From the NCBI GenBank assembly GCA_965223665.1, contig OZ245011.1:608001-672000 (forward strand): a stretch of DNA of 64,000 nt. The letters are read 5' to 3'. Made by a program: the position numbers and the translations under genes. Under the pieces are notes generated by a model. That model had not been told where the DNA came from. It made no database searches and worked only from the letters and a program-made list of their open reading frames with translations. Positions 1-64,000 of the stretch are shown here, in pieces (the stretch's first letter is position 1; each line of letters starts with the position of its first letter). Origin of the DNA: Nitrospinaceae bacterium. Lineage in GTDB: Bacteria; Nitrospinota; Nitrospinia; Nitrospinales; Nitrospinaceae.

Positions 1-205
1 TTTTATAAGCCGCAATGTACTCTTTAAGCCGTCGATCTTTTTCTTCCGCTTCCTTTTTTAGTTTTTCAACATAGGTGGGTAAACGTTCTTCTATTTCCGA
101 ATCCTTAATTGATTCATCATCTTCGTTAACCCAGTGACGCTTATCCGTTACCCTGAACTTAGAATCCTCTTCATCTTGGCTTGTTTTGGTTTTGTTTTTT
201 TCCAT
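1..205 (-). CDS. grpE: Nucleotide exchange factor GrpE (5' part; runs off window)
   Basis: Hand translation from ATG at 205: MEKNKTKTSQDEEDSKFRVTDKRHW...PTYVEKLKKEAEEKDRRLKEYIAAYK; coiled-coil start, directly downstream of dnaK. Confidence 0.75.
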   Translation of the reverse strand, partial: MEKNKTKTSQDEEDSKFRVTDKRHWVNEDDESIKDSEIEERLPTYVEKLKKEAEEKDRRLKEYIAAYK

Positions 206-220
206 AGAACGATATAAATC

Positions 221-256
221 AACCTAGAGAGTTTTGGAAAACAAACTCTCTAGGTT
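221..256 (-). terminator. 14-bp perfect hairpin between dnaK and grpE (terminator or mRNA stabiliser)
   Basis: aacctagagagttt / aaactctctaggtt inverted repeat with 8-nt loop. Confidence 0.55.
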
Positions 257-317
257 AGGTTAAAGTAAAATAATGTGGGTTAATATTTAAGTTTAATTGC
301 AATGTTAAAATAAAAAC

Positions 318-2243
318 TTATTTCTTATTGCTAATATCTTCGAACTCGGCATCAACTACATCATCATCTGATTTGTTTGAAGAATCCTCTGGATTAGGTG
401 CAGATGGACCACCATCATTACCATCCGTTTGTCCCTCAGGAGCTTCCTGCTTAGAATAGATTTTTTGTGCCAGATCATGGGAGGCTTTAGTAAGGTTCTC
501 TGTTTGTTCTTTAATTTTTTCAGCGTCATCTTCTTCAACGGCTTTTTTGCTTTCAGAAATAGCATCCTGAACTTCTTTTAAATCGGCTTCTTCTAATTTA
601 TCCTTATTTTCGTTGATAGTTTTTTCAGTATTATAAATTAAAGAATCCAGCTGATTTTTAGCGTCAATTTTTTCACGACGTTCTTTATCTGCTGCAGCAT
701 TCTCCTCAGCATCTTTAACCATATTGTTAATATCTTCCTCACTTAATCCCGTATTATCGGTAATGGTTATTTTTTGCTCTTTATTGGTGCCTTTATCTTT
801 TGCAGAAACATTTAGAATTCCATTGGCATCTATATCGAAAGTAACTTCGATTTGGGGAATACCTCTTGGGGCAGCTGGTATACCATCTAAATGGAATTTA
901 CCTAAAGACCGATTATCCTTGGACATTTCTCTTTCACCTTGAAGAACATTGATTTCAACACTGGGTTGATTATCCGAGGCGGTGGAGAAAGTTTCGCTTT
1001 TTCTTGTTGGAATGGTTGTATTCCGTTCAATCAATTTAGTGGTCACTCCACCCAGAGTTTCAATTCCAAGGGAAAGAGGGGTAACATCCAACAGAAGGAT
1101 GTCTTTTACATCTCCAGCTAAAACACCCGCTTGGACGGCAGCACCCAGCGCAACTACTTCATCCGGGTTTACACCACGGTGAGGTTCGCGATTGAATAGA
1201 TCTTTTACAATTTGCTGTGCTTTGGGAACACGGGTAGAACCACCCACGAGCACTGCCTCGTGAATTTGGTTTGCTTCCAACCCAGCATCTTTTAGAGCTT
1301 TACGACAGGGTTCTTTGGTTCTTTCTAAAAGATCATCCACCATGGATTCAAATTTTGCGCGGGACAGCCGCATATTTAGATGTTTTGGTCCTGTCGCATC
1401 AGCTGTAATGAACGGGAGATTAATATCTGTTTCGTTGGTGGAAGATAATTCCATTTTGGCTTTTTCAGCAGCTTCTTTTAATCTTTGTAAAGCCATATTG
1501 TCATTATTTAAATCTATTCCTGAATCTTTCTTAAACTCGGTCACTAACCAGTCTATGACTCTCTGATCGAGGTTGTCACCACCTAGATGAGTGTCCCCGT
1601 TGGTAGCTTTTACCTCCACTACATTGTCACCCACTTCCAAAATAGAAATATCAAATGTTCCTCCGCCAAAATCATAAACGGCGATCATATGGTCTTTGTT
1701 TTTATCTAACCCATATGCTAGAGCTGAAGCAGTAGGCTCATTAATTATTCTTTTAACCTCCAATCCAGCAATTTTTCCTGCATCTTTTGTGGCCTGTCTT
1801 TGTGCATCATTAAAATAAGCAGGAACAGTAATAACAGCTTCTGTAACAGTCTCACCCAAATAGGTTTCTGCTGATTTTTTTAATTTTTGGAGAATCATTG
1901 CAGAAATCTCAGGGGGACTATATTGTTTTCCCTGAACTTCAATTCGAACATCATTTTTGGGGCCCTTAATAACCTTATAAGGGACCATTTTCATTTCCTC
2001 ACTCACTTCATTAAAAGAACGGCCCATGAATCGCTTAACTGAAAAGACAGTGTTTTCTGGGTTGGCAATGGCTTGTCTTTTAGCAACTTGTCCTACTAAT
2101 ATTTCTCCATCTTTGGTAAAACCCACCACAGAGGGTGTGGTTTGATTGCCTTCCTCATTAACAATAACTTTTGGTTCATTTCCTTCCATAACAGCAACCA
2201 CAGAATTAGTGGTTCCTAAGTCGATTCCAATAATTTTTCCCAT
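318..2243 (-). CDS. dnaK: Chaperone DnaK (Hsp70)
   Basis: [25 protein letters not shown] motifs; 641 aa. Confidence 0.99.
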
Positions 2244-2491
2244 TGGGCGTTCCTTTCAATTTTAAATTAAGCAATATATATAAAAACGGATTTCGTTAAT
2301 TTCAATTTTGCTTTACACTAAATTAATAGCCAGTTAATAAATAAAATTTGAAAAGAGGTTAGTCAAGGTTACAAGTGAAAATAATCAGAAAAAATGCGAT
2401 GGGCTCTTGTTTCATAAGATTTTGTTTTTAAAGGGCTTAGTGGTTTCAGGGGGATTGGGAATTATTAAAATTTCAATTTTTAGGTGCTTTT

Positions 2492-2878
2492 GTGACTACA
2501 AATAATCAGGATAATCACAGAGAGTTTTCCCGTGTTCCTCTTTGTATTGAGGCGATTGTTCAAACCGAAGAAACACAAGTTAGATCAGAGAATACCCGTG
2601 ACATTAGTATGAAAGGAATTTTCATTGTTACTGACCACCCAGTACCCTTAAGAACATTGTGCGAAATCACTCTGGTTTTAAAAGGTCAGGAAAATCCGAT
2701 AAAAGTCGAAATCAGAGGGATGGTAGTAAGATCTACAGATGAAGGTATAGGATTACAGTTTACGGAATTAGCCTTGGAAGCTTATGACCATCTACAAAAT
2801 ATGGTTAAGTTAAATTCACCAGATCCGGATCAGGTAGAACAAGAATTTAAGGAACATCTTGGATTAAAGAAAAGATAA
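2492..2878 (+). CDS. PilZ domain protein
   Basis: RxxxR (REFSR) and DISxxG (DISMKG) motifs. Confidence 0.85.
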   Translation: MTTNNQDNHREFSRVPLCIEAIVQTEETQVRSENTRDISMKGIFIVTDHPVPLRTLCEITLVLKGQENPIKVEIRGMVVRSTDEGIGLQFTELALEAYDHLQNMVKLNSPDPDQVEQEFKEHLGLKKR

Positions 2879-2920
2879 TAATTTTAAATCTTTATTGAAG
2901 ATTTAAAAAAAAATTAGAGT

Positions 2921-3361
2921 CTAGGTTTCAAAAACCGTGATACCGAATTCTGAATCTGAGCTTTCAAAACAAACTTGAGTAAGAATCTTTTTGGGGAGTG
3001 ACTCTAAATCTATATTGGGTGAAATTAACTCTGGAAGGGAAAGAACTGAAGGCTCTGGGACTAATCCTTTAATATTTCCACCAATCATATTAGCCAATTC
3101 AGCCAGCGTTTCGTTTTTATCTTCTTGTGTTGATTCATCTTCGCCAAGTGAGAACATTTTTTGTGTGGCAACTTTTAATAGAAGTGGTGCAATATTTAAA
3201 ATAATGTCCCCATTCCATTGACCAGAAATTTTTATTCGAACTTTGGGTTGTTGGGCGTTTTTTAATTCTACAGGTTTATCAATAGGATTTACTTCTATTC
3301 CTAAAACTGAATTACAAATCATTTTTGCAAATTCGGTGATTTCTTTTTCAAGAAACTGCAT
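2921..3361 (-). CDS. cheX: Chemotaxis phosphatase CheX family protein
   Basis: ELANMIGGNIK ExxN motif, LSLP, I.G.W.G strand. Confidence 0.85.
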   Translation of the reverse strand: MQFLEKEITEFAKMICNSVLGIEVNPIDKPVELKNAQQPKVRIKISGQWNGDIILNIAPLLLKVATQKMFSLGEDESTQEDKNETLAELANMIGGNIKGLVPEPSVLSLPELISPNIDLESLPKKILTQVCFESSDSEFGITVFET

Positions 3362-3363
3362 CG

Positions 3364-3825
3364 TTATTTTCCTGTTCCATTCTCAGCTTTTTTTACCATC
3401 GTCACTACAAAAGGGACTTCTTCGCACTTGAAGGTTAGCATGGCAATTAATTCACTTCCAGGAATTCGGAGTTCAAAGTCCGTAACGGCAACCGTAGGAA
3501 GAGAAAGATAACAAGGTTCCGGGAGAAGAGACTTAATATTTCCTCCTGTCATATTTGCTAATTCTCCTAAAGCGTCACGAATATCATCCGTGGTTGACTC
3601 ATCCTCTGCTTGCGAGAACATGATCCCTGCAGCTTTTTTAGCTAATCCCATTGGACATGTAACGGCTATTGTTCCTTGCCATTCGCCTGTAATATGAACA
3701 CACCCTGCCAAAGTATTTTCTTTGCCATTTGGTTTAAATGGTATGTCACTAGGGCTTACCTCTAAGTCCAGGGTATTCTTCCAAATGGATTCGGTAAAAT
3801 CTTTTATTTCATTTTCAAAACTCAT
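3364..3825 (-). CDS. cheX: Chemotaxis phosphatase CheX family protein
   Basis: DALGELANMTGGNIK, LSLPTV. Confidence 0.9.
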   Translation of the reverse strand: MSFENEIKDFTESIWKNTLDLEVSPSDIPFKPNGKENTLAGCVHITGEWQGTIAVTCPMGLAKKAAGIMFSQAEDESTTDDIRDALGELANMTGGNIKSLLPEPCYLSLPTVAVTDFELRIPGSELIAMLTFKCEEVPFVVTMVKKAENGTGK

Positions 3826-4649
3826 TATGCGCCTCGAATTTTATAGCAGCCGGATTGTTGTATTTGGATGCGCTCAAAAGAATTGTCCAAATTCAAGGTG
3901 GATTCAGCTGCTCCTAAAAATAAATAACCATCGGGTCTTAAAACATTTTTTAGTTGGGACAAAATTTTCTTTTTCATTTCAACGTCAAAATAGATTAATA
4001 CATTTCTTAAAAAAATAATGTCGAATTTGGGTAACAGCGGAAAGGGTTTAGAAAGATTGATTTTTTGAAAATCAATTAATTTTCTAAATTCTTCTTTAAT
4101 AACCCACTCCATACCCTGACGCGTGAAATGTTTGACCAATAGGGGAGCTGGTAGTCCTCGGTTTACTTCCAATTGAGTGAATGCCCCTCTTTTGCATCGA
4201 TTGAGCATTTCATCGGAAATGTCACTGGCCATAAATTTGATTTTCCAAGAATTTAATTGTGGGAAATCATTTCTTAATACCAAAGCAATCGTATAAGGTT
4301 CTTGACCGCTGGAACTTGCTCCACACCAAATGTTTAATTCTCTCTTAGAAGTCCGTTTTTCAATTATATCAGGCAATACCATTTTCTTTAGTGTTTCAAA
4401 AGGGTGAATGTCCCTAAAAAAAGAAGTCTCATTGGTAGTTAAAGCATCCACAACCTTATCTTGTAAACCATTTGCTGATGAACCTCGTAATTCTTTAACC
4501 AAATCTTCAATAGAAGAAAATTTTTCTTGATTTAAAAGGGGCAGCATCCTGGACTCAACTAGGTATTCTTTTCCCGGCTCAAGAACTATGGCAGATTTTT
4601 CCAAAACCAATTTTCGGATGTAATCAAAATCCCCTTGCTTTATGGCCAT
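3825..4649 (-). CDS. cheR: Chemotaxis methyltransferase CheR
   Basis: TTNETSFFRD, SSGQEPY, FLRNVLIYFD. Confidence 0.97.
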   Translation of the reverse strand: MAIKQGDFDYIRKLVLEKSAIVLEPGKEYLVESRMLPLLNQEKFSSIEDLVKELRGSSANGLQDKVVDALTTNETSFFRDIHPFETLKKMVLPDIIEKRTSKRELNIWCGASSSGQEPYTIALVLRNDFPQLNSWKIKFMASDISDEMLNRCKRGAFTQLEVNRGLPAPLLVKHFTRQGMEWVIKEEFRKLIDFQKINLSKPFPLLPKFDIIFLRNVLIYFDVEMKKKILSQLKNVLRPDGYLFLGAAESTLNLDNSFERIQIQQSGCYKIRGA

Positions 4650-4992
4650 CTATATTTACCTATCTAAAAATAATTTAAACAACTTTTTAATTATAAAAGT
4701 TGTAAGATTCTTTGATTTTTCATTTAACTGTTTTACTTCAAAACTACTGTTCATATTTAAGCTTTGATTTTTTGGGGTGGGATTTTCTGGGTATAGATTT
4801 TGCTGTAATTTCAAATAAAGATTATTGTTAAATTTGATTTTTAAGAAGGAAGTTTCCAGTTTAATGTATTGATGTTTAAAATTTGGAAACTTGAAAGAAA
4901 AAGCGATGCTAGCAATATCTCTAAACATAAAACGCCAACAGACTCCAGTCAAAATAGTTAACCCCAAAAAGCATTGTTGAAACCTGATCTTG

Positions 4993-5364
4993 TTAAGCCA
5001 CTGAAATGCCCATTAAGGATAACTTCTCCAAGATCATTTCTTTTGTGAAAGGTTTCATCAAATATTCATTTGCTCCTGCTTTCAACGCTTTGATGACTTG
5101 AGACATTTCTGTTTCTGTTGTAACCATCATCATTTGCATATCATTCAATTCAGCATTTTTTCTTACTTCACAAATGAATTCATACCCATTCATTTCTGGC
5201 ATATTCCAATCCACCAGAGCCAAATCCATTTTTCCTTCATCTCGTATGCAATCTAAAGCTTTAAGGCCGTTTTCCGCCCCAAAAACAGAAAATCCGATTT
5301 CTTTTAAAATTTTAGTCAAAATAATTCTTATTGCTTTTGAATCATCTATTACCAATGCACGCAC
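4993..5364 (-). CDS. cheY: CheY-like single-domain response regulator
   Basis: VIDDS, DWNMPEMNG, YLMKPF receiver motifs; chemotaxis context. Confidence 0.88.
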   Translation of the reverse strand: MRALVIDDSKAIRIILTKILKEIGFSVFGAENGLKALDCIRDEGKMDLALVDWNMPEMNGYEFICEVRKNAELNDMQMMMVTTETEMSQVIKALKAGANEYLMKPFTKEMILEKLSLMGISVA

Positions 5365-5605
5365 TAATTTCTCTCCAAGTATTCACCTTGATAGGAAAGG
5401 TAATTTTAATCTGTTAACTTATTGGCAAAAAAGCTAGTTATAACCCCTAGATTTTAGGCTAAAGTTTTATTAGAAACCTGTCAAATGAAAAAAGGAAAGA
5501 TTTCAGAAGAACTTGTAGAACCAATTAAAATAGGTTAAAAAAATGGAGAAATTCCAAAAAAGAAAATTAAATAGGTTTTAAAAGCAAATTGAAATTGAAA
5601 AGGAG

Positions 5606-5625
5606 AAGGGGCCTTTGGGCCCCTT
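5606..5625 (-). terminator. Intrinsic terminator downstream of the forD/porD-like gene
   Basis: aaggggcc/ggcccctt 8-bp stem followed by a pyrimidine-rich tract on the minus strand. Confidence 0.7.
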
Positions 5626-5631
5626 AATTTT

Positions 5632-6363
5632 TTATTCGGAGTGTTCGTTAATTCCTTCCGCCAGTTCACCCATGAAAAGTGTGGCATCTTCTTTAGAAGG
5701 AGCGGCATTTTTTCTCTTATTTTCGGCTATTTCTTCAAGTTCCTCCTTGCCTTCAGGAGTATGAGCCCAAGGAGTAATAGTTTCCTTTGCTTTTTTTATG
5801 GCTTCTGTAATTCTTATAAGCTTACCAGAATCTAAATCTCGAAGTGATAGAAGAGCGTCTTCATGCCCATCGTAGGCACACCAAGCCTGAGTATAGCAAT
5901 TAGTATTGGCGCGAATCATTTTTAATGTGATATTCGCAAAATGACAGTGGACTCCAATAAGAGCACAAACATGTATTTTATTATGCTGAATTGTTAAGTT
6001 AGGGTGACAAGGATTAATCACCGCTTCAGGATCAATTTTGGGATAAATGGGTCGGTAATCGGGCATTGGAATAATATTCATACCCGGGACCTCTTTTACC
6101 AAATTTAGGGCCAATTCCGCTTTATGTCTGGTTTCTTCATTCCATCCCCATAACAACATTGGGCCAGGGAACAAGGTGGGGTTTCTCAAGGTCAACAATT
6201 TGTGGGCGGCTACTTCCAAAGCCTTTTCTTCTGTTACTTTCTCACCCTCAACCAGTTCCATTCCGGTGCCTTTATCCGGGTGAAAAATTCCCATAGATGC
6301 CGCAGATGGGGGTAAAAAACCAGCGGGACCTAATTCTAACTTTGGCATTCTAAAAACCTCCAA
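5632..6363 (-). CDS. Delta subunit of five-subunit 2-oxoacid:ferredoxin oxidoreductase (ForD/PorD-like, CODH-beta family); start may be ATG at 6348
   Basis: PAGFLPPSAASMG, NPTLFPGP, MPDYRPIYPKIDPEAVINPCHPNLTI, GVHCHFAN motifs recognised from Aquificae/Nitrospira-type POR/FOR delta subunits. Confidence 0.8.
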   Translation of the reverse strand: MEVFRMPKLELGPAGFLPPSAASMGIFHPDKGTGMELVEGEKVTEEKALEVAAHKLLTLRNPTLFPGPMLLWGWNEETRHKAELALNLVKEVPGMNIIPMPDYRPIYPKIDPEAVINPCHPNLTIQHNKIHVCALIGVHCHFANITLKMIRANTNCYTQAWCAYDGHEDALLSLRDLDSGKLIRITEAIKKAKETITPWAHTPEGKEELEEIAENKRKNAAPSKEDATLFMGELAEGINEHSE

Positions 6364-6570
6364 TAATATTTTGATTTAAGTTTCCGTAATTTTTGGGAAA
6401 CGACTATGAATTTTTATTTAGGGCCTTTAAGAGATTAAATTAATGAATTCAATAACTTAAAGGGAATAATATTAATTTTGGTAGTATAAAATTCTAAACA
6501 GTGAATACTATTATCAAAAGCGGTTACTGTCAATAAATAATTGATATTGGAGTTCAACGGTCTTGTACAG

Positions 6571-7221
6571 TTAGTCCCCCGTCAATTTTGAATTAGATTT
6601 CCAATTATAGGGTGATTTATACCAATTACTGATTAGATCTTTTTGTTGCGGTGTGATTGCACTAAAATTCTCAGCGTATTGAATTAAAGAGGGGAAATCT
6701 AATATTGAATTCAGATGGCAATTGATTTGAGAAAAATTTCTTTCGGCTTCTTCAAACCCATAATTAAAAATACAAAAACAGTGATTAACTTTTCCACCCT
6801 TTTCTTTTATTGCCGATATAGCTTTTATAGCGCTTCCCCCTGTAGAAACTAAATCCTCAATCAATAAAACAGATTGGCCCACTTTCAAAACTCCTTCAAT
6901 TTGATTTTTTAAACCGTGCTCTTTGGGGGAAGGTCGTACATAAATCAAAGGAATTTTCATAAGATTAGCTAAGGTGGTTGCATGGGGAATTCCAGCAGTT
7001 GCCGTACCGGCAACAACATCAACAGCAATATTTTTTTCTTTAACTAGATTTAAAAGAGCATTTCCAACCAAAATTCTATGCTCTGCATTTCCCAGTAAAA
7101 GACGGTTATCGTTATAAATTGGCATTTGATACCCAGAAGCCCAGGTAAAAGGCTGCTCAGGGTTAATTTTTATGGCACCAATTTCTAAAGCTACTTTTGC
7201 CAATTCTTGTGAAAAATTCAA
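6571..7221 (-). CDS. pyrE: Orotate phosphoribosyltransferase
   Basis: FTWASG, PRPP-binding LIEDLVSTGGS. Confidence 0.95.
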   Translation of the reverse strand: MNFSQELAKVALEIGAIKINPEQPFTWASGYQMPIYNDNRLLLGNAEHRILVGNALLNLVKEKNIAVDVVAGTATAGIPHATTLANLMKIPLIYVRPSPKEHGLKNQIEGVLKVGQSVLLIEDLVSTGGSAIKAISAIKEKGGKVNHCFCIFNYGFEEAERNFSQINCHLNSILDFPSLIQYAENFSAITPQQKDLISNWYKSPYNWKSNSKLTGD

Positions 7222-7247
7222 ATGAGTGTACCTATGAAAAAATGGTT

Positions 7248-9500
7248 TTAAAAGGTTCTATGGATAAAAGACTCTCCTCGAGCCCCATTCAAATTACCCA
7301 GTCCGCGAAGTTGAATGCTAAATAATACTTTGGTTTCAGTTGTGTTGACGGTTCCATTTATATTTCTCCTGTTGATGAAGTCTACGGTAAACCCCCAGCA
7401 CTCGCAAAAATTATTAAAGGTTAAGCGAGCATTATGCTCCAGAAATCTCTCGTTGAATTCATCATAACGTGCACTATATTTGAAATTCCACCCATGAGGA
7501 AAATTAAGATCGATGGTTCCAAGCATGCTTGCCAATTGATTATGGATATGTCTTCTTTCAAATATAAACATCATCCATTTATTAGGTCGAATGCCAATAT
7601 CAAAATTAAAAGTCTCCACCACTCCATCGTAAAAATTAAAGGTAGAGTCAAAGTTGAACATAAAATATTTAAGGAATCGACTGTCAAAGTCAAACCTTAA
7701 ATTTGAAAAAGGACGGCGGGGTGTAAGAGGGGTTTCCATTCGCGAGGCTTCCAAAAAATCATAACTTTGGCTAATTTCAAAACGAGCAATTTGTTGGACC
7801 TCCGAGGTCCCAGAATTTTTTGTGACTTTTTGAAGCAAGCGTTGAGTTATAAAATATGTTACACGGTTTGTTTCTCCAAAAGTGTCAACAGCATCGATTA
7901 CTCGAATTCGATTTATATCATCACCATCCATGTCAGGAATAAAATCATATTGAATTCTTGGTTCAATAACATGTTTGAATTGATAACCTGTATTTTTTAT
8001 AGAAAATATTCTGTTGAACTTGGGTCCTTCTAAAATAGCCGCTAAATCAAAAAGCTCCCGGACAAAACTTCCTCCTTCTGATTTCATTTTGGTGATGTCA
8101 TTAAAATTCACTTCTTTGTTGTAATATGTACCTCTAAATCCAAAACGAGTTGTGAACTGCATCCAGGGAGCGATATTGAAGGGCAGGGCGATTTGCGGAT
8201 GAAAATCTATTCTATGAATTGTGTCTAACTCATCGTTACCGGAGTCTGCGTCTAAATCTATGAGAAATTGATTATAGCTTGTGTCTTGATTGAAATAGAT
8301 TCCCAAGTTACCTAATTCTAAAGGTTGGGTTTTAAAAGTTGCTCCCGGGAGAATTCCATAAGTATCATCTCTACTCTCCTCTTCACTTTCCCGAAAGCGA
8401 GCCAAGACGTCAAATGAGTGGTTATCTCTTTTTCCAAACAGGGAAAGAAAAGAATCGGAACTTCGTCTTGTTCGATTTTCTGTGGCGTTTCTAAAAGTTT
8501 TATTGAAATTTGCTTTTGAGGTTTGATCTAGTTTTGCATTTAGTTGAAATCCTTTTGAAAGTTTTTGGTTATGAACTCCATCTACTTTCCAAAATAATTC
8601 CCCGGTGCGATTATCATCTAAAATAACACCATTAAATTGCCCTTTTGTTGTTTTGCTAGGGATATAACGATATTCTAAGGATCCTCGGACTCCTCGTTCG
8701 GTCATAACATCCGCTCCGATGGTCGCATCTGACCATTGGTTTATTGCCCAGTAAAAGCGATTTCCTATTAAAAAGCCATCCAAATTCCCAACGCCAATTT
8801 TTGGGGTAAGAAATCCTGATTTTCTTTTTGTCGAAATAGGGACATAACCAATAGGTAAATATAATATGGGTATATCCCTAACTTTTAAAACTCCACCTTT
8901 AAATAAAGCACGGTCTTCTAATTTGATATCTGCTTCATCCACTTCAATGATCCAATCAGGCAACTTTCCTGTACAAGTGGTTAAAGTTGCTTTTTCGGTT
9001 TGATAATGATCTTTGGATAATTTATTAAACTTTTCTCCGGTTACATTGTAAAGATTTGCAAGTTTTCCTTTTACGTTAAACAACTGACCTTTTTGCGATT
9101 TCATATTGAAGTTGGCTTGTTTTGCTTTTAAAACAGAACCATCTTCATCCGTCATGATTACTTTTCCCTTAGCCTGTCCCTTACCGGTTTCTGTATTTAA
9201 AATCATCTCCTGAGCTTTGACAGTTCTTTTTCCATAACGTACAAACACACGACCTTTTGCTTTTACCAGGTTTTTTTTTGCTAAATGAATCATGTGGTCC
9301 GCTGAAATGTGGACAGGCAAGTCCTTTTGAGAAGAAGTCGATTTTGTTGAATTCTTTGAAGGTGGTTTTGGAGAGGAATTTTCTTTCTGAAGAGGAGATT
9401 TATAACTCTCAGCGAAAGCGAAAGAACAAAAACTAAAACCAATAAAGACCCCAAGTGTTGCGCAACAAAGAAAATAGGTTTTTAAATGTTTAATTTTCAA
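7248..9500 (-). CDS. lptD: LPS assembly protein LptD (likely start TTG at ~9500 rather than 9575)
   Basis: Signal peptide, OstA-like N-domain, TTC..PDW, RKSGFLTP, KHVIEP, C-terminal barrel with CECWG. Confidence 0.9.
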   Translation of the reverse strand: MKIKHLKTYFLCCATLGVFIGFSFCSFAFAESYKSPLQKENSSPKPPSKNSTKSTSSQKDLPVHISADHMIHLAKKNLVKAKGRVFVRYGKRTVKAQEMILNTETGKGQAKGKVIMTDEDGSVLKAKQANFNMKSQKGQLFNVKGKLANLYNVTGEKFNKLSKDHYQTEKATLTTCTGKLPDWIIEVDEADIKLEDRALFKGGVLKVRDIPILYLPIGYVPISTKRKSGFLTPKIGVGNLDGFLIGNRFYWAINQWSDATIGADVMTERGVRGSLEYRYIPSKTTKGQFNGVILDDNRTGELFWKVDGVHNQKLSKGFQLNAKLDQTSKANFNKTFRNATENRTRRSSDSFLSLFGKRDNHSFDVLARFRESEEESRDDTYGILPGATFKTQPLELGNLGIYFNQDTSYNQFLIDLDADSGNDELDTIHRIDFHPQIALPFNIAPWMQFTTRFGFRGTYYNKEVNFNDITKMKSEGGSFVRELFDLAAILEGPKFNRIFSIKNTGYQFKHVIEPRIQYDFIPDMDGDDINRIRVIDAVDTFGETNRVTYFITQRLLQKVTKNSGTSEVQQIARFEISQSYDFLEASRMETPLTPRRPFSNLRFDFDSRFLKYFMFNFDSTFNFYDGVVETFNFDIGIRPNKWMMFIFERRHIHNQLASMLGTIDLNFPHGWNFKYSARYDEFNERFLEHNARLTFNNFCECWGFTVDFINRRNINGTVNTTETKVLFSIQLRGLGNLNGARGESFIHRTF

Positions 9501-10767
9501 GAATTTTCCTAGCTTCTGCGATAGTAAATATCGAACCAGTAATACAAATCCAACTATTCTCTTTGCACAATTCAAGGGCAGCCTTAATTGCTTTCGGCAT
9601 TTCTTCTATTATTTCAAAAGGTTTGCCCTTGCGGATTATAATATCCCTAATGTCCTCAGGAGAAACACTTCTTTCATTTTTTGGTTTGGTTAATATGTAA
9701 TAATCGGCTATATCTGAAATAAAATCAATCATTTCAGTATGTGGTTTATCCTTCATAACCCCAAAAATAACTATTCCGGGCTGATTTGGGAATAATTCGT
9801 TAATGGTTTTCGCTAAATTTTCACAGCCTTTTAGATTATGGGCACAATCTAAAATAACTTTCGGATTTTCTTGAATGATTTCAAGGCGCCCAGGCCAAAG
9901 AGTTTGAAATATTCCCTTTTGAATGCATTCTTCCGAGATGAATTTTTTATTTTTGGAAAGGGCTAAACAAGCAGCTATAGCTGTGCTGGCATTATTTGCT
10001 TGAAATTTTCCGATCAATCGAGAGTTGAGTTTATTAAATTCAAAGTTGAATCCGGAAAAATTAAAATTTAGGACCTCAGAATTCTGAAAATTAACTTTTG
10101 AAAAAAAATCTTTTCCTAAGCTAAAAACAGGAGATTGACTTAATTTGGCTTGTTTGCTTACCACTTCAAGTAAACTGGATTGGGAAAAACCGGTGATAAC
10201 CGTGCACGAGTTTTTAATTATTGAAGCTTTTTCAAAGGCAATATCAGTTAGTTTTGATCCAAGACTTGATTCGTGATCGCGAGAAATATTTGTTATAACG
10301 CAAACTTCTCCTTGGCATAAATTTGTGGCGTCCAATCGTCCTCCCATGCCGACCTCAATTACATTGAAGTCTGTCTGGCTTTCAAAAAAATAGAGGAAAG
10401 CAAGGATGGCACTAAATTCAAAGTAAGTTGGTTTGATTTTAAGAATTGATGAAGCTTTTTGAATCCTAAGAGTTAAATTAATTAAATTCTCCTCTGAAAT
10501 CAGTTCCCCATTTATTTGAAGCCTTTCTCTAAAATCATTAAGGTGAGGAGAAGTGAATAATCCAATGCGATAACCTGCGGCTTTTAAAATTGATGCTGCA
10601 AAAGAAGCGGTTGAACCTTTACCGTTAGTTCCTGCGATATGGATCGTACGTATTTTCAGTTGAGGATTATCAAAATGAATTAAAAGTCGCCGGGTATTTT
10701 CCAAGCCTAATTTAATACCACGGTTTGCAAGCGAAAAAATATAATCTATTGTTTCTTGGTAGTTCAT
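9490..10767 (-). CDS. folC: Bifunctional folylpolyglutamate/dihydrofolate synthase
   Basis: HIAGTNGKGS, EVGMGGRLDATN, WPGRLE, LDCAHN. Confidence 0.97.
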   Translation of the reverse strand: MNYQETIDYIFSLANRGIKLGLENTRRLLIHFDNPQLKIRTIHIAGTNGKGSTASFAASILKAAGYRIGLFTSPHLNDFRERLQINGELISEENLINLTLRIQKASSILKIKPTYFEFSAILAFLYFFESQTDFNVIEVGMGGRLDATNLCQGEVCVITNISRDHESSLGSKLTDIAFEKASIIKNSCTVITGFSQSSLLEVVSKQAKLSQSPVFSLGKDFFSKVNFQNSEVLNFNFSGFNFEFNKLNSRLIGKFQANNASTAIAACLALSKNKKFISEECIQKGIFQTLWPGRLEIIQENPKVILDCAHNLKGCENLAKTINELFPNQPGIVIFGVMKDKPHTEMIDFISDIADYYILTKPKNERSVSPEDIRDIIIRKGKPFEIIEEMPKAIKAALELCKENSWICITGSIFTIAEARKILEN

Positions 10768-10914
10768 TTATTGATCGCTGGAAATAAGTGGTTTAATTGG
10801 ATTGGTAAAGAATGTAAAGTAAGAAATGAATTTAATTGATTTTATTTAACAATATTAATTAAAAAACCATAAAATATAGCAAGATTACTATTAAAAATTC
10901 AATATTACTATTTT

Positions 10915-11433
10915 ATGAGCATTAAAAAACCTGAACAGAGAATTCCACTCTTTCGAATAGGAAGAATTAACGAAATTAATAAAACACTTCCAGAAGGGTT
11001 GATCCTCATTACTAGTTACCCGGTGGATCCTAAATCCAATCTACCTAAGGATAGTTATGCATTAAAAATTGAAGACTCTTCAATGGAGCCTTTATTAAAA
11101 CCAGGAAGCGTTGCTGTATTTTCAAAATCAGAAACTAATATTAATGCTTTTGAAAAAGTTTATTTGTTGGGTTTCCGTGACCAATTGCCCAAGATCAGAA
11201 AAATTGTAAAGGAAGATATACATAATTCTGAAAATAAAATTAAGGAAATGAACTCTAAAAGAAAAAGTTTCATGACTCCCACACCGTTACATATTCCTAA
11301 AAGTTATGTGTCTCCTATTCCTGATTCATCCCACCAAATGTTTTTTTTGAAAGGGTTAAAAGAGGGGGCATCTCTTGAGATTTTTTCATTAAAAGACATA
11401 CTCTGGAAACATCCTTTGATTTGTGTTTATTAG
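10915..11433 (+). CDS. Peptidase S24 (LexA/UmuD C-terminal)-like protein without HTH
   Basis: YALKIEDSSMEP matches the S24 xxL.V.G.SM.P signature. Confidence 0.55.
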   Translation: MSIKKPEQRIPLFRIGRINEINKTLPEGLILITSYPVDPKSNLPKDSYALKIEDSSMEPLLKPGSVAVFSKSETNINAFEKVYLLGFRDQLPKIRKIVKEDIHNSENKIKEMNSKRKSFMTPTPLHIPKSYVSPIPDSSHQMFFLKGLKEGASLEIFSLKDILWKHPLICVY

Positions 11434-11448
11434 GAATTTTTTTGATAA

Positions 11449-12087
11449 TTAATTAAAAATTAATTTAATTAGTTTTCTGAAGGAATTTATACCCTTTTCT
11501 CTCCAGTCCATATTTGCAAACAAAGGATCATTAAGGGCGATAACTTCAATTAACTTAAGATACTTATTATTTTTGACAAACTTCCGAATATTGTCAGGTT
11601 CAAATACTGAGATTTTTGTAAAATTATCCTCTGTCCATTCCCATTCCCAGAGGTTTTCATTTTTAGCAAGGTGAATTTTAGAAAATTCCTGGTCGTTCTG
11701 ATTTTTTATAATTTTCTCCGTGTATTCTCCCAGCCGATCCCCTTTAAGGATTAGAGAAAATCCCAGATAATGTCCCCACCAAAATAATGTCCTGTAAGTA
11801 AAGAATTCTGTTTTGGAAAACTTTTGAGGGAGGTCCAAAGAAATAAAGGGAAATCCTTTATGGTTTTCCCCTCGAGCAATTTGACCTTTTACTAGATCAG
11901 TTTCTGGTGGGTAACGTTTAGGATTGATTTTCAATTCCTCTATTAAAGCTTTACGGAGAGCTTCGAGTTTTGATTCGGCTTTTTTCATGATTGTGGGTTT
12001 ATGTTTAAATAAATCCACTTCGTTAATTAGTTCAAATTCCTTTTCGGAAAAATTTTCATTTGGATCCATAAAATTTATTGGTTTCAA
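11449..12087 (-). CDS. Hypothetical protein
   Basis: 212-aa ORF with conserved-looking RGENHKGFPFISLDLP and YRTLFWWGH blocks. Confidence 0.7.
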   Translation of the reverse strand: MKPINFMDPNENFSEKEFELINEVDLFKHKPTIMKKAESKLEALRKALIEELKINPKRYPPETDLVKGQIARGENHKGFPFISLDLPQKFSKTEFFTYRTLFWWGHYLGFSLILKGDRLGEYTEKIIKNQNDQEFSKIHLAKNENLWEWEWTEDNFTKISVFEPDNIRKFVKNNKYLKLIEVIALNDPLFANMDWREKGINSFRKLIKLIFN

Positions 12088-12099
12088 AAATGGATAGGA

Positions 12100-12495
12100 T
12101 TATTGCTTTTTAGAGCGAATTTCTTTTTTTTGCCGATTTAAAATATATCGATGTATAACATTTCCTATTTCTTCAGACAAATCAATAAATGTACAATGGC
12201 ATATTATTCTTCTATCTATGGAAATAATTTTCGCCTTTGCCTCAATGACATGGGGGTAGTTTGGTAGTTTCAATAAAATAGGATAAATTATTTTGGATTT
12301 AAATGATTTCCCATTAAAAGAAAATCCAGTAGAACTTATTTCAATTGGAATTATTTTTTTATTTCCGATTTTAATAAATACCGGGTCACGGGGATCTGGG
12401 GAAATCCGAAAGGCATTTCGTGAGTCAAAAGGTGTGTTTATTAATCTAGAAGGACTCAGGTCTTGTTTATTTTTCTTTTTCCAAAACAAATTCAA
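12100..12495 (-). CDS. PilZ domain protein
   Basis: RNAFR (RxxxR), EISSTG (D/NxSxxG variant), C-terminal YILNRQK; overlaps the motB end. Confidence 0.75.
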   Translation of the reverse strand: MNLFWKKKNKQDLSPSRLINTPFDSRNAFRISPDPRDPVFIKIGNKKIIPIEISSTGFSFNGKSFKSKIIYPILLKLPNYPHVIEAKAKIISIDRRIICHCTFIDLSEEIGNVIHRYILNRQKKEIRSKKQ

Positions 12496-13966
12496 CCCTC
12501 CTATTGGTTGCTTGGCCTAATTCTGTAGAATTCGACGCTACAGGAAAAATATCTGCATATCCAGTGGCCGTTACTCGCTTTGGATTAATATTTTTATCAA
12601 TAAAATAGCGCAATACGGCCGTTGCTCTTGCGGCTGATAATTCCCAATTGGATGGAAATTTATCCGTTGAAATTGGCGAATCATCAGTATGCCCTTGAAT
12701 ATTTATTTTGTACTTTGGATATTTACTAATTATTCTAATTAATTCATCTAAAACCGGTCGACTTGATTTGATTTGTAGATCCGCACTACCAGGTTTAAAT
12801 AATGTTTGTCCGGGAACGGTTATGATAATTTTTGAACTGTCGGTAGAAACATCCATAACTGAGTTCAATGTTTCATCTTCTGCAACATGCTTTACTTCTG
12901 ATAGGATATCGTTGGTTTTAAGACCAGTTAATGCATCAATAGAATCTTTAGACTCCACAGCATCTAATAGCTCTAACAAGCCAATGCTAGCTTGATGTTG
13001 ACCTAAAATTGCCTCCTTGAATTTATTCATATTAATGGAGGCTAAAGAATAGTAAAGAACGAAAAATGTTAGAAGTAATGTTGTCATATCAGCATAGGTA
13101 GTAATCCAAGCATTGCTGGTTTTATCCTCCTGAATTTCTTCAATTGAGTCGATTACTTTTTCCCGTTTTTTATTAACTTTATTTTTTTTCCGCTTAAAGG
13201 ACTCTTTAACACTTCTTATTTCATGAGAAAGAGTGGCTTCAAATTGTCTTTTTTGTAGATTAAGTTCCTTTTCTAATTCGTCTTTCTCTTCTTTAACCTT
13301 GTTCAGTTCCTGGCGGATATTACCAACAATTTCCCCCGAAAATTCCAGGTCAGATTCGTTCTCTACGCTTTCCTGAATTAGCTTTTCATAGGACTCAATT
13401 AAGGCATCTTTCTCATTTAGTATTTCTTTAAATCGCCCTTGGAATTCTTCTGACGCGGTGTCTATGTATTTAGCTTGCTCTTTAATTTGATCAATAGGTG
13501 CCGATTCGTTACGGTATTTTTTTAACTCCTCTTCTAATAAACTTCTTTCCTGAATGAGTTTTTCTTTTTCAACTCTTTCAATGTTGATTTTTTTTATGAG
13601 CCGTCCATTCTTTTTTTTAAACTCTATCAATAACTCTTTAATCTGTTTTTTTAATTTGGATTCCTTATCTTTAACCGTAATCTCGTCTTTGACTTCTGAT
13701 TTGGGTTGAGTTTTTAGAGATATCGGCTCATTTGTTAAATTTCCAGGTTGGGAAAAATTTGTTCTTCTTAAAGATTTTTGATAGCGAATTTGCTCTTCTT
13801 TTTCTTCCAGGCGTTGTTGCATTTCGCTAATTTTTTTTCCAGAAACAGTCATCAAATGCTTTATTTTTGATTCTTGTTTGGCTCGATCAGCGTCCAATTT
13901 TTTTAATTCGACATTCTTACGTCTCAATTGTTCTTTTAATTGTTCTAGGCTTTGTCTGGTAGGCAT
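12467..13966 (-). CDS. motB: MotB/OmpA-family stator protein with long N-terminal coiled coil
   Basis: WITTYADMTTLLLTFF TM motif; GHTD, SNWELSAARA, NRRVE OmpA-like domain. Confidence 0.9.
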   Translation of the reverse strand: MPTRQSLEQLKEQLRRKNVELKKLDADRAKQESKIKHLMTVSGKKISEMQQRLEEKEEQIRYQKSLRRTNFSQPGNLTNEPISLKTQPKSEVKDEITVKDKESKLKKQIKELLIEFKKKNGRLIKKINIERVEKEKLIQERSLLEEELKKYRNESAPIDQIKEQAKYIDTASEEFQGRFKEILNEKDALIESYEKLIQESVENESDLEFSGEIVGNIRQELNKVKEEKDELEKELNLQKRQFEATLSHEIRSVKESFKRKKNKVNKKREKVIDSIEEIQEDKTSNAWITTYADMTTLLLTFFVLYYSLASINMNKFKEAILGQHQASIGLLELLDAVESKDSIDALTGLKTNDILSEVKHVAEDETLNSVMDVSTDSSKIIITVPGQTLFKPGSADLQIKSSRPVLDELIRIISKYPKYKINIQGHTDDSPISTDKFPSNWELSAARATAVLRYFIDKNINPKRVTATGYADIFPVASNSTELGQATNRRVEFVLEKEK

Positions 13967-13982
13967 AATAATTAAAATGTTT

Positions 13983-14768
13983 CTATACTATTCCTGGAGT
14001 GTGTGGAATAAATGGTCTTCTAGGTCTTCTTTTTTTAGCAGGAATAAAAGAAGAAAGTTTTTCATAGACAAACAAAGGGTTATTGTCTTCCAGAATGGAT
14101 ATGGCTCCTTCAAAAATAATTTCTAAATTCAAAACTTCAACCAGGGTACGATCTTTTAATTTCCCCGCGATAGGTAAAAAGAATAGTGTGGATAACAACA
14201 TTCCATAAAACGTAGTCAAAAGGGCGACTGCCATAGAAGGCCCAATGGTCTCGGGATTTGATAAAAGCTGAAGCATTTGAACTAAACCAATTAGAGTTCC
14301 CATCATTCCAAAAGAAGGTGCATAAGAGGCCATTTTTCTGAAAATATCTTGAATAATAAAATGTCGCTGTTTCATTGATTCAATTTCTATATGCAGGGTA
14401 TCTCTTATAAGGTCTTCTGATGACCCATCTGCAATCAAATTGCACGCTTTTCTTAATAAATCATCTTCTATTTCCATTCGACTTAATGCTACCAGACCCT
14501 GTCTTCGACTTATGGTTGAAAGCTCAATCATAGTTTCGACCATATCATTAGGATCTAACTTCTTTTCTGAGAAAACGAAAATAGCAGCTTTAAATGCCGC
14601 AATTACATCTTTTAATTGGAAGGTAATTAAAGTTGCGGCGACTGTTCCTCCTAGAACAATCATAAGGCCAGGTAAATTAAAAAAATTGTCTAAATCCCCT
14701 CCAAGAAATATGGCTGAAATAATCAAAAATAGCCCTGATAAAACTCCGAATAAGGAAGCAGCGTCCAA
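13983..14768 (-). CDS. motA: Stator protein MotA/PomA
   Basis: APSFGMMGTLIGLVQML, MAVALLTTFYG, PIAGKL. Confidence 0.93.
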   Translation of the reverse strand: MDAASLFGVLSGLFLIISAIFLGGDLDNFFNLPGLMIVLGGTVAATLITFQLKDVIAAFKAAIFVFSEKKLDPNDMVETMIELSTISRRQGLVALSRMEIEDDLLRKACNLIADGSSEDLIRDTLHIEIESMKQRHFIIQDIFRKMASYAPSFGMMGTLIGLVQMLQLLSNPETIGPSMAVALLTTFYGMLLSTLFFLPIAGKLKDRTLVEVLNLEIIFEGAISILEDNNPLFVYEKLSSFIPAKKRRPRRPFIPHTPGIV

Positions 14769-15012
14769 TTTATAAAAACCTATACATGTTGTTAAAAAAT
14801 TGTCTTTTGACTTGTTTTGGTCCTACAGGTTCACCAAAACAAATTATTTTAGGTGTACTTCTATTGTAGCTATAATTACTTGATTTTATTGAATGTTTTT
14901 TCTGCTGAATGAAAAAAACGAATCCCAATTATCCTTAACTTTGGGTTAAGCTGGCTAATTTCAAATATTTTTTAGGGAGGTTATTGAAAAAAAATATTCG
15001 GTTAAATAGAAA

Positions 15013-15897
15013 TCATCCCAAAATTAAAAGGGCTAGAGGAATAATGATTATTGAAGCTATGGTAGAAATTAGAATAGTGGAAGCCACCACTCTTGGATTG
15101 GCTTGATATTTTTGAGTGACTAAAAAATTTATAATTGCTGATGGCATGATGGCCACAAGGATGACGACCTTAAGAGCTAATCCTTCTAATTGAAAAACCC
15201 AAACACAAAATAATGCTGCAATTAATCCTCCAATCATTCGAAATGAAACAGCCAATAAGGATAAACGCATGTCCGTTATTTCTGCATGAGCGAGTTGCAT
15301 ACCTAATACCATTAAGACCATAGGTATGGTTGCTTGAGACAATAGATTAATGGGGTTGATAACGAAATCAGGTAACTCAATCCCGGTCCAACGAATTAAA
15401 AATGCCAAAATTAATACCCAAAAAACGGATTCTTTAAAAACTTGTCGGGCCCCTTTCCCGGCTCCTGAGACAATTACTAAACCTAATGTGAAAATTCCAA
15501 TAAACGTAGCAAAATAGAACATTAAGGCATATGGAATTGACTCAGTACCGTATGCCGCAATTAAAATAGGAAAAGGAAGATTTATGGTATTCATAAACAT
15601 TATGGGCAAGTAAATGCCTCTTTTTTCATTATTCTTTATAAAAAGCCAAGCGAGAACGCCTGGAAAAATAATTATTATTATTGCTGACAATAATACCGAT
15701 CCTACAACGAACCCATCTAAATTCATTTCATAAATATTTTTTAAAGCAAAGGCGGGGACCACAGTACTCATAGTCAATCGCGATAAACTTTTTATATCTC
15801 CCCCAACTTTGGATTGATAGAAATATCCAATTCCAATGATTAAAAAGGCGGGAGCCACGATCTGTATCACCTGGTAAATTTGAGGTAGCATCAACAA
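15013..15897 (-). CDS. AEC (auxin efflux carrier) family transporter
   Basis: About 10 TM segments, duplicated topology with FMNTINLPFP and MPSA motifs. Confidence 0.85.
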   Translation of the reverse strand: MLMLPQIYQVIQIVAPAFLIIGIGYFYQSKVGGDIKSLSRLTMSTVVPAFALKNIYEMNLDGFVVGSVLLSAIIIIIFPGVLAWLFIKNNEKRGIYLPIMFMNTINLPFPILIAAYGTESIPYALMFYFATFIGIFTLGLVIVSGAGKGARQVFKESVFWVLILAFLIRWTGIELPDFVINPINLLSQATIPMVLMVLGMQLAHAEITDMRLSLLAVSFRMIGGLIAALFCVWVFQLEGLALKVVILVAIMPSAIINFLVTQKYQANPRVVASTILISTIASIIIIPLALLILG

Positions 15898-15912
15898 CCT
15901 ATAAAAAGGAAT

Positions 15913-16881
15913 TCAATTTTCATAAAGATGGCAATGGACTATATGTCCTTCTTTCAATTGTATGGGTTTGGGTTCTACAGTTTTACAATGATCCATTACT
16001 TGAGGACAGCGCGGATGAAAGTGACAACCTTTAGGTGGATTTAAAGGCGAGGGGACATCTCCGGAAAGGATTTTTGCTTTTTGTTGATTTTCGGGATTAA
16101 TTGAGGGTTTAGCTGCTAAAAGAGCTTGAGTATAGGGGTGCGCGGCTTCTTCATTTAAAATTTTAGTTGGAGCTATTTCTACGATTTTTCCTAAATACAT
16201 TACAGCGGTTCTTTGAGAAAGGTATTTGACTACACTCAAATCATGAGAAATAAATAACATTGAAATATTATTTTCCTCTTTAAGCTGTTGAAGTAAGTTA
16301 ATTATTTGTGCTTGTATGGAAACATCTAAAGCCGATACAGGTTCGTCACAAACTATGTAACTAGGATTTAAAGCTAAGGCCCGGGCAATTCCAATTCTTT
16401 GACGTTGACCCCCAGAAAACTCATGAGGATAGCGTTTAGCATACTTTGAGGATAGTCCTACCTTTTCCATAATTTCATTTACTTTTTCTTTTATGGTATT
16501 GCGATTTCCTATCCCATGGATGTACATGGCTTCTCCAATTATTCTGTCCACTGTAAACCTTGGATTTAGAGAACTGTAGGGATCCTGGAAAATGATTTGC
16601 ATTTGTGGTCGAAGTTTATTCATTTCATTTTTACTAAGCCTAAAGATATCCTGACCATCAAAAAATACTCTTCCATCAGTCGGCTCAACAAGCCTTAGAG
16701 TCATTCTTCCGACAGTAGTTTTTCCACAACCCGACTCTCCAACCAGGCCCAATATTTCCCCCTTATTTATTTCTAAATTAACTCCATCGACCGCCTTTAC
16801 TTGACCGATTACTTTAGAAAAAATACCACCGAAAACCGGGAAATATTTTTTCAATCCTTCCATTTTTAAAAGAGAACTCAT
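15913..16881 (-). CDS. oppF: Oligopeptide/dipeptide ABC transporter ATPase (OppF/DppF)
   Basis: [17 protein letters not shown]-terminal [10 protein letters not shown]; start at MSSLLK overlapping the upstream stop. Confidence 0.9.
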
Positions 16882-17861
16882 GAGAGTGCCTTTGATTGTT
16901 CGAATAACCAACATGCAACTTTGTGATCCAGATTAGAACCCTCAAAATTAGGCGGAATTTTTTCCGAACAGTGAGGCATGACCTCTGGGCATCTGGGATG
17001 GAAAGCGCAGCCATTGGGTAGATGTGCAGGGTTGGGAACTACTCCGGAAATAGATTCCAGAATTTTATTGGATTGGTCATTGGGTAACGACTTTAATAAT
17101 CCCTTTGTATAAGGATGAGAAGGATTTATGAATAAGGACTTTACAGGAGCTTCTTCAACAATTTTACCGGCATACATTACTGCGACTCGATTTGCATACT
17201 GAGCAACAATCCCCAAATTATGAGTTATCAGTAAAATTGACATATTATTTTCGTTTTTTAACTGATCCAACAATTCCAGAATTTGAGCTTGAATAGTTAC
17301 ATCTAAAGCTGTGGTAGGTTCATCGGCAATTAATAAGGAAGGATTACAAGCAATTCCCATGGCAATCATTACCCTTTGCTTCATTCCTCCTGACAATTCA
17401 TGAGGATATTGATGAATTCTGTTTTCTGGGCTAGGAATGGCAACTTTTTTTAAAAGAACTAATGCCAGTTGATATGCTTCTTTTTTGGTTTTGTTTTGAT
17501 GGAGCATTATAGCTTCAGAAATTTGATCTCCAATAGTAAAAATTGGGTTGAGTGAAGTCATGGGTTCTTGAAAAATCATACTGATTTCGTTTCCACGAAT
17601 TTGACGCATTTCTGGTTCAGTCAGGGAAAGTAAATTTTTCCCCTTATATAAAATTTCACCACTTGCAAAATAAGCGGGAGGAATCGGTAAAATCTGTAGA
17701 ATGCTTAAAGCGGTTACTGATTTACCACAACCTGATTCACCTACCAAAGCCAATGTTTCTCCAGGTTGAATATTTAAATCCAAATTTCGTACCGAACGGA
17801 CAACTCCTTCTTCAGTGTCGAAATGCGTACTAAGATTTTTTATTTGTAGAAGAGGGTTCAT
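16878..17861 (-). CDS. oppD: Oligopeptide/dipeptide ABC transporter ATPase (OppD/DppD)
   Basis: [35 protein letters not shown]. Confidence 0.9.
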
Positions 17862-17950
17862 CCCTTGCTCATTAGGATAAAAGCGGGTGTACGGTGGTGG
17901 GGAAACTTAAAATAAAAACTCTGAGAATCAATAGTTCTATTCATGAAATT

Positions 17951-18817
17951 TTACTCGTTTCCGAGTATGTCTTCGTAGCGGTAATCATCGTCCTCTTCAT
18001 CAATATCATATCGTGCCATTTTGGTATCAATACTTTCAGCCCAGGCATCAATACCTCCTTGAAGCCCTCTTGTATTTTTTAGCCCTTTTTGAGAAAGAAA
18101 TTTTTGAAAGCTCGGACTTCGGTCTCCCTTCCAATCAATTATTACAATATTTTTATCAGAGCTTAATGCTGAAACAATGTTATCAAAATTTTCTCGGTTG
18201 ATAAGAGTAGCAACTTTAATTTGTGCAATATCATGTTCCCATTGCTCACGGATATCTAATAGAACAAGATTTGGATCTTTGCTTTGAATGAGTTTATTTA
18301 AATCCTCTGGAGAAATGGTGGGAGATTGTTTGTTGGCCACCTCAGAATTGATAGCGGCTAATACCTCACCAATCTTTTTTCCATTTTTTTCACATACTGA
18401 AAATATTGTTTCCTCAGAATCATATCCTGAAACGGGCATTCCAATATGAAAGTTTTTAAATAGATAAGTATGAATTTCAGGAAAAACTTTATTTACCTCA
18501 GTCATGCGAGTGTCAGGATGGAAGGTAGTATGTATTTCCTCTTCCTCAATTTCCGTTATCATTAAAATATGATAGCCATATGGAGAATGTACTGGACCTA
18601 AAATTTTCCCTTGATCATTGGATGAAACCTCACCAATGAGTGAGTTAGCGTTTTCTTCAGGCATCCAACCAAGATCTCCTCCATTTTCCTTTGAAGGACA
18701 AGTGCTGTATTTATCAACAACTTCTGTAAAAGATACACCGGAATCTAATAGTTTTTTAGCTGCAACAGCATCATCTGCTGAATGAGTGAATATTTGGCTT
18801 GCACGTACCTTAACCAT
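17951..18817 (-). CDS. Parvulin PPIase fused to a DUF1858-like helical domain and a rhodanese-like domain
   Basis: STCPSKENGGDLGW and GPVHSPYGYHI (parvulin); LLDIREQWE...LQGGIDAW (rhodanese). Confidence 0.85.
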   Translation of the reverse strand: MVKVRASQIFTHSADDAVAAKKLLDSGVSFTEVVDKYSTCPSKENGGDLGWMPEENANSLIGEVSSNDQGKILGPVHSPYGYHILMITEIEEEEIHTTFHPDTRMTEVNKVFPEIHTYLFKNFHIGMPVSGYDSEETIFSVCEKNGKKIGEVLAAINSEVANKQSPTISPEDLNKLIQSKDPNLVLLDIREQWEHDIAQIKVATLINRENFDNIVSALSSDKNIVIIDWKGDRSPSFQKFLSQKGLKNTRGLQGGIDAWAESIDTKMARYDIDEEDDDYRYEDILGNE

Positions 18818-19019
18818 TTAAAACTCCTACGAAATACATGAAAATAAATTGATTGGTGATTATCATATAATTTCTTCAATACAGAATCAAGGTATTCACT
18901 TAGGGATATAAGTGAGGTCAATTTAATGGCAATTACTGGTTTTTCTATTGTAAAGATTGCTTATTAAAGAACTAATAAAAACAAAATAAAAACGATGCAA
19001 TTCCTTCCCGCTGGGTAGA

Positions 19020-19478
19020 TTATTTAATTCTGCCTTCCTCTATATCATATACATCGAACCAAACATAAACCGGTGGAAACTTAGGGAGATTTTTGGGAAT
19101 ATATTCTTCTAAGTACTCTTGTCCAAATTCTTCCATTTCACTTAAACGCATATCCCGCATTTTATTATTCCACTTAATAATTTCTAATTTATCTTTTATT
19201 TTAGATTGTGTTTGAAACCAATTGGCCACTTCCTGGTCACTGGCTCCAGTAGAAACAAATTCTTTGAGCTTGTCATGATTAATCCCCGAAAACTTTTCGA
19301 GTTGCTCACAAAGAGAACATGGCCAAAAATTATATTCCCCATTCGTTCCCATTAAAAAGGCGCGACATTTGTCGACACACCTTGCCAAAATAACAAAGTC
19401 TCCCAATAATTCCCTTGGACTTCTGGGAGGTTGCGTTCTCAAATCAGTTACCAGTGTTTTTATTTTTTCCTGATTCAT
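19020..19478 (-). CDS. DUF5069-like protein
   Basis: DLR..PPRSPRE.LG..VILARCVDKCRA...GEY, C-terminal DIEEGR. Confidence 0.7.
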   Translation of the reverse strand: MNQEKIKTLVTDLRTQPPRSPRELLGDFVILARCVDKCRAFLMGTNGEYNFWPCSLCEQLEKFSGINHDKLKEFVSTGASDQEVANWFQTQSKIKDKLEIIKWNNKMRDMRLSEMEEFGQEYLEEYIPKNLPKFPPVYVWFDVYDIEEGRIK

Positions 19479-19777
19479 TTGGGTTGAATTCCTTTGATTT
19501 TAGTTAATTTAAAAGAAAATTTCTGAGTAAATAAAAACGCTCAACCAGAGAAGAAAAAATTTAATTAGATAAGGTTTAGAATTAGATAGAACTTAATCGA
19601 AATAAAATATTGACAATCCAATAAATTAATTTAAAGATACAGAAAAATTTGTGGATTACGCTCTGAATTATAAGCCATTAAACGCTTAATATATCATTAA
19701 CTTATTTAAAAAATAATCTATGGCACCTGATAAATAAAGGTTTAAATTTAAATGTTTAATTTTTGAGGAGAAATAAA

Positions 19778-22207
19778 ATGGCAACCAAGACAAGAGGTGT
19801 TTCTTCGAAAAGGACAAACTTAAGTATCAAATTACCGAAAGGGAGTGTGAAATCCCGCCCTCGAACAAAAGCAAAACCCAAACCCAAACCTAAATTATCC
19901 TTCAGCAAAGCTAGCGCGAAACCAAAAATAAAAGCTAAAAAAAGAATAAAACTGGCCCCGGGAATGGCAGTAAAGTCTAAAGTCAAACCAAAAGCAAAAT
20001 TAAGTGTAAAACTTCCAAAAGGGGCCTCCGCAAGACCAAAAACCGGAGCAGTTAGGCCTCCTCAAAAATCCTTTGGCCTTGCTCGAGGCGTTCCGGTAAA
20101 TATGATGATTTCCAGGACAAAAGCCTTCGATCTTTCTAAGCAAATTAAATTTAGTAGCGCAACAAGAATAAAAGCGAGTTTGAAGAAGCTAAATGTAAAG
20201 GAAAGACATATTAATCCCTTAATGACTGAAATCCATCGGAAATCAGCAAATAATGCCTTGAAATTTGCTAAAACCATTCTTAGAAAAAGTGATAACGATT
20301 TACAGGGGGAAAAAGAAGGTAGAGAATTGGTGCTATGGGCTGCTGGTCGACAAAGTAAAGACCGACAATTGGTTTGTAAGGCCTTTAAACAATCTAGAAT
20401 GAATCTAATGATGGTTCATGCCATTTCTCAAATGAATCGTCCAAAGGCGAATGTTTATATGAAAGATTACTTTAAAGCCGGAGGGGATCTCAAATCAGTA
20501 TTGAGTTGGCTTGAAGTGGCTGGTGGCGTTTTGGGAAAACATCAAGCAAAGCCTCGTGGAACTGCAGGTGGGGTTGTCAAAGCGGTAAAAAAAGCTGCTA
20601 AATGGGTTAAAGATAAAGTAGAAGATGTGGTTGATGCTGCAAGTGATATGGTGAAATCGGTAGTAGATGCCATTGTCAAGGCAGGGAAATCTATTGCCTC
20701 TGCCATTAGCGCGGCCGTAAAATGGACCGCAAAAAAAATCAAAAATCTTGTGCATGCCCTGCTTGAAGCAGGGCAGAAATTGTTTAACATCCTGAAGGAG
20801 GCTGCAAAAAAAGGAATAAGCGCTTTGAAGAAGTTTGTGAAGGGTGTCATTCAAGCAGGGCAAAAACTGGTTTCTGTATTGTCCTGGGCTGCTACTCAAG
20901 TATTAAATGTGGCAAGAGAAGTTGTAAAAGCAGCCATCCAGGCGGGGAAAAAGGTTTTCCAAATATTAAGGGATGCTGTGAAATTAGCCACCAATGCTAT
21001 GCGTAAAATTGTTCAGGCCTTGATTAAAGCTGGTCGGAAATTAAGTGAAGTTTTATTTAGCGTTGCAAAATGGACGGTAAATAAAATTCGTGATGCTGTT
21101 CACGCTTTAATCGCTATTGGTAAAAAAGTGGTTCATATTCTTCAAGAAGCGGTTCGCAAGGGACTATTTGTATTGGGTAAAATGGTCCAAGGAATTATCA
21201 AAGCGGGTAAAGCCATCCGCGATGCACTCATTTGGGTTTCTAAGAAAACGTTTTCTGCTATTAAAACAGTGGTTCGTGCCATTCTTATGGCAGGAAAGAC
21301 TGTTTTGCGAATTATGATGGATGCGGTTCGACTTGGAGTTCGTGCACTTAAAAAAGTGGTTCAAGCACTTTATAAAATTGGTAGAAAAGTGGGTGAAATT
21401 CTTAAAACTGTCATTACTCGTGGATTCAGTATTATCCGCACCACTTTAGAAGGATTACTTGCTATTGGAATGCAACTGGTTCATGCAGTGAAATCAATTT
21501 TTACCGATATCGTTGCGGGTTTCCGAAAAGGATTTCTACAAGGTCTCCTGGCAATTGTAAAATCACCCTTGAAAATTCTAAAAGAAGCTGCCAAAGCAGG
21601 TGGTGCAATTATTGCGTTAGCCTTCTCTGCATTCATGGAAATGTGGGGTGGTCACCGAGGCTTGACTGCCGCTGAAAAAGTACAAGCACGTAAGGTATTT
21701 GGTTGGTCTATTAATCTTGACCGGGTGAAAATTGCGGTTGCTAGTATTCCGGCTGATGTTGTGAATTGGATTAATGGCGGTAGACCTTTTACCACTATGT
21801 ACGTTATTAATTTTAAATCAGGTACCAAAATCAAAATGGCAACTTTGATCCACGAATTGACTCATGTTTGGCAAGCGGTAATTGCCGGTCCTGTTTACAT
21901 GGTCGAAGCTTTACACTCACAAGCTTTTGGAAAAGGTTACAAAGTGACTCAAGCTGATTTGGATAAAGCGAGTGGAAATATCAAAAAGCTTGAAAGAGAA
22001 CAGCAAGCTAAAGTTGTGGAATGGTATTGGCAGCATAAATTTGCTACCAAAGCGGCAGACAAATCAGGTGCCCAGTTTGACGAAGCAACTTTAAAACCAT
22101 TTTGGGAAGATGTATTTAAGCCAAGGACAACAAAAATTCGATTTAATTCTCGAATTCCAGTGGCAGGTATGATCCGACCTATGCGTATTAAACTTGCTAC
22201 TTCATAG
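19778..22207 (+). CDS. Large cationic helical-repeat protein with C-terminal HExxH zincin (DUF4157/Rhs-associated-like) domain
   Basis: SD gaggag before ATG at 19778; K/P-rich N-terminus; 29-aa repeats; RGLT..E...AR.VFG.SI..DRVKI, LIHELTHVWQ, EQQA. Confidence 0.8.
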   Translation: MATKTRGVSSKRTNLSIKLPKGSVKSRPRTKAKPKPKPKLSFSKASAKPKIKAKKRIKLAPGMAVKSKVKPKAKLSVKLPKGASARPKTGAVRPPQKSFGLARGVPVNMMISRTKAFDLSKQIKFSSATRIKASLKKLNVKERHINPLMTEIHRKSANNALKFAKTILRKSDNDLQGEKEGRELVLWAAGRQSKDRQLVCKAFKQSRMNLMMVHAISQMNRPKANVYMKDYFKAGGDLKSVLSWLEVAGGVLGKHQAKPRGTAGGVVKAVKKAAKWVKDKVEDVVDAASDMVKSVVDAIVKAGKSIASAISAAVKWTAKKIKNLVHALLEAGQKLFNILKEAAKKGISALKKFVKGVIQAGQKLVSVLSWAATQVLNVAREVVKAAIQAGKKVFQILRDAVKLATNAMRKIVQALIKAGRKLSEVLFSVAKWTVNKIRDAVHALIAIGKKVVHILQEAVRKGLFVLGKMVQGIIKAGKAIRDALIWVSKKTFSAIKTVVRAILMAGKTVLRIMMDAVRLGVRALKKVVQALYKIGRKVGEILKTVITRGFSIIRTTLEGLLAIGMQLVHAVKSIFTDIVAGFRKGFLQGLLAIVKSPLKILKEAAKAGGAIIALAFSAFMEMWGGHRGLTAAEKVQARKVFGWSINLDRVKIAVASIPADVVNWINGGRPFTTMYVINFKSGTKIKMATLIHELTHVWQAVIAGPVYMVEALHSQAFGKGYKVTQADLDKASGNIKKLEREQQAKVVEWYWQHKFATKAADKSGAQFDEATLKPFWEDVFKPRTTKIRFNSRIPVAGMIRPMRIKLATS
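20660..21619 (+). repeat. Eleven tandem ~29-aa amphipathic helical repeats (87-nt period) inside the large protein
   Basis: Units VVDAIVKAGKSI.., LVHALLEAGQKL.., FVKGVIQAGQKL.., VVKAAIQAGKKV.., IVQALIKAGRKL.. etc. in 29-aa register. Confidence 0.85.
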
Positions 22208-22216
22208 TAACGAGTT

Positions 22217-23128
22217 ATGAAGCAGCCAAAAGTTTTAGGATGTATAGCTCCTGCTTCTTATCAATCTATTCTCCGGCGGAAATTGGGTGAGATTAATATC
22301 CAAATCCGTTTTCGCCGGAGAAATGATGATGTTTTAAATTCCTACCCCAAAAACGATCCTTATTATATTGAGCAATTAGCTAAATCTCTAAAAAATAAAG
22401 TTGATGCAATTTTGCTAATAGCTCCTAGGCATCGATCTGCTAAAAATATAATTCCCCGTCCAGTTATTGAAGGACTCTCTATAGGGTTATTGTTTTCCAA
22501 TCAACCTGAAGATTTAGATTCATGGTTTAAAGGGCTCAAAGAGCAAACTCAGGGTACATCCACTTGGGCTATTCTTTCAAAGTGGAGCGATTATTATATT
22601 TCCAGAAGTTTACGTGTAGCCAAATGGTTACGGGGTTACAATCCTGAAGGAGTGGAAACTTGGTTTGCGGATGAAGTCTCCCGTGATGAATTATGCCAAA
22701 AACTTGCTACAGGGCCACGGCTAGCTTGGTATATGGGACACGCGCGTGCTCAAGGTTTGTCTGCTTATTATGGAGTTCGTTACCGGCATTTAGAGGAGGT
22801 TTCTGAATTTGCTCCTTGCGGTTCGGTGATTTGTTTGGCTTGTGATACCTTAAAGCAAGTTCGTAAAACCTTACCATTTGGATGTGATTGGGTGTTGAGC
22901 GGACGAGCAGCTGCTTATTTTGGTTCAGTGGCTTCCATTAGCATGTACAGCACTTTAAATATGGCCTATGAAATTGGAGCTGTCATTGAAAACAGGCGTG
23001 CCTTGGTCCTTGGTGATATTCTTGTCCAGTTGGAGAATCGATTTCAACAATTTAAATCGTTAAAGAAAACTCATCAAGCCTTTAAAACTTACCGAATTAT
23101 TGGAAATCCCCTACAGCCATTGCTATAG
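22217..23128 (+). CDS. Clan CD cysteine peptidase, C25 (gingipain)-like, no signal peptide
   Basis: YMGHA (His175) and ICLAC (Cys209), G.AAAYFGS, terminal YRIIGNP resembling the C25 Y.L.GDP end. Confidence 0.72.
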   Translation: MKQPKVLGCIAPASYQSILRRKLGEINIQIRFRRRNDDVLNSYPKNDPYYIEQLAKSLKNKVDAILLIAPRHRSAKNIIPRPVIEGLSIGLLFSNQPEDLDSWFKGLKEQTQGTSTWAILSKWSDYYISRSLRVAKWLRGYNPEGVETWFADEVSRDELCQKLATGPRLAWYMGHARAQGLSAYYGVRYRHLEEVSEFAPCGSVICLACDTLKQVRKTLPFGCDWVLSGRAAAYFGSVASISMYSTLNMAYEIGAVIENRRALVLGDILVQLENRFQQFKSLKKTHQAFKTYRIIGNPLQPLL

Positions 23129-23185
23129 TAATTTTTTTGAATAAGCAAGTGCTCCTTTCCTTGGAAAATTTTTAAAAGGGTTTTT

Positions 23186-23572
23186 ATGGAATTAGATGGT
23201 GTTCATCACATTGGAGTAAACGTGAATAATTTGGATAGAGCCCTGGATTTTTATTGTGGGATATTGGGATTCGAGGTGATTGAGCGGTATGAAGAAAGTA
23301 TAAGGCATGTCATGTTAAATTCCGGGTCGACCGGAATTCATCTTTTTGAAGTCAAAGATCTTAAAATGAACCATGCTTTCGATATTCTAAGTGGCGAAGG
23401 TTATGCCCACATTGCTTTTGGAACTACCGTGGATAAATTCCCTGAAATAATTGAAGAAATGAAAAGCAATAAGGTGGTATTTGAGGGACCCAAATTATTA
23501 GGGAAGGGGAGGTCAATTCATTTTCAGGATCCAGATGGAAACCATCTTGAAATACGGTGCCCGGCATATTAA
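23186..23572 (+). CDS. VOC/glyoxalase family protein
   Basis: HHIGVNV..L..A..FY..ILGF, HIAF, FQDPDGNHLEI. Confidence 0.92.
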   Translation: MELDGVHHIGVNVNNLDRALDFYCGILGFEVIERYEESIRHVMLNSGSTGIHLFEVKDLKMNHAFDILSGEGYAHIAFGTTVDKFPEIIEEMKSNKVVFEGPKLLGKGRSIHFQDPDGNHLEIRCPAY

Positions 23573-23607
23573 TAAATTACTTAACTATATATTGGAGAGC
23601 AAGAGTT

Positions 23608-24171
23608 ATGACTGATGAGATTATTAAAAATCTGGGTCCCTTAGCCCCTTTAGCCGGAATTTGGGAAGGTGATAAGGGAGATGATACTGCACCTTCTGAT
23701 AACAGGGCAATTGAGACAAATAAGTACCGGGAGCGTATAACTTTTGAGCCCATGGGACCTGTGAACAATCATGAACAATGCTTATATGGACTTAGATATT
23801 CTACCACTGCCTGGCGTTTAAGTGATGGTGCTGCCTTTCATGAAGAATTAGGATATTGGCTTTGGGATGGCAAAAATAATCAGGCCCTTCGATGTTTTAT
23901 TGTCCCACGAGGTGTAACCGTTATTGCGGGTGGAACGGTAGATAAAGATGCAAACACTTTTGAACTGGTGGCGGATGTGGGTTCGGAAACATATGGGATT
24001 TGTTCAAACCAATTTTTGGATGAAGAATTTAAAACGGTTCGTTATGAGTTAAAAATAGACATTCATAGCGCTCAAAGCTTTAGTTATGAAGAAGATACCC
24101 AATTAAGAGTAAAAGGGAGGCCTGATATTTTTCATCATATAGATAAAAATACCTTAACACGGGTTGAATGA
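23608..24171 (+). CDS. Heme-binding beta-barrel (nitrobindin/DUF1794-like) protein
   Basis: LGPLAPLAGIWEG.KG, FHEELGYWLW; ATG at 23608. Confidence 0.82.
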   Translation: MTDEIIKNLGPLAPLAGIWEGDKGDDTAPSDNRAIETNKYRERITFEPMGPVNNHEQCLYGLRYSTTAWRLSDGAAFHEELGYWLWDGKNNQALRCFIVPRGVTVIAGGTVDKDANTFELVADVGSETYGICSNQFLDEEFKTVRYELKIDIHSAQSFSYEEDTQLRVKGRPDIFHHIDKNTLTRVE

Positions 24172-24337
24172 TTTTTTATTAGAAATGCAATAGAGGCATT
24201 GATTTTTTATTAGTGGGGATTTATTTTCTTAGTAGGAACCTTTTCCTGAGCACGGCCTGAGGGAGAGATAAACCCACCTTGAATTAGGAAGCAAGGAGCA
24301 AGAGTCTCAGGCCGTGTGTTTTAGAGCTATTAAAAAG

Positions 24338-24370
24338 AAAAAGGGTTTGGAAATTTTCCAAACCCTTTTT
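24338..24370. terminator. Bidirectional intrinsic terminator between convergent genes
   Basis: aaaaagggtttggaa / ttccaaacccttttt perfect stem with A and T tracts. Confidence 0.85.
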
Positions 24371-24403
24371 TGAACTTTAAAACAAGTAATTGACTGAATG
24401 CGT

Positions 24404-24610
24404 TTAACCCCTTCCCAGGTTGCATGAGTTAATTTTAAATAATGAATACAAGGGGCACCAACCAATAATCCCGGTAAGAAATGGAATGATACCCAAAACT
24501 GCTAGAACAATTCCCCACATTCCGCCTGAAACATAAGCGGCGGCAAATAAAAATAACCCTAATACAACACGAAAAGCCCTGTCCAAATTACCTTCATTTC
24601 TTGAAAACAT
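24404..24610 (-). CDS. DUF2892 (YgaP-like) membrane protein
   Basis: NEG.LDR..R, two TM helices, GWCPLY. Confidence 0.9.
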   Translation of the reverse strand: MFSRNEGNLDRAFRVVLGLFLFAAAYVSGGMWGIVLAVLGIIPFLTGIIGWCPLYSLFKINSCNLGRG

Positions 24611-24745
24611 GACACCCTCCTTTATTTATATTTTCTGGATTGGTGCCTCCCAGATGTCCTCTATATATTTAGATGTTGGAAATAAAAATAAGATTTTATG
24701 TGGCAAGGAAATTGTTAAATGCTAGAAGAATTTATTGTATTTGAT

Positions 24746-26563
24746 TTAGGCAGGTTGCTTTTTTTGTTGTTTTCTTAAATGTTCCATTAGAACACGTTTA
24801 CGAATCCTTATATTGGAAGGAGTTATTTCTGCCAGCTCGTCCTGATTTAAAAATCCAAGTACTTGTTCCAGACTCATTTTTCTAGGCGGAGTTAACAATA
24901 TATTTTCATCTGAACCTGCGGCACGGACGTTGGTCAGTTTCTTTTCTCTGCAAATATTAACAACTAAATCATTTTCTTTCTTGTTTTCTCCTACAACCAT
25001 TCCTTCATAAACAGCTTCACCAGGTTTTACAAATAAAGTTCCTCTTTCTTGGAGACCATAAATCGAATAGCCTGTTGCAGATCCGGTTCCCATGGCAATT
25101 AAAGCTCCATTGCGTCTGCCACTAAACTCGCCGGTAAGAGGAATATATTTTTCAAATGTGTGTTGGAGGGTGCCGGTTCCTTTTGTGAGGTTTAAAAACT
25201 CTGACTGAAAACCAAATAAACTACGAGTGGGGATAAGAAACTCTAAACGCGTATGGCCATCTTCCAGATGTGTCATTTGTTTCATGGTGCCTTTACGGGA
25301 ACCCAATGCCTCTATAACCTTTCCTGAATATGTAGATTCTACATCAATCACAGCATATTCTTCAGGTTCGTGACGAACACCATCAATTGTTTGAAATAAA
25401 ACCTGTGGCCGTGAAATGGAAAATTCGTATGCTTCACGGCGCATTGTTTCAATTAGAATACTTAAGTGAAGTTCGCCCCGTCCTGAAACTTTAAACGTAT
25501 CACCTGAACCTGTTTCCTCTATTCGCATAGCTACATTTGATTTCGCTTCCCGAAAAAGGCGATCTCGCAGATTTCTTGCTGTTAAATGTTTGCCATCCTG
25601 CCCAGAAAAAGGAGAATCATTTACAGAAAAATGAATTGCCATTGTAGGTTCGTCAATAGCAATTACCGGCAATGGTTCAGGATTGGCCTGGTCTACTATA
25701 GTCTCACCTATGTCGACATCCTTCATTCCCGCGATTCCAATAATATCCCCTGTATCCGCACGAGTAACCTCCTGTTTAACCAATCCATTATAAGAAAATG
25801 TTTTTTGAAGCTTAAAAGGTTCCGCTTCTCCGGATCTTTTAATTAAAGAATAAGAAGTGCTTTGGTCAAAGGTACCGCGTTCAATTTTTCCTATGGCGAT
25901 TCGCCCCACATAATCGTTGTAATCTATAGAGGTAACCAACATTTGAAAAGGTTCATCTGGAGATCCATTGTGAGGTGAAACTTTATCAATAATTAAATCC
26001 AGCAGGGGGGTCATGTCGTGTTTTTCGCCCTCAGGTTCAAATTGCGAAAACCCTTGTTTTGCAGATGCATAAATTACTGGAAAATCCAGTTGCTCATCAT
26101 TAGCTCCTAAGCTTACGAATAAATCAAAAACCTGGTCTAAAGTCCTTTCGGGATTTGCACCTTGACGATCGACTTTATTGATAACCAAGATAGGGTTGAT
26201 TCCCAGTTCCAGGGATTTTTTTAAGACAAATCTTGTTTGAGGCATGGGCCCTTCAGCAGCGTCAACGAGCAATAGTACCCCATTAACCATTCTCAGGATT
26301 CTTTCGACTTCTCCGCCAAAATCAGCATGACCTGGCGTATCCACAATATTTATTTTATGATTCTTATATTGGATGGAGGCATTTTTTGAAAAAATCGTAA
26401 TTCCGCGTTCTTTTTCTAAATCATTGCTATCCATTACGCAGGTTTCGTGAACGGATCCCTCGCGGAACATTCCACTTTGTTCTAACAGCCGGTCTATTAA
26501 GGTGGTTTTGCCATGGTCGACGTGGGCAATAATTCCAACGTTTCTAATTTTATTCGAGTTCAT
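24746..26563 (-). CDS. typA: Translational GTPase TypA/BipA
   Basis: AHVDHGKTT, DTPGHADFGGEVER, GRGELHL, KKLTNVRAAGSD. Confidence 0.98.
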   Translation of the reverse strand: MNSNKIRNVGIIAHVDHGKTTLIDRLLEQSGMFREGSVHETCVMDSNDLEKERGITIFSKNASIQYKNHKINIVDTPGHADFGGEVERILRMVNGVLLLVDAAEGPMPQTRFVLKKSLELGINPILVINKVDRQGANPERTLDQVFDLFVSLGANDEQLDFPVIYASAKQGFSQFEPEGEKHDMTPLLDLIIDKVSPHNGSPDEPFQMLVTSIDYNDYVGRIAIGKIERGTFDQSTSYSLIKRSGEAEPFKLQKTFSYNGLVKQEVTRADTGDIIGIAGMKDVDIGETIVDQANPEPLPVIAIDEPTMAIHFSVNDSPFSGQDGKHLTARNLRDRLFREAKSNVAMRIEETGSGDTFKVSGRGELHLSILIETMRREAYEFSISRPQVLFQTIDGVRHEPEEYAVIDVESTYSGKVIEALGSRKGTMKQMTHLEDGHTRLEFLIPTRSLFGFQSEFLNLTKGTGTLQHTFEKYIPLTGEFSGRRNGALIAMGTGSATGYSIYGLQERGTLFVKPGEAVYEGMVVGENKKENDLVVNICREKKLTNVRAAGSDENILLTPPRKMSLEQVLGFLNQDELAEITPSNIRIRKRVLMEHLRKQQKKQPA

Positions 26564-26732
26564 AAGCCTTGGAGAAAAAAATTAAGTAAATGTATATAAA
26601 TAATTGAAATTAAAGAAAAAGTTTTTAATGGGAATATTGTTGCGGGACAATATCTAAGGTTGATTTCTATACCATTATAACGTAAGCTATTGAAATTAAA
26701 AACCTTAACATAACTTCCTATTTTTCAATTAC

Positions 26733-27611
26733 ATGGATGCAATAGTTCAAGATTTTATCGATCACTTGACAGTGGAAAGACGGCTTTCCACAAATACAGT
26801 GGAAGGTTATAAAAGAGATATAAGAAAACTGACCAGTTTTCTATGTTCACTTTCTTTGAAAGAAGTTCAAACCAGTGATATACGTCAATTTTTATTATCT
26901 TTGCAACGCCAAAATCTTTCTACTAGGACAATAGCTCGATGTTTGTCTTCCATCAAGGCTTTTTTTAAGTTTTTGTTGATTGAAGGCCAAATTCAAGAAA
27001 ACCCTGCCGAGATCCTGGAATCTCCAAAATTGTGGAGAAAACTTCCGAAGGTTTTGTCTTTGAATGAAGTTTCAAATTTATTAAATGGTCCTGATTTGTC
27101 AACTCTTATGGGACTGAGAGACAAGGCAATGCTCGAAGTGTTATATGCTACAGGTCTCAGAGTATCTGAGTTAGTTTCTATTCAGGTGGGAGATTTAAAC
27201 ATGGATATTGGGTACTGCAGATCTATGGGAAAAGGAAAAAAAGAGCGATTAATTCCTTTTGGTTTGGTGGCCAAGGGCTGGGTTGAAAATTATATAAATA
27301 ATGCCAGGCCTGCCTTATTAAAAGGGAAAAATCATCCTTATCTTTTTGTTTCCCAACGAGGTACAAAAATGACTCGCCAGGGATTTTGGAAAATCCTAAA
27401 ACGATACGCTAAAAAGACCCAAATGAAAGGAGTATTATCTCCCCATACTTTAAGACATGCATTTGCGACCCATTTATTGGAAGGAGGAGCAGATTTACGT
27501 TCTGTCCAGCAAATGCTGGGACACGCGGATATTTCAACCACGCAAATTTATACACATATTCTTGAAAAACGAATGCGGGAAGTCTTTGATCAATTTCACC
27601 CTCGCGCATGA
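26733..27611 (+). CDS. xerD: Tyrosine recombinase XerD
   Basis: LYATGLRVSEL, PHTLRHAFATHLL, LGHADISTTQIY, ends HPRA. Confidence 0.93.
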   Translation: MDAIVQDFIDHLTVERRLSTNTVEGYKRDIRKLTSFLCSLSLKEVQTSDIRQFLLSLQRQNLSTRTIARCLSSIKAFFKFLLIEGQIQENPAEILESPKLWRKLPKVLSLNEVSNLLNGPDLSTLMGLRDKAMLEVLYATGLRVSELVSIQVGDLNMDIGYCRSMGKGKKERLIPFGLVAKGWVENYINNARPALLKGKNHPYLFVSQRGTKMTRQGFWKILKRYAKKTQMKGVLSPHTLRHAFATHLLEGGADLRSVQQMLGHADISTTQIYTHILEKRMREVFDQFHPRA

Positions 27612-27639
27612 TATATTATTGTAAATAAACTTTATTTTC

Positions 27640-27668
27640 TTGACTGTCCATTTAATTACCGCTAACAT
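27640..27668 (+). promoter_or_regulatory. Sigma70-type promoter for the yceD-rpmF-fab operon
   Basis: TTGACT-17 nt-TAACAT. Confidence 0.55.
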
Positions 27669-27728
27669 TTTTAATCTTTTCTGCCCAACTTGTTCCTGGG
27701 GACTGGGATTAGGGCTTAACTGGCCGTT

Positions 27729-28271
27729 ATGAGTTTGATTTTTGAAATTGGGGAAATCCCAGAGTCGGATGACTTAATCCTTGATCAATGTGAACCTAAA
27801 TGCCATTTTTCAATTGATCCCTCAGAAGCAATATTAATTGATGATTTAAAGATCAAGGGGAAATTGGCTCGGGTTAAAGAAGATGTTTGTTTTTCGGGAT
27901 CAATATCTACTAAAATGCAGTTGATTTGTTCCCGTTGTTTAGAACCTTTTGACCATCAATTAAAATCAGAGGTTTCGAGTTATTATATCCCACGTCCCAC
28001 CAGCAAAGCTGAAGAAGGGCAAGAGGTTGAAATACATGCATCGGACGTGGATATAGAGTTTTATTCTGATGACAAAATAGATTTAACACAGTCTATTTAC
28101 GATCAGATTATGTTAAGTTTACCGATTATCAGGCTTTGTAACGAAAATTGCCTAGGTATATGCTCCCATTGTGGGGTAAATTTAAATACAAAAAATTGTA
28201 ATTGTGAAGATGAAGGGGATGTGGATCCTCGCTTTGCTGTTTTAAAATCATTAAAAAATAAATTAAAATAA
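27729..28271 (+). CDS. yceD: DUF177/YceD protein
   Basis: CSRCL, CNENCLGICSHCG, DPRFAVL; precedes rpmF. Confidence 0.93.
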   Translation: MSLIFEIGEIPESDDLILDQCEPKCHFSIDPSEAILIDDLKIKGKLARVKEDVCFSGSISTKMQLICSRCLEPFDHQLKSEVSSYYIPRPTSKAEEGQEVEIHASDVDIEFYSDDKIDLTQSIYDQIMLSLPIIRLCNENCLGICSHCGVNLNTKNCNCEDEGDVDPRFAVLKSLKNKLK

Positions 28272-28286
28272 TATTGAGGAGATAAC

Positions 28287-28469
28287 ATGCCCGTACCAAA
28301 GAAAAAGACATCCAAATCGAAGAGAGGTATGCGAAGAGCACATGATAGCTTAAGCATTCCTTCCTATGGAGAGTGTCCTCAATGCCACGAGAATAAACGA
28401 CCACACCATGTCTGTCCCCATTGCGGCTATTATAAAGATAAAGAAATTATCGAAATAGAAACCGTTTAG
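28287..28469 (+). CDS. rpmF: 50S ribosomal protein L32 (Zn-ribbon type)
   Basis: [23 protein letters not shown]...CPHCGYY. Confidence 0.98.
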
Positions 28470-28641
28470 GGTTTAGTTTTTCAACAAGGGATATTTATTC
28501 CAATTCTAATTTAAAGAAAGAAAACAAATTTAACCTTGTGGCGTTTAAATAATAACTTTATACACCTCGATTTCCTCCGAAATTTTAAAGACCAAAAACT
28601 TATAGACCCTTTAGATTCTTCTGGAGGAGAATTTAAGCAAA

Positions 28642-29805
28642 ATGAAAATTGCCGTTGATGCAATGGGTGGAGATTTTGCTCCTGAGTCCATTGTAGAAGG
28701 ATCAGTTCTTGCCGCCAGAGAATTTGGCATTCCAATCATTCTGACTGGGATTGAAAGCCGCGTTCACCATGTTCTTGAAAAATATGATGACTGGAAATCT
28801 CTACCTATTGAAGTGCAGCACGCTGAAGAAGTTGTGGATATGGGAGAAAGTCCCAGTAAAGCTGTAAGAGGAAAAAGAAAATCTTCAATGAAAGTGGGGC
28901 TTGACTTAGTCAAAAGAGGTGAAGCCTCAGCGTTTGTAAGTGCGGGTAATACCGGGGCTGTGTTAGCTTATTCCACTATTATTTTAAGACCTTTAAAAGG
29001 AGTAGACCGACCTGCTATTGCTATTCAACTTCCTACACTCAAGGGGACCTCTATATTATTAGATGCAGGTGCTAATGTAGATTGTAAAACCATGCAGTTA
29101 TTTCAATTTGGTGTTATGGGCCATGTCTTTGCAAAATATATATTGGAAAAAGACAATCCAGGGGTAGGTTTATTGAGTATCGGTGAAGAAGATGGAAAAG
29201 GAAATGAGACCACAAAAGAAGCATTTAAGATGCTAAAAAAAAGTCATATTAATTTCATAGGAAATGTTGAGGGAAAAGAAGTCTATCGAGGGAATGCGGA
29301 CGTAATCGTTTGTGATGGTTTTACTGGAAATGTGGCGTTAAAAATAAGTGAAAGCCTCGCGGAAATGATAGGGACAAATTTAAAAACATTGTTCAGTACC
29401 AGTTATTCAACAAAATTAGGATATCTTTTATTAAAAAATCATTTGTTGGAATTTAAAAAATCTGTAGACTATTCAGAAAAAGGGGGGGCACCTTTATTGG
29501 GTGTCAATGGGGTTTGTATAATTGCTCATGGTAGCTCCAATGCCAAAGCAATTAAAAATGCAATTTTTCGTGCCCATGAACTCATCGAAAAAAAAATAAA
29601 TGAGCATATAAGTGAAGATATTGAAATCAATTTAGAGTCCAGTGTTGGGTCTTTTTGGCAAAACTTAAAAGAAAAAATTGTTCCTCGATCTGAGGAAGAG
29701 GAAAATATTCAGGAAGAAACCATTGAGGAACAAGAAGAGTCTTCAGAAACTGAAGAAGATGTCGATGAATCTGAAGATAAAGATAAAAAAGAAACAGAAG
29801 AGTAA
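28642..29805 (+). CDS. plsX: Phosphate acyltransferase PlsX (with acidic tail)
   Basis: IAVDAMGGDFAP, SAGNTGA, DGFTGNV. Confidence 0.97.
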   Translation: MKIAVDAMGGDFAPESIVEGSVLAAREFGIPIILTGIESRVHHVLEKYDDWKSLPIEVQHAEEVVDMGESPSKAVRGKRKSSMKVGLDLVKRGEASAFVSAGNTGAVLAYSTIILRPLKGVDRPAIAIQLPTLKGTSILLDAGANVDCKTMQLFQFGVMGHVFAKYILEKDNPGVGLLSIGEEDGKGNETTKEAFKMLKKSHINFIGNVEGKEVYRGNADVIVCDGFTGNVALKISESLAEMIGTNLKTLFSTSYSTKLGYLLLKNHLLEFKKSVDYSEKGGAPLLGVNGVCIIAHGSSNAKAIKNAIFRAHELIEKKINEHISEDIEINLESSVGSFWQNLKEKIVPRSEEEENIQEETIEEQEESSETEEDVDESEDKDKKETEE

Positions 29806-29842
29806 TTTGCAAAGGAATGCGGTTTAATTAAAACATTAACGC

Positions 29843-30844
29843 ATGAGCCAACAGATACCATTTAAGGCAGAGATAATCGCCACGGGTGCTTATCTGCCAG
29901 AAAAAGTACTTACTAATCAAGACTTAGAAAGTACCTTAAATACTACCGATGAGTGGATCCGAACCAGAACTGGTATCTCTGAACGGAGAATTGCTCGTAA
30001 AGACGAGTTTGCGTCAACTTTAGGAACCGAGGCTTCCAGAATGGCTTTATTAAAAGCTGGAATGAATCCTAAAGAAATCGACATGATAATTACTTGCACC
30101 TCGACACCAGATGTGATTTACCCATCCACCGGCTGTTTTATTCAAAAAGAATTAGGAGCATCCAAGGCGGCAGCTTATGACATTTCTGCAGTTTGTTCCG
30201 GGTTTGTTTATGGATTATCTATTGCAGAGCAGTATTTAAAGTGTGGGCGTTACGAAAATATTTTAGTCATAGGTACTGAAGTAAACTCTAGAATTTTGGA
30301 TTGGTCTGACCGTGGTACTTGTATATTATTTGGTGATGGAGCTGGAGCGGCAATTTTAAGGAAGTCCAGTAAAGAAATTCCCACTGGAATTTTATCCTCT
30401 CATATTTATTCCGATGGAACCCAATCAGAAATGGTTATTGTGCCTGGGGGAATAGGTAGAACTTCGATGACTCATGAGTCGGTTAACAATAAAATGTTTT
30501 GTTTGAAAATGGCTGGGCAGTCCACTTTCAAAGTGGCGGTAAAAAGAATGGTAGAAGTGAGTATTGAGGCATTAGAGCTACATGGGTTAACAAAAGATGA
30601 TGTGGATTTAGTCATTCCCCACCAAGCTAATCAAAGAATTATTGAGGCAGTTTCTGAAAAATTGGGAATCGGGATGGATCGCATTATGGTCAATATAAAT
30701 AAATATGGAAATACAGGAGGTGCTTCAATTCCCATTGCACTTCATGAAGCTTATGAATCCGGTAGAATTAAACCCGGTTCGCTGATACTACTAACCGCTT
30801 TAGGAGCGGGATTAACATGGGGGGCGACTGCAATTCGATGGTAA
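29843..30844 (+). CDS. fabH: 3-oxoacyl-ACP synthase III
   Basis: AVCSGF, FGDGAGA, PHQAN, YGNT. Confidence 0.97.
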   Translation: MSQQIPFKAEIIATGAYLPEKVLTNQDLESTLNTTDEWIRTRTGISERRIARKDEFASTLGTEASRMALLKAGMNPKEIDMIITCTSTPDVIYPSTGCFIQKELGASKAAAYDISAVCSGFVYGLSIAEQYLKCGRYENILVIGTEVNSRILDWSDRGTCILFGDGAGAAILRKSSKEIPTGILSSHIYSDGTQSEMVIVPGGIGRTSMTHESVNNKMFCLKMAGQSTFKVAVKRMVEVSIEALELHGLTKDDVDLVIPHQANQRIIEAVSEKLGIGMDRIMVNINKYGNTGGASIPIALHEAYESGRIKPGSLILLTALGAGLTWGATAIRW

Positions 30845-31788
30845 AAATAGCTTTTCTTTTTCCAGGTCAAGGTTCCCAATTTGTTGGAATGGGAAAGGAA
30901 TTTTATGAGAGTGACCCAGAGTCTCGGTCAATGTTTGAAGAAGCTTCCGAAGTACTCGGAGAGGATTTCTCCAAAATTTGTTTTGAAGGACCGGAGGATG
31001 TTCTTAAATTAACTCAAAATGCGCAACCAGCACTATTAATCCATAGTACAATTGCCTTGAAAAGGCTAAAGGAAAATGGTATTAATTCGGTATTGGCGGC
31101 TGGCCATAGTTTAGGAGAATATTCTGCTTTAGTGGCCGCCGGCTCCTTGCAATTTAAAGATGCTGTGCATTTGGTAAGACAGCGAGGCCGTTTCATGCAG
31201 GAAGCTGTACCCGTGGGAATAGGGGCCATGTCAGCTATTATTGGTTTGCCTATTGAAAAGGTACAAGATCTTTGCAACCAAGCCTCCACTCCAGAAAAAG
31301 TTGTTCAACCCGCCAATATGAATAGCCCGCAACAAACTGTGATTGCAGGTCATAAGGAACAGGTTGAACAGGTGTCGGAATTAGCGAAAAAGTCTGGCGC
31401 AAAAAAGACCGTAATTTTGCCAGTCAGCGCTCCATTCCATTGCTCTCTCATGAAACCTGCAGAGAGAAAACTTCAAGTAGAGTTAGAAAAAACGGATTTT
31501 CAAAATTTGTCAATTCCAGTTGTTACAAATATTAATGCAAAACCAGTTACTCAAGGAAATGAAGCCAGGGAAGCTTTGGTGAAACAAGTATGTTCTCCTG
31601 TCCGCTGGACAGAAACTATGCAATATATTGTGAGTCAAGGCATTAATGCTATTGTAGAATTGGGGTCGGGAAAAGTTTTATCCGGGTTGATAAAAAGGTT
31701 TGATAAAAGTATTGAGTGTTTTCAAGTAGGGGATCCGGAATCATTAGAAAAATCAATTTCGGGTTTGAAACAAGTTCAAGCAGGATAA
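30838..31788 (+). CDS. fabD: Malonyl-CoA:ACP transacylase
   Basis: FPGQGSQ, GHSLGEY, VSAPFH; ATG at 30838. Confidence 0.97.
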   Translation: MVKIAFLFPGQGSQFVGMGKEFYESDPESRSMFEEASEVLGEDFSKICFEGPEDVLKLTQNAQPALLIHSTIALKRLKENGINSVLAAGHSLGEYSALVAAGSLQFKDAVHLVRQRGRFMQEAVPVGIGAMSAIIGLPIEKVQDLCNQASTPEKVVQPANMNSPQQTVIAGHKEQVEQVSELAKKSGAKKTVILPVSAPFHCSLMKPAERKLQVELEKTDFQNLSIPVVTNINAKPVTQGNEAREALVKQVCSPVRWTETMQYIVSQGINAIVELGSGKVLSGLIKRFDKSIECFQVGDPESLEKSISGLKQVQAG

Positions 31789-31790
31789 GG

Positions 31791-32531
31791 ATGGAGCTTA
31801 AAAATAAAATTGCATTGGTGACCGGTGGAGCCCGTGGTATTGGCAAAACTGTTGGTGAGCATTTGGGTCAATTAGGAGCCCATGTAGTCTTAGGTGATGT
31901 CCAATTGGATATGGCACAAAAGACGGCTGAAGAAATAAAAATGGATGGTGGATCTGCTTCAGCGGTGGAATTAAATGTTACGAACGGGGAACAAGTACAA
32001 AATGTTTTTGATTCTATTTCAAAAGAATTTAAACTGGTAGACATTCTTGTTAATAATGCAGGAATTACTCGTGACGGTTTGTTAATGAGAATGAAGGAAT
32101 CCGATTGGGATTTAGTTTTAAATATCAATCTCAAAGGGAGCTTCCTTTGCAGTCAGCAAGCGGCAAAGCAGATGATCAAACAAAAGGATGGGGCGATTGT
32201 TAATATAGCTTCTATTGTTGGTTTGATGGGAAATGCCGGACAAGCCAATTATTCGGCTTCAAAAGCAGGGTTGATAGGATTAACCAAAACCACTGCGAGA
32301 GAAGTTGCCTCTCGTGGGATTCGAGTGAATGCAATTGCTCCTGGGTTTATAGATACAGCAATGACCCAAGAGTTGGATGATAAGGTTCGAGAAAAACTTA
32401 TTGAACAAATTCCTCTTGCCAAATTAGGGCAACCGGAAGATATTGCAAATTGTGTGAGTTTTTTAGTTTCTGACCGGGCGCGTTATATCACAGGTCAGGT
32501 AATTAGTGTAAACGGTGGGATGTTGATGTAA
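31791..32531 (+). CDS. fabG: 3-oxoacyl-ACP reductase
   Basis: TGGARGIG, NNAGITRD, YSASK; ATG at 31791. Confidence 0.97.
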   Translation: MELKNKIALVTGGARGIGKTVGEHLGQLGAHVVLGDVQLDMAQKTAEEIKMDGGSASAVELNVTNGEQVQNVFDSISKEFKLVDILVNNAGITRDGLLMRMKESDWDLVLNINLKGSFLCSQQAAKQMIKQKDGAIVNIASIVGLMGNAGQANYSASKAGLIGLTKTTAREVASRGIRVNAIAPGFIDTAMTQELDDKVREKLIEQIPLAKLGQPEDIANCVSFLVSDRARYITGQVISVNGGMLM

Positions 32532-32553
32532 CATCTTTTAGGAGTCAGTCACT

Positions 32554-32787
32554 ATGTCTGTTGAAGAAAAAGTAAAAGAAATAATCGTTGATCAATTAGG
32601 AGTTGAAGAAAAACAAGTTTCAGGAAATGCTGCTTTTATTGATGATTTGGGAGCAGACTCCCTGGACACAGTTGAATTGGTTATGGCTTTAGAAGAGGCT
32701 TTCGATATAGAAATCCCTGATGAAGAAGCCGAGAAAATTTCTACCGTTCAAGACGCTGTCGATTATATCAATAATCATACCAACTAA
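32554..32787 (+). CDS. acpP: Acyl carrier protein
   Basis: [18 protein letters not shown]. Confidence 0.99.
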
Positions 32788-32825
32788 ATCTACTATCATT
32801 TTATTTTTACCATTTGTAACAAACT

Positions 32826-34067
32826 ATGACTAGAAGAGTTGTCATCACAGGCATTGGAATGCTCACGCCATTGGGGAATGGGCTAGAAAAAAATTGGTCT
32901 TCTGTAATTGAAGGGAAGTCTGGGGTTCGGTCTTTGACTAAATTCCCCGTGGATGAAAACTTTCCAGTACGTATTGCGGGCGAAGTTGATGGTTTTAAGC
33001 CCGAGGATTATATTGACCATAAAGATGTAAAAAAAATGGATACTTTCATTCACTATGCTGTTGCCTGCAGTAAAATGGCTCTAACAGACTCTGAATTTTT
33101 AATTACAGAGGAAAATGCAGAGAGAGTCGGGGTATTAGTTGGGGTTGGTCTTGGCGGCTTACCTGCAATTGAAAGATATAACCAGATTTATCAAAATCGA
33201 GGGGTGAAAAAAATTACGCCATTTTTTATACCCATGCTTATTCCCAATTTAGCTTCAGGACAAGTTTCTATATTGTTAGGTGCGAAAGGCCCTAATTCCT
33301 GCGTTGTAACAGCTTGTGCTACTGGAACCCATGCGATTGGTGACGCATTTCGAATGATTCAAAATGATATTGCAGATGTAATGATAGCGGGAGGAACAGA
33401 ATCTGTAATTACACCATTGGCAATTGGGGGGTTTGCGGCTGCAAAGGCACTGTCAACACGTAATGATGATCCGGAAACTGCAAGTCGACCTTTTGACATT
33501 GATCGTGACGGTTTTGTTATGGGTGAAGGATGTGGAATTGTAATATTGGAAGAATATGAAAAAGCTAAGAAACGTGGTGCAAATATATATGCTGAAGTTG
33601 CAGGTTATGCCTTAAATGGGGATGCTTTTCACATCACAGCCACTTCTCCGGGTGGTGAAGGTGCAGCCCGATGTATGAAATTAGCCTTGGAAGATGCAAA
33701 AATGAATGTTGATGAAATTGACTATATTAATGCTCATGGAACTTCTACTGCAGCTGATGCTACTGAGACGAATGCTATTAAAACAGTATTTGGAGATCAT
33801 GCATATAAATTAAAAGTTAGTTCCACCAAATCCATGACAGGACATTTGTTAGGTGCCGCTGGAGGGGTTGAGGCAATCTATTCTGCGATGGCAATTAAAA
33901 AGGGAATAATACCACCCACCATAAATTATTCAAATCCTGACCCGGAATGTGATTTAAACTATGTTCCTAATAATGCAATTGAGCAACCAATCCGGGCAGC
34001 CATTTCTAATTCTTTTGGGTTTGGAGGAACTAACGGAGTGTTAGTTTTAAAACAACCGATGAATTGA
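32826..34067 (+). CDS. fabF: 3-oxoacyl-ACP synthase II
   Basis: TACATG, HGTST, GHLLGAAG, SNSFGFGG. Confidence 0.98.
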   Translation: MTRRVVITGIGMLTPLGNGLEKNWSSVIEGKSGVRSLTKFPVDENFPVRIAGEVDGFKPEDYIDHKDVKKMDTFIHYAVACSKMALTDSEFLITEENAERVGVLVGVGLGGLPAIERYNQIYQNRGVKKITPFFIPMLIPNLASGQVSILLGAKGPNSCVVTACATGTHAIGDAFRMIQNDIADVMIAGGTESVITPLAIGGFAAAKALSTRNDDPETASRPFDIDRDGFVMGEGCGIVILEEYEKAKKRGANIYAEVAGYALNGDAFHITATSPGGEGAARCMKLALEDAKMNVDEIDYINAHGTSTAADATETNAIKTVFGDHAYKLKVSSTKSMTGHLLGAAGGVEAIYSAMAIKKGIIPPTINYSNPDPECDLNYVPNNAIEQPIRAAISNSFGFGGTNGVLVLKQPMN

Positions 34068-34780
34068 CTGGCGGAATGCTAACTCAAGAAAGAATAGATC
34101 ATCTCACCAATTTCCAAAGTAATTTGGGATACTCTTTTGTAAACATTGCCCTCCTAAACAAAGCTCTTACCCACAAATCGTTTGTAAATGAAAGTCCGGA
34201 TAAACTTAAAAATAATGAGCGATTTGAGTTTTTGGGTGATTCCGTTTTAGATCTCATTGTAAGTAATTTTTTAGTTAAAGAATATTTGGATTATGCAGAG
34301 GGAGCTTTATCAAAAATTCGTGCGGCTGTTGTAAATGAAACTTGTTTAGCGGGCCTTGCAAGAGAAATTAATCTTGGTGAATTTCTTTTGCTGGGTAAAG
34401 GAGAAGAACTATCCGGTGGGCGCAATAAAAATTCGCTTTTAGCCAATGCATTTGAAGCCGTAGCCGGGGCAGTATATTTTGATAGTAGTTATGATAAAGC
34501 TTCTGAAGTATTATTGCCTAAGTTAATGCCTCAAATTCTAAAATATGCAGAAACCTGGGAATTTCGGGATTTTAAAAGTGAATTGCAAGAGTATACTCAA
34601 ATCCACTTAAATTGCATTCCTACCTATCAAGTAATTAATGAGTTCGGCCCTGACCATGCCAAACAATTTGAAGTAACAGTTTCTATGAATAATAAAGGTC
34701 AGGGAAAGGGGATTGGTAGAAGTAAAAAGGAAGCCGAACAAGCTGCCGCAAAGGCCGCACTACTAAATCTTCAAAAGTGA
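34064..34780 (+). CDS. rnc: Ribonuclease III
   Basis: NERFEFLGDSVL, C-terminal dsRBD with SKKEAEQ.AA. Confidence 0.97.
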   Translation: MTGGMLTQERIDHLTNFQSNLGYSFVNIALLNKALTHKSFVNESPDKLKNNERFEFLGDSVLDLIVSNFLVKEYLDYAEGALSKIRAAVVNETCLAGLAREINLGEFLLLGKGEELSGGRNKNSLLANAFEAVAGAVYFDSSYDKASEVLLPKLMPQILKYAETWEFRDFKSELQEYTQIHLNCIPTYQVINEFGPDHAKQFEVTVSMNNKGQGKGIGRSKKEAEQAAAKAALLNLQK

Positions 34781-34783
34781 AAA

Positions 34784-35797
34784 ATGGCAAAGAATTTCAT
34801 TATTGTTCCAATTTTTATTTCCCATCAAGGCTGTCCATACCGTTGTGTCTATTGTGACCAAAATAAAATTTCAGGATCACAGAAGCAATTGGATCAACAC
34901 GTCATAAGTCAAACCATTAAAACCTATCTTCAACAAAATTCAGAAGCTTTAATGTCTCCCGTAAGAGAGGTGGCCTTTTATGGAGGAACCTTTACCGGCT
35001 TGCCCTTAGAACGTCAAAAATTTTTGTTAGGTTTAATCCAACCTTATTTCGAAAAAGGATTAATTAACTCTATTCGTCTTTCTACTCATCCTCAAATGAT
35101 AGCCTCAGAAAATTTAAAATTTTTAAAAAAATTTAATGTGAGAACAATAGAGTTAGGGGTTCAGTCCACAGATAAAGAAGTTTTAGAATTATCAGGAAGA
35201 GAAAACTCGGTTGATAATTTGTCTGAAAAGATAGAATTAATAAAAAACTATAATTTTCAACTTGGAATTCAACTAATGGCGGGTCTGCCTGGAGATACCC
35301 GGGTGAAATTCCAGGCCTCGGTTAATGATGTAATTGAATTAAAGCCTAATTTTGTTCGACTTTATCCAGCTTTAGTTATTCGAAATACAAAATTACATGA
35401 ATTATATTTAAATGGAGATTATACTCCCTGGTCTTTGGAAAAAATGATAGAGAGTTTAAAGGACGCTGTAAGTAAATTTCGATCAAATAGTATTAGGGTA
35501 ATCAGAATTGGCCTTCACCCGGAACCCTCTTTATTTAGAGATTTAGTTGCTGGACCTTTCGATCCTGGAATCAGAGACAAAGTAGAATCTCAAATTTGTT
35601 TAGATCAAATGGTTAAAAAAATTAAAAATGTATCCTTGAATTATAAAAAATTTTATTTTAAGGTTCCCTTAAACAAGACATCTGACTTTATAGGTTATCG
35701 AAGGGAAAATATTCATAAGTTAAAAATTCTTTTCCCAAATTCGGATATAAAGATTCAAGGGGATAAGGTTTGTCAGCAATTAGAATTAATAAATTAA
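34784..35797 (+). CDS. Radical SAM protein (Elp3/YhcC-like)
   Basis: CPYRCVYC, FYGGTFT, ELGVQS; follows rnc. Confidence 0.88.
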   Translation: MAKNFIIVPIFISHQGCPYRCVYCDQNKISGSQKQLDQHVISQTIKTYLQQNSEALMSPVREVAFYGGTFTGLPLERQKFLLGLIQPYFEKGLINSIRLSTHPQMIASENLKFLKKFNVRTIELGVQSTDKEVLELSGRENSVDNLSEKIELIKNYNFQLGIQLMAGLPGDTRVKFQASVNDVIELKPNFVRLYPALVIRNTKLHELYLNGDYTPWSLEKMIESLKDAVSKFRSNSIRVIRIGLHPEPSLFRDLVAGPFDPGIRDKVESQICLDQMVKKIKNVSLNYKKFYFKVPLNKTSDFIGYRRENIHKLKILFPNSDIKIQGDKVCQQLELIN

Positions 35798-35830
35798 TTA
35801 CATTTAAATATAAAAAAGGAGCGGTATCAA

Positions 35831-36115
35831 ATGGTAACAATCGGTATGAACTATAAAATAATTCCAGGCAAAGAGGAAGTTTTTGAAGGAGCATTTAATA
35901 AAGTTTTGAAACTAATGAGTACTATGGAAGGTCATACAAACTCAGCTCTTTATAAAGATATAAATGATTCACAAACCTATTTAATTGTTTCTGAATGGAG
36001 TTCTGAGGAAAGCTATCAAGGATTCATTAATTCGGATAAATTTGCTGGTGTAGTGGATTGGGGAAAAGAAAATATTTTGGCTGGTCGACCATCGCATACT
36101 CTTTACCGTCATTAA
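35831..36115 (+). CDS. Antibiotic biosynthesis monooxygenase (ABM) domain protein
   Basis: PGKEEVFE..F, YLIVSEW.S.E.Y..F pattern. Confidence 0.85.
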   Translation: MVTIGMNYKIIPGKEEVFEGAFNKVLKLMSTMEGHTNSALYKDINDSQTYLIVSEWSSEESYQGFINSDKFAGVVDWGKENILAGRPSHTLYRH

Positions 36116-36139
36116 ACATTAATAAAATATGCTAGGCAG

Positions 36140-36171
36140 GAGTTGGAAGTTGAGCTTCCAACTCTTATTTT
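36140..36171 (+). terminator. Intrinsic terminator
   Basis: gagttggaag/cttccaactc 10-bp stem followed by ttatttt. Confidence 0.75.
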
Positions 36172-36192
36172 CCTCCACCAAAAACCAAAGTT

Positions 36193-36405
36193 TTAACCTT
36201 TGGATATAGGGGTATGTTCAATCTCTCCTTTTTTAATGCATTTCATTATTTTGTTATAAAAATGTTCGCTTTCGTGGGACAAATGATCTTCAACCTGCCA
36301 ACGTATGGTTACCAATTTCCCGTCTGGATGGTTAAGAATTTTCAAAACTTCTCCAATATTCCCAGAAAGGGGTTCGAATAAAGAATCGCCGATTTGGAGT
36401 TTCAT
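36193..36405 (-). CDS. Small hypothetical protein
   Basis: 70-aa ORF, ATG preceded by agga; protein-like composition. Confidence 0.6.
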   Translation of the reverse strand: MKLQIGDSLFEPLSGNIGEVLKILNHPDGKLVTIRWQVEDHLSHESEHFYNKIMKCIKKGEIEHTPISKG

Positions 36406-36498
36406 TTTTTTCCTATTGACTGTTTTAAATGGACTCTTATTATATACCCTTCAAAAAACTATAGTTATTAATTCGATTTTAATCGCTGGAGGATATAT

Positions 36499-36744
36499 AT
36501 GGCCTATATTACCATGGCGCCGATGTATGCAACCATGACATCGGGAAAAGTAGATGAATTTTTGGTTCAAATTGGAGATACCATTAAAAAAGGCACTCCT
36601 GTTGCAGAAATTGTAGCTGAAGGATATTTCACCTTGATTTCCGAATATGATGGGGTTGTAAAGGAAATTTATGTAGGAGAAGGTGAATACGTGGAAGTAG
36701 ATACTCCTTTAATTGAAATTGAGGAAGAGGAAGAAGAAAGTTAG
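36499..36744 (+). CDS. Stand-alone biotin/lipoyl-attachment-fold protein lacking the acceptor lysine
   Basis: V..GD.I..G.PV.EI....S.YDGVVKEI.V.EG..V.V.TPL fold; SD ggagga. Confidence 0.8.
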   Translation: MAYITMAPMYATMTSGKVDEFLVQIGDTIKKGTPVAEIVAEGYFTLISEYDGVVKEIYVGEGEYVEVDTPLIEIEEEEEES

Positions 36745-36746
36745 TT

Positions 36747-37673
36747 TTAAAATAATGGCTTTTGGTCATCCCTTTCTTTATGTTCTGAAATGGAATCAGT
36801 TTCAGTATTTTGGGGCTTTGGTGTAATTAAATTTGAGTCTTCATTTTTTTGCTTTGTTAATTCAATAAAATTTTGATCCTTTTCAAGATTTAATTCAAAT
36901 TTTCTTTCAGAAATTCGCGAACGGACGAGTTCCTTATCTATGGCTTCTAAATTTAGTTTCGCCTGCTTTAAACTAGAATCAATTTTTAAAGCCGCTTGGT
37001 ATTCTTTTTTGGCTTTTAATAAATTATTATTAAAATAAAAATATAGGTTTGCTAAATTTAAGCGTGCTTTTAAATTTTTTTGATTATTTTTAATGGCTTT
37101 TTTAAAAGAATTTTCTGCTTTTTTATATTTTTTCTGATTCGCATAAATTACACCAAGATTATTTAAAATTTGTGGCATATTTGGTTTAATTTTTAGTGCG
37201 GCAATATATTCTTCCTCAGCTTTTTTAAAGTTTTTAGTCTTTGAGTATAAAATTGCCAAATTAAAATGGGCTTTTGCATATTCCGGATCCATTTCTAAAG
37301 CTGCCAGAAATTCCTTTTCTGCTTTGGTAAACTTTTTTCTTTTAAATAGTTTTTTCCCGTTTTCTAAATGCTGGAAGGGATAAAGAATTTTTTTTGGGGC
37401 AGAATTTTCAATTAATTTATATTTTTTTGATTTTATTTTCGGGACGTTGGAGAAATCACCATTTGGCCAATTATAAAGAGATGGGTCTCCTAATAAACTT
37501 GTATGATATTTGGCAACCTTCACCAAATATTTGTTTTTATTGAAATTTTTATTTTGTTCAACAATCGAATGATTGGAAGATGCGGCGAAAGTTAGATTGA
37601 CGGTAATGAATAATATTCCTAAAGAAACTGGGTACTGCTTGTAAAAACGGTTACTAATAATACGATCTTTCAT
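36747..37673 (-). CDS. Exported TPR-repeat protein
   Basis: Hydrophobic N-terminus; AHFNLA, LNNLG, ARLNLA TPR motifs. Confidence 0.85.
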   Translation of the reverse strand: MKDRIISNRFYKQYPVSLGILFITVNLTFAASSNHSIVEQNKNFNKNKYLVKVAKYHTSLLGDPSLYNWPNGDFSNVPKIKSKKYKLIENSAPKKILYPFQHLENGKKLFKRKKFTKAEKEFLAALEMDPEYAKAHFNLAILYSKTKNFKKAEEEYIAALKIKPNMPQILNNLGVIYANQKKYKKAENSFKKAIKNNQKNLKARLNLANLYFYFNNNLLKAKKEYQAALKIDSSLKQAKLNLEAIDKELVRSRISERKFELNLEKDQNFIELTKQKNEDSNLITPKPQNTETDSISEHKERDDQKPLF

Positions 37674-37823
37674 GTACCCTCCAGGGAAATACTAGTTATA
37701 AAAATAACCAAAAATTTATGGAGATCAATAAAGAAAAACTCTTATGAATTATCCCTTATTTGACATTATAAAAATAAAAAGATCATTTCTAGTGACAAGT
37801 TAGTTACATTATTGATTCAAGTT

Positions 37824-39176
37824 TTATAGATAAGAGAAAATAACAGTCGTTGTAGATAGGTAAGTGAAAAGACCAATAATATCATTAATTACGGTTACCA
37901 TGGGGCCAGTACTAATCGCTGGGTCAATTTTCATTTTCACAAAGAATAAAGGTAACGTTGAGCCGATAATAGACGCCATAGAAACCGCCAAAAAAATTCC
38001 CAATCCCAAAGACAAGCCTAAGAGTGAATTTCCATTTGGAAGTAAATTAGAAAAGGCTGTCAAAATAATACCACACCCTGCCCCAAATAAAAGACCATTT
38101 AAAACTCCAACTTTTATTTCACTAAATACAATTGTTTTAAGATTATCTGTTTGAACATCACCCGTTGCCATACCACGTACAATAATAGTTGCTCCTTGAA
38201 TTCCAACGTTCCCTGCAAGGCCAAGTACAAAAGGTATGAAAAGTAAAACAATCGAATATTCAGCTAAAGTTAGCTCGAATTGTTTTAATATTAAAGCACT
38301 TACCATTCCTCCAATAAAGGTTGTTAATAACCAGGGAGCTCGTGCTGCAATTTTGGTGATCGTCCGTTTGGCAAATGGATTAACCTTTGCGGTACCCGCC
38401 ATGGTGTAAATATCATCGTCGGTAGTATGTTTTAATCCTCTAAAAACATCATCAAAGTTAACAATGCCATGAATAAGATTGTCCGAATCAATAACGGGCA
38501 GAATACTTAAATGCTCGTGATCCATAATATTTGCGATTTTTTCACAAGAATCTTCAAGAAAAACACTTGGAGTTGATTCTCTTATAAAATTTGAAGCTTG
38601 GGCATTCGGTTGAACATTTAATAGATCCCGTAATTTAAAATAACCTAAAAGTTCCTTTTCATCATTAACGACATAAAAATTTAGACCCCGATCTGCCTTA
38701 TTTTCTCTAACAAATTTCATCAAAATATCACCCGCTACTTCATTTGGAGAGACTCTGTTAAATTCAGGGGACATTAAACCACCTGCAGTTTCTTCATTAT
38801 ATTGAATTAAATTTTTAAGGGATTGAGCCTCATCGGGTTCCATTTGCTCAAGAATTTTTTCCTGAACTTCGGGTTCATGCTCCTGTAATATGTCTGCGGC
38901 TTCATCTTGCGGCATACCTTCGAGAAAGGGGGCCATAAAATCATGACCTAAGGACTCGATCAACTCTTTTCGGCTTTCGATATCTGTTTCGTATAGAACT
39001 TCCTGCCGCTTTGTATCATCCCCAAGGCATTGAAAAATTTTGACTTTTTCTTCTTTAGATAGTTGATGGAGAAGCCGGGCTATATCAAAATGATCAAAAG
39101 ATTCCAAGTTTGTTTGAAAATCCTGGTCTGATAAATCCGGGTCTGAAAAATATGATTTTAATTTATCAATTGCCAT
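37824..39176 (-). CDS. mgtE: Magnesium transporter MgtE
   Basis: Y.EETAGGLM, CBS pair, R.PWL, GNVGIQ, DPA..TGP.VT..ND. Confidence 0.95.
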   Translation of the reverse strand: MAIDKLKSYFSDPDLSDQDFQTNLESFDHFDIARLLHQLSKEEKVKIFQCLGDDTKRQEVLYETDIESRKELIESLGHDFMAPFLEGMPQDEAADILQEHEPEVQEKILEQMEPDEAQSLKNLIQYNEETAGGLMSPEFNRVSPNEVAGDILMKFVRENKADRGLNFYVVNDEKELLGYFKLRDLLNVQPNAQASNFIRESTPSVFLEDSCEKIANIMDHEHLSILPVIDSDNLIHGIVNFDDVFRGLKHTTDDDIYTMAGTAKVNPFAKRTITKIAARAPWLLTTFIGGMVSALILKQFELTLAEYSIVLLFIPFVLGLAGNVGIQGATIIVRGMATGDVQTDNLKTIVFSEIKVGVLNGLLFGAGCGIILTAFSNLLPNGNSLLGLSLGLGIFLAVSMASIIGSTLPLFFVKMKIDPAISTGPMVTVINDIIGLFTYLSTTTVIFSYL

Positions 39177-39249
39177 GGTTTTGATATTATTAGCACAAAG
39201 AGTATTTTGTAAACTGTATTATAACGAAAAAATTTAGGAGTTTTGATTA

Positions 39250-39501
39250 ATGATTATTGGAGGTATGTCGCGTCGTGAAATTGAGGCATTGCGAAAGCAA
39301 CAAGCTCAAAAGAAAACTATACGTTCACGAAAAAAACGGTCCACAATATTATCAGATAAAACGATGAAACAAGTTATTAAAAAATTCGACGAAGATCATG
39401 ATCCTCAATCCCGAGTTCGAGAGGATGTTAACATCGATGAACATGTCAAAATGAATGATGTTTATTTACGTTCTGGCTGGTATGTTCCGAAAAAAAAATA
39501 G
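39250..39501 (+). CDS. Small basic hypothetical protein
   Basis: 83-aa ORF with SD aggag. Confidence 0.65.
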   Translation: MIIGGMSRREIEALRKQQAQKKTIRSRKKRSTILSDKTMKQVIKKFDEDHDPQSRVREDVNIDEHVKMNDVYLRSGWYVPKKK

Positions 39502-39575
39502 AATATCAGTTTGAACTTAAATAGGATCTGATTGGAATTTTCAAATAAATCCAAGAAGGCTTAATTATCCCCAAA

Positions 39576-41228
39576 TTATTTATTTTCATGCAGTTTTAAA
39601 TATTTTTTGTAAATTTCTTCTTTGATGAAAAATTCGACTAAATCATGATCTAATTCGTTTTCCTTAACTTTTTCTCTTAAAATTTGATTGACCTTTTCCA
39701 TAGGCATGGTTTTTTTGTAAGGCCGGTCACAGGCGGTTAATGCTTCAGCAATATCTGTAACAGCCATCAATTTGCCTTCAAATGGAATTTCCTCCCCTTT
39801 TAATCCCAAAGGATATCCTTGTCCATTCAGGCATTCATGATGAGCCCCGGCAAAATTTGGAATATTTTTTAATTTTTTTGTAAAGGGAATTTTACCTAAC
39901 ATATCCAAGGTAACTTGCGCATGGTTTTTCATGATTTGCCGCTCAGCTTCCGTAATACTACCTTTAGGAATAGATAGGTTCTCTAATTCATCATCCGTTA
40001 AAAAAGGATGTAAATTTCCATCAATATCTTTATAAGTCATTTTTGAGATTTCTTTTAATCTGCAGGTAACCTGTTGATCCAAAAACTCAGAGGGTTCATT
40101 GCATTTTAATATAAAGCGGCGAATTTCTTTTAAACTCTCCAGTTGGTTTTTTTGATCTTCTATTGATTTATTAATCAATTGTGGGGATGAATTATTTTCT
40201 TTTAATTTTTGTTCAATTTGCAGACCTTCTAGCTCTTTTTGTTGAATAATATATTGCATTCTTAAATCTACTAAATGAGCTCTATCAAAAATTGTTTCTA
40301 GTTTTTTACTTTTTTCAATAATTTCCACTGGGGTGGTCACTTTTCCAATGTCATGCATCCAAGCAGCTACTCGTAATTCATTAAATTTTTCAGGGGAAAA
40401 ACTAATATTTTTAAAAGGTTCTTCGTTGGATTCATGAATTGATTGAGCCATAACCAAAGTTAAATTTGCTACTCTCCGGATATGTCCTCCTGTTATAGGA
40501 GATTTTTCATCAATTGCAGTGGCCATTACTTCGGCGAAAGACTCAAACAAATTCTCCATATCAGTAATTAACTTAGCATTGGTTATTGCAATAGCGGCTT
40601 GGGATGCCAAAGATTCGGTAAGATGTTCAAAATCCGGAGAAAATGAAATTACTTCACCCGTATTAGGGTTTTTAGCATTAACAAGTTGAAGAACACCAAT
40701 TATATCGTTTTCATGGTTACGCATTGGAATGACAAGCATTGATTTTGATCTATAACCATTTGACTCATCAAATTGTTTGGGACCTGTAAAGTCAAATAAA
40801 TCTGTATCATAAACATCAGGAATGTTTACCGGGATACCTTTCAAAGCAACAAATGCCGAAACATTAGTTTCTTTCATTTCCAAAGGAGAAAAGGGAATGG
40901 ACTGGCCACTACGTCCTCCCATCCTAATGTTCATTGAATCGCTTTGGACAATTTTAAAGTGCAGGGCATTGTCTTCAATTATATATAAAGTGCATGAATC
41001 GGCATGAGTGAATTTTCTAGCATGATCGCAAATCATTTCCAGGAGGGCGTTTATATCATGTTCGCAGGATAAAGCGCGGCCGATATCAGAAAGTTTGCTG
41101 ATTTGTAACATGAGATGGTCCGAGTAATTTTTTACTCCACTGACCACTTCATTAAGGAGTTTGTTTAATTTTTCATCGTTTGTCGTGAGTTTCTTTTGGG
41201 ATTCTATTTTGTCGTTGAATCGGTCCAT
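39576..41228 (-). CDS. GAF + HD-GYP phosphodiesterase
   Basis: GAF (KSMLVIPM...GVLQLVN); HDIGK, HHECLNGQGYP, DIAEALT..RPYK. Confidence 0.92.
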   Translation of the reverse strand: MDRFNDKIESQKKLTTNDEKLNKLLNEVVSGVKNYSDHLMLQISKLSDIGRALSCEHDINALLEMICDHARKFTHADSCTLYIIEDNALHFKIVQSDSMNIRMGGRSGQSIPFSPLEMKETNVSAFVALKGIPVNIPDVYDTDLFDFTGPKQFDESNGYRSKSMLVIPMRNHENDIIGVLQLVNAKNPNTGEVISFSPDFEHLTESLASQAAIAITNAKLITDMENLFESFAEVMATAIDEKSPITGGHIRRVANLTLVMAQSIHESNEEPFKNISFSPEKFNELRVAAWMHDIGKVTTPVEIIEKSKKLETIFDRAHLVDLRMQYIIQQKELEGLQIEQKLKENNSSPQLINKSIEDQKNQLESLKEIRRFILKCNEPSEFLDQQVTCRLKEISKMTYKDIDGNLHPFLTDDELENLSIPKGSITEAERQIMKNHAQVTLDMLGKIPFTKKLKNIPNFAGAHHECLNGQGYPLGLKGEEIPFEGKLMAVTDIAEALTACDRPYKKTMPMEKVNQILREKVKENELDHDLVEFFIKEEIYKKYLKLHENK

Positions 41229-41336
41229 TGCTTTAATTTCCAGTCACCGATGAAATGTTGAAATGGTGTATTATCTGGCAAATTTTTAATAAAAGCAATT
41301 CACAGATTAAGGAATGCAAAAAATAATAGATTTAGA

Positions 41337-42140
41337 TCATATATATTCTTCTAATAATTGAGGCTCCTCAGTGAGCCATATTTTATTTCCACAGACATTG
41401 ACAAAAACCGCCGATTCGGACTTAAATATTTCTAAATGAGCTTGTATTAAATTTTCAGGTTTGGTGGGGCTATCCCCATAAAGCTCTCTTTCTTCGTCCA
41501 TTATCCCATTCATGTAGTTTTCAACACCATCTTTACTGCTTACACCCTCAAAGTAAGAGCGAATCAGGGGATCCTGAAAATTTTCCAATTTTTTCGCAGA
41601 TTTTCTAAGGAGAAGCTTAATACCTCTGGAGGAAAAAGATTCAAATAGCCCTGCACGAATACAAACTCTCCTGGATTTTCCTTTTTCGACGGTCCATTTT
41701 TCTATTGCTTCTTTTGAATACCCCATTGCACCATAACTCCCCAATTGATGGCGTGTTACATAAAAAGTAGAGTAGGTAACAATTGTATTTATATTTAAGG
41801 CTTTTTCTAAAGCCACAATTGGATCAAAAGACAGTTTGTTGGAAGAAGCAATTTGTTCAGGTGTGGTCTCATTAATGGCAAATCCAACATCTCCCAAGGC
41901 AGTAGCGTAAAACATATAATCATAAGTACCGTCGCCAATGGATTTTAATTGCTCAATACAATTGGAATCAGAAATATCACCAAATGCAGTAATATTGGCA
42001 TCATCTATTGTAAAGTCAGGATTTTCTTTGCCATACCAATTGGCAACAATATTAGCATCACTGCCGAAATGATTTCGAATAGCTTTGATAGCGGCAGTGC
42101 CCATCACTCCTGACCCTCCGATCACTAAAAAATTTCCCAT
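41337..42140 (-). CDS. Rossmann-fold (SDR-like) oxidoreductase, possible divergent enoyl reductase
   Basis: VIGGSGVMG; YGAMGYSK (Y-x6-K). Confidence 0.6.
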   Translation of the reverse strand: MGNFLVIGGSGVMGTAAIKAIRNHFGSDANIVANWYGKENPDFTIDDANITAFGDISDSNCIEQLKSIGDGTYDYMFYATALGDVGFAINETTPEQIASSNKLSFDPIVALEKALNINTIVTYSTFYVTRHQLGSYGAMGYSKEAIEKWTVEKGKSRRVCIRAGLFESFSSRGIKLLLRKSAKKLENFQDPLIRSYFEGVSSKDGVENYMNGIMDEERELYGDSPTKPENLIQAHLEIFKSESAVFVNVCGNKIWLTEEPQLLEEYI

Positions 42141-42189
42141 AGTTAGCTCCCCTTGTCTTATCTATGTTCCCAAATGGTTACTTAAAAAT

Positions 42190-42861
42190 TTACGATCCGC
42201 CATAATTTTCATCTATATCCCAATAAGGGACTTTTGAATTTTCTTCTAATGCTAAAGAAATATTTCCATCACTTTTTGCAAAGGCATTAATTTCTTGAGT
42301 TAACTGTTCAGTTGCTTTTATTTGTAATTTATTGGGAGATTTATTAACCTGCTTGGCTAAAGAATTGTAATGTTTTATTATTCCAGAGGCTTGGTCAATT
42401 GATCGGTTAATAGATTCAGGATTTAAAGCTCGGAACTGAATTGACCTCGCAAATTCAATATATTCTAACCATATATCAATTTCTTCTTTGGTTTTTCCTA
42501 GAATTAAATGTTCTTTTTTGAATTCATCCTTGTCTATAACTTCTAACCGTTCAGAAACATAACTGGCTAACTCATCAAAAGGAACTCCCTGGATGGTTTG
42601 ACAAAGATAATTAAAGTTCCAAATTAACATATTAATTTTTTGGTCTAATTGAAGAGCTTTAAGGGATTCTCCTCTTAATGTGGGTGACTTTTCAAACAAA
42701 GACCACAATCCCCCCACATCTCCAACTTCTTTTTTAGCTTTATCGAGTGGTAAAAGGTATTTTAGACAAGCTTTAGTTTCAGCATTAGGAAAAACATTTT
42801 GAGGAAAAAGAAAAATACATAAAAGAAAAGTTATAATTGTGCCTTTTAATATTTTATTAAT
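42190..42861 (-). CDS. Hypothetical secreted protein, probable ATT start
   Basis: Frame open 48 codons upstream of GTG 42717 and encodes a signal-like peptide; SD AAGGAG 8 nt before ATT at 42861. Confidence 0.6.
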   Translation of the reverse strand: MNKILKGTIITFLLCIFLFPQNVFPNAETKACLKYLLPLDKAKKEVGDVGGLWSLFEKSPTLRGESLKALQLDQKINMLIWNFNYLCQTIQGVPFDELASYVSERLEVIDKDEFKKEHLILGKTKEEIDIWLEYIEFARSIQFRALNPESINRSIDQASGIIKHYNSLAKQVNKSPNKLQIKATEQLTQEINAFAKSDGNISLALEENSKVPYWDIDENYGGS

Positions 42862-42958
42862 AGAAAGCTCTCCTTACTTAGCAAATTATTATTGGGAAAC
42901 CACTTTATAATGGCTAATATTTGAAGTCAATGTCCATTTTGAAAGGAATTATTCGTAT

Positions 42959-43375
42959 TTATTTCAACTGAGTTTGACCTAATTTTAAAATTGTCTGAAA
43001 TTCTTTTTTGGTAATAGGCATAACCGATAGTCTTGATTGTTTTATCAGTGCGACATCTTTTAAAGTATCCGTTGATTTAATAATTTCCAATGTGACAGGT
43101 TGTTGCATTGCTTGGATCGGTTTTAAGTCAACCACCACCCAGGCTGGATCGTCTGTAGTAGGATCCTGATAAAATTCTTTTGTTACCTTGGCAATTCCTT
43201 TAATTTCTTTTTCATTGACACTATGGTAAAAGAAAACAAGATCCCCTTTTTTCATGGCTTTCAAATTATTTCTAGCTTGATAATTTCTTACCCCGTCCCA
43301 GTAAGTTTCTTTATCTTTTATAAAATCATTCCAGCTGTATTTAGATGGTTCTTGTTTTACTAACCAATAATTCAT
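42959..43375 (-). CDS. EVE domain protein
   Basis: YWLVKQEP, WDGVRNYQARN, FFYHS, RLSVMP. Confidence 0.95.
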   Translation of the reverse strand: MNYWLVKQEPSKYSWNDFIKDKETYWDGVRNYQARNNLKAMKKGDLVFFYHSVNEKEIKGIAKVTKEFYQDPTTDDPAWVVVDLKPIQAMQQPVTLEIIKSTDTLKDVALIKQSRLSVMPITKKEFQTILKLGQTQLK

Positions 43376-43558
43376 CTTTTACTCCAAAATTTTTCAAAGT
43401 GGTATTTTATATAAATTAATTAGTAAAGTCTTTATCTTAATCATATAGATGGGGTCGGTCTGTAGTAAAAATTTCAATTTTTTAGATGGATTAAATATCA
43501 AAATTTTATTGGGATTGAGCTTGTGCCACCAAATGCGTTAACAAACATTGAATATAAG

Positions 43559-43586
43559 TTGTTAATGTTCCTAAAGTGTATATAAT
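43559..43586 (+). promoter_or_regulatory. Putative sigma70 promoter for the DEAD-box helicase
   Basis: TTGTTA-16 nt-TATAAT. Confidence 0.45.
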
Positions 43587-43817
43587 GTATCTATAATTAG
43601 GTGGTTGTAGCCGTCAAGAGAATTACTGGTGTCAAACCAGGGAATACTTTCCATTTTTTGGTTGAGAAACGTCCGACCCGATTTAGTCAAGATTTCTCCC
43701 CCCATTTTTCTCAGAATTGCAATATTTCTTAACCTTACTAGAAATCAATCACATCTTGTCAACAGAAGCATTTTTTCATGATAACTATGAAATAGCTTCT
43801 TTTATTATGGAAAAATC

Positions 43818-45164
43818 ATGTTAACTCAATCTTCATCAAACTCTTCCAGGAGTGGATTTGACTCACTCAAACTTATTAGTCCCATTTGTAAAGCGGTTCG
43901 AGAAGAACACTATACACAGCCTACGCCTATTCAAATTAAAGCTATACCGCATTTGTTGGAAGGTCGTGACCTTTTAGGATGTGCTCAGACAGGTACAGGT
44001 AAAACTGCGGCCTTTGCACTACCAATTTTGCAACAATTGGTAAAACGGAATCAGATAACAGGGAAAAAGCAAGCGCGAACTTTAATCCTTACACCAACTC
44101 GGGAATTGGCTTTGCAGATTGATGAAAGTTTTAGAACCTATGGTCGATATTTAAATCTTAATCAAACAGTAATATATGGGGGCGTGAGGCCTAAAAAACA
44201 AATTCGAGAATTATTTAATGGAGTTGATATTCTTGTAGCCACCCCTGGTAGGTTGCTTGATTTAATAAACCAAAAACACCTTTATATAAATAAAGTTAAT
44301 ATGCTGGTATTTGATGAGGCCGACAGAATGTTAGATATGGGCTTTTTACCAGACATAAAAAAAATTACTAGCATGGTTCCGGCTAACAGACAAACCATTT
44401 TGTTTTCAGCAACCCTTCCGGATGAAATTCTTTCTTTAACACAAAAGTTCCTTGTTAATCCCGTTCAAGTATGTGTTTCGCCTCCATCAAGTACGGTAGA
44501 AAAAATCAAACAACGCGTATTATTTGTTAAGCGAGAGAACAAGAGCGCTTTATTGGAAACCTTATTAGAAAATGAAAATATTGAACGGGCTCTTGTATTC
44601 ACACGAACTAAACATGGGGCCAACCGTGTGGCGAAAAGATTAATTAAAAACCAAATTAGAACAGAGGCGTTTCACGGAGACAAATCACAATCGGCTCGTA
44701 TTCAAGCTTTGAAAAAATTTCGATCTGGACATGCAAGGGTTTTGGTAGCAACAGATGTGGCCTCACGAGGACTCGATGTCGATGGAATTACTCATGTAAT
44801 TAATTTTGAATTACCTGAGGAAGCAGAAAACTATATTCATCGAATTGGTCGAACGGCCAGGGCAGGGGCTGAGGGAATAGCACTTTCATTTTGCGATGCG
44901 GGGGAAAGAGGTTATTTGCGAAAAATTGAAAAAACTATTCAATGCGATGTTTCCGTTGAGGAGGATCACCCTTATCATTGTAGAATTATTGCTTCGAAGA
45001 GTAGTAAACCGAAGGTTGGAAATCGGATAAAAAAGAATTCCAAGAAAATAAGAACCAATGGCCAAGAAATGAACTCCCCAAGGCGTAAATCCTTAAAAAA
45101 TAGAACTTCAAAACCCTTCAAAATATTCAAGAAATTTAAGAAACATAAAGCTTTGGCCGGTTAA
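43818..45164 (+). CDS. DEAD-box RNA helicase (RhlE-like)
   Basis: AQTGTGKT, PTRELA, DEAD, SAT, HRIGRTAR; basic C-terminal tail. Confidence 0.96.
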   Translation: MLTQSSSNSSRSGFDSLKLISPICKAVREEHYTQPTPIQIKAIPHLLEGRDLLGCAQTGTGKTAAFALPILQQLVKRNQITGKKQARTLILTPTRELALQIDESFRTYGRYLNLNQTVIYGGVRPKKQIRELFNGVDILVATPGRLLDLINQKHLYINKVNMLVFDEADRMLDMGFLPDIKKITSMVPANRQTILFSATLPDEILSLTQKFLVNPVQVCVSPPSSTVEKIKQRVLFVKRENKSALLETLLENENIERALVFTRTKHGANRVAKRLIKNQIRTEAFHGDKSQSARIQALKKFRSGHARVLVATDVASRGLDVDGITHVINFELPEEAENYIHRIGRTARAGAEGIALSFCDAGERGYLRKIEKTIQCDVSVEEDHPYHCRIIASKSSKPKVGNRIKKNSKKIRTNGQEMNSPRRKSLKNRTSKPFKIFKKFKKHKALAG

Positions 45165-45248
45165 GGTCCCTAAAAGGTTAACGTTGCTAATTCATGGCTA
45201 AAATGGCTTTATAAATCCATTTTCCGGATAATATTTTTCAAATTCCCA

Positions 45249-45277
45249 TTGACTGTAACGTAATTGCTCAATATAAT
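45249..45277 (+). promoter_or_regulatory. Sigma70 promoter
   Basis: TTGACT-17 nt-TATAAT. Confidence 0.65.
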
Positions 45278-45353
45278 CTGCAAAATCAATAAAAATATAG
45301 GTTTATGCCAAACACCGCACATGCGGTGACAAAATTTAATATAAAGGTGAAGT

Positions 45354-46304
45354 ATGTTTCGTCCGGAGATAAAAGTATTAGATTGTACCATCCGCGATGG
45401 CGGGTTAATGAATAAGCACCAATTCACCCCAGAAGTAGTTAGAGGGGTATATAAGGCATGTAATGATGCTGGAGTCGATTATATTGAACTGGGATACAAA
45501 GCTGATGACTCACAGTTCAGTCGGGATGAATTTGGTCCAATGAAGTTTTGCTCGGAAGAGGATATCGGGGCTGTAATTAATGGAATTGAAAAGAAAAGTA
45601 AGCTTTCCGTAATGGTGGATATTGGCAGAGTGGATCCGAGTTCAATTGTTCCAAAAAGTGAAAGTCATGTCGATATGATGCGCGTAGCGTCTTATGTAAA
45701 AGATATTGATAAGGCAATTGATTTGGTAAATCAATTACATGCTAAAGGATATGAGACCACAATTAATATCATGGCGGTTTCTCATGCCAGGGAGCGGGAA
45801 CTCGACGAGGCACTTGAACAGGTTGAAAAGGAAAGCCAGGCCGACGTGATTTATCTGGTAGATAGTTTTGGAGCCTTATATTCCGAACAAATTGCTTATT
45901 TGGCTAAAAAATATAAACAAGCGATGCCAAGCAAAGAAATAGGGATTCACGCACATAATAATCAGCAGCTTGCTTTTGCTAATACAATAGAAAGCATAAT
46001 TAATAGAATTAATTATTTAGATGGAACTATCTATGGTATTGGCCGTGCAGCTGGAAATTGTCCCTTAGAGTTGCTTTTAGGATTTTTGAAAAATCCAAAG
46101 TATGACCTTCGTCCAATTTTAGATATTATCGGCAAAGAATTTTTAAAAATTCGAGACCAAATTGAATGGGGATATTATATTCCTTATATGATCACCGGAG
46201 TTTTAGATTTACATCCGCGTGCAGGTATGGCGCTATTAAACTCTGAAGATCGAGACGGCTTTCTTGATTTTTATGAAAAATTAACTAACGAAGCTAACGT
46301 CTAA
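45354..46304 (+). CDS. HMGL-like (DRE-TIM) aldolase, 4-hydroxy-2-oxovalerate aldolase-related
   Basis: LDCTIRDGG, VDSFG, HAHNN, GIGRAAGN. Confidence 0.85.
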   Translation: MFRPEIKVLDCTIRDGGLMNKHQFTPEVVRGVYKACNDAGVDYIELGYKADDSQFSRDEFGPMKFCSEEDIGAVINGIEKKSKLSVMVDIGRVDPSSIVPKSESHVDMMRVASYVKDIDKAIDLVNQLHAKGYETTINIMAVSHARERELDEALEQVEKESQADVIYLVDSFGALYSEQIAYLAKKYKQAMPSKEIGIHAHNNQQLAFANTIESIINRINYLDGTIYGIGRAAGNCPLELLLGFLKNPKYDLRPILDIIGKEFLKIRDQIEWGYYIPYMITGVLDLHPRAGMALLNSEDRDGFLDFYEKLTNEANV

Positions 46305-46305
46305 A

Positions 46306-46968
46306 TTGGAACTGCCATTCTCTAATTTTGATTCTACTCAATTTGAAAAATTACCCGTACTGGGAATTATTCGAGGAATTAAAAGGGATGCTTTAAAAGG
46401 AGTCCTAAACTCTGCCCTAGAGTCAGGGTTAAAGCATTTAGAAATTACCTTAAATACCCGGAATTCGTTCGAATTAATTTCGGAAGCGGTTAATTTGTTT
46501 GACGACACCCTTTGCGTAGGGGCGGGTACAGTAATTACTAAGAAAGAAGCGGAGTTAGCTGTTTCAGCGGGAGCAAAATTTTTAGTAAGTCCTACTTTAA
46601 ATAATGAGGTTGCTTCTTACTGTAAACAAAATAATATTTCTTATTTTCCCGGTGCCTTAACACCTACAGAGATTGAAGCAGCCTGGAATTCAGGGGCTCA
46701 AATGGTCAAAGTGTTTCCTGCAACTGCAATGGGTCCAAAATATTTTAAAGAAATTAAAGGACCGTTTTCCAACATCAAATTAATGGCTGTAGGGGGGGTA
46801 AAAAAGGAAAATATTGCAGATTATTTTAAATCTGGAGCATCGGCTGTTGCAGTAGGAGGTTCTATTTTTAGTGTAGAACGAATGAATAATGAAGGATTTT
46901 CTTCCATAAAAGAAGATTTAAGTGAAATTTTATTTGCAGTTAAAGATTTTTTGAATACAATTAGGTGA
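46306..46968 (+). CDS. eda: KDPG/KHG aldolase
   Basis: LEIT, VGAGTV, PG.LTPTE, VKVFPA, VGGV. Confidence 0.9.
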   Translation: MELPFSNFDSTQFEKLPVLGIIRGIKRDALKGVLNSALESGLKHLEITLNTRNSFELISEAVNLFDDTLCVGAGTVITKKEAELAVSAGAKFLVSPTLNNEVASYCKQNNISYFPGALTPTEIEAAWNSGAQMVKVFPATAMGPKYFKEIKGPFSNIKLMAVGGVKKENIADYFKSGASAVAVGGSIFSVERMNNEGFSSIKEDLSEILFAVKDFLNTIR

Positions 46969-46998
46969 AATTTGTTTCTAAGTTTATCTGGGGGGAAC

Positions 46999-47265
46999 AT
47001 GAGTTCTGATTTTTTGAAAAATTTTATGAATTTTGGTGATGAAGAAAGATTTGCGCGAATTTGTGAAGGATTAGAAGAAATAATCCGTGAAGCAGAAGGA
47101 AATTCTGAAGAGAAAAAAGTATCTGATTTAGAAATTATGCAAGCACTGGATTTTGTGGGTTTTAATCTTTTTCGAGATTCTTGGGAAGATTATAAAAAAA
47201 TGGATTTCAATAAAGATTTGAGCTCATTAAATCAAAATAATAAAGAACGTCATTTAATTCATTAA
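46999..47265 (+). CDS. Small acidic hypothetical protein
   Basis: ATG at 46999 after a purine-rich SD-like run; in line with eda. Confidence 0.6.
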   Translation: MSSDFLKNFMNFGDEERFARICEGLEEIIREAEGNSEEKKVSDLEIMQALDFVGFNLFRDSWEDYKKMDFNKDLSSLNQNNKERHLIH

Positions 47266-47281
47266 TACCTCTCCTGAAAAA

Positions 47282-48850
47282 TTAAACCTCATTATTTGCA
47301 ATTTTGTCAAACTCCTCAATACGTTCCATTAGATGGTGCATCTTTTTATCAATGGTCGTAATGTGCTTTCCAATCTTTTCGATTTCTTTTTTTTCCTTAG
47401 TTAAATAAACCGTTTTACACTTTGCTAAATGAGTATTGATATGTTCAATCATGTCATGAATTTCGTGGCTTTCAATTGAAAGGTCATCAGCAGTTTCTTT
47501 TATATTTATAATTGTGTCCACCGCTTTTTCTTCAGTTAATTTTTCTTTTACTAATTTGGAACGCGCGATTTTTCTACGATACAATTCCAAAGAAATCCCT
47601 GAGAAAATAAGAAAAATTAAACCAAATGTAGCAACATCAACTAACAAATAGACATAATCACCAAAAAAACGGCCCGTATGAATTTCTGTCATTAGTTTAA
47701 CTAAATCCATAGTTTTATGAACACCGGCCTTTTCTTCAATGCTTGAAGCCAGCGATGTCTTTAACCATTTCTTCCCCTTATTCATGGAGTAAACTAAATC
47801 ACTAGAAGTCCCCAAAAATAGAAAAAGAAAATCTTTGGTGGAATCTTGAAAAGTATAGATATGATTCAATGTTTGATAATTAGAGGACTCTTTAAATAGG
47901 TTTTGCCAGCTGTCTCCTCCATTTTTTGTGAAATACAATTTATCTTTAGTAATAGCAAATAGAGACGATGGATTTTGTGGATCTGAAACAATTTTGTAAA
48001 CTGGGATATTTTTTATTGTCGCGTCTTGTTCCCAGGTAATACCACGATTGAAAGATTTATAAATACCCCTTTGGGTCGCTAAGTAAATAAATTCTGGGTC
48101 TGTATCTAATGAAAGTAGAGAATTTGGAACGGGAACAACTTTATCCCATTTTTTTTTCCAATCACCCTCATTTAAGTTTTTCTTATATACTCCATTAACA
48201 TTACCTGCAAAAATAGATTCGCCTTTAGAAGAAATTTGAATAAATTTGATTTCAGTTTCATCCTCAAGTTTTTTTTCAATAGGAGAGGGGTCCCACATCT
48301 CCCCGCCATCTTCTGAAACAAATACACCTCCTTTTGTACCGGCATAAATGATTTCAGGATCATTGGGATGAATAATTATGTCTACAATATCAATATTGCT
48401 TAATCCAGCTGATTCTTCAAACCAATCAGTCCAATGTATTCCTCCGTCTTCCGAAAGATAAATTCCTTTAGAAGTGCCTGCATAAATAACAGAAGGATTG
48501 TTAGGTGAAATCGCAATGGTTTGGATATTATTGTTTTTCAATCCATCGTGAAGTTGAATCCAGGTTCTACCTAAATCCTTTGAATGAAATAATCCTGAAT
48601 TAGTTCCTACATATATTTGCAAAGGATTGACATGGGATACAGCAATGCTTTGAACATTTAAATCATTCCTTGTCATCTTAAAATATTTTTCAGGAAGATA
48701 TTCAGCGGTCACATCGATCTTCTCCAACTCTAAAGAATCCCGATGCATTAGTAGAATTCCACTAATAGAAAGGATGAGGAAAAAAATAGCGCAGACAAAC
48801 CCTACCCATTTATGAAATATTCTAGAAGATTTGAAAAATCGAATATTCAA
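47282..48850 (-). CDS. PepSY-associated TM protein with BNR/YCF48-like beta-propeller and His-rich C-terminal domain
   Basis: R.FHKW.G...SGILL.H and EIHTGRFFG TM-His motifs; repeated S.DGG..W Asp-boxes. Confidence 0.85.
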   Translation of the reverse strand: MNIRFFKSSRIFHKWVGFVCAIFFLILSISGILLMHRDSLELEKIDVTAEYLPEKYFKMTRNDLNVQSIAVSHVNPLQIYVGTNSGLFHSKDLGRTWIQLHDGLKNNNIQTIAISPNNPSVIYAGTSKGIYLSEDGGIHWTDWFEESAGLSNIDIVDIIIHPNDPEIIYAGTKGGVFVSEDGGEMWDPSPIEKKLEDETEIKFIQISSKGESIFAGNVNGVYKKNLNEGDWKKKWDKVVPVPNSLLSLDTDPEFIYLATQRGIYKSFNRGITWEQDATIKNIPVYKIVSDPQNPSSLFAITKDKLYFTKNGGDSWQNLFKESSNYQTLNHIYTFQDSTKDFLFLFLGTSSDLVYSMNKGKKWLKTSLASSIEEKAGVHKTMDLVKLMTEIHTGRFFGDYVYLLVDVATFGLIFLIFSGISLELYRRKIARSKLVKEKLTEEKAVDTIINIKETADDLSIESHEIHDMIEHINTHLAKCKTVYLTKEKKEIEKIGKHITTIDKKMHHLMERIEEFDKIANNEV

Positions 48851-51045
48851 TGCAATTCCTTTTCTTGAGTAGCAATAGGCTGCGAAATTCGATCGTAATC
48901 GTCTTTAAGCTGGTTCTCGAAATATTTCACCTGATCAAATAATTCATGAACTTTCTCATCAATTTCTTTTAAATGCTCTGAAAGTTCCTTTAAGTCGTGA
49001 TCCTGAGTATCCTTTAAAAAGATTTCACAACGTTTCGCATGATGGGAAATATGCTCTACTAAATCATGAACAACCGTAATATTCTTTTGAATTTGATTGG
49101 CTTCAACTTTTAAATCCTGGGTTGCTTTTTCCATTTTAATTCCAAAGGTATAAATTAAAGCTCCAGCATATGCTATTAAAAGTACCATTTGCCCAATAAA
49201 AGTTTCCCAAGTTGGATACATTCCCAGCCATGGAATCTCAGGTGCGAAATTGGCTACGGTCATGGAAATCTGGTTCCCCATCTGTAATTCATGAAGACCT
49301 TTTCCCATAAACACAAAAGCAAGAAAATATAGAAAAACACTGGTAAAAGCGAAAAACCATTTCACAGGTATTCGCAAGCCAATTTTATTTATTAAAAAAT
49401 ATACAACTGCGAGGAGAAGACAACCTGCGAAAAAACCAGGAACAATACCCCCAGATTGTTCCCCAGCATATAAATAAAGGGCTTTATAAAAGAGTATAGT
49501 TTCGAAGCCTTCTCGATACACAGATAAAAAAGCAACTGTTCCAAGGGTAAATGCACTACCAGTTGAAACGGCTTGTTGCATTTTCCCTGTTATATAACTT
49601 TGCCAACGAGCGGTTTCAATTTTTGAAACTAACCAATAGCTCACGTAAAACAAAACCACCATAGCTATTAACATGATCCAGCCTTCCATAAGTTCCTGGC
49701 TAGCTGTACTGATTTTTAATATTTCCTTGAGAATATATGCGGTTATGAAACTTCCAATTATTCCAATGCCCACTCCCATATATACAGATTTGAGCTTATC
49801 TCTATTTTTTGATTTAATTAAAAATGTAATTAAAGCCGCCACAATAAGGATAGCCTCAAAGCCTTCTCTCACAATTATTGATAAAGACTGAATAAAAAGT
49901 CCGAAGAATCCAATCTTTTGAGTTAAAATCTTTTGAGCTTCATCCAAATCAGTTTGTATATCACCAACTATTTTTTGAACCAAGTCAATTGAGGCATTCC
50001 TCTTCATTTCTGCTTGAAGACGACCGAATAACGATTCTAATCTCAGTCCTAGCTCTTTACGCTTTGTTAATAGAGGTGATTCAAGTTTTTCGTATGTCAA
50101 ATATGCATCAAAGGATTTTTCTGATGCTGCCTTATTATCTCCACTCTTAAATGTTTCTAAGCTATCTGCTAGAAGTGTATTTACTTCCTTGAAAATTGAA
50201 TTGACTTTATCTCTTCCGGAGGCACTTTCGATTTTATTTTCGGGATTGGAAACAATTAAAGGAATCTCAACGTTGGAATTAGAAAAGGTTCGTATAAAAT
50301 ACGTTAAATCCCAAATTTCATTTTCTTTGAATTGGTCTCCCCAGCCCACCATGGCTGTTCCGGCTATGCCTACATTAATAATTTGGAAGTTATCATAGGG
50401 TTTTGAAAGTTTATTACCTGTAATATTGGGATCAGCTAAAACTGCTGGTTTGGGATCTAATTGTTCTGCGATTGGCCCGTCTCCCTGCCCGGATACTCCA
50501 TGGCAGATTTTGCAATTATTCATGTACAAATTTCTGCCATTTTCTAACGAAACCGGCTCGGTGGGAGTTTTACTCAATTCCACGCCAAATGCTTTAAGAA
50601 TATCTGTATTTAAGCTGTTAACTTTTTGATTGATTTCTAAAGGGTCTGCTTTAGCTAAAATGGTTTTCTTTAAGCTTTGAAATTTTGCTTCAAATTTTTC
50701 TGTTAAGTCTTTAGCAATATTTTGGGAGATTGAATGGAAACGATCATTAGCTTGACTAAGAAAAACCTGGCTTTCTTCATACTCGGCCGCATTGATTACT
50801 TTTCCATTTGAAATTCCTTCCGCGTACTCTTTATTAACAATATTCATCATCATTACTATTTTTTTGACTTGAGAATTTGTTTTATTTAAAGGTGTTTGGG
50901 CAATGGAAGGTGAAGAAAAAGTTAAGCCTGTTATCCCCATTAAAGATAAAAATATTAGGATTATTCTATAACTTCTTAAAAAAGTGGCCAGGCAGGGCCT
51001 AAAACTAACCTTATTTATTTGCACCAAAAATCTCCCGAAAAGCAA
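48847..51045 (-). CDS. Cytochrome c / FTR1 family iron permease (start may be GTG at 51024)
   Basis: CKICH heme motif; two REGFE motifs in the TM domain; GGGAG SD before GTG 51024. Confidence 0.92.
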   Translation of the reverse strand: MLFGRFLVQINKVSFRPCLATFLRSYRIILIFLSLMGITGLTFSSPSIAQTPLNKTNSQVKKIVMMMNIVNKEYAEGISNGKVINAAEYEESQVFLSQANDRFHSISQNIAKDLTEKFEAKFQSLKKTILAKADPLEINQKVNSLNTDILKAFGVELSKTPTEPVSLENGRNLYMNNCKICHGVSGQGDGPIAEQLDPKPAVLADPNITGNKLSKPYDNFQIINVGIAGTAMVGWGDQFKENEIWDLTYFIRTFSNSNVEIPLIVSNPENKIESASGRDKVNSIFKEVNTLLADSLETFKSGDNKAASEKSFDAYLTYEKLESPLLTKRKELGLRLESLFGRLQAEMKRNASIDLVQKIVGDIQTDLDEAQKILTQKIGFFGLFIQSLSIIVREGFEAILIVAALITFLIKSKNRDKLKSVYMGVGIGIIGSFITAYILKEILKISTASQELMEGWIMLIAMVVLFYVSYWLVSKIETARWQSYITGKMQQAVSTGSAFTLGTVAFLSVYREGFETILFYKALYLYAGEQSGGIVPGFFAGCLLLAVVYFLINKIGLRIPVKWFFAFTSVFLYFLAFVFMGKGLHELQMGNQISMTVANFAPEIPWLGMYPTWETFIGQMVLLIAYAGALIYTFGIKMEKATQDLKVEANQIQKNITVVHDLVEHISHHAKRCEIFLKDTQDHDLKELSEHLKEIDEKVHELFDQVKYFENQLKDDYDRISQPIATQEKELH

Positions 51046-51061
51046 TAAACAGACATGTATT

Positions 51062-51081
51062 AATAATGAGAATTGTTATCA
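51062..51081. promoter_or_regulatory. Fur box
   Basis: AATAATGAGAATTGTTATC matches GATAATGATAATCATTATC at 15/19; upstream of the iron permease. Confidence 0.8.
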
Positions 51082-51109
51082 ATATATTCTCAACCATATT
51101 AATTGTCAA
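51081..51109 (-). promoter_or_regulatory. Sigma70 promoter of the FTR1 operon
   Basis: TTGACA-17 nt-TATATT on the minus strand, abutting the Fur box. Confidence 0.7.
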
Positions 51110-51363
51110 TAAGTAAGAGTTTATCCTATACAATCATAGATACTATTTGAGACAACTTATTCAATTTTTTGGCTTTTCGTTATTTTTCCATTAAAAATTA
51201 TCTTAATAACCTGGAATTTATCTTGAAACCTTATTATTTTAATTTCTTAATAATTTCGATTTGTAATAAACTCATTTATTATTAAAGAATTAAATTAATA
51301 GGTTTAGCTAAGTAATTTATTAAATTTAAATACCTAAATAATTGATACTAAAAAGATAAAATT

Positions 51364-52893
51364 ATGAAGTTAGGTGAAGCCCAGAATGCTCTGAATGAAA
51401 AGTTAAAAGAATTATCCCATTTAGGAAATGTGGTGGGCCTGATGCATTGGGATCAGGAAGTTATGATGCCTGCAGGCGCAACAAATTCTAGAGCCCAGCA
51501 ACTTTCTCTGTTAGCGGGGATTTATCATGAAAAGCTGACCAGTCCAATAATAAATGACTTATTGAATCAAATTGAAGAAGGTTCTTTGGACCAATTAAAT
51601 GCATATGAAATATGTAATATTAAGGAAGCCCGTAGGAATTATGATAGAGCAATAAAAGTACCCAAAGATTTAGTTCAAAAAATAGCAGAATTGAGTTCCA
51701 GGGGACATAAAATATGGGCTAATGCCCGTGAGAATAATAAATTTGGGGAGTTTGCTCCTTGTTTAAAAGAGTTAGTAGAACTCAAAAAACAATGGGCCGG
51801 ATACATAGATCCTGAAAAACCTGCATATGATATAAATATCGATGATTTTGAAAGAGGGTTTAGCATTAAAATAATTGACCCTTTATTTCAAAAATTAAAA
51901 GAAGAACTGATTCCCCTAATCCAAAATATACAAGAAAGTTCTTACTCACCTGATAGGTCATTTTTAAATAAAAAGTACCCTATTACAAAACAAGAATCTC
52001 TGGGTAAACAAATTGCTAAAGAAATAGGGTTCGATTTCAATTTTGGAAGAATGGATACCTCCGTACATCCTTTTTGTGGAGGGGGAGACTACACAGATGT
52101 GAGGATTACTACACGTTATAGTGAAGATGACTTCATTGAATCTTTATACGCTGTAATTCATGAAACAGGTCATGGATTGTATGAACAGGGGAGAAATAAA
52201 AAATATGCGGGTTTGCCTGTTTCTGAAGCGCTTTCTATGGGAATGCATGAATCCCAATCCTTGTTTTGGGAAAAATTGATTGGAAGAAAAAAAGCCTTTA
52301 TTGTTAATTATTTAGATCTTTTTAATTTAACCTTTGCTAGAACATTTGATGGAGTAAGTCCTCAACAATTTTATGAGGCAATAAATATATGTGAACCATC
52401 ATTAATTCGAGTAGATGCGGATGAGGTGACCTATCCACTCCATATAATATTACGTTATGAAATTGAAAAAGGTCTATTTGATGGAACTATGGAAGTTGAT
52501 GAATTACCAGAAATATGGAACCAAAAAATGCAAGATTATTTGGGAATTCGACCACCCAGTGATACTTTAGGAGTGTTGCAGGATGTTCACTGGAGTGGAG
52601 GAAGTTTCGGATATTTTCCTTCGTATACTTTAGGCGCTTTGTTTGCTGCCCAATTTTATCAAACCATAGCGAATGAAATCCCAGAAACAAACCAAATAAT
52701 TGAAGAAGGCAATTTTGAGGTGATAAAAAATTGGCTTAATGAAAAAATTCATTCACAAGGAATCCTTTATTCTACGGATGAACTATTAAATAAGGTGACG
52801 GGACAAAGTCTAAATCCAGAAATTTTTATATCTTACCTAAAGAAAAAATATCAGGAAATTTATAAACTTGATCTTAATTCCTTCCCAAATTAA
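51364..52893 (+). CDS. Carboxypeptidase, M32 family
   Basis: HPF, HETGH, HESQ, IRVDADE, QDVHW, GYFPSY. Confidence 0.96.
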   Translation: MKLGEAQNALNEKLKELSHLGNVVGLMHWDQEVMMPAGATNSRAQQLSLLAGIYHEKLTSPIINDLLNQIEEGSLDQLNAYEICNIKEARRNYDRAIKVPKDLVQKIAELSSRGHKIWANARENNKFGEFAPCLKELVELKKQWAGYIDPEKPAYDINIDDFERGFSIKIIDPLFQKLKEELIPLIQNIQESSYSPDRSFLNKKYPITKQESLGKQIAKEIGFDFNFGRMDTSVHPFCGGGDYTDVRITTRYSEDDFIESLYAVIHETGHGLYEQGRNKKYAGLPVSEALSMGMHESQSLFWEKLIGRKKAFIVNYLDLFNLTFARTFDGVSPQQFYEAINICEPSLIRVDADEVTYPLHIILRYEIEKGLFDGTMEVDELPEIWNQKMQDYLGIRPPSDTLGVLQDVHWSGGSFGYFPSYTLGALFAAQFYQTIANEIPETNQIIEEGNFEVIKNWLNEKIHSQGILYSTDELLNKVTGQSLNPEIFISYLKKKYQEIYKLDLNSFPN

Positions 52894-52902
52894 AATTTAC
52901 AA

Positions 52903-53403
52903 ATGAGCATGCAATCCCAAAAAAAACCAGTATACATTGAAGATTATTGCTCCGTTTGTCGTAATCCATTACCAAAAAATGCCCTTTTTTGTGAACATTG
53001 TGGTCCCAAAAAAATAAACTTTGACCATTCCATTGATGCACAATTACCGGTTGGGAAAACTATTCGTTGGATTTCAATATTAACCATTATTTTTGGAATT
53101 TTGGTTTTTTTTAAATTGGATTTTAAAAAAGACAAAATGACAATAGAAGATCAAGATATTCAAGAAGAAGTTAAATCCGAACCAGAGATTCCCAAAGATA
53201 AGGACTATGAAATTTTTCACTATATTAATGTCAACCAGGCATTTATTAGAGATCAAGCCAGTAGTAAAGGGAAAATAGTAATGGTTGTCACTAAGGAAGA
53301 TAAAATTACAGTTTTAGAAAAAGGGGATCATTGGACGAAGGTCAAAGTAAACCAAAATATTGGATGGGTTGGAACGCGGCTGCTGACAGGAACTATAGAG
53401 TAG
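52903..53403 (+). CDS. Zinc-ribbon/TM/SH3 domain protein
   Basis: CSVC...FCEHCG, one TM helix, SH3b-like W.KV....IGWV. Confidence 0.78.
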   Translation: MSMQSQKKPVYIEDYCSVCRNPLPKNALFCEHCGPKKINFDHSIDAQLPVGKTIRWISILTIIFGILVFFKLDFKKDKMTIEDQDIQEEVKSEPEIPKDKDYEIFHYINVNQAFIRDQASSKGKIVMVVTKEDKITVLEKGDHWTKVKVNQNIGWVGTRLLTGTIE

Positions 53404-53410
53404 AAAAAAA

Positions 53411-54028
53411 TTATTGGGATTGAATCAATTTTGATTTAACTTTTTCTAATTCTTCTTTTAACATCTTATAATTATGAGTAACAGGAAATTGAGGAAATTC
53501 TTTTGTAATAGATTCCGGTGGACAAAAGAATATCCCGGCATCAGCTTCCTTTAGCATTCCTGTGTCATTATAAGAATCCCCTGAAGCCACAACTTTAAAA
53601 TTTAAACTTTTCAAAGCAGCTACCGCTTTTGTTTTACCATCGTGTTGCCTCAGTTGATAATTGACTATTTTCCCATTTGAATCGACTACTAAAGAATTAC
53701 AAAACAAAGTGGGGTAATCCAGTTGTTGCATTAAAGGTCCGGCAAATTGATAAAAAGTATCAGAAAGTATAATGACTTGAAACTCGCTTTTTAGCCAGTT
53801 TAGAAACTCATAGGCTCCATCCATGGGTTTAATTTCTTTTATAACTTTTTGGATGTCATCAAGCTTTAAATTATGTTCATCTAAAATTTTTAATCTCCCT
53901 TTCATTAATTCATCATAATCGGGGATATCTCGTGTAGTAAGCCGTAACTTATCAATACCTGTTTTTTCAGCAAAGGCTATCCAAATTTCTGGTATCAAAA
54001 CTCCTTCTAAATCTAAACAGGCTAGCAT
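53411..54028 (-). CDS. thrH: Phosphoserine phosphatase/homoserine phosphotransferase
   Basis: CLDLEGVL.PEIW, TTRDIPDYD.LM, GDSYND. Confidence 0.95.
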   Translation of the reverse strand: MLACLDLEGVLIPEIWIAFAEKTGIDKLRLTTRDIPDYDELMKGRLKILDEHNLKLDDIQKVIKEIKPMDGAYEFLNWLKSEFQVIILSDTFYQFAGPLMQQLDYPTLFCNSLVVDSNGKIVNYQLRQHDGKTKAVAALKSLNFKVVASGDSYNDTGMLKEADAGIFFCPPESITKEFPQFPVTHNYKMLKEELEKVKSKLIQSQ

Positions 54029-54111
54029 TATATTTATCCTTATTAAAAAGTTTTAAAAGATGGATTTGGGAAAGGGAGTTTATTATAGAAAAAGAAAACA
54101 AGAAAACAAGT

Positions 54112-55698
54112 CTAATTCACTGGGGGATTTGATTTTTTTTGTAATTTTCTGTCTTTTAAAAGTTTTACCAAAAAATCCCACTCCTCATTTTTCAATAAGC
54201 GGGATACAAATATAAAAATTGCCACTCCACAACTTATTTCCATTATCAAAGTAAACAATCGATAAATAAAAATTGCATCTGGATCAAAGAAATTTTTATT
54301 TCCAAAATGGACTGCAAGACCCATTATGGTAGAAGCTATGATAAGTTTTAAAAGAGAATTAATAATTTTTCTGCCACCTAACCGACCAAGTTTTTTTTTC
54401 AAAAAATACACCAGCACAGCAGCATTGAATATTGAGGATATTGAGGATGCCAAAGCCAGTCCCCCATGCTTGAGCGGATTCATTAAAACTATTCCAAGCC
54501 CTATATTTAATAGCATGGAATAAATACCAACTCTCATAGGGGTTTTAGTGTCTTGAAGTGAATAATATGCAGAGACAAGAATTTTTGATCCAGAAAAGGC
54601 GCACAAACCTACAGAAAAATATACAAGAGCAATGCTGGTCCCTTCCGTTGTCATTCTCAAAAACTCGCCTCTTTCCCAAAGAGTGTTGACTATAGGGAAA
54701 CTTAAAAGTATTAACCCAATGGTCGCTGGTACAGTAATAAATAATATAAGGCGAATTCCAAAAGAGAGAGTATCTCTTACTTCCTTAAAGTTTTTCTGTG
54801 CGACTTGTTGAGTCAGCATTGGGAGTAAGGCAATACTTAAAGCCACCCCAAATACACCCAAAGGTAATTGAACCAATCGGTTTGCATAATAAAGATAGGA
54901 AATAGATCCTCCCGCTAATAAAGAGCCTAATAAAGTATCAACCAATAAATTAACTTCATATACTCCAAAGCTTACAATACCTGGAAGTAATAATTTCCCA
55001 GCTCTTATTACTCCTGGATCCTTAAAATTTAAATAGGTTGAAAGTTTAAATCCACAACGAAAGGTGGCTGGTAGTTGAACTAAAAGCTGGGCAATTCCGC
55101 CCAATAAAACACCTATAGCTAATCCAATAATTGAGGGATTGGTTAAAGGAGAAATAATCCAGGCACCCAATATCATGCAAATGTTTAGCAAAATGGGACC
55201 AGCGGCTGGAAGTGCAAATATCCCATGTGAATTTAATATTCCCATACAGTAAGCTGCGATTCCCACTAAAACTAAATAAGGTGCCATCCATTGTGTGAGG
55301 GTCACCGTTATTTCAAATTTAGCAGGTTCATCAATAAAGCCTGGAGCAAATGCCATGATGATATAGGGCGCTAAAAAGAATATTGCCAAGGACGAGATAA
55401 GGAGGATTAATAACTGAATATTAAACAGGTTGGAGGTAAACCGATCAGTTTCCTCAGCACTCTTAGTTTTCAGGTATTCCCCGTAAAGAGGGATCATGGC
55501 TGCGGTGACTGCACCTTCTCCTAGAATTCTTCTTTGAATATTGGGAATTCGAAATGCCACAAAAAAAGCGTCTGCCTGTGGGGAGGCCCCGAATATCATT
55601 GCAATCACCAAATCCCTTATAAAACCAAATAGCCTTGAAAGGAGTGTCATGGAACCTACTGTTCCTGCGGCAAGGCTGACCTTCTTATTATTTTCCAT
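54112..55698 (-). CDS. murJ: Lipid II flippase MurJ
   Basis: LSRLFGFIRD, AFRIPN..RR..GEGA, YYANRLVQLPLG. Confidence 0.97.
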   Translation of the reverse strand: MENNKKVSLAAGTVGSMTLLSRLFGFIRDLVIAMIFGASPQADAFFVAFRIPNIQRRILGEGAVTAAMIPLYGEYLKTKSAEETDRFTSNLFNIQLLILLISSLAIFFLAPYIIMAFAPGFIDEPAKFEITVTLTQWMAPYLVLVGIAAYCMGILNSHGIFALPAAGPILLNICMILGAWIISPLTNPSIIGLAIGVLLGGIAQLLVQLPATFRCGFKLSTYLNFKDPGVIRAGKLLLPGIVSFGVYEVNLLVDTLLGSLLAGGSISYLYYANRLVQLPLGVFGVALSIALLPMLTQQVAQKNFKEVRDTLSFGIRLILFITVPATIGLILLSFPIVNTLWERGEFLRMTTEGTSIALVYFSVGLCAFSGSKILVSAYYSLQDTKTPMRVGIYSMLLNIGLGIVLMNPLKHGGLALASSISSIFNAAVLVYFLKKKLGRLGGRKIINSLLKLIIASTIMGLAVHFGNKNFFDPDAIFIYRLFTLIMEISCGVAIFIFVSRLLKNEEWDFLVKLLKDRKLQKKSNPPVN

Positions 55699-55942
55699 GA
55701 GAGTAACGATTGGTAGTTTGGGAAAAATTAAGTTTTACAATGAAAAGCTTCTGGGGAAATTAAATTTTTTTATTTTTGGATTATTATGATTAAAATGGCA
55801 GAACATTTCTTAGCCAGTATAGCAGAATATTTTTTTTGGGAACATAAACGAAAATTAGCTAGAACAAAAAAAGAGATGCTCAAATATTCTTGTTATAATA
55901 TTAAGGTAACTCTTATCGGTCACCTTTATTCTGAAAAATATA

Positions 55943-56536
55943 ATGCCTAGGTTAAAACTAAAACCAAAAAATCAAAAATCGTTTGAGAAAATTCAGAAAG
56001 CATTGGAAGGGACTTCCATAATACAGAGACAAGAATCACTCACCTATGGAAGATGGGATTTTGTGGTCTACGGACCCTCTTCCAAAAAAGAAACTATTTT
56101 AAGGCAGGGGTATGCTGAGCATGCTTCAATTCAAAGAGCACCCCTTTATGTTGCGACACTTGCTGATCCCGGGAATACAGGGATTGGGGGGGTCCCTTTA
56201 GAAGAACTCCTTCCTGAAAACGAAATTCCAAAAGAGTATGAGGGGCTTGAAATCATTCAAATTGATCCAATTCGCCCCTTAACAATTACAGAAAAACAGT
56301 CCCTCCCAGAATTAAATAAAGCAGAAGATGTAATAGGTAAAAAATTTGAATCAAAAAATACTGCTATAATTAAATCATTAAAGGCGGAAGATTGGGTGAT
56401 TTCTGTGATGAAATATTTAAATGAAACTGATAAATTTTTTCCGGATCTTATTCAAACAAATTTCCACAATGAAGTTCTCCAAAGAAACTCGTTTTCAGGA
56501 AAGGGTTTGCAAAATAATTCTAATTTATTGAATTGA
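55943..56536 (+). CDS. Hypothetical protein
   Basis: 197-aa ORF at the head of the thiD-tenA unit; no recognised motif. Confidence 0.6.
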   Translation: MPRLKLKPKNQKSFEKIQKALEGTSIIQRQESLTYGRWDFVVYGPSSKKETILRQGYAEHASIQRAPLYVATLADPGNTGIGGVPLEELLPENEIPKEYEGLEIIQIDPIRPLTITEKQSLPELNKAEDVIGKKFESKNTAIIKSLKAEDWVISVMKYLNETDKFFPDLIQTNFHNEVLQRNSFSGKGLQNNSNLLN

Positions 56537-56562
56537 TTCCAACCGTAAATTTTATTCCCTCA

Positions 56563-57393
56563 ATGAATCCTGTCCAAAAATATAAAACGGTTCTTACAAT
56601 TGCGGGTTCAGACCCAAGCGGTGGGGCAGGTATACAAGCCGATCTTAAAACTTTTTCTGCATTGGGTTGTTATGGAATGTCAGCAATTACTTCTCTCACG
56701 GCCCAAAATACACAAGGTGTACAAGGTGTTCATAATGTTCCCTCGGATTTTGTGTTTGACCAAATCAAATCGATTGCAAAAGATATTAATTTAGATGCAA
56801 TTAAAATTGGTATGTTACATAATTCCAAAACTATTAAGACAGTCGCCGCTGCAATAAAAGAATTTAAGCTTAAAAATATTGTATTAGATCCAGTGATTTA
56901 TGCGAAAGGAGGGGATAAGTTACTGGAAGATGATGCAGTTGATTCTCTTAAAAATGAGTTATTTCCCTTGGCAAGAATTATTACTCCAAATTTGAGGGAA
57001 GCCAATCATTTGGTAAAATTTAAGTTTCAACAATTGGATCAAATTGAAAAAGCGGCATCTGAATTATGTATTCATTATAATACTGCAGTTGTAATAAAAG
57101 GGATAGGACATGAGAACCAGAAAAGCGATGATTGTCTCTCTATACCTTCAGAAAACAGTTTAAATGAAATTATTTGGTTAAATCACAACCGAGTGAATAC
57201 ATTAAACGTCCATGGTGCTGGTTGTACTTTTTCTTCATCCATTGCTGCATTCCTTGCTCAAAATAAAAATTTAAAAGATGCAGTTTTTCTTGCAAAAGAA
57301 TTCACAACCAAAGCCATTATTTCTGGAATGAATTTTAAATTAGGGCAGGGACATGGCCCAGTAAAGCATTTTTATCAATTTTGGAAAAATTAA
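56563..57393 (+). CDS. thiD: Hydroxymethylpyrimidine/phosphomethylpyrimidine kinase
   Basis: LTIAGSDPSGGAGIQADLK, TAQNT.GV, HGAGC. Confidence 0.95.
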   Translation: MNPVQKYKTVLTIAGSDPSGGAGIQADLKTFSALGCYGMSAITSLTAQNTQGVQGVHNVPSDFVFDQIKSIAKDINLDAIKIGMLHNSKTIKTVAAAIKEFKLKNIVLDPVIYAKGGDKLLEDDAVDSLKNELFPLARIITPNLREANHLVKFKFQQLDQIEKAASELCIHYNTAVVIKGIGHENQKSDDCLSIPSENSLNEIIWLNHNRVNTLNVHGAGCTFSSSIAAFLAQNKNLKDAVFLAKEFTTKAIISGMNFKLGQGHGPVKHFYQFWKN

Positions 57394-57402
57394 AAGGAAA
57401 GT

Positions 57403-58053
57403 ATGAAATTCTCCGAAGAAGCTTGGGCTTCAATTCAAAATATATACAAAGAAATTTTGAATCATCCTTTTAACCAGGAATTAGCAAAAGGAATTTTAGC
57501 TAAAGAAAAGTTTCAATATTACTTAAAACAAGATTCACTTTATTTAGTAGATTTCTCCAGGGCACTGGCTATTTCGGCCTCAAAGGCACCTAATCCAGAT
57601 GATATTGTTTTATTGCTCCATTTCGCCGAGGGGGCTATCGTTGCTGAACGAGGTTTACATCAATCCTATTTCGATTTATACGAAATCACATTGGATGTGG
57701 GGCAAGGCCCAGGTTGTTTTGCCTATACAAATTTTCTTAAATCTACAACAGCACACCAGAGTTACGAGATTGGGGCGGCAGCATTACTTCCTTGTTTTTG
57801 GATATATCGGGAAGTGGGTTTAGAAATACATAAAAACTCAAATTCTGAAAATCCTTATAGAAAGTGGATTGATACTTATTCAGGAAAAGAATTTATTGAT
57901 GTGGTAGACCAAGCCATTGATTGGACAGATAGGGTGGCATCCAAGGCCGGTTCGGAGGATTTATTAAAAATGAAACAAGCGTTTATACAATCGACACAAC
58001 TGGAGTGGATGTTTTGGGATTGTGCTTATCGTTTAGAGCAATGGAATCCTTAA
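57403..58053 (+). CDS. tenA: Thiaminase II / TenA
   Basis: HPF, YLKQD..YL, LLPCFWIY, LEWMFWD. Confidence 0.93.
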   Translation: MKFSEEAWASIQNIYKEILNHPFNQELAKGILAKEKFQYYLKQDSLYLVDFSRALAISASKAPNPDDIVLLLHFAEGAIVAERGLHQSYFDLYEITLDVGQGPGCFAYTNFLKSTTAHQSYEIGAAALLPCFWIYREVGLEIHKNSNSENPYRKWIDTYSGKEFIDVVDQAIDWTDRVASKAGSEDLLKMKQAFIQSTQLEWMFWDCAYRLEQWNP

Positions 58054-58065
58054 TTAAATTATTTT

Positions 58066-59895
58066 TTATAAATCCTGAATAAACTTGGGTGCATAGGTAC
58101 GCACCTGTTTTCCATTCAAAACATGGAAACGACGAATTCGTTCTATAGTTTGTGCAGAAAATCGCTTTAAAGGTATATGGACAATATGTTTTTTATATTG
58201 TCTTGAAAGCCGCCTCCAATCAGCTTTTGGTGGACCAGGAGAGACAACAAGAACATTTTTTTCCCTCGAATGAAAAAAGGCGGCCTCAAGCAATTTTTCT
58301 TCTAAAGTTTGAGAAAGAAATAACCTTGGATCTTCCCAAATATTTATAATTGGACGTGGAGGGTAAATCATCATACATCCGCCATAAGTTGCCTTACCAA
58401 TCCCTGGGCCTATTAATTCACTCATATATTCTGTTGCAAAAAAACATAAGGTGGATTCATCTTTATGTTCTGCATACCAAGTTTGCCGCCAGGGGTATCG
58501 CTCCGGATGAGGCTCCATTTCAAAAAGAAAGACCACCACTTCAATAGTACCTTTTGATGGAGGAATTTCTTTTACATAAATATCTCCTGAATACCAATTT
58601 CGAAGCGTATCCCGAATATCAATCCCGTCTTTCACTGATGAAGTGAATTTTTCCGTCCGTGCTAAATCATTTGCCAGTAAAAGTTTTGCTTGTTCACGAA
58701 CATGAGTGTTTAAGCTTTCTATGCGTTCATCTTCTGGAGGCCAGGAGCATTGGCCATAGGGGTCCCAGGTGTATTTCCACTCTTCTTTTTTTTCGGGTTT
58801 GGGTTCTGGTTTTAGATCTAGTGTCCTCCATATAAATTGGGTTTCCGAGAGACGGTTCTTCATTTTATATTTTTGGTTTTCTTCAAAAAGTCCCTCATTT
58901 ATTCCAAGGGAAAGGGATTCCAAATTAGTTGTGTCTTTTTGAAAAGGGTATTCTCTAGCCGCTTCAACCAAACTGATTGCAAAAGAATCACCGCCAATTT
59001 GTTTGGCTGCAGTTACAAGTGTAAATAAATCAGGCGATAGACGATTTTCCAACAGTGTTAAATTACGAACATACTGAAGAAAAATCTGGAAAGTTTGTGC
59101 CGTCAAATTGTGATATTTCAATTTATATTTTTCCAGAAACTTTTCTCGTCCTTTTAATAAAATTTCTTTAACACCATCCAGAGTAACATTTTTATCTGTT
59201 TGTAATTCCTGTCGCCGCTTTTCATACAAATAGGTAATGTAAGGAAATTCACTTAATGCAAAAAATAATGTTGATGGATCCACTCCAAATAAATCCGGTT
59301 GATTATTAGCTTGAGATTGTTTTGGATATTCCCTTCTTTCATTAAAAGCCTCTTTAATCCATGGCCAATCCAAAATGGAGCATATAAAAATTATGTTTGA
59401 AAAGTCCATTTCTAATTGATGAAGTTGGAATGCCATCCATCTCGCTCTTTGGTCATGTTGACTCTCTTGGGCCGGCCTTTTAATTGAGGGTAAAATTGCG
59501 GTTGCAAATTTTTCTAACGACATTTCATTTAGGGCATAAGAATCAGGAAAATCAAAATCCCTAACCTCATAGTTTTCTACACTTAAATCTATAAACCTTC
59601 TTGGTATTCCCTCTTGTTGAGCAATTCGAAGACCAGTGATAATAGGTTGGGTAGGGTCTATAGGAACATAGTTGATGACATTTTCAGGTTCCTCTAAGCA
59701 ACTAATAGTAATATAGGGGAGCTTTTGCAGTCCCTGTTCAACAGAATTTTGGAACTCTGGTGGAAGACAAACTGCTAAACAATCGCAACTTGAGGAAAGC
59801 ATACGTTGGCGTACTTCTCTCGCCATAACCCCACTGCCGTGAATTACCGGAAGAAATTGGATTCGATCACTTAAGTGAAATACAGAGTTTATCAT
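58066..59895 (-). CDS. Conserved hypothetical protein, likely MoxR partner
   Basis: 609 aa; LPVIHGS N-terminus, GIDIRDTLR motif; co-oriented 21 bp after the AAA gene. Confidence 0.65.
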   Translation of the reverse strand: MINSVFHLSDRIQFLPVIHGSGVMAREVRQRMLSSSCDCLAVCLPPEFQNSVEQGLQKLPYITISCLEEPENVINYVPIDPTQPIITGLRIAQQEGIPRRFIDLSVENYEVRDFDFPDSYALNEMSLEKFATAILPSIKRPAQESQHDQRARWMAFQLHQLEMDFSNIIFICSILDWPWIKEAFNERREYPKQSQANNQPDLFGVDPSTLFFALSEFPYITYLYEKRRQELQTDKNVTLDGVKEILLKGREKFLEKYKLKYHNLTAQTFQIFLQYVRNLTLLENRLSPDLFTLVTAAKQIGGDSFAISLVEAAREYPFQKDTTNLESLSLGINEGLFEENQKYKMKNRLSETQFIWRTLDLKPEPKPEKKEEWKYTWDPYGQCSWPPEDERIESLNTHVREQAKLLLANDLARTEKFTSSVKDGIDIRDTLRNWYSGDIYVKEIPPSKGTIEVVVFLFEMEPHPERYPWRQTWYAEHKDESTLCFFATEYMSELIGPGIGKATYGGCMMIYPPRPIINIWEDPRLFLSQTLEEKLLEAAFFHSREKNVLVVSPGPPKADWRRLSRQYKKHIVHIPLKRFSAQTIERIRRFHVLNGKQVRTYAPKFIQDL

Positions 59896-59916
59896 TCTAA
59901 AAAATTAATTTAATTA

Positions 59917-60882
59917 TTAGGAATCTCGATCAGGATGTAATGGATTATCATCTCCAAAGAAAAAATCTCCTAAACCCATTGGTAAGTTTTCCGATCCCAA
60001 TGCACGTCGCTTTTTTTCAGCCATATTTTCCAGGTTTAAAGCATCTTCCCCTAATATTTTTTCAACTGCTTCCTTCCAAATTTCATCTTTTGAGAGAGGG
60101 TGGTTTGAGCTTTGTGTTAAACGCTTAATTGCATATTGGAGGATATGAATTCCGTCTCTAGGAGAAAAATCTAAATCAAGTAGATGAGATTTTTGAAGAA
60201 AGTTTACCGTCATATCTAAAAGATCATTCTCTGCAAAAGGAAGATGGTATTTTAAAATAGCCATTTCGTCTTCATGAGTGGGCATATTTATCTGAAGTGT
60301 GGGTTGTAGTCTGGACAGTATATAATCTGGTATTTCGAATGTGGACTCATCATTATTCATTGTTATACATGAGCGAAAATCAGGATGTGCATGAATTCGA
60401 ATTCCAGCAATTATGGATTCTGCATATCGCCTGTGATCAAAAAGGGGAGCTAAAGAAGCCCAACTTTTTTCATTCATCCGGTTTCCTTCATCCAAAACGC
60501 AAATACCACCTGTAATCATTGCAGAGACTAAGGGAGAAGCATGGTAGGAAATTTTCCCTGCTTCAGATAGTACAGGAGTGATTAAAAGATCTTCTGGACG
60601 TGTGTCACTGGTGCATTGATAAATATATAGTGCTTGGTTTCTTTTTCGGGCAGCTACCATCCCTAAGGTGGTTTTACCTATACCTGGCATTCCCACAATT
60701 CTAGGAACCAGTGGTAAATCTTTTGGATCAACCAACATCCAACATGCCAATATTTGCTTTAAAATTTCCTGTTGTCCAATCCAGGTCGTTTCACTTTCGT
60801 CCGGTGGGCTAAGTGTTAGTTGAACGTCACCTATTGTGACTTTTTTATCATTCAAATTGTTTGGTTTGACGTCGTCTTTCAT
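59917..60882 (-). CDS. MoxR/CbbQ-like AAA+ ATPase
   Basis: Walker A GMPGIGKT, Walker B VLDEGNR, HPDFR..TMN. Confidence 0.88.
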
Positions 60883-60982
60883 ATTTTTCCTGGAAGTAAA
60901 TAAGTTTATTAAAGGATACTATTAGGCATATAGGCTGTCAAATGTTACGATCAATAAAAAAATAATTTAGAGATTTTGTATC

Positions 60983-61633
60983 ATGCTAGTAGATATTAAT
61001 GTTAAAGGAAAAACTATTTTTATTTTAGGAGGTGGCAGAGAGGCAACACGTAAAATAGAATTGTTGCAAAGCCAGGAATGTAAATTATATGTATTTACAG
61101 ATCACGCTTCCGAAAAAATACAACAATTGGCAGAACAAAAAATATTAACTTTAAAAATTCAGAAAATTGATCCGAAAATTTTTATCGGTGAAATAAAACC
61201 TTATCTTGTTATGTTAATGACAGATGATAGAGAATTAAATCGAGAAATGGCTGAATCTGCTAGAAAATTGGATTGCCTTGTTTATATTGTGGATGATCCA
61301 ACCAAAAGTGATTTCAACCATCCTTCCACTATGACTTTTCACAACACAATCCAAGTTGCATTGTCGACAGGAGGGAAAAGTCCCCTAATGGCAAAAATAA
61401 TCAGGCAGAAAATTCAACCCATTCTTAATGAATTAATTCAATACGAAGATGCTATTCTGATAGAATTATTGGGAAATATCCGTGAACAAGTGAAACAGAG
61501 CATTCCAAATCAAAAATCCAGGCAACAGTTTTTTGATTCCATTAGGAATAATCCCCAAATAATAAAATTAATTTCCCAAAAACAATTGACTCAAGCAGAG
61601 TCTTTAGCCCTTTCTATTTTAAAAGAGTTTTGA
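60983..61633 (+). CDS. Precorrin-2 dehydrogenase/sirohydrochlorin ferrochelatase (CysG N-terminal/SirC-like)
   Basis: LGGGREA.RK, VDDP..SDF..P, STGGKSP. Confidence 0.88.
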   Translation: MLVDINVKGKTIFILGGGREATRKIELLQSQECKLYVFTDHASEKIQQLAEQKILTLKIQKIDPKIFIGEIKPYLVMLMTDDRELNREMAESARKLDCLVYIVDDPTKSDFNHPSTMTFHNTIQVALSTGGKSPLMAKIIRQKIQPILNELIQYEDAILIELLGNIREQVKQSIPNQKSRQQFFDSIRNNPQIIKLISQKQLTQAESLALSILKEF

Positions 61634-61731
61634 ATTATTTCTAAGTGAATTTTGTCCTAAACTCAGGACTGATGTTAAAATGAAGAATAGAAATAATTTG
61701 AACACATTCCGGTTTTATTCGGGAGGTTGTT

Positions 61732-62328
61732 ATGGAAAATATAGACGAAATATTGGCTGATTATATTCAACGTTTTATAGATTCCAATTCTGCTGCTTTA
61801 AATATGGCAAATCACCTAAAAGCCTGTGGGATAGGTTTAAATCCTTTAATAGATCATTGCACCATTAGAACCCATAATGTTGACCAGCGTGCAAAACAAT
61901 TTTTAGATCTGGGTTATAAATTTGATAATAAAATAGGGACTCTGGAATTTGAAAGCTGGTGGGCCAAAGTCTATCGTAAACCCGGTTATCCCGCTCTATT
62001 TATTGATCAGGCTTTTGAAGGAAAAAGAGGAGAACCAAGTCTAATTCCTAATTGGGTTAATCACCATGGAGATCAATGTTTTCATCATATTGCCCTTTTA
62101 GTTGAGGATATTGAACAATGTATTCAATCTATCCAAAAAAGAGGGTTTGATGTTGCTGGAGAAATTATTGGGAACAAAGACTCGGACTTAAGGCAAGTAT
62201 TTACGAAACCAGAAATCAAAAATGGAGAAGTTTATACCGTCCTCGAATTAATAGAAAGACATAATGGCTATGAGGGTTTTCTTCCTCCTCAAGCAGATAG
62301 TTTAATGGAATCCTCACGTTTATCCTGA
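61732..62328 (+). CDS. VOC-superfamily Fe(II) enzyme, HPPD/DUF1338-like
   Basis: IDHCTIRT, FHHIAL, LRQVFT, LELIER, GF....ADSLMES. Confidence 0.65.
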   Translation: MENIDEILADYIQRFIDSNSAALNMANHLKACGIGLNPLIDHCTIRTHNVDQRAKQFLDLGYKFDNKIGTLEFESWWAKVYRKPGYPALFIDQAFEGKRGEPSLIPNWVNHHGDQCFHHIALLVEDIEQCIQSIQKRGFDVAGEIIGNKDSDLRQVFTKPEIKNGEVYTVLELIERHNGYEGFLPPQADSLMESSRLS

Positions 62329-62337
62329 TGTGGCTTC

Positions 62338-63756
62338 ATGATACGAAAAACAGACCCTGAATCAATTGCTCCTTATTTACGCGACGCTTCTAATTATTCG
62401 GAAGGAAATGCCAGTGAAGTAGTAATTCCAGAAAATCAGAAGGAACTTGTATCTTTCTTAAAACAAAACAAAAGACCCATCACTATTTCTGGAGCAGGAA
62501 CCGGGCTTACAGCCTCTAGAATCCCTTTATCTGGGATTGTCATTTCCCTGGAGAAATTTAAAAAACTTGAAACGGTTAATAATGGAAGTCTTAATGTGGG
62601 GGTGGCGGTTACTCTCAAAGAACTTATTGATCATTTAAAAGGATCAAATTGGTTTTATCCTCCCAATCCAACAGAATGGTTGGCTTCTATTGGTGGAACA
62701 TTAGCCACGAATGCTTCTGGAAGCAGAAGTTATAAATATGGTTCCACTAGAGACTATGTATTGGAATTAGAAGTGGTCTTTAGTGATGGGAGGACCACAA
62801 GGATATCCAGAGGGGAAAAAACAAATCAACCTTTGCATTTAAGTGATGGCACTGAGATTAAGTTTCCATTCATAAATTATGAAAGTCCTATTTGTAAAAA
62901 TGCTGCTGGATATTTTATTCGAAAAGAAATGGATTGGATTGATTTATTTTTAGGTTCTGATGGAACTCTGGGGATATTTACCGAAGTTAAACTTAAACTT
63001 TTACCTTCACCAAATAAGTTTCTTAGTGCAATTTTATTTTTTAAAAGCGAAGAAGATTGTTGGGATTTGGTAGAAAAGGTTAAAAATAATAATGATGAAA
63101 ATATTAGCCCTTGTTCATTAGAATATTTTGATCAGTTTTCACTAAATCGATTAAAAGATAAATTTAGTGGTATCCCGACTTTTGGAAAAGCCGCATTGTT
63201 TTTTGAGCAAGATGTCCAACATGAAGATGAATTTAACCAATGCCTAGAGATTTGGTATGAATTTTTAGATGCTGAGAAGGTGCCTCTGGAAGATTCGTGG
63301 TTCGCTGAAACGTCTAAAGATTTGGAAAAATTTCATGAATTCAGGCACCAAGTCCCCTTAATGATAAATGAAGAAAACAGTCGTTTAGGTAGAATAAAAA
63401 TTGGGACCGATATGGCCTTGGGGGATAAATATTTTAAAAAAATGATGGCTTTCTATGATGAAATCTTAAAGAAAAGTAACCTCGATTATATAATATTTGG
63501 GCATATTGGTGACAATCACCTTCATATAAACCTGCTTCCCAATAAAGATCAAATGAATATTGCACAAAAAACTTATGATGGCATGGTTGATCAAATATTA
63601 AATTGGGGGGGTACGGTTTCTGCCGAGCACGGAATAGGAAAATTAAAAAAAAGGTATTATCATAAAATGATTGGTACGGAAACCTTAAATGAACTTAAAT
63701 CTATAAAAAGAATATTTGATGGAGAAAATAAGCTAGGGTTAGGTAACCTTTTGTAA
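62338..63756 (+). CDS. FAD-linked oxidase (GlcD/D-2-hydroxyacid dehydrogenase family)
   Basis: GAGTGL, IGG..ATNASG, GSDGTLG, FGHIGDNHLH, SAEHGIG. Confidence 0.92.
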   Translation: MIRKTDPESIAPYLRDASNYSEGNASEVVIPENQKELVSFLKQNKRPITISGAGTGLTASRIPLSGIVISLEKFKKLETVNNGSLNVGVAVTLKELIDHLKGSNWFYPPNPTEWLASIGGTLATNASGSRSYKYGSTRDYVLELEVVFSDGRTTRISRGEKTNQPLHLSDGTEIKFPFINYESPICKNAAGYFIRKEMDWIDLFLGSDGTLGIFTEVKLKLLPSPNKFLSAILFFKSEEDCWDLVEKVKNNNDENISPCSLEYFDQFSLNRLKDKFSGIPTFGKAALFFEQDVQHEDEFNQCLEIWYEFLDAEKVPLEDSWFAETSKDLEKFHEFRHQVPLMINEENSRLGRIKIGTDMALGDKYFKKMMAFYDEILKKSNLDYIIFGHIGDNHLHINLLPNKDQMNIAQKTYDGMVDQILNWGGTVSAEHGIGKLKKRYYHKMIGTETLNELKSIKRIFDGENKLGLGNLL

Positions 63757-63887
63757 AATAAGAATGCAACTTGTCTCCCAAAATTCATATGGGTTTGTAA
63801 AGTTGACGTGTTTAATTACAAAGGGTAAAATTTCGGTTTAGATTTTTGCCATTTTTTTCAAATGGATACAGCAGTTGATGAGGCGTT

Positions 63888-64000
63888 ATGCTGGATTCTT
63901 TAAAAATTTTAATTTTAAACCAGTCTTATGAACCTTTACAGTTTTGCAGCGCAAAACGTGGAATTGTAATGGTATTAAATGGTCGTGCTGAACAAATTGA
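63888..64000 (+). CDS. HNH endonuclease family protein (5' part; runs off window)
   Basis: Hand translation MLDSLKILILNQSYEPLQFCSAKRGIVMVLNGRAE resembles the LN.SYEPL N-terminus of McrA-like HNH proteins; SD gagg. Confidence 0.65.
   Translation, partial: MLDSLKILILNQSYEPLQFCSAKRGIVMVLNGRAEQI

Follow-up and report, generated by a model that had tools for sequence, protein, structure and literature searches.

A conserved gene pair encoding a rod-borne zincin and a gingipain-fold protease: a possible effector cassette in Nitrospinaceae and beyond

Why would a bacterium keep a metallopeptidase domain, mounted on a long helical rod, directly beside a stand-alone gingipain-like protease? This question is raised by two genes in a window of 64,000 nucleotides of DNA from a Nitrospinaceae bacterium (contig OZ245011.1). 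Here we discuss the proposal, to which we assign a probability of roughly 0.4, that the two genes form an effector cassette, in which a clan-CD protease processes or controls a rod-zincin protein.

As the first-pass annotation had described, the two genes are co-oriented, 9 bp apart and preceded by an AT-rich intergenic region of about 300 bp. The TAG stop of gene 1 is followed by nine bases (TAACGAGTT) and the ATG of gene 2, and the upstream region has a GC content of 22.4%, compared with 35.6% for the whole window. A GAGGAG Shine-Dalgarno sequence lies 8 nt ahead of the ATG of gene 1, whose open reading frame (19763..22207, + strand, 814 aa) begins at an alternative TTG at 19763. The TTGACA hexamer noted upstream is present at 19610-19615; a consensus scan of the + strand of 19479-19777 found no complete sigma-70-like promoter, and therefore the hexamer alone shows nothing. 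The reported lack of signal peptides also holds: by inspection neither product has an N-terminal hydrophobic stretch, and 19-residue Kyte-Doolittle means peak at 1.37 for gene 1 and 1.03 for gene 2. Because many homologues of both proteins share their motifs, the features of the two genes go beyond chance.

Table 1 Features of the locus; positions are counted from the first nucleotide of the window.
Feature	Position	Strand	Description
Intergenic region upstream of gene 1	19479..19777		AT-rich, 299 bp; contains TTGACA and GAGGAG
Gene 1	19778..22207	+	809 aa, 'rod-zincin' protein; ATG start at 19778
Gene 1 tail, residues 1-108	19778..20101	+	Disordered, Lys/Arg/Pro-rich; pLDDT about 30-35
Gene 1 head domain, residues 111-256	20108..20545	+	All-helical; pLDDT about 90-96; conserved columns
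Gene 1 alpha-solenoid repeats, residues 289-607	20642..21598	+	Ten to eleven 29-residue helix-turn-helix units
Gene 1 zincin domain, residues 620-790	21635..22147	+	VgrG2b-Cter / DUF4157 (eCIS_core, 'PVC-metallopeptidase') kind
Gene 2	22217..23128	+	303 aa, stand-alone gingipain-fold clan-CD cysteine peptidase
Gene 2 His175 codon	22739-22741	+	GHA motif, catalytic dyad
Gene 2 Cys209 codon	22841-22843	+	LAC motif, catalytic dyad

Gene 2 had been read as a gingipain-type clan-CD protease with a His175/Cys209 dyad, and structure prediction agrees on both points. The confidently predicted fold (AF2, pLDDT 91.6; Foldseek E 2.2e-12) matches RgpB best (1cvr; Z 28.0, rmsd 3.1, 290 of 303 residues aligned) and Kgp second (Z 25.1), followed by separase (Z about 17), Craspase TPR-CHAT (Z about 16) and SAVED-CHAT (Z 15.2). 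In a search of the PDB with the gene-2 profile (A1), gingipain R2 is the sole match, with GH and C aligned at positions 211 and 244. The two dyad residues, 34 apart, align with those of RgpB and are conserved in homologues (Cys209 in 58/58 and His175 in 52/59, with Gly174 in 59/59). Pfam Peptidase_C25 is matched by nine of 11 close relatives (best E 7e-8), no fusion to other domains occurs among the 150 family representatives listed, all of at most 434 aa, and the chain ends in ...RIIGNPLQPLL. By predicted fold and motif, gene 2 is a minimal gingipain-fold protease, its activity being a prediction, and its product is probably cytoplasmic. In seven of the 59 homologues the catalytic His is replaced by Arg, Gln or Glu while the gene-1 partners retain HExxHxxQ; proteolysis by gene 2 therefore cannot be essential there, an observation that weighs against the effector-cassette reading.

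Four segments make up the gene-1 product: first a basic, disordered tail, then a helical head, 29-residue solenoid repeats and, at the C-terminus, a HELTHVWQ zincin. The Lys/Arg-rich N-terminus is evident (34 K+R and no D/E in residues 1-110). In a 28-member alignment of the family a tail longer than 50 residues is found in only three members and repeat regions range in net charge from 0 to +44, so that, judged from these sequences, the basic tail and cationic repeats are features of the window's lineage only. They therefore give no support to the suggestion that a K/R-rich partner is cleaved by a protease specific for Arg/Lys to set free a membrane-active peptide. The head has conserved columns (R196, F203, H214, M228, W244) and belongs to no known family, its structural matches being generic helical ones with Z below 8. 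Of the 11 amphipathic repeats first described, the count stands, as ten 29-residue units with an [AI]G motif in register and one degenerate unit (maxima of self-similarity lie at lags of 29 and 58). Their character does not: AF2 predicts a folded alpha-solenoid (pLDDT about 85-92, with low confidence for the C-terminal two or three units) and not free amphipathic helices. Foldseek matches are designed armadillo/HEAT-like repeats, and across the family the repeat region varies in length from 120 to 371 aa.

The identification of a DUF4157-like zincin at the end of gene 1, with HELTH at residues 692-696 (nt 21851-21865), is confirmed by both profile and structure. The gene-1 profile (A2) finds 6h56_A in the PDB at E 2.4e-8, with an alignment that spans the entire effector domain, and in structural comparison by VIA-align 6h56_B ranks first (Z 12.8, rmsd 4.6, 163 aligned). 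This Pseudomonas T6SS effector domain, VgrG2b-Cter, a DUF4157-type toxin, is the only clear solved relative. The C-terminal part has 256 homologues at E<=1e-3, and HExxHxxQ is kept in 120/120 and 58/58 members of two homologue sets; Pfam eCIS_core remains below threshold on the window's own protein. More distant relatives make up the C-terminal end of canonical eCIS_core cargo-like proteins (L064, L071, L083), lie within a T6SS cluster (L082) or are borne on RTX/subtilase proteins (L070, L073), and a zincin-only relative adjoins a CHAT protease (L068). Judged by homology, the zincin of gene 1 belongs to the effector type and is related to domains associated with T6SS, eCIS and RTX proteins. 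VgrG2b-Cter is described as an HExxH-dependent antibacterial toxin that acts in the periplasm and is harmless in the cytoplasm (PMC6899460), and 'PVC-metallopeptidase' domains in C-terminal toxin position were already observed by Zhang et al. 2012 (PMC3482391). The C-terminal domain of the present family never varies, unlike that of polymorphic toxins, which weighs against an effector cassette.

Do the two genes belong together? As the first-pass annotation anticipated, they co-occur elsewhere: among metagenomic loci in which gene 1 has a homologue at E<1e-40 and the downstream DNA spans 900 bp or more, 52/54 have a gene-2 homologue as the next, co-oriented downstream gene (50/52 once two duplicate loci are removed), and the order is identical in a Ca. 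Acidoferrum MAG (Acidobacteriota; L002). The pair occurs in 2/120 Nitrospinota genomes, both of one genus, and gene 1 in 1/200 Acidobacteriota and 1/201 Gemmatimonadota genomes, while the neighbours of the pair differ between loci. The adjacency is thus near-obligate and conserved; the pair itself is rare and patchy, though widely distributed among bacteria, and from the rare distribution and varying neighbours it is accessory and mobile in character. No description of a rod-zincin and gingipain-like pairing was found in the literature, in line with the initial impression, and the two-gene operon is apparently undescribed. A reading in which the genes share no more than a transcript, each product acting on an unrelated substrate of its own without direct contact, is very unlikely, as adjacency, order and strand are kept across very divergent sequences (gene-2 HMM E-values from 1e-5 to 1e-151) and gene 2 was found beside no other partner in the retrieved genome records. 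The divergences of the two proteins are also correlated pairwise (Pearson 0.44, reached by 0/2000 permutations), but Spearman is only 0.12 and relatedness inflates such tests.

Gene 2 occupies the position of an immunity gene, and might neutralise gene 1 by binding the zincin stoichiometrically or by degrading stray toxin in the producer. It is the faster-evolving partner (mean pairwise identity 0.33 against 0.46 for the zincin domain, 25 loci), and the homologues that lack the catalytic His yet stay beside an intact zincin would fit a binding role. The gene directly downstream of the VgrG2b/Tpe zincin likewise encodes a toxin-binding immunity protein, but the Tpi/PA0261 immunity proteins are reported to be small and, because the toxin acts in the periplasm, periplasmic (PMC6899460), whereas gene 2 has no export signal. 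The invariant Cys209, with Gly174-His175 in most homologues, points to catalysis in most lineages. As no gingipain-fold immunity protein is known to us either, we regard neutralisation as rather unlikely.

The surroundings of the pair invite a physiological, non-conflict explanation, in which the rod would be an intracellular scaffold or a granule- or membrane-associated protein with turnover or maturation by both peptidases, tied in one sub-clade to an acyl-chain-building module. Downstream DNA of 2.5 kb or more is available for 26 pair loci; in eight of them a ketosynthase follows gene 2 on the same strand, no more than about 260 bp away, with an ACP-like ORF (DSL motif) in between in six of the eight; five of these ketosynthases were confirmed by Pfam. 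Simple toxin release leaves this operon extension, present in about a third of the loci with room for it, unexplained. The flanking genes are housekeeping ones, and in Pfam the repeats pass the thresholds of Phasin_2 (E 3.6e-7) and Senescence (6.5e-7), with weak matches to perilipin and apolipophorin families. However, the phasin and apolipoprotein matches reflect low-complexity amphipathic helices, at odds with the folded solenoid, and the module is missing from the window and 16 of the 26 loci (two more have a convergent ketosynthase). The zincin relatives are toxins or effectors, and at about 0.5-2% of genomes per phylum the pair is too sporadic for core physiology, all of which makes this explanation improbable.

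Could the pair instead serve intracellular defence or programmed death? A clan-CD protease activated by infection or stress would then cut the rod-zincin, and the zincin would degrade the cell's own proteins, in a possible parallel to gasdermin-activating caspase-like proteases or CRISPR/CBASS CHAT proteases. Gasdermins are activated via cleavage by caspase-like proteases. The next-best relatives of gene 2 (separase, Craspase TPR-CHAT, SAVED-CHAT) are indeed regulated intracellular clan-CD proteases, both proteins lack a signal peptide, the rare, patchy distribution resembles that of defence genes, and the pair abuts real ones, a dCTP-deaminase-type gene (E 7.5e-152) at L022 and a type III-B Cmr/Csx1 cluster at L037; the zincin-only relative of L068 also has a CHAT protein beside it. 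Still, the pair adjoins defence genes in only 2 of about 17 loci scanned, which gives the defence role suggested earlier little contextual support; about 15 of the 17, like the window, have housekeeping neighbours and not defence islands. Among the PADLOC models gene 2 has no match and gene 1 a single one, to a ZorA model (E 3.4e-6, repeat residues 270-414), which we take as a helical-repeat match, and neither protein contains a sensor domain (NTPase, SAVED, TPR, nucleic-acid binding). Moreover, the zincin's solved and experimentally characterised relative is reported to be toxic in the periplasm alone and to do no harm in the cytoplasm (PMC6899460). A search of 2.9 million viral contigs returned no full-length relative, which says nothing either way about defence. 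We consider a defence or death function unlikely.

If the zincin is an effector, which machinery would deliver it? All four pair-bearing genomes, from three independent lineages, encode a canonical eCIS_core protein, against 9/118, 17/199 and 19/200 of other sampled genomes (the unpublished genomes G295, G377 and G417 are among those counted in the latter two), and TssC is absent from all four. The restriction of this co-occurrence to three lineages, together with the higher base rate within the window's own family (6/20), weighs against the effector-cassette reading. So does the genomic distance: the window's genome encodes a complete eCIS cluster about 745 kb from the pair, and no eCIS or T6SS gene lies beside the pair in the window or was found by Pfam among 53 neighbour ORFs of 20 loci, whereas most published eCIS toxins are described as encoded no more than ten genes from the operon (PMC11297309). 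A further point of this kind concerns the tail, a possible loading signal, which most family members lack and which is basic, unlike the acidic N-terminal region of the same genome's canonical eCIS cargo. A faint similarity of the long helical segment to Tape_meas_lam_C appears in 5/20 relatives (E 0.007-0.098), and the A2 profile matches tape-measure proteins in the PDB at E 1.4e-4 and 6.9e-3.

On the effector-cassette reading, the pair would be a self-contained, horizontally mobile two-gene unit. In its favour stand the near-obligate adjacency, the protease fold and motif of gene 2, the effector-type zincin, the accessory character of the pair and the eCIS co-occurrence at genome level. The head and variable-length solenoid of gene 1, a large protein without a signal peptide, carry a C-terminal zinc metallopeptidase domain of the kind that bacteria inject as a toxin (VgrG2b-Cter/Tpe, DUF4157 superfamily). 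The clan-CD protease would act in trans on its neighbour, cutting it, or holding and then cutting it, so that the zincin domain is freed or activated, possibly in antagonism toward other cells. By analogy, such trans-cleavage would parallel the presumed role of the caspase-like and DUF4157 'releasing peptidases' that polymorphic toxins carry fused in cis.

How does the pair compare with known systems? With the gingipains RgpB and Kgp of Porphyromonas gingivalis (MEROPS C25, clan CD), gene 2 shares the two-subdomain catalytic fold and a His-then-Cys dyad (34 residues apart, 33 in gingipains). It differs in sequence (about 13% identity), in lacking signal peptide, prodomain, Ig-like domain and T9SS C-terminal domain, and in occurring in Nitrospinota, Acidobacteriota, Gemmatimonadota and others, always paired with a rod-zincin. 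Protease-activated effectors (caspase-like protease with gasdermin; Craspase TPR-CHAT with Csx30) likewise have a clan-CD protease encoded beside a presumed substrate, and gene 2 matches CHAT proteases structurally (Z 12-16), but here there is no gasdermin or pore-forming fold, sensor or CRISPR partner, and a defence context is rare.

The VgrG2b-Cter/Tpe1 T6SS effectors (6H56) have in common with gene 1 the motifs R-x-L-[ST]-x-x-E, VFG-x-SI, IHE[LM]THVWQ and EQQ, alignment over the whole effector domain, the C-terminal location of this domain on a large carrier and another gene directly downstream. In contrast, the gene-1 carrier is a helical head with a 29-residue solenoid and not a VgrG spike, the window's genome has no T6SS and no injection-system genes nearby, and the downstream gene encodes a 303-aa, probably cytoplasmic gingipain-fold protease instead of a small periplasmic immunity protein. 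The window's protein resembles the DUF4157 eCIS cargos (AlgoCIS Cgo1/Cgo2) and the tape-measure-related CIS effectors (Tme, Sle1/Sle2) in its DUF4157-type domain, its disordered N-terminus, its long helical segment with faint tape-measure similarity and a genome with a complete eCIS. These cargos are described as encoded inside or beside the CIS cluster with DUF4157 near the N-terminus (PMC8894135, PMC11126660, PMC13277306 and a 2026 preprint), whereas the gene-1 domain is C-terminal, the locus is remote from the cluster and the disordered tail is not general in the family.

Finally, Zhang et al. 2012 describe a caspase together with a PVC-metallopeptidase on several toxin families, and a C-terminal PVC-metallopeptidase as the toxin itself (PMC3482391). 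These polymorphic-toxin releasing peptidases likewise combine a clan-CD peptidase with a DUF4157-type zincin in one conflict-type module; there, however, they are cis-fused domains of one polypeptide with variable toxin tips, while here two genes encode a gingipain-like, not caspase-like, protease and an invariant C-terminal domain.

The strongest result of this analysis is the pairing of the rod-zincin gene (gene 1) with a gene for a gingipain-fold protease (gene 2). Metagenomes were scanned with the gene-1 alignment, and the six-frame ORFs of the best 80 of 332 confirmed relatives were searched with both family profiles. Among these 80, 58 loci carry a strong gene-1 homologue (E<1e-40), and 54 of the 58 have at least 900 bp of sequence downstream. 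In 52 of these 54 the next gene downstream, with the same orientation, is a gene-2 homologue (50 of 52 once the duplicates L023 and L027 are dropped). The two exceptions are the loci L012, where a ParA/NUBPL-type ATPase comes next, and L016, which continues with two short unknown ORFs; even with less than 900 bp downstream, the start of gene 2 is still visible in one of four strong loci. A Ca. Acidoferrum MAG has the same arrangement, in which gene 1 encodes 969 aa and gene 2 (34% identity) comes next, while a Longimicrobiaceae MAG has homologues of both genes at contig ends. Co-occurrence elsewhere, on which the first-pass annotation had made its proposed system depend, is thus amply observed. 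A mirror-tree test was weakly informative (Pearson 0.44, Spearman 0.12). That the two genes share a transcript and nothing more appears improbable beside such counts.

Within the window the ORF coordinates bear out the early reading of two forward-strand genes 9 bp apart, the first encoding 809 residues. They are preceded by an intergenic region of 299 bp (19479-19777) with 22.4% GC as against 35.6% for the window, which contains TTGACA at 19610; a consensus scan called no full promoter in this region. Ordinary genes flank the pair on both sides: oligopeptide ABC ATPases, a PPIase-rhodanese protein and DUF5069 upstream, and a glyoxalase, a THAP4-like haem-binding protein and BipA downstream. 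Each gene of the pair is single-copy in the 4.35-Mb genome, which a relative with 94% identity assigns to a Nitrospinaceae bacterium. In five relatives from the family no synteny was found for the flanking PPIase-rhodanese and BipA genes, so that no clean empty insertion site can be defined. The pair (19778-23128) has a GC content of 40.4-40.5%, as against 35.6% for the window; this falls inside the range shown by other coding stretches there and so gives no clear sign of recent transfer. A gene for a XerC/XerD-like tyrosine recombinase (Phage_integrase plus a SAM-like N-terminal domain; 26733-27611, forward strand) is located 3.6 kb downstream of gene 2 and directly precedes yceD and the plsX-fab cluster; it is probably a housekeeping recombinase and not a marker of a mobile element.

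Table. Coordinates of the pair, of the regions of the gene-1 protein and of related features at other loci.
Feature	Position	Strand	Remarks
Gene 1 ORF	19763..22207	+	ATG at 19778, giving 809 aa; GAGGAG box 8 nt before ATG
Gene 1 stop	TAG, ends 22207	+	9 bases before gene 2 start
Gene 2 ORF	22217..23128	+	303 codons
Gene 1, disordered tail	residues 1-108		pLDDT ~30-35; 34 K+R and 0 acidic in first 110 residues
Gene 1, all-helical head domain	residues 111-256		pLDDT ~90-96; only generic helical matches
Gene 1, 29-residue helix-turn-helix repeats	residues 289-607		ten with [AI]G turn in exact register, one degenerate
Gene 1, zincin	residues ~620-790		HELTHVWQ at 692-699
eCIS cluster (L096, L097), window's own genome	G000:C1 about 1,375,900-1,401,700		complete; ~745 kb from pair
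Metagenomic pair locus L022	11958-13604		dCTP-deaminase-type gene directly downstream of pair; PADLOC dCTPase E 7.5e-152
Metagenomic pair locus L037	5263-10214		type III-B CRISPR-Cas module (Cmr3-6, Csx1) beside pair

As a single sequence, gene 2 gave no meaningful match in Pfam (E<=1), NCBIfam, PADLOC or the PDB. A word-indexed search retrieved ten relatives, in whose alignment His175 is invariant and Cys209 is absent from one truncated member only. Nine of the eleven aligned proteins match Pfam Peptidase_C25 (PF01364) at E<=10, the best at 7e-8, the window's own protein being unmatched. Against the PDB the family profile finds gingipain R2 as its sole, weak match (E 0.52), and in this alignment GH175 and Cys209 are matched to chain positions 211 and 244, the catalytic His211 and Cys244 of RgpB. 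The AlphaFold2 model (pLDDT 91.6, pTM 0.92) tells the same story at the level of structure: Foldseek ranks RgpB first (E 2.2e-12, TM 0.72), followed by Kgp, separase and CRISPR-associated CHAT proteases, and VIA-align gives a Z of 28.0 to RgpB (1cvr; rmsd 3.1, 290 of 303 residues) and 25.1 to Kgp, with a clear drop to separase (~17), the Craspase CHAT protease (~16) and caspases (~11). The model thus has the caspase-hemoglobinase fold with a gingipain-type two-subdomain catalytic domain, and the first-pass description of gene 2 as a gingipain-like clan CD protein with a His175/Cys209 dyad holds.

The likeness ends at the catalytic domain. Aligned end to end, gene 2 is a bare domain of 303 residues that lacks the prodomain, the Ig-like domain and the T9SS C-terminal domain, and so does not have the architecture of the secreted multidomain gingipain precursors; by inspection, it has no N-terminal hydrophobic segment or secretion signal. 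It may represent a separate family within clan CD. An exhaustive profile search of 1.84 billion representatives found 292 clusters at E<=1e-3, 203 at <=1e-10 and 98 at <=1e-30. Among the 150 of the 292 clusters that were listed no representative exceeds 434 aa, so no fusions are seen among them.

How well are the active-site residues kept across this family? Where the columns are covered, Cys209 is present in 58 of 58 sequences, Gly174 in 59 of 59 and His175 in 52 of 59. The remaining seven (loci L025, L032, L037, L040, L043, L049 and L063) have Arg, Gln or Glu in place of the histidine, keep the cysteine and the fold-defining glycines, and apparently form two groups when judged by zincin sequence. 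Their gene-1 partners all retain HExxHxxQ. Catalysis by gene 2 is accordingly dispensable in some lineages, where the His-less homologues may be pseudo-proteases retained for binding. This keeps alive the alternative that gene 2 binds or neutralises gene 1; given how generally the dyad is conserved, we consider it unlikely for the pair as a whole.

The zincin is the most conserved part in every gene-1 homologue seen. The motif H[ED]xxHxxQ is present in all 120 listed homologues of the C-terminal part, and HExxHxxQ in all 58 strong metagenomic loci among the best 80 of 332 relatives. A single gene-1 sequence finds one match in the PDB, the effector domain of Pseudomonas aeruginosa VgrG2b (6H56; E 0.19), and the family profile extends this to E 2.4e-8 over chain residues 71-230, the whole domain, with motifs in common. 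The same structure is ranked first by VIA-align when the whole gene-1 model is used (Z 12.8, next match Z 8.8), with model residues 596-777 aligned over 163 of its 179 residues. The first-pass annotation had called the HELTH domain a zincin of DUF4157-like kind, and this stands, with the qualification that its relationship to Pfam eCIS_core (PF13699, formerly DUF4157) is genuine but remote. At E<=1 the window's protein does not match PF13699, and four of 20 relatives give sub-threshold matches (E 0.018-0.084), while L078, a zincin-only relative, passes the cut-off (30.5 bits against 22). When the gene-1 family profile is compared by hhalign with the canonical eCIS_core protein of the window's genome, the similarity is marginal (probability 21%, E 0.001). 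The gene-1 zincin is therefore a divergent sister branch and not part of core PF13699.

We considered and rejected the sequence GGHR-x-LT in front of the zincin as a protease-specific cleavage site, since R-x-L-[ST]-x-x-E belongs to the zincin domain itself and occurs also in protease-less zincin-only relatives and in VgrG2b. A search with the N-terminal part of gene 1, which is of limited sensitivity, returned six proteins, all already among the listed homologues of the C-terminal part. The family does not show the pattern of polymorphic toxins, in which variable C-terminal toxin domains are placed on a conserved body.

In front of the zincin, the AlphaFold2 model of gene 1, built with 28 homologues, places a series of repeats that form an alpha-solenoid (pLDDT ~85-92 up to about residue 540), in line with self-similarity maxima at lags of 29 and 58 residues. 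With the whole model Foldseek returns repeat proteins only, including designed armadillo/HEAT-like ones. All matches to Phasin_2, Senescence and, more weakly, apolipophorin (Pfam) and to ZorA (PADLOC) fall on these repeats, and we read them as compositional; a homologue from the ESM Atlas retrieves only clusters labelled Phasin_2 or eCIS_core. Repeat regions in the 28-member alignment are between 120 and 371 residues long and have net charges of 0 to +44, the window's protein being the extreme in charge, and an N-terminal tail of more than 50 residues is present in three of the 28 proteins only. The K/R-rich tail and the cationic amphipathic repeats, which had been put forward as traits of the system and as the presumed target of an Arg/Lys-type protease, are therefore local embellishments and not conserved parts of it. 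On the same grounds we reject cationic, membrane-active repeats as a family trait. A transmembrane segment at residues 604-622 was also rejected, as the hydropathy maximum of 1.37 lies below the usual threshold.

Judged by the company they keep, the zincin relatives outside the pair point to secretion or injection. One of them, a 221-aa zincin at L082, lies inside a T6SS cluster (TssC, TssA), and at L070 and L073 the domain is fused to RTX repeats, at L070 also to a subtilase. At L064 (2880-8564) three tandem proteins of 592-646 aa each have a canonical N-terminal eCIS_core domain, the last one also a C-terminal zincin of gene-1 type (43% identity, residues 627-750); these proteins look like a paralogous cargo array. 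The combination of eCIS_core and zincin recurs at L071, followed by an AAA ATPase, and at L083 after a BTAD regulator. At L068 (1110-5796) a 210-aa zincin-only relative precedes an 856-aa CHAT-domain protein and then a DUF7379 protein; here this type of zincin is paired independently, for a second time, with a clan-CD protease.

The window's own genome encodes a complete eCIS (Table), with Pvc16_N, sheath, two gp19 tubes, CIS_tube, a VgrG-like spike, gp25, Baseplate_J and CIS_TMP, as well as a fibre-like protein with CarboxypepD_reg domains, an 1875-aa eCIS_core protein and an AAA ATPase. A canonical eCIS_core protein is found in all four pair-bearing genomes, which represent three independent lineages, whereas TssC is found in none of the four. 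In the other sampled genomes eCIS_core occurs in 9 of 118 Nitrospinota, 17 of 199 Acidobacteriota and 19 of 200 Gemmatimonadota, the latter two counts taking in the unpublished genomes G295, G377 and G417, which enter into no other result; in the window's own family the base rate is 6 of 20. By simple multiplication the chance of three such co-occurrences is about 6 in 10,000, or about 2 in 1,000 with the 6/20 rate, an estimate that ignores genome size and lifestyle and makes the association across three lineages suggestive.

Several observations argue against a role as eCIS cargo. No T6SS or eCIS structural genes lie beside the pair, either in the window or among 53 neighbour ORFs of 20 loci. 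In PMC11297309, eCIS toxins are described as mostly encoded near the eCIS operon, within about ten genes, a distance far exceeded here. In characterised DUF4157 cargos (PMC8894135 and a 2026 preprint) a disordered loading sequence at the N-terminus precedes the domain; gene 1 of the window has such a disordered region, but few members of its family do, and its tail is basic as opposed to the acidic N-terminal region of the genome's canonical 1875-aa cargo. The eCIS nevertheless is the most plausible, if unproven, candidate for an exit route.

The distribution of the pair is rare, patchy and accessory: it occurs in two of 120 Nitrospinota genomes, both of one genus, in one of 200 sampled Acidobacteriota and in one of 201 sampled Gemmatimonadota. 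By source name, homologues of the C-terminal part of gene 1 come from Archangium, Cystobacter and Hyalangium (myxobacteria), Algoriphagus, Limnobacter and various MAGs. The neighbours differ between loci and, in the Pfam annotation of the 53 ORFs from 20 loci, are mostly housekeeping genes. Could such a cassette act inside its own cell, in defence or in programmed death? In a PADLOC scan of 150 of 229 neighbour ORFs (17 loci and one ORF of an 18th), only two loci, L022 and L037, have clear defence genes next to the pair. Gene 2 matches no known or candidate defence model in PADLOC-DB 2.0, and gene 1 matches the ZorA model alone (E 3.4e-6, repeat residues 270-414), which we read as a helical-repeat match. 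With neither a sensor nor a supporting context, an intracellular defence or death role is rather doubtful. A viral origin was also rejected: the viral contig collection holds no full-length gene-1 relative and only six weak matches to the zincin core (27-28% identity, ~100 residues).

A further layer is added by loci in which the pair is extended. In 26 pair loci the sequence extends 2.5 kb or more beyond the pair on the downstream side. Eight of them have a ketosynthase gene on the same strand within about 260 bp of gene 2, in six of these with an ACP-like ORF (DSL motif) in between; in two it is convergent and more distant, and in 16 it is absent. With eight of 26 on the same strand, the extension belongs to one sub-clade. 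Loci with the extension, consisting of an ACP-like ORF, a ketosynthase of ~384 aa and further ORFs, are L046, L048, L051, L052/L053, L054, L055, L058, L065, L066 and L067, and a convergent, distant ketosynthase is seen at L028, L029 and L031. Only the two-gene core occurs in the window, whose fatty-acid synthesis cluster (28642-34067) is of housekeeping type, with unrelated genes between it and the pair. A physiological role linked to acyl-chain chemistry would fit the extended loci, and we regard it as unlikely for a family whose core mostly stands without them.

The clan-CD enzymes PorU (a C25-type sortase) and GPI8 are of the transamidase type. By analogy, gene 2 might be a maturase that cleaves the rod-zincin and joins it to another molecule, which in the sub-clade with ACP, ketosynthase and further ORFs would be a dedicated acyl chain. 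The product would be a metallopeptidase toxin that bears a lipid tag, has a rod of variable length and lacks secretion genes of its own, delivered perhaps via the tube of an eCIS encoded elsewhere, and the two-gene form of the window would be a minimal version. We mention this as a very long shot.

Taken together, both proteins have peptidase folds whose active-site motifs are intact, their genes are almost always adjacent and are accessory in distribution, and the relatives of the zincin are of effector type. The reading we prefer, tentatively and with a probability of roughly 0.4, is that the clan-CD enzyme acts in trans on the rod-zincin, that the zincin would thereby be released or licensed, and that the cassette serves antagonism.

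What would such a cassette teach us? The DUF4157/VgrG2b-Cter family marks toxins of contractile injection systems; here, that domain is set on a solenoid rod of variable length, away from injection loci, and locked to a dedicated partner enzyme. This makes it a simple two-protein system for studying the substrates of these zincins and the way in which they are activated. With gene 2 the gingipain fold, familiar from secreted virulence proteases of Bacteroidota, now includes a minimal, presumably cytoplasmic family of about 290 clusters at 50% identity that is present in environmental phyla. If the protease processes the rod-zincin, it would be the trans counterpart of the releasing peptidases that polymorphic toxins carry in cis. 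If the eCIS link holds, eCIS effectors could be encoded far from the machine, against the assumption of current effector-finding methods.

The first-pass annotation did not recognise the pairing as a described system, and we likewise found no description of it in a full-text search of the main texts of openly available papers. The closest solved relative of the zincin is VgrG2b-Cter, a T6SS-delivered metallopeptidase that, as reported in PMC6899460, is harmless in the cytoplasm of E. coli and lethal in the periplasm, is inactivated by mutation of the HExxH glutamate or histidines, and is neutralised by a small periplasmic immunity protein whose gene lies directly downstream. In the pair the downstream position is held by a 303-aa gingipain-fold protein without an export signal, where VgrG2b/Tpe have their small periplasmic immunity gene, and while these effectors are fused to or encoded beside T6SS or eCIS genes, the pair stands apart from them. 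Zhang et al. 2012 (PMC3482391) describe second, C-terminal 'PVC-metallopeptidase' domains in the toxin position, which is exactly the arrangement of the C-terminal zincins of L064, L071 and L083, and name caspase-like domains alongside PVC-metallopeptidase ones as releasing peptidases. The parts of the pair are of known kinds; what is new is the architecture of the carrier, its pairing in trans with a minimal, presumably cytoplasmic gingipain-like enzyme, and the position of the genes apart from secretion loci.
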